Part shown: positions 1 through 15,744 of the stretch, piece by piece | Layout of the letters: every line of letters begins with the position of its first letter | How positions within the stretch are numbered: the stretch's first letter is position 1 | Origin: a virus | Taxonomy: Duplodnaviria; Heunggongvirae; Uroviricota; Caudoviricetes | Virus record (IMG/VR): IMGVR_UViG_3300023210_000016 | Reading direction: 5' to 3' (one strand) | DNA length: 15,744 nucleotides | Position numbers and translations under genes: made by a program | The notes under the pieces: generated by a model | Told to the model about the DNA's origin: nothing | Databases searched by the model: none | What the model saw: only the letters and a program-made list of their open reading frames with translations

Positions 1-406
1 TTTTCTTCTTTGGTCTGAAGTTACCCATCTGTGGGATACCCGTTCCTTTGCGTCGTTTCTTGGCCTGTCTCAGCTTCTTGGCAGTTTCCTTATCAGTTAC
101 AAATTGCCATAACCGGTGCTCTCGTTTTATCTGAGTCCATAGCACAATAGTCACATCGTCGCCTTTTTCGGCAATAACTCTATGCGCCACTATCATGAAC
201 TCGCCTTCGGGCATTCCGTGATATGGTTTGCCTAGAAGATCAACCGTTCCTGCTATAGTATAGTACAACATGAAGAATGTCAAGGGAACCATTAACATTT
301 TTGCACCGAACCGAATATTAGACTTATACAAGATCAACAACAATACCACAGTGAGTGCGGACCACAGAGCTACTAATACACCGGTCGATGATACGAAAAA
401 TTCCAT
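1..406 (-). CDS. Membrane protein, third gene of the TolQ/ExbB-like cassette (3' end outside the window; not in the ORF track)
   Basis: ATG at 406 overlaps the upstream stop (TAATG). The frame stays open to the window edge: MEFFVSSTGVLVALWSALTVVLLLILYKSNIRFGAKMLMVPLTFFMLYYTIAGTVDLLGKPYHGMPEGEFMIVAH...KKRRKGTGIPQMGNFRPKKK. It has two N-terminal hydrophobic segments. Confidence 0.85.
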   Translation of the reverse strand, partial: MEFFVSSTGVLVALWSALTVVLLLILYKSNIRFGAKMLMVPLTFFMLYYTIAGTVDLLGKPYHGMPEGEFMIVAHRVIAEKGDDVTIVLWTQIKREHRLWQFVTDKETAKKLRQAKKRRKGTGIPQMGNFRPKKK

Positions 407-1047
407 TATTGCATTCCCCTCTGATCCGGATGTGGGGGTACTGCCCCTGCCGCAGATGATGAAATGAATGTTTTTTGATCTCTGTTCAGGTTCACTAGAT
501 TGCCCTCTTCGTTTATTTCGAATTGAAACGCGGTCTGTTCTTGGCCGGTCAATACCAAATTCATGTCGGTGGTTGCCACCACTTTGTATGGATTGATCTG
601 AACCAACTCAACGTGTATCGGAACAGGGGTGGTTTTCTGATCTTTGCGATTATACAAATGAATGTTCACAATGTATTTACATGGCAACTTGCTGCGTAAA
701 CTGGTGACTTCACGGTTCAATACAGACTCGGTAACAATTCCATTGATGTTCACCTTGTCGTTTTGCTGTCCGCGATCATCGCGATCCAAGTGCATATGCC
801 CGTTGTCTTTCTTCCGGAAACTCACAAATCCAGATGTCGCACATTTCGTCCACGTATCGATGTCGTTCTTATCGCCATCAGGCCATGACATGATGATCAA
901 GTATTCTGCTTTCTCTTCGGTGTCATCCTTCTTCGTGGGTGGATTAATCAGAATGAACGCCAACACAAACAGAAACACAAACCCTATCAATAGGTTGAAT
1001 AACAAATCAACAAATCCGATAGAACTTACGAACCGTTTATTTTGCAT
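406..1047 (-). CDS. ExbD/TolR/MotB-like single-TM protein with a YfaP/DUF2135-like soluble domain (213 aa)
   Basis: Start moved to ATG 1047 (MQNKRF), overlapping the upstream stop. The TM helix carries an Asp (FVDLLFNLLIGFVFLFVLAFILI), like the conserved Asp of ExbD/TolR/MotB. The C-terminal pattern SWPD..DID.W...HLDRDD.G...NRE......KYIVNIHLY resembles DUF2135. Confidence 0.7.
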   Translation of the reverse strand: MQNKRFVSSIGFVDLLFNLLIGFVFLFVLAFILINPPTKKDDTEEKAEYLIIMSWPDGDKNDIDTWTKCATSGFVSFRKKDNGHMHLDRDDRGQQNDKVNINGIVTESVLNREVTSLRSKLPCKYIVNIHLYNRKDQKTTPVPIHVELVQINPYKVVATTDMNLVLTGQEQTAFQFEINEEGNLVNLNRDQKTFISSSAAGAVPPHPDQRGMQ

Positions 1048-1540
1048 CGTCGTTTTCCAGCACAACCAATTGTGCTTGCGCCAATACCGAACATACCAAT
1101 CCGACCAATGTTGTCGTCAATGCCGTGCTCATACCAACTGCCATTTCACCAATAACCGCTGTCATGCCTACTTTGTCTGTTACATCCAAGTTCAGGAACG
1201 CGGACCCCAGCATAATCAAGAACCCAGTAACCGTGCCAATCATGCCCAATGAGGTCATCTTCTCGGCAACGAACCAGCAATAATTGTTGAACTGTGTGAA
1301 TACTTTGATGTTTTCTGGATGATCAACAATATCTGGCTGACACCGTGGCTTGATTTTACTCAAATACCCGGTGGTTACAGTAGTTCCTACGAACAATGCG
1401 AGGATAAGGAAACTTAGTTTTGTCTGATCCGATACCCATAAGAACTCAAATCCCCCGAATTGATATACCACTAGGGTAAAAAATCCTGTGAGCACGACCT
1501 GTACCCACCATTTAAACAAAGCACTATTTCCGACTTTCAT
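1037..1540 (-). CDS. MotA/TolQ/ExbB proton-channel family protein (167 aa)
   Basis: Channel-helix motifs GMIGTVTGFLIML and GMSTALTTTLVGL, plus N-terminal hydrophobic helices. Start moved to ATG 1540, which has AGGA 7 nt upstream. Confidence 0.85.
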   Translation of the reverse strand: MKVGNSALFKWWVQVVLTGFFTLVVYQFGGFEFLWVSDQTKLSFLILALFVGTTVTTGYLSKIKPRCQPDIVDHPENIKVFTQFNNYCWFVAEKMTSLGMIGTVTGFLIMLGSAFLNLDVTDKVGMTAVIGEMAVGMSTALTTTLVGLVCSVLAQAQLVVLENDDAK

Positions 1541-1553
1541 ATCTGATCCTATC

Positions 1554-1589
1554 AAAACGCGAAAAGGGGCAACACGTATGTTACCCCTT
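1554..1589 (-). terminator. Rho-independent terminator-like hairpin downstream of hsp20
   Basis: The minus-strand RNA reads AAGGGGUAACA-UACG-UGUUGCCCCUU, with a UACG tetraloop and one U.G pair. The CCCC arm is followed by UUUU-CGCG-UUUU. Confidence 0.75.
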
Positions 1590-1608
1590 GTACGCTCGTA
1601 GGTATTTA

Positions 1609-2076
1609 TTAATCTACAGACGTGATCTCGATTTTGCGAGGCAGAAATTCTTCTGGAATTTCACGCTCTAGGGTGATAAGCAATAGCCCATTCCGTGATT
1701 GAGCATCATTTACCTTGATATGCTCGGCCAAATCCCATGATCTGCTGAAAGAGCGGGTGCTAATTCCACGATGCAGGTACTCAGTATCGGTTTCTGTCCG
1801 ATCATCACGCGATTTTCCCTCAACAACGAGTGTGTTGCGGTCCAATGTGATGTCAATTTCGTCCATATCAAACCCAGCAATTGCCAGTTCAATGGTGAAC
1901 TTGTTGTCATTTTGTTTGATGATGTTGTAGGGTGGGTAGCTGGATGCATTATCTGCTTGTCCTAGCATCTTTTCCACCATGGATTCAAACCCAACACCGT
2001 GTTGGTTAAATGAATTCATAAATTGTGGAAGGTCTCTCGTGCGCAAAGTGCGCGGTCGTCTGTCGTTTCTTGGCAT
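1609..2076 (-). CDS. hsp20: Small heat-shock protein, Hsp20/alpha-crystallin family (IbpA/IbpB type)
   Basis: Motifs SYPPYNI, IELAIAGF, EYLHRGIS.RSF.R.W.LA, NGLL.I.LEREIPE and PRKIEI. SD is AAGGAG. Confidence 0.95.
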   Translation of the reverse strand: MPRNDRRPRTLRTRDLPQFMNSFNQHGVGFESMVEKMLGQADNASSYPPYNIIKQNDNKFTIELAIAGFDMDEIDITLDRNTLVVEGKSRDDRTETDTEYLHRGISTRSFSRSWDLAEHIKVNDAQSRNGLLLITLEREIPEEFLPRKIEITSVD

Positions 2077-2181
2077 AATATTAACTCCTTGTTAAAAAAT
2101 CTAAGCAAGTTTGGTCGGCACCCCATTATTGGCAGTGCCTGTATTTGTGTACCCGGATCATTCCGCAGTACACGAATTCTG
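2077..2181 (-). promoter_or_regulatory. ROSE-like RNA thermometer 5' UTR of hsp20 (three hairpins)
   Basis: The last hairpin pairs AACUU(G)CUU (2111-2103) with AAGGAGUU (2090-2083), hiding the SD. It contains the ROSE UUGCU motif and a bulged G (2106). Two more hairpins lie at 2147-2173 and 2117-2139. Confidence 0.75.
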
Positions 2182-2186
2182 TATTG

Positions 2187-2194
2187 TATTTATA
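2187..2194 (-). promoter_or_regulatory. T4-type late promoter motif TATAAATA upstream of the hsp20 leader
   Basis: Exact match to the T4 gp55 late consensus, intergenic, and just upstream of the structured leader. Confidence 0.65.
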
Positions 2195-2197
2195 CGT

Positions 2198-2335
2198 TTA
2201 ACTCAACGCATTAAAAAATGCACTGATAGCTTCACCGGCAATAATAGGCACATAGTGGGTGATCACGATGTATTCGCCAATCACGATTGCTACGCCTAAT
2301 ACAAGAAATATGCTGATTGCTTGTGTGTTAGTCAT
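2198..2335 (-). CDS. 45-aa hydrophobic small protein coupled to bS21 (not in the ORF track)
   Basis: ATG overlaps the rpsU stop (TAATG). It encodes MTNTQAISIFLVLGVAIVIGEYIVITHYVPIIAGEAISAFFNALS and fills the gap up to the late-promoter motif. Confidence 0.7.
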   Translation of the reverse strand: MTNTQAISIFLVLGVAIVIGEYIVITHYVPIIAGEAISAFFNALS

Positions 2336-2574
2336 TACATGTCTTTTCGGATTTCACGCAACTTCTTGGCCCAGCGTTTCTTCGCCATAGCCTTTTTGCG
2401 CTTACGAATGGTCGTAGGTTTCTCGTAGAACTGCTTGTCCCTGTATTCCATGAGAATACCGTCAAGCTGTACTTTTTTCTTGAACTTACGAATCGCTTTA
2501 CTGATGTCGCCGTTCCGTACAATGACGGATAAGCCGCGTGGTCGTGTGTCGCCTTGTTGATATCTTAGTGCCAT
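2335..2574 (-). CDS. rpsU: Ribosomal protein bS21
   Basis: VIVRNGDISKAIRKFKKKVQLDGILMEYRDKQFYEKPTTIRKRKKAMAKKR matches the bS21 pattern. SD is GAGGA. Confidence 0.92.
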   Translation of the reverse strand: MALRYQQGDTRPRGLSVIVRNGDISKAIRKFKKKVQLDGILMEYRDKQFYEKPTTIRKRKKAMAKKRWAKKLREIRKDM

Positions 2575-2604
2575 GTGTTCCTCTTTACTGTAACTAAGGT
2601 ACCA

Positions 2605-3015
2605 TTATATGACATCTGAGTTACCGTTGTCAACTTCTTTTCGCACAAATATCTCTAATGGATCATTCATTCGATTTTGATTGATCGGCATCCAATTATC
2701 AACGTTGCCGTACCATGAAGTCTTCTCCATCGATAACATATATCCCTTGAACACGCCCGTAATTGGTTGCTCTTGTGACCAGTATAAATCCATATTCAAT
2801 ATGATTAGGTCAGATGCTGCCGCCTGTTGGAGTAACCAATCAGTGTTCGAATCGTGGTGGCCATACAAATGTAATGCGTACGTGAGTTTAGCGGTACTGA
2901 GAAAGTCCGAGATTTTAGTGAGCCAGAACTCTTCCACATCCACCATTAAGATGCTCGGTTTGTTCACATACAATATGTCCGGTGGTGTTATTACTATCGA
3001 TTCTTGTTCATTCAT
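2605..3015 (-). CDS. Hypothetical protein (136 aa)
   Basis: Start moved to ATG 3015 (MNEQESIVITPPD), which has AAGGAAG upstream and an 8-nt overlap with the preceding gene. Confidence 0.75.
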   Translation of the reverse strand: MNEQESIVITPPDILYVNKPSILMVDVEEFWLTKISDFLSTAKLTYALHLYGHHDSNTDWLLQQAAASDLIILNMDLYWSQEQPITGVFKGYMLSMEKTSWYGNVDNWMPINQNRMNDPLEIFVRKEVDNGNSDVI

Positions 3016-3229
3016 AGATACTTCCTTTTTGTCCTGATAAGTTGCTATCGGTGCACGGCAAGTTATGATCGGTATGATGTGGGCAACGTTTGTTCCCGCA
3101 TATTTCACAGGCATATCTGAAATTACTCAGATCGCCGCGCATTTGTTCTAGCAGTGTTGTTGCTACACTGTTATCGTGGCGTTCTTTGCAACAGTTGATG
3201 CATAGGCATTTAACTTCAGTTCCATTCAT
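3008..3229 (-). CDS. Small Cys/His-rich, probably Zn-binding, phage protein
   Basis: CxCxxC at the N-terminus and CEICGNKRCPHHTDHNLPCTDSN..GQ.GS, a pattern I recall from other phage hypothetical proteins. It overlaps both neighbours. Confidence 0.75.
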   Translation of the reverse strand: MNGTEVKCLCINCCKERHDNSVATTLLEQMRGDLSNFRYACEICGNKRCPHHTDHNLPCTDSNLSGQKGSIYE

Positions 3230-3446
3230 GATATTCGTATTTATTGTCCATGCAATTAACTACATACGTGGCCGCATGGGGAAATTTATGACAGATACTA
3301 TATCCTATCAACTCGTCACCCGCATTGATATCCCTGTAAAATCCCGGTGAATGATTTCTGAAGGCACACGAGTCACAATCCTTTGTGCGATGTGCATTCT
3401 TGATTGCGATCACCAATTCTTCATCGGTGTACTGTGATTTATCCAT
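3216..3446 (-). CDS. Small Cys-rich protein (76 aa; alternative start 3455)
   Basis: CDSC plus two more Cys. ATG overlaps the upstream stop. Paralogous to 3439-3711. Confidence 0.7.
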   Translation of the reverse strand: MDKSQYTDEELVIAIKNAHRTKDCDSCAFRNHSPGFYRDINAGDELIGYSICHKFPHAATYVVNCMDNKYEYHEWN

Positions 3447-3711
3447 TGTAATCATACTTCCAATGAGTGCAATCTGTCACTAGTCGGCTAGGTGGCAAGA
3501 AAGTGTAATGACCCCAATGTGTATCAATTGCGCAAAATTCTGACCCGTTGTCGCACTTCGCTCGATATGAAACGTCTTGCTCTCTGATATTGCCTCGGGC
3601 CAGTTCTGTACAAGCGTTAAATATTTCTCGATGTTTACAAGACAGACAGTCGCCTTTCCCTTTGATCATTTTAATCAAAACTTCGTCTGAAACTACTGTT
3701 TTATTTTCCAA
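3439..3711 (-). CDS. Small Cys-rich protein (about 90 aa; start uncertain)
   Basis: TTG at 3711 overlaps the upstream stop and gives (M)ENKTVVSDEVLIKMIKGKGDCLSC, which is colinear with its downstream paralogue. Confidence 0.65.
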   Translation of the reverse strand: MENKTVVSDEVLIKMIKGKGDCLSCKHREIFNACTELARGNIREQDVSYRAKCDNGSEFCAIDTHWGHYTFLPPSRLVTDCTHWKYDYNG

Positions 3712-4996
3712 GGACGTTTTCACGTGACAATGCTTTCCTGATTTGGTCTTTTTGTTCATCTGATAGATCATCTAACTGTACACTACCAGCACGTAGGTCG
3801 TCAATCAAATTCGTCACTTCTTCTTGAACTTCTTCATCATTTCTTTCTTCTACCCATTTCTGACCACTGAAACGATACAGTTTATTGGGCATTTGATCCA
3901 CACGGACGTACATATCATCTTTGCGTGGGTTATTGGGGAATGCTGTCCCGAAATCTACTGCTCCATCCTCGCGGCGATCATGATCGGCGACTATTGGGAT
4001 AGGGTTAATGCTCGGGACACGTGGTTTCTTTTCGACCAGTTCATATTTGTTATTCAGGCTTTCGATAGCTTTATCACGCTTCAGTATCTCTTTTTGAAGG
4101 CGCACAACTTCGTGGTTCATCTCATTGATCTTGTCATTGTTTTCGATTTCAATGATCTTCTCGACTTCTTTGATAACTTCTACGGGCGTCTCAACCACTC
4201 GCTCAACGATACGCTCAACGAATACTTCCTTTTCAACAGGGACTTCGACACGCTTCTCCACTTCGATTTCTTTGATAACCTCGACTGGTACCTTAACTTC
4301 AATGTATTCGGTAACGGGAAGTTCGACCTCCACGATCTTTTCGACAATTTTCTCGACTTCGACAACTTTTTCAACTTCTACCTCTACGATCTTCTCCACG
4401 ATCTTTTCGACTTCGACAATCCTATCGACAACAACTTCTTTATCTCGTTCCACGATGACTTCGACTGGAACTTCAACGGTGACAATCTTTTCCACTTCGA
4501 CTTCTTTGATAACTTCGACCGGTACTTCCACGTCAACGAACTTGGTGACCTCGACCGGTACTTCCACGTGTCGTATGACCTCAACTTCAACTTCAACTTC
4601 AACGATTTTCTCAACTTCTACCTCTACTATCTTGTCAACTGGTACCTCAACATTGTGGTTGACAATCCGCTCAACGATACGGTCTGGCCCCTGAACTTCG
4701 ATCTCGACAATTTTTTCAACGATTTTCTCAACTTCTACCTCTACAATCCTATCAACTGGTACCTCCAGTACCTTCTCGACAATTGTTTCCACTTCGACTT
4801 CTTTGATAACTTCCACCGGAACTTCAACTTCGACGGGTACTTCAACTTCGACGGGTACTTCAACATATTCAATGATTGGGGGTGATAATGTTTCCACGGT
4901 TCGGATGACCTCAACCTCAACGATTTTCTCAACGGGAACCTCTACGGTTTCAGGCGGTAAACTCTTAAGATACTCTATTTCGGCTATTAATTCAAG
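3701..4996 (-). CDS. Val/Glu/Lys/Pro repeat protein with a C-terminal globular domain; probably the frameshifted C-terminal part of 4987-6801
   Basis: The track ORF starts at GTG 4897, but the frame is open upstream to the A9 run with no ATG/GTG/TTG and already encodes repeats (LELIAEIEYLKSLPPETVEVPVEKIVEVEVIRT). The C-terminus includes FGTAFPNNPRKDDMYVRVDQMPNKLYRFSGQKW. Confidence 0.8.
   Translation of the reverse strand, partial: LELIAEIEYLKSLPPETVEVPVEKIVEVEVIRTVETLSPPIIEYVEVPVEVEVPVEVEVPVEVIKEVEVETIVEKVLEVPVDRIVEVEVEKIVEKIVEIEVQGPDRIVERIVNHNVEVPVDKIVEVEVEKIVEVEVEVEVIRHVEVPVEVTKFVDVEVPVEVIKEVEVEKIVTVEVPVEVIVERDKEVVVDRIVEVEKIVEKIVEVEVEKVVEVEKIVEKIVEVELPVTEYIEVKVPVEVIKEIEVEKRVEVPVEKEVFVERIVERVVETPVEVIKEVEKIIEIENNDKINEMNHEVVRLQKEILKRDKAIESLNNKYELVEKKPRVPSINPIPIVADHDRREDGAVDFGTAFPNNPRKDDMYVRVDQMPNKLYRFSGQKWVEERNDEEVQEEVTNLIDDLRAGSVQLDDLSDEQKDQIRKALSRENVLGK
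4150..4945 (-). repeat. Degenerate coding repeats (EKIVEVE / VEVPVE / VIKEVE units)
   Basis: Includes an 18-bp tandem ACTTCAACTTCGACGGGT x2.4 (4821-4864) and an exact 19-bp pair TCGACCGGTACTTCCACGT at 4515-4533 and 4551-4569. Boundaries are approximate. Confidence 0.85.
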
Positions 4997-6801
4997 TTTT
5001 TTTTTGAATCTTGGTCGATGGTTGCTTCAAGTTCAGCTAACTTATTATCCAATTCTTCGATCATGTCGGCACTACTATCGGATAGACTACGTTCTTCGGC
5101 CAAATCATCGCGAACACCCACAAGCTCATTCTCTAACTCGATAATGCGATCAGCTTTAAGCTCATGACGATCTTGCATTGTGCGAACCATTTCAAGCTTC
5201 ACTTCATCATCTGCTTCTAAACCGATAATAGTATCCTTGAATTTCTCAATGGCATCATCATGATGGCGTTGCATCTCTGTGATCTTTTCACGATCTTCTA
5301 CAGGGATTTCAATGGTGATCTCTTTGATGATTTCGACAGGGATTTCGATCTCAACCGGAATCTCGACCTCAATGTATTCAGGCTCACGCGAACGTAAGGT
5401 TGTATTCTCGTCATCCAGTTCTACTAATGCGGACTCGGCATCTTTCAACTGTGATTTGTAAGAGTCACGATCAGCTTCAATCATATGAATATCATCTAAT
5501 TTGTGCTTGTATTCTTGTTCTTCGTGCTCTTCTTCTTCCTTGCGTTTTGCAAGCCTGTCTTCTATCGCCCATTTAAACGTCATGGTAGCACCAAGGAGCA
5601 ACACGATAGCGAATGGGTCAAATACAGCAACAATGACAATGATCACCCAACTCACTGCAGCTTCTAATGTAGACCGATTCGCATCTTCTCCATACACTAG
5701 ATCGGCGATGTATTTGATTGGACCAACTTCGGCCTCAAGCTTTCTGTGTCTGGATTCAATGATGAACTTCTCTTCGTTCAAGTCATCGATCTGGGCAGTG
5801 GCGGTATTGATTTTGTCCTCGAACGATACGATCTTATTATCAACATTGTCATTGGTTGTTCCAGCGGACGCATTGTATTTGCTGATATTCGTGTTAGCTT
5901 CCTTGATGATAGGAGCGATTGTTTCTCTGATCTTGGTAATACCAGACTGAACAACACCGATATCATCGCGTAGTCGTTTATTGATATTACGAATTTCACG
6001 CTGTGCTGATGCGGCTACACCAAGCTCGGCCTTCTTGGCGCGATCCATTTGATTGTTCAGGACTTTACGTTCTGGCTGTTGTTGCTGACGCAATTCTGCA
6101 CCTTTGGCCACTAGATCGGTGTCGCTGAATGCTCCGCGTTGAATACCACCTTTAGTGTATGCTTCCACGTCTTTATTCAATTCGGCGATCTTGTTCTCGG
6201 CGATCTTGATATCACGTTCTGCTCGGGTTCTAGCTTGGGCCATGCGAGTCTGTTGTTGCTCGACCTCAAGATTTGCCTGAGTTCTCAGGGATTCGATTTG
6301 TTGTTTTTCACGATTAATGCTTGGCTGAATACGGGCCTCGGCGTCTTCGATGCGTTGGCGTTCCCGAACAACCAATGAATCAATACGGGATGTTCCGCCG
6401 CCAGTGTTTAATCGTTCTATTTCGGTGTTCCAGCGTTGTATCTTCACTTTTTCTCGGACAATTGTTTCAGCAAGCCGATCAATCTTTGCTACTTCTTCAA
6501 CTGTTGCAGAAGTTTGTTCTATGTGAGCTTTTGAGAGATATCCGAATACACCCATACTGGTGATAAACATGATAACGATGACTGCGGTTGTAAGGTATGC
6601 TCTGGCGATCTTCGGTGCTCGATGCCAATACATGTGTAGCCATATCGTCGTGACAACTTTACCAAGTTCCAATGCGGAACCAAGAATAGCAATAGCTAGG
6701 GCCTTGGCTGCGAATATAGCAGTTAAGCCGAGAATGGAATAGTATGCTGCTGATCCAGAAATGATCAAAGCTACAGTAAGTAAGAGAACACCAAATATCA
6801 T
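4987..6801 (-). CDS. Membrane-anchored long coiled-coil protein (604 aa; 1033 aa if fused to the downstream ORF)
   Basis: Three N-terminal hydrophobic segments, about 290 aa of E/Q/K/R-rich helical sequence, a further TM (VSWVIIVIVAVFDPFAIVLLLG), then an acidic coiled coil ending DSKKNLN-stop. Confidence 0.9.
   Translation of the reverse strand: MIFGVLLLTVALIISGSAAYYSILGLTAIFAAKALAIAILGSALELGKVVTTIWLHMYWHRAPKIARAYLTTAVIVIMFITSMGVFGYLSKAHIEQTSATVEEVAKIDRLAETIVREKVKIQRWNTEIERLNTGGGTSRIDSLVVRERQRIEDAEARIQPSINREKQQIESLRTQANLEVEQQQTRMAQARTRAERDIKIAENKIAELNKDVEAYTKGGIQRGAFSDTDLVAKGAELRQQQQPERKVLNNQMDRAKKAELGVAASAQREIRNINKRLRDDIGVVQSGITKIRETIAPIIKEANTNISKYNASAGTTNDNVDNKIVSFEDKINTATAQIDDLNEEKFIIESRHRKLEAEVGPIKYIADLVYGEDANRSTLEAAVSWVIIVIVAVFDPFAIVLLLGATMTFKWAIEDRLAKRKEEEEHEEQEYKHKLDDIHMIEADRDSYKSQLKDAESALVELDDENTTLRSREPEYIEVEIPVEIEIPVEIIKEITIEIPVEDREKITEMQRHHDDAIEKFKDTIIGLEADDEVKLEMVRTMQDRHELKADRIIELENELVGVRDDLAEERSLSDSSADMIEELDNKLAELEATIDQDSKKNLN
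4996..5005 (-). other. A9 run / A_AAA_AAC slippery site linking the two ORFs by a -1 shift
   Basis: The minus strand reads TCA AAA AAA AAC TTG AAT TAA TAG. The -1 frame reads AAA CTT GAA TTA ATA GCC and runs into 3701-4996. Confidence 0.65.
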
Positions 6802-6805
6802 ACAG

Positions 6806-6813
6806 TATTTATT
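6806..6813 (-). promoter_or_regulatory. Late-promoter-like AATAAATA, 4 nt before the ATG of the coiled-coil gene
   Basis: AATAAATA-CTGT-ATG in a 14-nt intergenic gap with no SD. Confidence 0.5.
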
Positions 6814-6815
6814 CT

Positions 6816-7619
6816 TTAGGTTTGTGTGGTGGGGAATTGTTCGGTCGCGATAGTGTAGTTACTGGTATATCTTGCAACATCTTTTGTGACACGAAATTCA
6901 TCAATCCAACCAGTATGGGCACCATTTGTGGCGGCGATGCTATCAATGTTATCACCAATTCTGACAACATTGTTACCATTTGTATAATCGACTGAATCGG
7001 CAAATTGTCCTACATCTACGCCATCGATAAAGATATAAGATGTTCCGCCAGTTCTTGTCCATGCAAAGGCATACCATGTTCCCGCAACTACATTTGCACC
7101 AGATGATAAATGTGACGCACCATTATAAATATGTACTTCGTTACGCCAAGATGCAGTTACATGATTTGGTCCCATTGTTTCAATAGCCCATGGCGTGGCA
7201 GTAAGTCCTGCCCTGCCATCCATAATGGACTGGCCAGCGTCATTATGATCTACGCCATATGCCGCTACTTTGAAACGACATTCAATAGTAAAATCACCAG
7301 TCCCAAACACTAATTCTGTGCCAGCATCAACGGAGGCATAGTTGCCATCTGCGATACCGCCGGGCTTCAATGATGCTGTACCAAATACTTTATCGGCAGT
7401 ATCCAATTCAGCAGCACCTGCCGCCGTAATTGTTTTTAGACCTGTCTCATCAACAAATGTGGTGGACGCATCTGTTCCATCGAAACGTGAATATAATACA
7501 ACATTATCCCAATAATCATCGGTTGATGGGGCAGGAGCACCACCACCAGCTTTAATTACTGCTGCTGCAGAACCCGCTGCGCCTTGTACGCCGGGTCCGG
7601 GAACACCCAATCCAAACAT
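6816..7619 (-). CDS. LamG/concanavalin A-like lectin-domain protein, likely virion-associated (267 aa)
   Basis: Motifs DDYWDNVVLYSRFDG, FGTGDFTIEC, GTWYAFAWTRTGG...IFIDGV and GWIDEFRVTKDVARYTSN, after a Gly/Ala/Pro N-terminal linker. Start moved to ATG 7619, 1 nt after the upstream stop. Confidence 0.85.
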   Translation of the reverse strand: MFGLGVPGPGVQGAAGSAAAVIKAGGGAPAPSTDDYWDNVVLYSRFDGTDASTTFVDETGLKTITAAGAAELDTADKVFGTASLKPGGIADGNYASVDAGTELVFGTGDFTIECRFKVAAYGVDHNDAGQSIMDGRAGLTATPWAIETMGPNHVTASWRNEVHIYNGASHLSSGANVVAGTWYAFAWTRTGGTSYIFIDGVDVGQFADSVDYTNGNNVVRIGDNIDSIAATNGAHTGWIDEFRVTKDVARYTSNYTIATEQFPTTQT

Positions 7620-7620
7620 A

Positions 7621-7947
7621 TTATAGCATTTCCGTGATGTATAGAAGACCACCAGTGGAGTCTTGGATCACAGCGATATTTTGAACCAAAACACTGTCGC
7701 CAACATCACCAAGTTCAAAATACTCTGGAACGTTTGCTGGCATGAACATATCTTCGGCAGTTGCAATTGGAGTTGCGCCGAACTTGACATGGCAGTCTTC
7801 TGTTGCGATTAAACGAACAACAGTTGAATTTGTGATTGCGGTTGTGGTAGGAACGGAACTGGTAGCGAATGTCAAAACAATTGTTTGTCCGGGCATCAGT
7901 ACCTGAACATTGCGCTTATTGGCGTCTGTGTGTAGTGTGGTGGCCAT
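7621..7947 (-). CDS. Small beta-rich protein, possibly a virion decoration or tail accessory (108 aa)
   Basis: Strong AAGGAG SD. Alternating hydrophobic strands (VVRLIATEDCHVKFG, IAVIQDSTGGLLYITEM). Adjacent to the LamG gene. The function is an inference. Confidence 0.75.
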   Translation of the reverse strand: MATTLHTDANKRNVQVLMPGQTIVLTFATSSVPTTTAITNSTVVRLIATEDCHVKFGATPIATAEDMFMPANVPEYFELGDVGDSVLVQNIAVIQDSTGGLLYITEML

Positions 7948-7991
7948 TATTATCTCCTTGTATCATGTATTTATGATACCTAGAGATAATA
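7948..7991 (-). promoter_or_regulatory. SD-sequestering hairpin with a late-promoter motif (CATAAATA, 7975-7968) at its apex
   Basis: TATTATCTC-TAG-GTATCAT-[AAATAC]-ATGATAC-AAG-GAGATAATA fills the whole gap between the upstream TAG and the ATG at 7947. Confidence 0.75.
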
Positions 7992-8345
7992 CTATTGCTT
8001 CTTGCCTGTCTTGATAGCGTCGATTAAATGCTGCTGATCAGCATAATCCTTGGCCTGACTGTACGCATGCTCGGGGAAGTTCTCATTCACCATTGCATGG
8101 GCCTTGATGTACCATTCCTCTGTCTTGCACTCGTGTGGGGCACTGTGGATCGCCATGGACATCACACGGACCATATCGGCATGATGTTTCTCGTATTCTT
8201 GGCGCAAAGCGTCAGCGAGATAGTATTTTCGTGTCAAATCTCTAACTTTTTCTTTGTAGAACCCTTCGAGAGAGTCCGACATCGTTCTGCCGCCAACATA
8301 ATAACCATCGCTGCCGCCGTAGCCACCACCGTCAATTATTCCCAT
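7992..8345 (-). CDS. Hypothetical protein (117 aa)
   Basis: TAATG coupling to the upstream gene; Gly/Tyr-rich N-terminus. Confidence 0.7.
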   Translation of the reverse strand: MGIIDGGGYGGSDGYYVGGRTMSDSLEGFYKEKVRDLTRKYYLADALRQEYEKHHADMVRVMSMAIHSAPHECKTEEWYIKAHAMVNENFPEHAYSQAKDYADQQHLIDAIKTGKKQ

Positions 8346-8551
8346 TAATCTGACCTGACGATATAGCCAAGACCTTCACAATTCTCGCATTCACCTTGAA
8401 TACGATCTTCGGCATCGGTTGGTCCGGAGCGTACGTCTTCGCCCTCTTCATTCCAGTTCTCCACGCCAGTGGCATTACACTGTAGACAACTGGCCCATGG
8501 AGTGTTTCCCAATATGGTACTGCGCATTTCTTCGATAGTAAATGTGGTCAT
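8345..8551 (-). CDS. Small Zn-finger protein with DnaJ-type CxxCxGxG-like motifs
   Basis: CLQCNATG and CENCEGLG; ATGA overlap upstream and TAATG overlap downstream. Confidence 0.75.
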   Translation of the reverse strand: MTTFTIEEMRSTILGNTPWASCLQCNATGVENWNEEGEDVRSGPTDAEDRIQGECENCEGLGYIVRSD

Positions 8552-8871
8552 CGTTGCTTTTCCAATTCAGTCTGAACCTTCTTGATAGCTTTCTTATTGG
8601 TATCTGCTATGTAGTATATCCCATCAGACCCCTTCTTGTAAAGCTTTTCGTCAAGGCGCTTAAACCCAACGCCATGAACATCCTTGGATATACGACGATT
8701 CAAGAACGTCGGGAGTTCCATTTCCTTGAATACCGGTGCTTTCTTCTTTTTCTTAACCGTACCATTTTTAGGGTTTTGTGTTGTACCATTTTTAGGGTTT
8801 CGTGTTGTTTTTTTGACCGCTTTCTTGGCAGGTGCCTTTTTAGCTGGTTTCTTTGCTGTTTTTGTTGACAT
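8548..8871 (-). CDS. Lys/Ala-rich basic protein with a histone-H1-like N-terminus (107 aa)
   Basis: MSTKTAKKPAKKAPAKKAVKK. Start moved to ATG 8871, which has AAGGGA upstream. Confidence 0.75.
   Translation of the reverse strand: MSTKTAKKPAKKAPAKKAVKKTTRNPKNGTTQNPKNGTVKKKKKAPVFKEMELPTFLNRRISKDVHGVGFKRLDEKLYKKGSDGIYYIADTNKKAIKKVQTELEKQR
8759..8806. repeat. 24-bp tandem duplication inside the basic-protein gene
   Basis: GTACCATTTTTAGGGTTT(T/C)GTGTT x2 with one mismatch, encoding TTRNPKNG-TTQNPKNG. Confidence 0.9.
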
Positions 8872-9340
8872 ATTGTATTTTCCCTTCAAGATAAACTGAG
8901 TGTTTTAGCATATAGAATAACCGGTCGCCGTGATGTTCGAAGTATAGTGTGCCAGCCTCGGAGTTCGTCATGCCCCAATAACCACCGATGTTCTTCGGCA
9001 GGTCGAAGTGGATATGGCCACGATATAAACGAAGTTCATACGGCAATAGTATACGTAGATTTTTGTTCGAGATTTCACCACCACCATATCGCTGGACGAA
9101 GTAGTTCGCCTCTCTGGCAGTGTACACACTATGTAGTGTTTTCGCTTCTTCTTCTGTATGTGTTAAATCACGTGCCCATTCCCATGGTGGATTTTCTTTG
9201 TCCATCATGACAATATCCTTGGCGGTTCTCGCACGTATCTCTGATGAATTTGGCCACGCGATCATTAATCCTCGTCGGGCCAACCATTTTGTCATACGAA
9301 TCTGATAATCAGGTTGACCTCGTTCAGGTTTCCACCGCAT
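8840..9340 (-). CDS. Hypothetical protein, paralogue family member (166 aa)
   Basis: Start moved to ATG 9340 (MRWKPER), overlapping the upstream stop. Motifs WLARRGL, GYW and FEHHGDRLFYML. Confidence 0.7.
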   Translation of the reverse strand: MRWKPERGQPDYQIRMTKWLARRGLMIAWPNSSEIRARTAKDIVMMDKENPPWEWARDLTHTEEEAKTLHSVYTAREANYFVQRYGGGEISNKNLRILLPYELRLYRGHIHFDLPKNIGGYWGMTNSEAGTLYFEHHGDRLFYMLKHSVYLEGKIQYVNKNSKETS

Positions 9341-9677
9341 CAGGCATATCCTCCCAAAAATTATATGTGAGTCGGATGTTCTCGGCATTTTGTAACAGAA
9401 ACCACGTTCTATCCGCTTCCCTTTCGAATGTGAGGTGTTTGCCCAAGTCAAACCAATACCCTACGGTGTCTTTCGGACGACGACTTGTTTTCTGCTTACA
9501 CACCCATGGGCATATGACTAGTAAATTCCCTAACCATATATCTGATACCAGAGAATTTTCGGCCATGATGACCGTTGCGTTGAGGATCGCCGAAGATAGA
9601 CACATGCCATTCTTCTCTATCCCGCGTTCGGCAAGCCATTCGGTGTCATCCTCACCCTCGGGTGGTCGGAATTCCAT
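9324..9677 (-). CDS. Hypothetical protein, paralogue family member (117 aa)
   Basis: Motifs WLAERGI, GYW and FEREADRTWFLL; ATG 1 nt after the upstream stop. Confidence 0.75.
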   Translation of the reverse strand: MEFRPPEGEDDTEWLAERGIEKNGMCLSSAILNATVIMAENSLVSDIWLGNLLVICPWVCKQKTSRRPKDTVGYWFDLGKHLTFEREADRTWFLLQNAENIRLTYNFWEDMPDAVET

Positions 9678-9678
9678 C

Positions 9679-10041
9679 TTATAAAACCCGATAAACGCCG
9701 TTGCAGTTCATTTCCACTTTACTAATGAACCAGTACTTATTAGCCGGAATATGAAGCGGAGTTCCCCACGACAACACTACTTTGCCGCCATTGGGTTCTT
9801 GGCGAATACAAACGATTTCGGCGTCTTGGGTATCGTCGTTGAATACAACGGTATCATCCCTCAAGGTTTTGGTGTTACGTTCACATTTGACAACAGCATA
9901 CCACCAACCGTCCAGCAAATTTTCATCATACTGTTCGACCAACTTAGTGTAATAATCCCGTGTTTCTTGCGGAAGGGCATCTTGTGAATTCTGAAGCAAG
10001 GATTTCATCGCCTTGCCCATTTCTAATGTTAATGCGTCCAT
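9679..10041 (-). CDS. Hypothetical protein (120 aa)
   Basis: Fits the gene tiling with 1-4 nt gaps; no motif recognised. Confidence 0.7.
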   Translation of the reverse strand: MDALTLEMGKAMKSLLQNSQDALPQETRDYYTKLVEQYDENLLDGWWYAVVKCERNTKTLRDDTVVFNDDTQDAEIVCIRQEPNGGKVVLSWGTPLHIPANKYWFISKVEMNCNGVYRVL

Positions 10042-10045
10042 TGTT

Positions 10046-10471
10046 TCATGCTTTCAATAAATGGGATTTTTGTAAAGCCCAAAAGGTTCGATCAGCTTCG
10101 TGTTGAAACCTGATCATCGATTCGCTGATAGTCCAAAAGCCCCTTAATGATTCATCTTCCGGCTCGGCTTTCCTTCTGATATTCGAGGACCGTAACTTGA
10201 TCCCGTACGGGCATAATAGTTTCTTGTTCTCCCGAACGATACGAAGTGCCTCAACATCATACTCTACATTACGTACAAACTTGTTGCGGGTACGATGATA
10301 TCGTTTAAATTTCTTACCACTGAGGCTGACGATGGTTCTGCAATCCTGATGGTTTACTAATCGTTTTTTACGGTTAGGATTCATCGCATGATCCAGACCA
10401 TAGTTTTTCAGCCATGCCAGTTGTGCTTTGCCCGGTAAAGCTGGCATTCCGAACTCGGTCAATTCTATCAT
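10046..10471 (-). CDS. Hypothetical protein, paralogue family member (141 aa)
   Basis: Start moved to ATG 10471, with SD AAGGTGA. Motifs WLKNYGL, GFW and FQHEADRTFWAL. Confidence 0.75.
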   Translation of the reverse strand: MIELTEFGMPALPGKAQLAWLKNYGLDHAMNPNRKKRLVNHQDCRTIVSLSGKKFKRYHRTRNKFVRNVEYDVEALRIVRENKKLLCPYGIKLRSSNIRRKAEPEDESLRGFWTISESMIRFQHEADRTFWALQKSHLLKA

Positions 10472-10563
10472 GTCATCACCTTTATAAATCCAAGAAGTGG
10501 ACCACCAAGCAACATCATGAGAACCATCATGATCATAGCGCGGACTACGATTGCATGTATCAT
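10468..10563 (-). CDS. 31-aa Met-rich single-TM peptide (not in the ORF track)
   Basis: MIHAIVVRAMIMMVLMMLLGGPLLGFIKVMT, with ATGA overlaps at both ends. Confidence 0.7.
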   Translation of the reverse strand: MIHAIVVRAMIMMVLMMLLGGPLLGFIKVMT

Positions 10564-11120
10564 GCCGACTCACAATCCTCGTGGACAACTCTGGTCTGTT
10601 CAGCCAATCTGAAACCAAGGATTTTTGGTTGGGCTGGCGCACCAATGTAATGGAAGTCTTGTGCTCGTAGTTTCATCCATTCAATGAGTTCATCAGATGG
10701 TCTTTCATTAAAGAAAATGGCAACTGATTCGTATGCAGTACAATGGGATTTAATATTCTTGAGGTTTTCCGGTGTTGCATCGGTATGTCGGCCCATTCCG
10801 TTGTTCACTCTCCCCGGCGTTGCGGCGATTGCACAGTGAACATCACCATACTCATTATTGCGGCACGTACCGGCTTTCTCTTTCATCTCTTGAACAAGTT
10901 CTGGTGCCAGTTGATTTTCGTATTCAGGATCATCGATATCCTCGCGGAAACGTTCAGCGTAAGATTTGTAGGAACAATAATCATCGAAGTCATAACCGGT
11001 GATGAACGTAGCTAACTCACGTTCAAAGTTTCCAGAATAACTGTCAGTATCAATAATGAATGCAACTTCGAAAAATCTTACATCCGCGAAATTGACAACA
11101 TCTATATCAGCATTAAACAT
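10560..11120 (-). CDS. Phage hypothetical protein (186 aa)
   Basis: Patterns FIIDTDSYSGNFEREL and YESVAIFF..RP; overlaps both neighbours. No function assigned. Confidence 0.8.
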   Translation of the reverse strand: MFNADIDVVNFADVRFFEVAFIIDTDSYSGNFERELATFITGYDFDDYCSYKSYAERFREDIDDPEYENQLAPELVQEMKEKAGTCRNNEYGDVHCAIAATPGRVNNGMGRHTDATPENLKNIKSHCTAYESVAIFFNERPSDELIEWMKLRAQDFHYIGAPAQPKILGFRLAEQTRVVHEDCESA

Positions 11121-11625
11121 TACGGTTTTCCTTTCTTAAGTTTGACATCTTAGCAATATGTGTACTATTCGCCAAGGTGAACATCGTGATATCTTTATCT
11201 AATTCGAACGTGTATGTTCCAATCGTTTGATGCATCCAATATCCAAAGGTCGATGTCGGTGCCTTAATCAATCGAGCATCATGGGTGGTTCCGGACCTGA
11301 ATTTTACAGGGAATATGAGTTCAGCGTTGCGATTGATGATCATGAAGTTCTTTTCATACGTGGATGGCGGCAAATAGTGATATGTATCTTTACCAGTTTT
11401 CGCATCCCATTCGCGTATCTCGCGGGGCTTCAATGGTGGTTGAGTTTTGTCCATTTGGAGAACAGCATTGTTGGATAAATCAGATTTGTTCATAAACACT
11501 ATCCGATTGTAATCAGTTTCACCAAGTTGAAGGTGTGGATTCGCCAAACATAGCCCACGACGCCGCAGCCAACCGGCTACAGCCTTCTTATTCTTCCTGC
11601 GGGGTATTCTGTTACGATCTTTCAT
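11113..11625 (-). CDS. Hypothetical protein, paralogue family member (170 aa)
   Basis: ATGA overlap. Motifs WLRRRGL, GYW and FELDKDITMFTL. Confidence 0.75.
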   Translation of the reverse strand: MKDRNRIPRRKNKKAVAGWLRRRGLCLANPHLQLGETDYNRIVFMNKSDLSNNAVLQMDKTQPPLKPREIREWDAKTGKDTYHYLPPSTYEKNFMIINRNAELIFPVKFRSGTTHDARLIKAPTSTFGYWMHQTIGTYTFELDKDITMFTLANSTHIAKMSNLRKENRNV

Positions 11626-11990
11626 ATCGCAGAACAGTTCAGATAAAAATTATGATGGATTATCCAATATTGAGTGTCTGCGACCTCGACTTGAATGTAT
11701 GATACCTTATGACGCTCGGTTTCAATGGTGGGATGCTTTATTGACCATTTGAAATCGGTTACTCCACTCACTACAATACCATAATCACCGGTATTGAGTT
11801 TATGTGCAGGGACGTTATCCCAATCACCAATTTGATCATAGCCGGGAATGTAATCAAAATGATGTATGCCGTTCACCAGTGTAGTTGGCACAATATTACA
11901 TTCAGAAACAGCCAAGCTGTTGTCGTACTTCTTGCGACCAACGACTTCGAAGTCCATTCCGATAAAGGTATTCTTTTTTGATATTGTCAT
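11622..11990 (-). CDS. Hypothetical protein, probable divergent paralogue (122 aa; 5' end uncertain)
   Basis: The C-terminal IQVEVADTQYWII matches the family AD..(F/Y)W.L motif. There is no good SD at 11990. Confidence 0.65.
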   Translation of the reverse strand: MTISKKNTFIGMDFEVVGRKKYDNSLAVSECNIVPTTLVNGIHHFDYIPGYDQIGDWDNVPAHKLNTGDYGIVVSGVTDFKWSIKHPTIETERHKVSYIQVEVADTQYWIIHHNFYLNCSAI

Positions 11991-12020
11991 ACGAGGATAT
12001 TACCATATCATCTCAGGATG

Positions 12021-12710
12021 TCAAGCGTTTTCGTAAAACAACAGATATTCGTATGCATACGACAACAATCGTTGCAAGGGTTTCGCATTCGGCGGGAATA
12101 CCTGACGATGCTTGTCATACGTTAATAACAGTTCTCGATGTTGTTCAGGATTGCGCAATATCTCCAAAGGATTACCGGCTTGTTGGGCTTCCCGACAAAC
12201 ATCATGACCATGCGCCATCAACTCATGAGGATCACGGAAATACGATCTCATAACAGTTCGATGTTTTTGATGTTCTTCAACATGTTCGGCTTTTTGTAAT
12301 CCTATCTGATATCCACTCGGCAATGTCTTGAATTTCTGTGCACCCATTTTATCTCGTTGTTTCAAATGGATATTCTCATGCTCAAGCGTCTGCATAACAG
12401 ATGTCATGAAACTCTTCGGACCCCAATATGTCAATTGTATTGGGTCTAAGGTAATATCAATGTGGCCATCATTGTGAACCATTGCGTTTTGGATATACCA
12501 AGCGATTGTGGACACTCCCTCGGACCCCATCCAGAATACCATGTCATGAGCGGCGGATAATTCATTGAGAACATCGAGTAGAACATCGAAGTCATCTATG
12601 TCTTGGTGGCGATCCAGATAAGTTTGATACAGAGTGCATGCATGTTGCATTTGATCTTGCACGGATGTCATGGTTTCAGGTTCTGGCAATAATACGGCTT
12701 GATGAAGCAT
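12021..12710 (-). CDS. Zincin-like HExxH protein, putative metallopeptidase (229 aa)
   Basis: LEHENIHLKQ with a downstream YFRDPHELMAHG as a candidate third-ligand Glu. Start moved to ATG 12710. Confidence 0.7.
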   Translation of the reverse strand: MLHQAVLLPEPETMTSVQDQMQHACTLYQTYLDRHQDIDDFDVLLDVLNELSAAHDMVFWMGSEGVSTIAWYIQNAMVHNDGHIDITLDPIQLTYWGPKSFMTSVMQTLEHENIHLKQRDKMGAQKFKTLPSGYQIGLQKAEHVEEHQKHRTVMRSYFRDPHELMAHGHDVCREAQQAGNPLEILRNPEQHRELLLTYDKHRQVFPPNAKPLQRLLSYAYEYLLFYENA

Positions 12711-12715
12711 ATTTG

Positions 12716-12732
12716 TATTTACTGAATAAATA
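12716..12732. promoter_or_regulatory. Back-to-back late-promoter-like motifs (TATTTA-CTGAA-TAAATA)
   Basis: Minus-strand TAAATA is 5 nt before ATG 12710. Plus-strand AATAAATA (12725-12732) is 7 nt before ATG 12740. The pair sits exactly at the strand switch. Confidence 0.55.
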
Positions 12733-12739
12733 TGGTACA

Positions 12740-13093
12740 ATGAAATAACAATGGGACAACCACTTGGAATTCACATTCGTAGAAATTCACTACTATAACG
12801 GTAGTTACAAAATGCTATTTAAGGGCGAGGGACCATGGGGTGGGCCTCGCTCTTTTTCGTTGTACGAGTTTGAAACATTCGAAAAGATGTTCCCTCCCAG
12901 TCAAGCAGAATTCACCAAAGGCAAACAAGCTTACCATACATTCATGAAACATAAGGAGCAAAATCATGGAAATCAGAGAACTGACAGTAGACACACACGA
13001 AAAAGTAATACACGCAACCGACTCAAAGAGTGGATTGGACTGTTATATCGCAATACACAGCACAAAATTAGGGCCATCTTTGGGCGGAACTAG
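12740..13093 (+). other. Uncertain ORF: ATG-AAA-TAA followed in frame by 114 sense codons (interrupted gene, TTG-12764 gene or non-coding leader)
   Basis: ATG 12740 is in frame with the track ORF 12764-13093 but is interrupted by TAA at 12746-12748. The 3' 128 nt overlap the dehydrogenase gene. Confidence 0.35.
12821..12857 (+). terminator. Terminator-like hairpin in the leader of the dehydrogenase
   Basis: AAGGGCGAGG-GA-CCA-UGGGG-UGG-G-CCUCGCUCUU, a 10-bp outer stem with one G.U pair. A U5 tract lies at 12853-12857. Confidence 0.5.
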
Positions 13094-13979
13094 GTTCTGG
13101 TCATACAAGAGTGCTCCAGAAGCTCTCACAGACGCTCTACGGCTCTCTGAGGGCATGACTTACAAGAATTCTTTGGCTGGGCTTGATCTCGGCGGGGGAA
13201 AAGCTGTAATCAACCTTCAAGACACGGAAAAGACTCCAGAATTGCTTCGTGCATACGGGGAAGTGGTTGATAGCTTGGGCGGCACATACATCACAGCAGA
13301 AGATGTCGGGTGTAAACCGGGCGATCTCGAAATCATCGCAGAAACCACCAAACACACTGTTAATCCACGAGTTGGTGATCCAAGTCCTGCAACTTCATAT
13401 GGCGTATTGAAGGCCATGGAAGGTGCGTTGATGGTTCACAAGCAATATCCTTCATTCAAAGGTATTCGAGTGATGGTCCAAGGACTCGGCAATGTTGGTT
13501 TTGGACTATGTGAGATGTTGATGCAGAAGGGCGCAATGGTATATGGCTCAGATATCAATCCGGAAGCGGTGCAACGTGCGTCAGATGCCGGTGTATCGAT
13601 TGTTCATCAGGCTCACATGTTTGATGGCATATATGATGTATATGCTCCGTGTGCGTTAGGCGCAACCGTGAATGATGCTTCTATTAGGATGATGAAAATA
13701 GATATTATCTGCGGTTCAGCGAACAATCAATTGGAAACACCTGAATTGGCCCGAGTATTGAAGGCCAAAGGCATTACGTATGTTCCTGATTATCTGGCTA
13801 ATGCTGGTGGAGTGATTAATTGCTATCGTGAGTTCGGCATGGTTCCTACTGATTTCCATACTGCAGCAATCATTGATGGAATCTATCATAGAACTGTGAA
13901 GTGTTTGAAGGATGCAAACAGAGAAGCCACCACGTCAACTGCAATAGCTGATGCGATGGCTTTATCTAGATTGACTTAA
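12966..13979 (+). CDS. ldh: Glu/Leu/Phe/Val dehydrogenase family, leucine-dehydrogenase-like (337 aa)
   Basis: Motifs AIHST.LGP.LGGTR, GMTYKN, LGGGKAVI, YITAEDVG, GDPSP.T..GV, QGLGNVG (GxGxxG), APCALG, GSANNQL and YVPDYLANAGGVI. SD is AAGGAG. Confidence 0.93.
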   Translation: MEIRELTVDTHEKVIHATDSKSGLDCYIAIHSTKLGPSLGGTRFWSYKSAPEALTDALRLSEGMTYKNSLAGLDLGGGKAVINLQDTEKTPELLRAYGEVVDSLGGTYITAEDVGCKPGDLEIIAETTKHTVNPRVGDPSPATSYGVLKAMEGALMVHKQYPSFKGIRVMVQGLGNVGFGLCEMLMQKGAMVYGSDINPEAVQRASDAGVSIVHQAHMFDGIYDVYAPCALGATVNDASIRMMKIDIICGSANNQLETPELARVLKAKGITYVPDYLANAGGVINCYREFGMVPTDFHTAAIIDGIYHRTVKCLKDANREATTSTAIADAMALSRLT

Positions 13980-14536
13980 CACTCTTTGTGGTAAAAAAGG
14001 TGTTCGCCCTCTTTGGTAGCAAATTTCATTTGTTTGCGCCACGAGGGTTTAACATAATCCGCGTGATAGTGGGTGATCAACCATTTATCCGGGACGCCAA
14101 CATCTACTTCAAACGTGTCATCCCATAATTGTCTGTACACAATGCTAGCAATTGACAGCGCAGTGTTCCATGCATGCCTCTCGCGGACTTTATCGGATTT
14201 CCCATCCAGTGTCCATGAGAATTGTGAGATATATCTACGCTTCTTTTTGACCCATTTCTTTTGCCAAACGACATCATAGATATTATCGGGATACGCTTCG
14301 CATCTGGCTCTGGCGACGGTGACCTGTGCCACCAAGAATTGCCCCTTCACCGATTGATCTCGTGCTTCGAAATAGATGTTGCATGCCAAGTGGCCGATCT
14401 GGTCTGTTTTATCGAGTTTTTCACAGTTCACAATGGATGGTTTAGCATCCGCAACTGCTACAAAGATCACAGCGATAATGGCTGACAAGCAGAACGTATA
14501 AATCACGGATGCGATGGCTTGTGAGATTTTATTCAT
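13976..14536 (-). CDS. Cell-wall hydrolase, SleB/CwlJ (Hydrolase_2) family, with an N-terminal signal or anchor (186 aa)
   Basis: Motifs LACNIYFEARDQS.KGQ..VAQV, QFSW and THYHADYVKPSW...IGEHLFY-like (KEGEHLFY). The start was moved to ATG 14536 because the track's 106-aa extension overlaps the upstream gene. Confidence 0.9.
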   Translation of the reverse strand: MNKISQAIASVIYTFCLSAIIAVIFVAVADAKPSIVNCEKLDKTDQIGHLACNIYFEARDQSVKGQFLVAQVTVARARCEAYPDNIYDVVWQKKWVKKKRRYISQFSWTLDGKSDKVRERHAWNTALSIASIVYRQLWDDTFEVDVGVPDKWLITHYHADYVKPSWRKQMKFATKEGEHLFYHKEC

Positions 14537-14891
14537 CAAGTTGATCCAATGCCCATTCAATGACTTCACCCAAACCGGCACCGCCATTGTAGAATTGCAA
14601 CACAACATCAAGGTTTCCATCGTCGTCTTTGGTCGCTTGAACGATGTCATCGTCTTTTGAGTTAACACATTTCCGGAGATCATACAAATCGTCACGTGCG
14701 ACTTCGAACTCTTTGTAATGCTCTTCGAGCAAGCTGTTATCGTACTTGTCATTGAAGTAGAATTCCTTTTCAGGCAGACCAAGTTCAGCACGAAGTGCCA
14801 TATATGTTCGGCGGCAAACATCTTCCAATGTTTCTTGGTCTTGCTTTTTGACAAGAATCATCTTGCCTACCCATGTTTCAGTTGTACTCAT
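14529..14891 (-). CDS. Phage hypothetical protein (120 aa)
   Basis: ATG 14891 with a GGAG SD, 2 nt after the upstream stop. C-terminal FYNGGAGLGE motif. Confidence 0.75.
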   Translation of the reverse strand: MSTTETWVGKMILVKKQDQETLEDVCRRTYMALRAELGLPEKEFYFNDKYDNSLLEEHYKEFEVARDDLYDLRKCVNSKDDDIVQATKDDDGNLDVVLQFYNGGAGLGEVIEWALDQLDE

Positions 14892-14893
14892 TT

Positions 14894-15145
14894 TTAGCTC
14901 CATTCTGCTTCGTTGGCGGCGAGTGCGCGGTTTACATCAAGCTTGGCTTCATCGGACAGTAACTTCCAACCGTATTTTGTGAGTTCGAACGTTACTTCTC
15001 CGGGGCATTCGCCGCGATCTGCACCGTCATAAAGTGGGACGCATTTGTTCCACAATTCACTGTATGTGTCCCGTGAAACGTTGAGACATTCGGCAATACT
15101 ATCGGCACTCCAAAAGGCGGCTGCTTCGTGTGGTTTAATTGTCAT
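14894..15145 (-). CDS. Hypothetical protein (83 aa)
   Basis: ATG 15145 with a GGGAG SD, 2 nt after the upstream stop. Confidence 0.75.
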   Translation of the reverse strand: MTIKPHEAAAFWSADSIAECLNVSRDTYSELWNKCVPLYDGADRGECPGEVTFELTKYGWKLLSDEAKLDVNRALAANEAEWS

Positions 15146-15147
15146 TT

Positions 15148-15438
15148 TTACTTCTCCCGTACCCAAAAAAATGAATTCTTTGCGGCGTTGCGAAATTCAA
15201 AAGTGAACCAATCGTCAACCTTGCCCTGTATGGCGAAAGGATCAACTCCGGAGTAACCGATCATGACATCCATGGCGGTCCACTCTGAATCGCCCATGCA
15301 ATGACCAATGAACACTGGCGCACCATCTTCTTCCAAAATCACCGGCACCATATCATCGAACTTTGGTGGGTTAGCTTTCGCGACTTCTAATGCTTTAGTC
15401 GCCATTGTCACCTTCGAGACGAACGCTTCGTTAATCAT
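15148..15438 (-). CDS. Hypothetical protein (96 aa)
   Basis: AGGAG SD; first gene after the sigma70-like promoter. Confidence 0.8.
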   Translation of the reverse strand: MINEAFVSKVTMATKALEVAKANPPKFDDMVPVILEEDGAPVFIGHCMGDSEWTAMDVMIGYSGVDPFAIQGKVDDWFTFEFRNAAKNSFFWVREK

Positions 15439-15472
15439 CGGGTATCTCCTGTTTGTTTCTTTCTACAATTAG

Positions 15473-15500
15473 AGTTTACCACACATACACTATGCGTCAA
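15473..15500 (-). promoter_or_regulatory. Sigma70-like (early) promoter
   Basis: TTGACG (15500-15495), a 16-nt spacer ending in TG-G (extended -10), then TAAACT (15478-15473). The site is intergenic. Confidence 0.65.
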
Positions 15501-15503
15501 GCT

Positions 15504-15744
15504 TTATTTCCTAAAAACTTCGTAATTGAACTTATCGAAGTCATAATACGTGATGGTCATGAACTTACGAATGCCCGTAACCGTTACCAGCCGGTAGCTA
15601 CCGGACGATCCCAAGGCGATGAAATCACCAATTACAACATCACGCTGAAAACAAGGGTAAGTCAAAATGACGTAGTTTTTCTCGCGATCAACCCAACCAT
15701 CATCGGGATGCATAGCCGCGATATTGTAGTTATCGCAATAAAAT
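15504..15744 (-). CDS. Hypothetical protein, 5' end probably outside the window
   Basis: The frame is open upstream of the track's ATG 15713 to the window edge (FYCDNYNIAAMHPDDG...). Confidence 0.6.
   Translation of the reverse strand, partial: FYCDNYNIAAMHPDDGWVDREKNYVILTYPCFQRDVVIGDFIALGSSGSYRLVTVTGIRKFMTITYYDFDKFNYEVFRK

Follow-up and report, generated by a model that had tools for sequence, protein, structure and literature searches.

We propose that the 121-nt spacer upstream of hsp20 in the large uncultured phage of record IMGVR_UViG_3300023210_000016 (Caudoviricetes) is a ROSE-like leader for translational control, inherited among phages together with the IbpA-type hsp20 gene that it precedes; on the strength of sequence comparison, we consider this likely. 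The spacer occupies positions 2197..2077, on the minus strand, of the 15,744-nt stretch of this record that we analyzed (here referred to as the window). ROSE elements are heat shock switches reported from alpha- and gammaproteobacteria, and they are fed by σ32 promoters. What we regard as new is that a ROSE-like element belongs to a phage and stands behind a promoter that is not of the σ32 type and, in the window, that it takes an atypical form with three hairpins and a U-rich insertion. A full-text literature search turned up no account of a ROSE-like element at the hsp20 gene of a phage, and nothing has apparently been published on the control of cyanophage hsp20 translation. The gene itself is a core gene of T4-like cyanophages, and its leader is unmentioned in the study that lists it as such (Sullivan et al. 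2010, PMC3037559).

In the hsp20 neighborhood of the window, the genes run along the minus strand. The hsp20 gene (1609..2076, minus strand) encodes an IbpA-type small heat shock protein of 155 amino acids with a clear Hsp20/alpha-crystallin domain (Pfam HSP20, E = 1.3e-17), and a database search returned IbpA-type proteins as its closest homologues, at ~50% identity. The equivalents of E. coli IbpA residues Y34 (SYPPYN), R93 (GISTRSF), and R97 are retained. Upstream of hsp20 on the same strand lie a gene for ribosomal protein S21 (2335..2574; Pfam E = 5.8e-18) and, between S21 and the leader, an open reading frame (ORF) for a hydrophobic 45-aa protein (2198..2335). Directly 3' of hsp20, a strong hairpin (about -20 kcal/mol) with UUUU after it (1562..1587, minus strand) is likely, from its predicted fold, to be the intrinsic terminator of the gene, and because of this terminator hairpin and its UUUU, hsp20 looks like a separate transcription unit. 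The surroundings are phage-like, with a baseplate-wedge-like protein, a cell wall hydrolase, and numerous orphan ORFs.

All parts of the leader are read on the minus strand. Directly after the stop codon of the 45-aa ORF stands the box TATAAATA (2187..2194), an exact T4-type late consensus. It is followed by hairpin 1 (2147..2173), which has the form stem-U-G(bulge)-CGG...CCG-G-stem and may extend to 2178..2143, and by hairpin 2 (2117..2139), of the form stem-U-G(bulge)-CCA...UGG-G-stem. Next come the anti-Shine-Dalgarno (anti-SD) sequence AACUUGCUU (2103..2111), a hairpin loop that holds the U-rich insertion with its run of six U (2091..2102), and the Shine-Dalgarno (SD) stretch AAGGAGUU (2083..2090), with the core GGAG at 2088..2085 and the AUG start codon of hsp20 (2076..2074) 8 nt on. 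The initial annotation had described AACUU-G-CUU as covering the SD, with a U.G wobble beside a bulged G, and had placed two hairpins before it and TATAAATA directly upstream of these. That description held in every part: the pairing is exact at 2111..2103 against 2090..2083, and the hairpins were located at 2173..2147 and 2139..2117 and the box at 2194..2187. UUGCU (2108..2104) faces AAGGAG (2090..2085), and the order of pairs is A-U, A-U, C-G, U-A, U.G, bulged G (G2106, which the wobble adjoins), C-G, U-A, U-A.

This geometry, in which eight bases pair with the SD stretch and a G is bulged out between the fifth and sixth pairs, arose in 0.9% of 20,000 dinucleotide-preserving shuffles of the leader. 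The leader as a whole is more stable than its shuffles (z = -2.9), and hairpins 1 and 2 stay closed from 10 to 50°C in predictions. The UUGCU anti-SD, the bulged G, the stable 5' hairpins, and the IbpA-type hsp20 downstream support the classification of the window leader as ROSE-like.

Relatives of the leader were sought among viruses. A blastn search of the locus against 50,697 phage records gave no match, and neither did a scan of IMG/VR with a single protein query. Scanning IMG/VR with an alignment of IbpA-type proteins yielded 80 viral loci, whose Hsp20 proteins are 40 to 50% identical to that of the window. Within the 70 nt before the start codon, 76 of the 80 carry a hairpin, the motif Y(U/C)GC(U/A), and RGGAG, followed by the start. 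The parts come in a fixed order in these 76 loci: a stem-U-G-CC...GG-G-stem hairpin (hairpin I of the family), a short linker, (A/U)CUUGCUUA or a near variant, 2 to 10 nt, and AGGAG. The anti-SD motif is UUGCU or UCGCU in nearly all of 73 relatives; it is thus near-invariant among viral loci whose proteins are 40 to 50% identical, while its flanks diverge.

We built a covariance model, R1, from 14 viral hsp20 leaders with a hand-checked structure, leaving the window out. R1 matches the window solely at 2139..2071, over its full length (model positions 1 to 65), with 27.4 bits, and it aligns hairpin 2 of the window to hairpin I of the family. The match has an E value of 6e-4 in 277 kb and of 4.4e-5 in the 20-kb locus of this phage (L001), noise at unrelated places in the loci reaches at most 17.6 bits, and across 28.7 kb of this phage a leader of the R1 type stands at hsp20 alone. 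The match and the shared arrangement of parts show that the window leader is homologous, in sequence and structure, to the leader that precedes almost all viral hsp20 genes examined.

Two further features were seen among the viral loci. In L011, L022, L016, and many others, GUCAU lies ~10 to 15 nt upstream of the anti-SD and is complementary to the AUGAC with which the gene starts, and this outer helix may also sequester the start codon in those relatives; the window gene starts with AUGCC and lacks this feature. Several viral loci also have a second, weak R1 match of 11 to 18 bits just 3' of hsp20 (L087 3007..3079, L052 1920..1969, L023 1947..2005, L056 1939..1985, L072 1914..1963, and L027 1953..1997), which could be a related leader on the following gene.

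Covariation in the leaders of other phage hsp20 genes, proposed as a check in the initial annotation, bore out the pairing, with compensatory changes at 9 of 9 pairs of hairpin I and at 3 of 7 pairs of the SD helix. When 68 leaders were aligned to R1, standard pairs filled 95% of cells, compared to 76.5% in shuffles, in an alignment that was fitted to R1 itself and in which many rows are related. None of 500 shuffles attained any of the five observed pairing measures, and sliding the partner columns lowered pairing to ~50 to 60%. Of the seven pairs in the SD helix, two are invariant across the 68 leaders, another two have one-sided changes, and in the remaining three both partners change; the helix varies little because the ribosome site constrains it. 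The one-sided change is from U.G to C-G beside the bulge (U.G in 60 leaders and C-G in 7), which matches the ROSE consensus U(U/C)GCU.

An anchored count, which does not depend on the model alignment, gave similar evidence of compensation. The position opposite the base after GGAG (-4) is C in 6 of 9 leaders in which that base is G and in 0 of 64 otherwise, and swaps from a UA to an AU pair were found in two lineages. Cyanophage S-TIM61 has a fully compensated variant, CCACGCUU/AAGGUGG, in which CCAC-G-CUU lies opposite AAGGUGG. A plain MAFFT alignment of 73 leaders yielded almost no RNAalifold structure, because the stems fall out of register in it, and the hand-checked seed and covariance model were used instead. 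Within the lineage of this phage no covariation is available, since it has no close sequenced relative and its leaders in 10 metagenome contigs are identical.

Comparison with the Rfam models gave a divided result. The window produced no gathering-level match in an Rfam scan; under permissive settings it matched ROSE_2 with 13.6 bits (cut-off, 65; E = 6 over all families), and ROSE_3 did not appear for it at E values up to 10. The window thus falls below all thresholds, while its relatives do match ROSE_3, if still below the cut-off: three of them scored 39.2, 37.5, and 34.5 bits against a gathering score of 43, with E values of 1.6e-4 to 2.4e-3 (4227 families, 66 kb). DUF2815 RNA (16 bits) and freshwater-2 (32.5 bits on L011) were rejected as different elements that have the ribosome-site region alone in common with the leaders.

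ROSE_3 (RF02523) models the ROSE-like thermometer of Pseudomonas ibpA, a short element with two hairpins that has been characterized by reporter assays, ribosome-binding assays, and structure probing (Krajewski et al. 2013, PMC3669281). Its hairpin II melts between 25 and 42°C and by itself confers thermoregulation, while hairpin I stays closed and has been proposed to stabilize the 5' end; without the bulged G, the element is locked shut (PMC3669281). In sequence, the viral leader family resembles these thermometers. It shares with them a stable bulged-G hairpin I (GAUGCC...GGGUC in relatives), whose core, GAUGCCGA.AGUCGGGUC, is nearly identical to the Rfam ROSE_3 consensus, a short hairpin II formed by imperfect pairing of U(U/C)GCU with the SD across from a bulged G, and an IbpA-type gene downstream. 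The window differs from the Pseudomonas element in having three hairpins instead of two, an AU-rich SD hairpin with a 10-nt U-rich insertion and without flanking G-C clamps, and TATAAATA instead of a σ32 promoter, and in being borne by a phage.

In its layout, two bulged-G hairpins and then an SD hairpin, the window is closer to the ibpA leader of E. coli and other enterobacteria (ROSE_2, RF01832), and ROSE_2 is the sole Rfam thermometer model that aligns with it end to end. The three-hairpin layout also occurs in many alpha- and gammaproteobacterial homologues. In E. coli ibpA, CUC-G-CUG pairs with CAGGAG around a 4-nt loop, and this SD hairpin is the predicted minimum-energy fold, which that of the window is not. 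A third likeness is to the fourU RNA thermometer of Salmonella agsA, in which an upstream U run pairs with the purine-rich SD of a small heat shock gene. The window segment GAUUUUUU is fully complementary to AAGGAGUU if G.U pairs are allowed, although here the U run is part of the loop of a hairpin of the ROSE type. Among the leaders examined, the U run is unique to this phage, and its fourU-like pairing is no more stable than the ROSE pairing.

The window copy departs from its viral relatives in two respects. Two bulged-G hairpins, instead of the single hairpin I of the family, precede its SD hairpin, and the core of hairpin 1 (UGCGGAAUGAUCCGG) is nearly the same as hairpin I of L037, L038, and L071. 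Its SD hairpin loop measures 16 nt inside the C-G closing pair, compared to 4 to 10 nt in relatives, and the 10-nt U-rich insertion, with its run of six U, was found in none of the 73 relatives measured. The insertion allows two pairings that compete with the ROSE pairing. One is a register-shifted hairpin (2109..2088), which covers just AAG and the first G of the SD and has a predicted energy of -3.3 kcal/mol at 37°C and -6.5 kcal/mol at 20°C; the other is the fourU-like pairing of GAUUUUUU with AAGGAGUU, at -1.2 and -4.3 kcal/mol. The corresponding values for the ROSE pairing are -1.3 and -4.2 kcal/mol. RNAfold favors the shifted hairpin over the ROSE pairing by ~2 kcal/mol at every temperature, but the program predicts the ROSE pair in just ~15% of the family and is for that reason a poor judge here.

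The predicted pairing of the SD is ~0.4 in the window, compared to a family median of ~0.7 and 0.8 to 0.9 in E. coli ibpA. Folding across temperatures, likewise proposed as a check in the initial annotation, showed that the 5' hairpins persist; the ROSE pairing was not preferred, and SD occlusion was almost flat. Flat in silico profiles are not informative on this point, because the validated E. coli ibpA thermometer is equally flat, its predicted SD pairing going from 0.88 to 0.79 in folding across 4 to 50°C and hardly changing from 10 to 45°C. Since the U-rich insertion offers two alternative pairings, we expect the SD of the window to be occluded less than in its relatives, or with a different tuning. 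The initial annotation had called the leader a complete ROSE-like thermometer: "ROSE-like" stands, and "complete" thermometer goes further than the evidence, given the lack of an Rfam threshold match and the competing folds that the insertion allows.

The promoter was assigned with less confidence. The initial annotation had seen no evident σ32 promoter, and we agree, since the best match to CTTGAAA-N13-17-CCCCATNT has 8 of 14 positions. It had also read TATAAATA as a T4-type late promoter. In favor of that assignment, the box is an exact 8-mer of the T4-type late promoter TATAAATA (cyanophage form, NATAAATA) with no -35 hexamer, the best candidate upstream agreeing at 3 of 6 positions; TATAAAT has been used as a query for cyanophage late promoters (Sullivan et al. 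2010, PMC3037559). The extended hairpin 1 starts 8 nt downstream of the box, and we place the predicted transcript start near 2181-2180. Among 68 related leaders, 44 have a (T)ATAAATA element 5 to 8 nt before hairpin I. Of the five copies of ATAAATA on the gene strand of the window, four fall in short intergenic gaps; one of them, a CATAAATA, precedes by 20 nt the start codon of the gene that heads the structural gene block (7947..7621). Against the assignment, the box in relatives is often the -10 element of a σ70-type promoter. This is how, from its sequence context, we read the box in 22 of the 68 relatives, including a gp23-bearing T4-like contig, where it has a -35 element with 5 or 6 of 6 matches to TTGACA at 16 to 18 bp, often with TGn. 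The window has just two full copies of TATAAATA, of which one lies on the wrong strand, and 15 of 200 shuffles have as many.

Conservation of the box upstream of hairpin I, the intergenic copies, and the terminator that hsp20 has of its own favor the late-promoter reading, and we regard it as plausible, with chances about even, that TATAAATA is a late promoter of hsp20. A perfect σ70-type promoter, TTGACA-18 nt-TATAAT (2604..2633, minus strand), lies upstream of S21, and read-through from it could also yield hsp20 transcripts. Gene-strand NATAAATA boxes of the window are found at 7967..7974, the position already noted upstream of the gene at 7947..7621, and at 1603..1611 (both minus strand), the latter overlapping the hsp20 stop codon just before the terminator hairpin. 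The leaders of nine loci (L064, L070, L073, L075, L078, L085, L087, L036, and L045) form a sub-family without TATAAATA; a conserved TTGTCAA...TTGCCAAGTAAGT stretch precedes hairpin I in its place and suggests another type of promoter.

The leader had initially been taken to point to a proteobacterial host. This did not hold, because cultured Synechococcus phages have the same leader and the window Hsp20 groups with viral sequences. Among cultured phages, R1 scored 57.8 bits on OM43 phage Melnitz, 33.1 on S-N03, 27.1 on S-CREM1, 26.2 on Kyanoviridae phage C48C1, 25.4 on S-RIM4, and 23.2 on Pelagibacter phage HTVC115P. S-N03, S-CREM1, and S-RIM4 are Synechococcus phages, as is S-TIM61 with its variant. 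In a quick maximum-likelihood tree, 72 alpha- and gammaproteobacterial homologues form one side of a branch (SH-aLRT, 93), and the window Hsp20 falls, on a long branch, inside a group of 33 viral sequences (98). Both gene and leader therefore look inherited among phages rather than freshly acquired from a host. The RNA alone leaves phage descent versus separate capture from bacteria unsettled, because bacterial ROSE leaders score up to 27.7 bits with R1, equal to the window. In another Synechococcus phage, S-CAM3 (L092, KU686198.1), an in-frame ATG lies ~70 nt upstream of the annotated hsp20 start, after ACUCGCUA...AGGAGU. This arrangement suggests that the gene really begins at the upstream ATG, behind a ROSE-like hairpin, and that its start was annotated too far downstream.

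If the leader works as its parts suggest, the mRNA would begin a few bases after TATAAATA, and the one or two stable bulged-G hairpins at its 5' end would serve as a scaffold for folding or shield the transcript. The UUGCU anti-SD would pair weakly with the ribosome-binding site, through the U.G wobble and around the bulged G, and because this pairing covers the site, translation would be held down until the SD hairpin opens. Warmth could open it, as in bacterial ROSE elements, and so could Hsp20 coming off the leader of its own mRNA. Homology with the Pseudomonas and E. coli elements suggests heat as the opening signal.

The alternative signal has a precedent. IbpA of E. coli, Cedecea, and Vibrio represses its own translation through a ROSE-like 5' UTR, and this repression depends on R93, on an aromatic side chain at position 34, and on basic residues at 97/98 (Cheng, Miwa and Taguchi 2023, PMC10474464). 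By analogy, the phage leader could be mainly an operator of Hsp20 self-repression: the chaperone would sit on its own 5' UTR and block translation until unfolded or aggregating proteins, in a phage the flood of virion proteins, titrate it away and translation rises. The window combines a ROSE-like leader with an IbpA-type protein that keeps Y34, R93, and R97, as do most of the aligned phage homologues and as E. coli IbpB does not, and phages from cool aquatic habitats conserve the leader, although heat is a less obvious signal there than the load on protein folding. However, K98 is Ser in the window protein, the L037 relative has at position 93 a Lys that is inactive in E. coli (PMC10474464), and self-repression has been demonstrated for gammaproteobacterial IbpA only. 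Self-repression is a serious alternative or addition, though as the main role we consider it possible but rather unlikely; it can coexist with thermosensing, and for a phage, keeping track of folding load while virions are being made looks no less useful than sensing heat. A bolder version, which we think unlikely, is that phage ROSE-like leaders are operators of a phage proteostasis feedback and not thermometers in practice, with the U-rich insertion adding a fourU-like closure tuned to cool water. If that were true, chaperone supply would track assembly load independently of host σ32.

The remaining explanations do without sensing. The leader might be an inherited passenger whose hairpins stabilize the 5' end of the mRNA and whose weak SD pairing sets a fixed, low level of translation. 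The modest and nearly temperature-flat SD occlusion predicted for the window fits this, as do the position of the family hairpin I at the extreme 5' end of the predicted transcript and the 5'-stabilizing role proposed for hairpin I in Pseudomonas (PMC3669281), but flatness counts for little when a validated thermometer is equally flat in silico. Nor would a passenger be expected to keep its anti-SD motif almost invariant while the flanks diverge and the viral proteins are only 40 to 50% identical. Changes in the SD are, moreover, compensated in the anti-SD, which argues that selection acts on the SD/anti-SD pairing itself, and we hold the passenger explanation to be quite improbable. The two stable hairpins right after the stop codon of the 45-aa ORF could also be read as terminators or attenuators of the upstream S21 operon, with the complementarity to the SD a coincidence. 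A U run follows neither hairpin, and a terminator scan lists none here; with U runs absent, a terminator role for the leader hairpins was ruled out. Dozens of viral hsp20 genes in unrelated gene neighborhoods have this hairpin and anti-SD in front of them, and the rarity of the ROSE geometry among shuffles speaks against coincidence, making this reading as a whole extremely improbable. Translational control by a ROSE-like leader is the interpretation that we retain.

The viral ROSE-like leaders stand behind phage-type or σ70-type promoters. If they sense temperature or folding stress, phages would regulate a chaperone posttranscriptionally without the heat shock regulon of the host, and this would bear on the effects of temperature in marine and freshwater infections. 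The cultured phages that carry the leader make it directly testable.

Several other genes of this phage were noted in passing. A MotA/ExbB-like gene adjoins hsp20 (window positions 1037..1555). Downstream of the window, positions 12195..19887 of locus L001 hold a cluster of host-like proteostasis, translation, and counter-defense genes, which encode ClpS, an RF-1-domain protein, NifU, the anti-Pycsar protein Apyc1, and a Gad2-like protein. The sole long plus-strand gene of the window (12966..13979) encodes a Glu/Leu/Phe/Val dehydrogenase (Pfam E = 2.7e-23 and 2.5e-19), a metabolic gene within a minus-strand phage block.

What the first reader, a model, noticed from the sequence alone, without database searches (positions are those of the whole stretch)
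4897..5031. A9 / A_AAA_AAC slippery site fuses the 604-aa coiled-coil ORF to the repeat ORF
Seen: frame 0 ends TCA AAA AAA AAC TTG AAT TAA TAG. The -1 frame opens only a few codons earlier (after a TGA), has no ATG/GTG/TTG until 4897, yet already encodes repeat units, so it must be entered at or near the A run. The fusion would be 1033 aa. Established: A_AAA_AAC is an in-phase X_XXY_YYZ -1 frameshift heptamer, and runs of 9 or more A also support transcriptional slippage, as in Thermus dnaX. Inference: two isoforms, with and without the repeat tail, made at a fixed ratio. A one-base homopolymer assembly error explains the sequence equally well.
Basis: partly seen in the sequence, partly recalled or inferred. 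Interest (0 to 1): 0.75.

Follow-up and report, generated by a model that had tools for sequence, protein, structure and literature searches.

The report
Conserved nine-A recoding site, phage gene
A large uncultured marine phage splits one membrane-protein gene into two reading frames at a run of nine A's; dozens of distant relatives keep the same run, so the phage very probably makes a short and a long protein from one gene by slipping one base, and this is not an assembly error.

Summary
On the minus strand, a 604-aa ORF (4987-6801) ends TCA AAA AAA AAC TTG AAT TAA TAG. The -1 frame opens at 5026 and has no start codon before GTG 4897. It runs to 3701, and the fusion is 1033 aa.

Homologues are single ORFs that carry both halves, so this is one gene. 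No near-identical contig was found, so A9 versus A10 could not be read directly.

The comparative evidence is strong. In 123 distinct related phage loci the gene holds 47 A9 and 2 A10 runs in 210 kb. The flanks hold 8 runs of nine (4 A9, 4 T9) in 1233 kb. At 30 of 47 of these runs (the 47 in loci with a complete N-terminus), frame 0 stops within 31 codons and the -1 frame runs further. Run length is uniform within every 90%-identity cluster. The window's site aligns with the CTA AAA AAA AAG site of another clade, just before the same EVPVE-type repeats.

I read this as programmed -1 recoding. RNA-polymerase slippage is favoured because the length is exactly nine and no stimulatory RNA structure is present. 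Ribosomal -1 frameshifting is possible.

The mechanism is known. I found no report of it in this gene family in the literature searched. Earlier notes of this scan describe the same kind of site on other genomes.

The parts
4987..6801 (-). Frame-0 ORF, 604 aa (short isoform), ending SKKNLN plus stop
   Evidence: 55% identical over about 420 aa to more than 7000 metagenomic phage proteins
6523..6798 (-). N-terminal membrane module, three hydrophobic helices (residues 2-93); the most conserved part of the family
   Evidence: hydropathy; AF2 helices 2-25, 34-57, 64-98; invariant columns
5677..6522 (-). Long helical hairpin (residues 94-375)
   Evidence: AF2 model, pLDDT mostly above 90; only generic coiled-coil matches in the PDB
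5572..5676 (-). Fourth hydrophobic helix (residues 376-410), conserved ..VIIxIVAVFDP..
5296..5385 (-). First short cluster of EIPVE-type repeats, inside frame 0
   Evidence: the same repeat type as downstream, and homologues P0123/P0124 have it at the same place
4997..5005 (-). A9 run, the proposed slippage site (T9 on the + strand)
   Evidence: invariant in alignment A3 with 11 distant homologues
4996..5002 (-). In-phase heptamer A_AAA_AAC
   Evidence: codon phase read
4984..4989 (-). Tandem frame-0 stops TAA TAG
4987..5026 (-). 40-nt overlap in which frame 0 and frame -1 are both open
3701..5026 (-). Frame -1 ORF, 441 codons plus stop; no start codon in its first 43 codons
4895..4897 (-). 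First possible start (GTG) in frame -1, 43 codons into the open frame and inside the repeats
4142..4957 (-). About 270 aa of V/E-rich EVPVE / EKIVE repeats (V 33%, E 26%)
3704..4141 (-). Conserved C-terminal module: helix with RDKAIExLNxKYxLVEK, a small beta domain (FGTxFP..RVD..PNKLY..W) and two helices
   Evidence: 478 relatives in the representative search; matches the C-terminus of single-ORF homologues P0082, P0123, P0124, P0126; AF2 pLDDT 88

Best explanation
The two ORFs are one gene. The short product is a 604-aa membrane-anchored coiled-coil protein, made when the A9 run is copied and read faithfully. A fraction of expression shifts to the -1 frame at the A9 run. This yields a 1033-aa protein that adds the V/E-rich repeat region and a conserved C-terminal domain.

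I commit to RNA-polymerase slippage as the main route. On a nine-base homopolymer the whole RNA:DNA hybrid can realign, one extra A is added, and the A10 mRNA reads ...SKKKLELIAE.... mRNAs with A8 or A11 stop after one codon, so they also give a short form.

Ribosomal -1 slippage on A_AAA_AAC may contribute. I put recoding of either kind at about 0.8. Within that, I favour transcriptional over ribosomal slippage by roughly 60:40.

Shown: the anatomy, the single-gene status and the conservation of the site. Inferred: the slippage itself, the route and the isoform ratio.
For: 1. One gene. P0082, P0100, P0123, P0124, P0126 and P0266 carry the N-terminal membrane module, EVPVE-type repeats and the C-terminal module in a single ORF.

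2. The site recurs. Sixteen IMG/VR loci (ten distinct junction sequences) have CTA AAA AAA AAG. This is A9, or A10 in L013 by a G-to-A change. The codon phase is the same as in the window, the C-terminal half lies in frame -1, the overlap is 52-109 nt, and the first start codon in frame -1 lies up to 465 nt downstream.

3. Alignment A3 keeps the A9 invariant while the flanks vary. The protein junction of the window aligns with that of L044, L073, L075 and L078, directly before the repeats.

4. Census of 123 distinct loci. Inside the gene there are 47 A9, 2 A10 and 15 A8 runs in 210 kb. Outside there are 4 A9, 4 T9 and 57 A8/T8 runs in 1233 kb.

5. At 30 of 47 A9 runs, frame 0 ends within 31 codons and frame -1 runs further, while frame +1 closes in 0-7 codons. 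At the other 17, frame 0 is long and frame -1 is short.

6. A9 is present in 42 of 113 clusters at 90% identity, and in every member of each such cluster. It is also present in 8 of 14 MAG contigs.

7. No conserved RNA structure lies near the site. Together with the exact length of nine, this fits slippage at runs of 9 A/T, as in Thermus dnaX (PMC5009743) and tssM1 (PMC4256274).
Against: No reads, RNA or protein data are available for this phage. No close relative of the window was found: the best is 55% identity in the N-terminal part and 67% in a 139-aa C-terminal fragment, P0122. The window's own A-run length is therefore unverified.

The N-terminal tree places the window in a different clade from the CTA-A9-G group, so the shared site may be convergent.

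The clade nearest by overall identity shifts at another place, using A6-A8 or C_CCA_AAG heptamers. That points to ribosomal frameshifting in at least part of the family.

In L030 the repeat plus C-terminal module is a separate gene with its own ATG, so a fusion is not obligatory.
Confidence: 0.8

Rival explanations
1. Ribosomal -1 programmed frameshifting on A_AAA_AAC (tandem or P-site slippage) is the main route, and RNA-polymerase slippage is minor.
For: The heptamer is in phase. All nine distinct split members of the clade at 50% identity or more have an in-phase X_XXY_YYZ in a 13-52 nt overlap with only 6-8 A's. L088/L089 have C_CCA_AAG, which cannot support polymerase slippage. In the other clade the site is A_AAA_AAG, the E. 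coli dnaX heptamer (PMC5009743).
Against: There is no downstream stem-loop or pseudoknot and no nearby upstream SD-like element, either in the window (z 0.25 and 0.65) or in the alignments. Run length peaks sharply at 9 although 7 would be enough for frameshifting. In the window the last base is C; from my own recollection, not checked here, that is a weaker A-site codon for bacterial -1 shifting than AAG.
Confidence: 0.3
2. One-base homopolymer under-call in the assembly: the true sequence is A10 and the gene is a plain 1033-aa ORF.
For: Homopolymers are typical sites of error. No second contig of this phage was found to check against. The ESM Atlas copy of the 604-aa ORF may come from the same assembly.
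Against: A9 at a 0/-1 junction is the family norm in many independent assemblies: 47 A9 against 2 A10. The one A10 in the CTA group is still out of frame. No other gene of the window that I examined looks broken.
Confidence: 0.04
3. A real DNA-level frameshift: a pseudogene, or a phase-variable tract that switches by replication slippage.
For: Poly-A tracts are mutation hot spots, and contingency loci use them.
Against: Run length is uniform inside every one of the 42 A9-bearing 90%-identity clusters. No in-frame sister is seen in the CTA-A9-G group. The -1 ORF is intact for 441 codons and ends in a conserved domain. The +1 frame is always closed.
Confidence: 0.06
4. Two separate genes: the downstream ORF starts on its own at GTG 4897, and the A9 run merely lies near the end of the upstream gene.
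For: In L030, L018, L022, L024 and L052 the C-terminal module is a separate ORF with its own ATG after a gap of 161-298 nt. A GAGG lies about 11 nt before GTG 4897 (read).
Against: The -1 frame is already open 43 codons before that GTG and already encodes repeat units and the junction motif conserved in relatives. In relatives the first start codon lies up to 465 nt inside the -1 ORF. Single-ORF homologues are continuous across this point.
Confidence: 0.05

Closest known systems
Thermus thermophilus dnaX (tau/gamma) by transcriptional slippage at a run of nine A/T (Larsen et al. 2000, as described in PMC5009743)
   Same: A homopolymer of exactly nine, no stimulatory RNA structure needed, and nearby stops in the non-productive frames. 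Two products of different length share an N-terminus.
   Different: In dnaX the long form is the frame-0 product. In the window the long form needs the shift, although the family has both layouts. The gene is unrelated, it is a phage gene, and the slippage is untested here.
Citrobacter rodentium / Yersinia pseudotuberculosis tssM1 transcriptional frameshifting (Gueguen et al. 2014, PMC4256274)
   Same: An inner-membrane protein gene is interrupted just after a poly-A run. An added A gives a full-length form with a C-terminal domain, and both length variants are made from one gene.
   Different: tssM1 has A11, not A9, and belongs to a T6SS membrane complex that shows no similarity to this protein in my searches. 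There both forms were shown to be needed, whereas here nothing is known about function.
E. coli dnaX -1 ribosomal frameshift on A_AAA_AAG
   Same: The heptamer A_AAA_AAG lies inside the A9 of most relatives, and A_AAA_AAC in the window. The shift is -1 into a frame that changes the C-terminus.
   Different: dnaX has an upstream SD-like element and a downstream stem-loop, and none was found here. In dnaX the shifted product is the shorter one.
Tail assembly chaperone gpG/gpGT -1 frameshift of tailed phages (Xu, Hendrix & Duda 2004, cited in PMC5009743 and PMC8163748)
   Same: A recoding site conserved across a phage gene family, giving a short and a C-terminally extended protein at a set ratio.
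   Different: The gene, the position in the genome and the protein are different: a membrane coiled-coil protein, not a chaperone next to the tape measure. Site types also differ.

Membership tests
Programmed transcriptional slippage site (bacterial RNA polymerase) | Homopolymeric A or T run long enough to fill the RNA:DNA hybrid (about 9) | tested here: met
   A9 at 4997-5005. The review states efficient in vivo slippage at runs of 9 A/T and a 9-10 bp hybrid.
Programmed transcriptional slippage site (bacterial RNA polymerase) | The run is conserved in homologues against synonymous drift and is over-represented | tested here: met
   A9 is invariant in A3. There are 47 A9 runs inside the gene against 8 runs of nine (A9 or T9) in six times more flanking DNA, and inside the gene A9 outnumbers A8, the reverse of the flanks.
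Programmed transcriptional slippage site (bacterial RNA polymerase) | mRNA population heterogeneous in run length from a uniform DNA template | not testable with these tools
   No reads or transcriptomes are available.
Programmed transcriptional slippage site (bacterial RNA polymerase) | The alternative frame encodes a functional, conserved extension | tested here: met
   The -1 ORF carries the C-terminal module found in 478 proteins, at the C-terminus of single-ORF homologues.
-1 programmed ribosomal frameshift cassette | In-phase X_XXY_YYZ slippery heptamer | tested here: met
   A_AAA_AAC in the window; A_AAA_AAG and others in relatives.
-1 programmed ribosomal frameshift cassette | Downstream stimulatory stem-loop or pseudoknot at 5-9 nt, or an upstream SD-like element | tested here: not met
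   Window folds are no better than shuffles. There is no consensus structure in 11 homologues and no Rfam match.
-1 programmed ribosomal frameshift cassette | Transframe protein with the junction predicted by tRNA slippage | not testable with these tools
   This needs mass spectrometry (SKKN-LELIAE versus SKKK-LELIAE).
Phage membrane coiled-coil protein family (unnamed; Mosig_00157-like) | N-terminal three-helix membrane module, helical hairpin, then the ..EAEVGPxKYIA.. motif and a fourth hydrophobic helix with ..VFDP.. | tested here: met
   E about 1e-141 to P0002, with more than 7000 hits; invariant columns; tblastn to Pelagibacter phage Mosig.
Phage membrane coiled-coil protein family (unnamed; Mosig_00157-like) | Conserved neighbourhood | tested here: met
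   hsp20 lies within the fetched flanks in 134 of 175 loci, and a SleB-type hydrolase in 57. Both are in the window.

The most novel reading that the evidence does not exclude
This phage family has evolved recoding as a general way to set the ratio of a membrane-anchored stalk to a stalk carrying a fibre-like C-terminal domain. It uses RNA-polymerase slippage at A9 in some lineages and ribosomal -1 heptamers (including C_CCA_AAG) at a second position in others, with both long-in-frame-0 and long-in-frame--1 layouts. If confirmed, it would be one of the few recoding sites conserved across a family of tailed-phage genes outside the tail chaperone, and, as far as I know, the first to rest on transcriptional slippage.
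Probability: 0.45. Interest if true: 0.7.

Novelty: new member of a known kind. Interest (0 to 1): 0.58.

Why it matters
Gene callers split or truncate this gene in thousands of metagenomic phage contigs. Many of the family's proteins of about 580 aa, and many short orphan ORFs holding only the C-terminal domain, are probably two halves of one recoded gene.

A recoding site kept across such a wide phage family implies that the ratio of the short to the long isoform matters to the phage. It also gives a natural set of variants (A9, A10, heptamers, fused genes, separate genes) for asking how polymerase and ribosome slippage substitute for one another.

The protein itself has an unknown function. 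It lies between a SleB-type wall hydrolase and hsp20, so knowing its true products is the first step towards finding what it does at the host envelope.

Tried and rejected
**Search for a second copy of this phage, to read A9 versus A10.** All of these found nothing:
- megablast against phages;
- exact protein look-up;
- DNA pattern and protein scans of IMG/VR;
- two scans of JGI metagenome contigs.

**Other searches without a useful result.**
- The search for proteins longer than 1057 aa found none, which is weak evidence.
- Pfam and PHROGs give no family for either half.
- Rfam gives nothing at the site.
- Folds up- and downstream of the run are no better than shuffles, and alignments give no consensus structure.
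- The AF2 model of the C-terminal module has no PDB match. Its BFVD matches are to tail-fibre or receptor-binding proteins, through a beta motif of about 40 aa.
- The AF2 model of the 604-aa part matches only generic coiled coils, and the ESM Atlas gives only viral hypothetical proteins.
- Cultured Pelagibacter phage Mosig has a short 326-aa form with no A9 and no extension, so it cannot serve as a model for the recoding.

**Readings rejected.** Composition bias does not explain the A9 excess, because A8 is not enriched and only 9 of 49 runs are in phase 0, the phase of a plain AAA AAA AAA Lys triplet. Phase variation is not supported, because run length is uniform within clusters.
Full report
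**Observation.** The genes of this region lie on the minus strand. ORF A (4987-6801, 604 aa) ends ...GAT TCA AAA AAA AAC TTG AAT TAA TAG. The A9 run (4997-5005) is the only homopolymer of 8 or more in the window. The -1 frame opens at 5026, after a TGA, and reads ..FKKKLELIAEIEYLKSLPPETVEVPVE... Its first ATG/GTG/TTG is GTG 4897, 43 codons in, and it stays open to 3701. The fused product is 1033 aa, and the +1 frame closes at once with ACT TGA. An A9 somewhere in 15.7 kb is not significant on its own (0.6 expected). What matters is that it lies inside the 40-nt overlap of the two frames.

**One gene or two.** ORF A has more than 7000 relatives in metagenomic phage proteins, most of about 580 aa, with about 55% identity over the first 420 residues. 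A full HMMER search with the last 146 residues of the downstream ORF found 478 relatives. Among them, P0123 (710 aa), P0124 (615), P0126 (648) and P0266 (862) are single ORFs. So are P0082 and P0100 from the first search. These proteins carry four elements in order:
- the N-terminal membrane module;
- a coiled coil;
- EVPVE-type repeats;
- the C-terminal module (RD..I..LN.KY.L.EK, then FGT.FP...RVD..P.KLY...W).

ORF A itself holds a first small cluster of EIPVE repeats at 5296-5385. The window therefore encodes one gene, interrupted by a one-base frame change.

**Is the interruption an error?** I could not find a second copy of this phage. I therefore asked what relatives do.

A scan of IMG/VR with the C-terminal alignment gave 80 loci, and 77 of them have both halves. 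Of these 77:
- 51 are single ORFs;
- 7 have the C-terminal module as a separate gene after a gap;
- 19 have the C-terminal half in the -1 frame, overlapping the upstream ORF by 19-109 nt, with an A-run at the start of the overlap.

In 16 of those 19 the sequence is CTA AAA AAA AAG. It is A9, except for one A10 made by a G-to-A change that is still out of frame. The codon phase is the same as in the window, and the -1 frame reads KKK(V/L)xEL. The first start codon in these -1 ORFs lies up to 465 nt downstream, so they cannot be separate genes. In a DNA alignment the A9 and the following TT are invariant while the flanks vary, including at synonymous positions. At the protein level the window's junction lines up with that of L044, L073, L075 and L078. 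In each case it sits at the end of a coiled coil and about ten residues before a PP(K)E that opens the EVPVE repeats.

**Census.** A second IMG/VR scan with the N-terminal alignment added 80 loci. Over 123 distinct loci:

| Region | Size | A9 | A10 | T9 | A8/T8 |
|---|---|---|---|---|---|
| Inside the gene | 210 kb | 47 | 2 | 0 | 15 |
| Flanks, both strands | 1233 kb | 4 | 0 | 4 | 57 |

This is roughly a 36-fold excess, with a peak at exactly nine. Only 9 of the 49 runs lie in phase 0, where a plain AAA AAA AAA Lys triplet would put them.

Each run marks a change in which frame is open. At 30 of 47 runs (those of the 49 in loci with a complete N-terminus), frame 0 stops within 31 codons and frame -1 continues further, by up to 224 codons. 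At the other 17, frame 0 is long and frame -1 stops within 21 codons. Frame +1 closes within 0-7 codons in the first set.

A9 occurs in 42 of 113 clusters at 90% protein identity, and in all members of each such cluster. It occurs in 18 of 67 clusters at 70%. Eight of 14 contigs from independent MAG assemblies also carry A9 or A10 in the gene. Neither assembly error nor a hypervariable DNA tract can produce this pattern.

**A second site type.** In the clade nearest to the window by overall identity (50-54%), 10 of 17 loci are split at a different place, just before the C-terminal beta domain. All nine distinct ones have an in-phase X_XXY_YYZ in a 13-52 nt overlap: A_AAA_AAG four times, A_AAA_AAA twice, A_AAA_AAC, A_AAA_AAT and C_CCA_AAG. 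These runs are too short for polymerase slippage, or are not homopolymers at all, so ribosomal -1 frameshifting operates somewhere in the family. Six loci of that clade are fused, at 719-742 aa. A tree of the N-terminal module places the window apart from the CTA-A9-G group. The shared site is therefore either old or has arisen more than once.

**Mechanism.** No conserved RNA structure lies upstream or downstream of the A9 in 11 homologues. The window's flanks fold no better than shuffles (z 0.25 and 0.65), and Rfam finds nothing. Bacterial RNA polymerase slips efficiently in vivo at runs of nine A or T, and its hybrid is 9-10 bp. Thermus dnaX uses such a run to make two products (PMC5009743). 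C. rodentium tssM1 uses an A11 run before a stop to make a short and a full-length membrane protein, both of which are needed (PMC4256274).

Three things make polymerase slippage (one added A) my preferred route: the exact length of nine, the absence of stimulators, and the window's final C. From my own recollection, not checked here, AAC is a weaker A-site codon for bacterial -1 shifting than AAG. The in-phase heptamer and the heptamer-only relatives keep ribosomal -1 frameshifting as a serious rival. I put recoding of either kind at about 0.8, and within that about 60:40 for the transcriptional route.

**The protein.** The 604-aa part has three N-terminal hydrophobic helices, a long helical hairpin (residues 94-375), a fourth hydrophobic helix (376-410) and a further helical tail. 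Positive residues after helices 2 and 4 suggest that the hairpin faces the periplasm and the tail the cytoplasm, but this is inference only. The long form adds about 270 aa of V/E-rich repeats and a C-terminal module. That module is modelled with pLDDT 88 as a helix, a four-stranded beta unit and two helices. It has no PDB match. In BFVD its beta motif matches tail-fibre and receptor-binding proteins over about 40 residues, and the same motif is repeated 8-11 times in some long proteins. Pfam, PHROGs, PDB and the ESM Atlas give no function. The gene keeps a neighbourhood with hsp20 (134 of 175 loci) and a SleB-type hydrolase (57 loci).

**Known or new.** Slippage at poly-A runs is a known mechanism. 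I found no paper describing it in this phage family. Earlier notes of this scan describe the same kind of A9 site in membrane coiled-coil genes of other phage genomes. My result was reached on independent data and agrees with them. I file it as a new member of a known kind.

Noticed in passing
L082-L098 (for example L088:6803-6821, L094:6737-6779): The clade nearest to the window (50-54% identity) is split at a second position, just before the C-terminal beta domain. The split uses in-phase heptamers with only 6-8 A's, or C_CCA_AAG. Many of the family's proteins of about 580 aa that end ..PKKG, ..PKKE or ..QKKN may be frame-0 products of such genes.
   Followed up: partly
L030:7441-8315: Here the A9 (CCTAAAAAAAAAGTT) leads to a -1 tail of only 46 codons. 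The repeat plus C-terminal module is a separate gene with its own ATG about 300 nt downstream. The module can therefore exist as a free protein.
   Followed up: partly
window 1609-2076 and 13976-14854; loci L002-L175: The neighbourhood is conserved. hsp20 lies in the fetched flanks of 134 of 175 loci, and a SleB-type (Hydrolase_2) wall hydrolase in 57. Both are present in the window.
   Followed up: partly
P0125, P0127, P0128, P0150, P0171: The roughly 40-aa beta motif of the C-terminal module (FG..FP..GD.F.RVD..P.KLY..G..W) occurs 8-11 times in tandem in long proteins. Some of these carry Prophage_tail or DUF2793 matches, which suggests a fibre-building unit.
   Followed up: no
window 12966-13979 (+): This is the only long plus-strand ORF among the minus-strand phage genes. 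It matches the Glu/Leu/Phe/Val dehydrogenase domains (ELFV_dehydrog_N, ELFV_dehydrog), an unusual auxiliary metabolic gene for a phage.
   Followed up: no
window 6816-7652 (-): The gene directly upstream encodes a 278-aa protein with a Laminin_G_3 (concanavalin-like lectin) domain. It resembles parts of large virion or baseplate-wedge proteins in PHROGs. No counterpart was found next to the gene in the related loci.
   Followed up: partly
L068:2153-2161; L144, L153, L155-L160: Some relatives carry the A9 with the long product in frame 0. There, slippage would truncate the protein rather than extend it, which is the layout of Thermus dnaX.
   Followed up: partly
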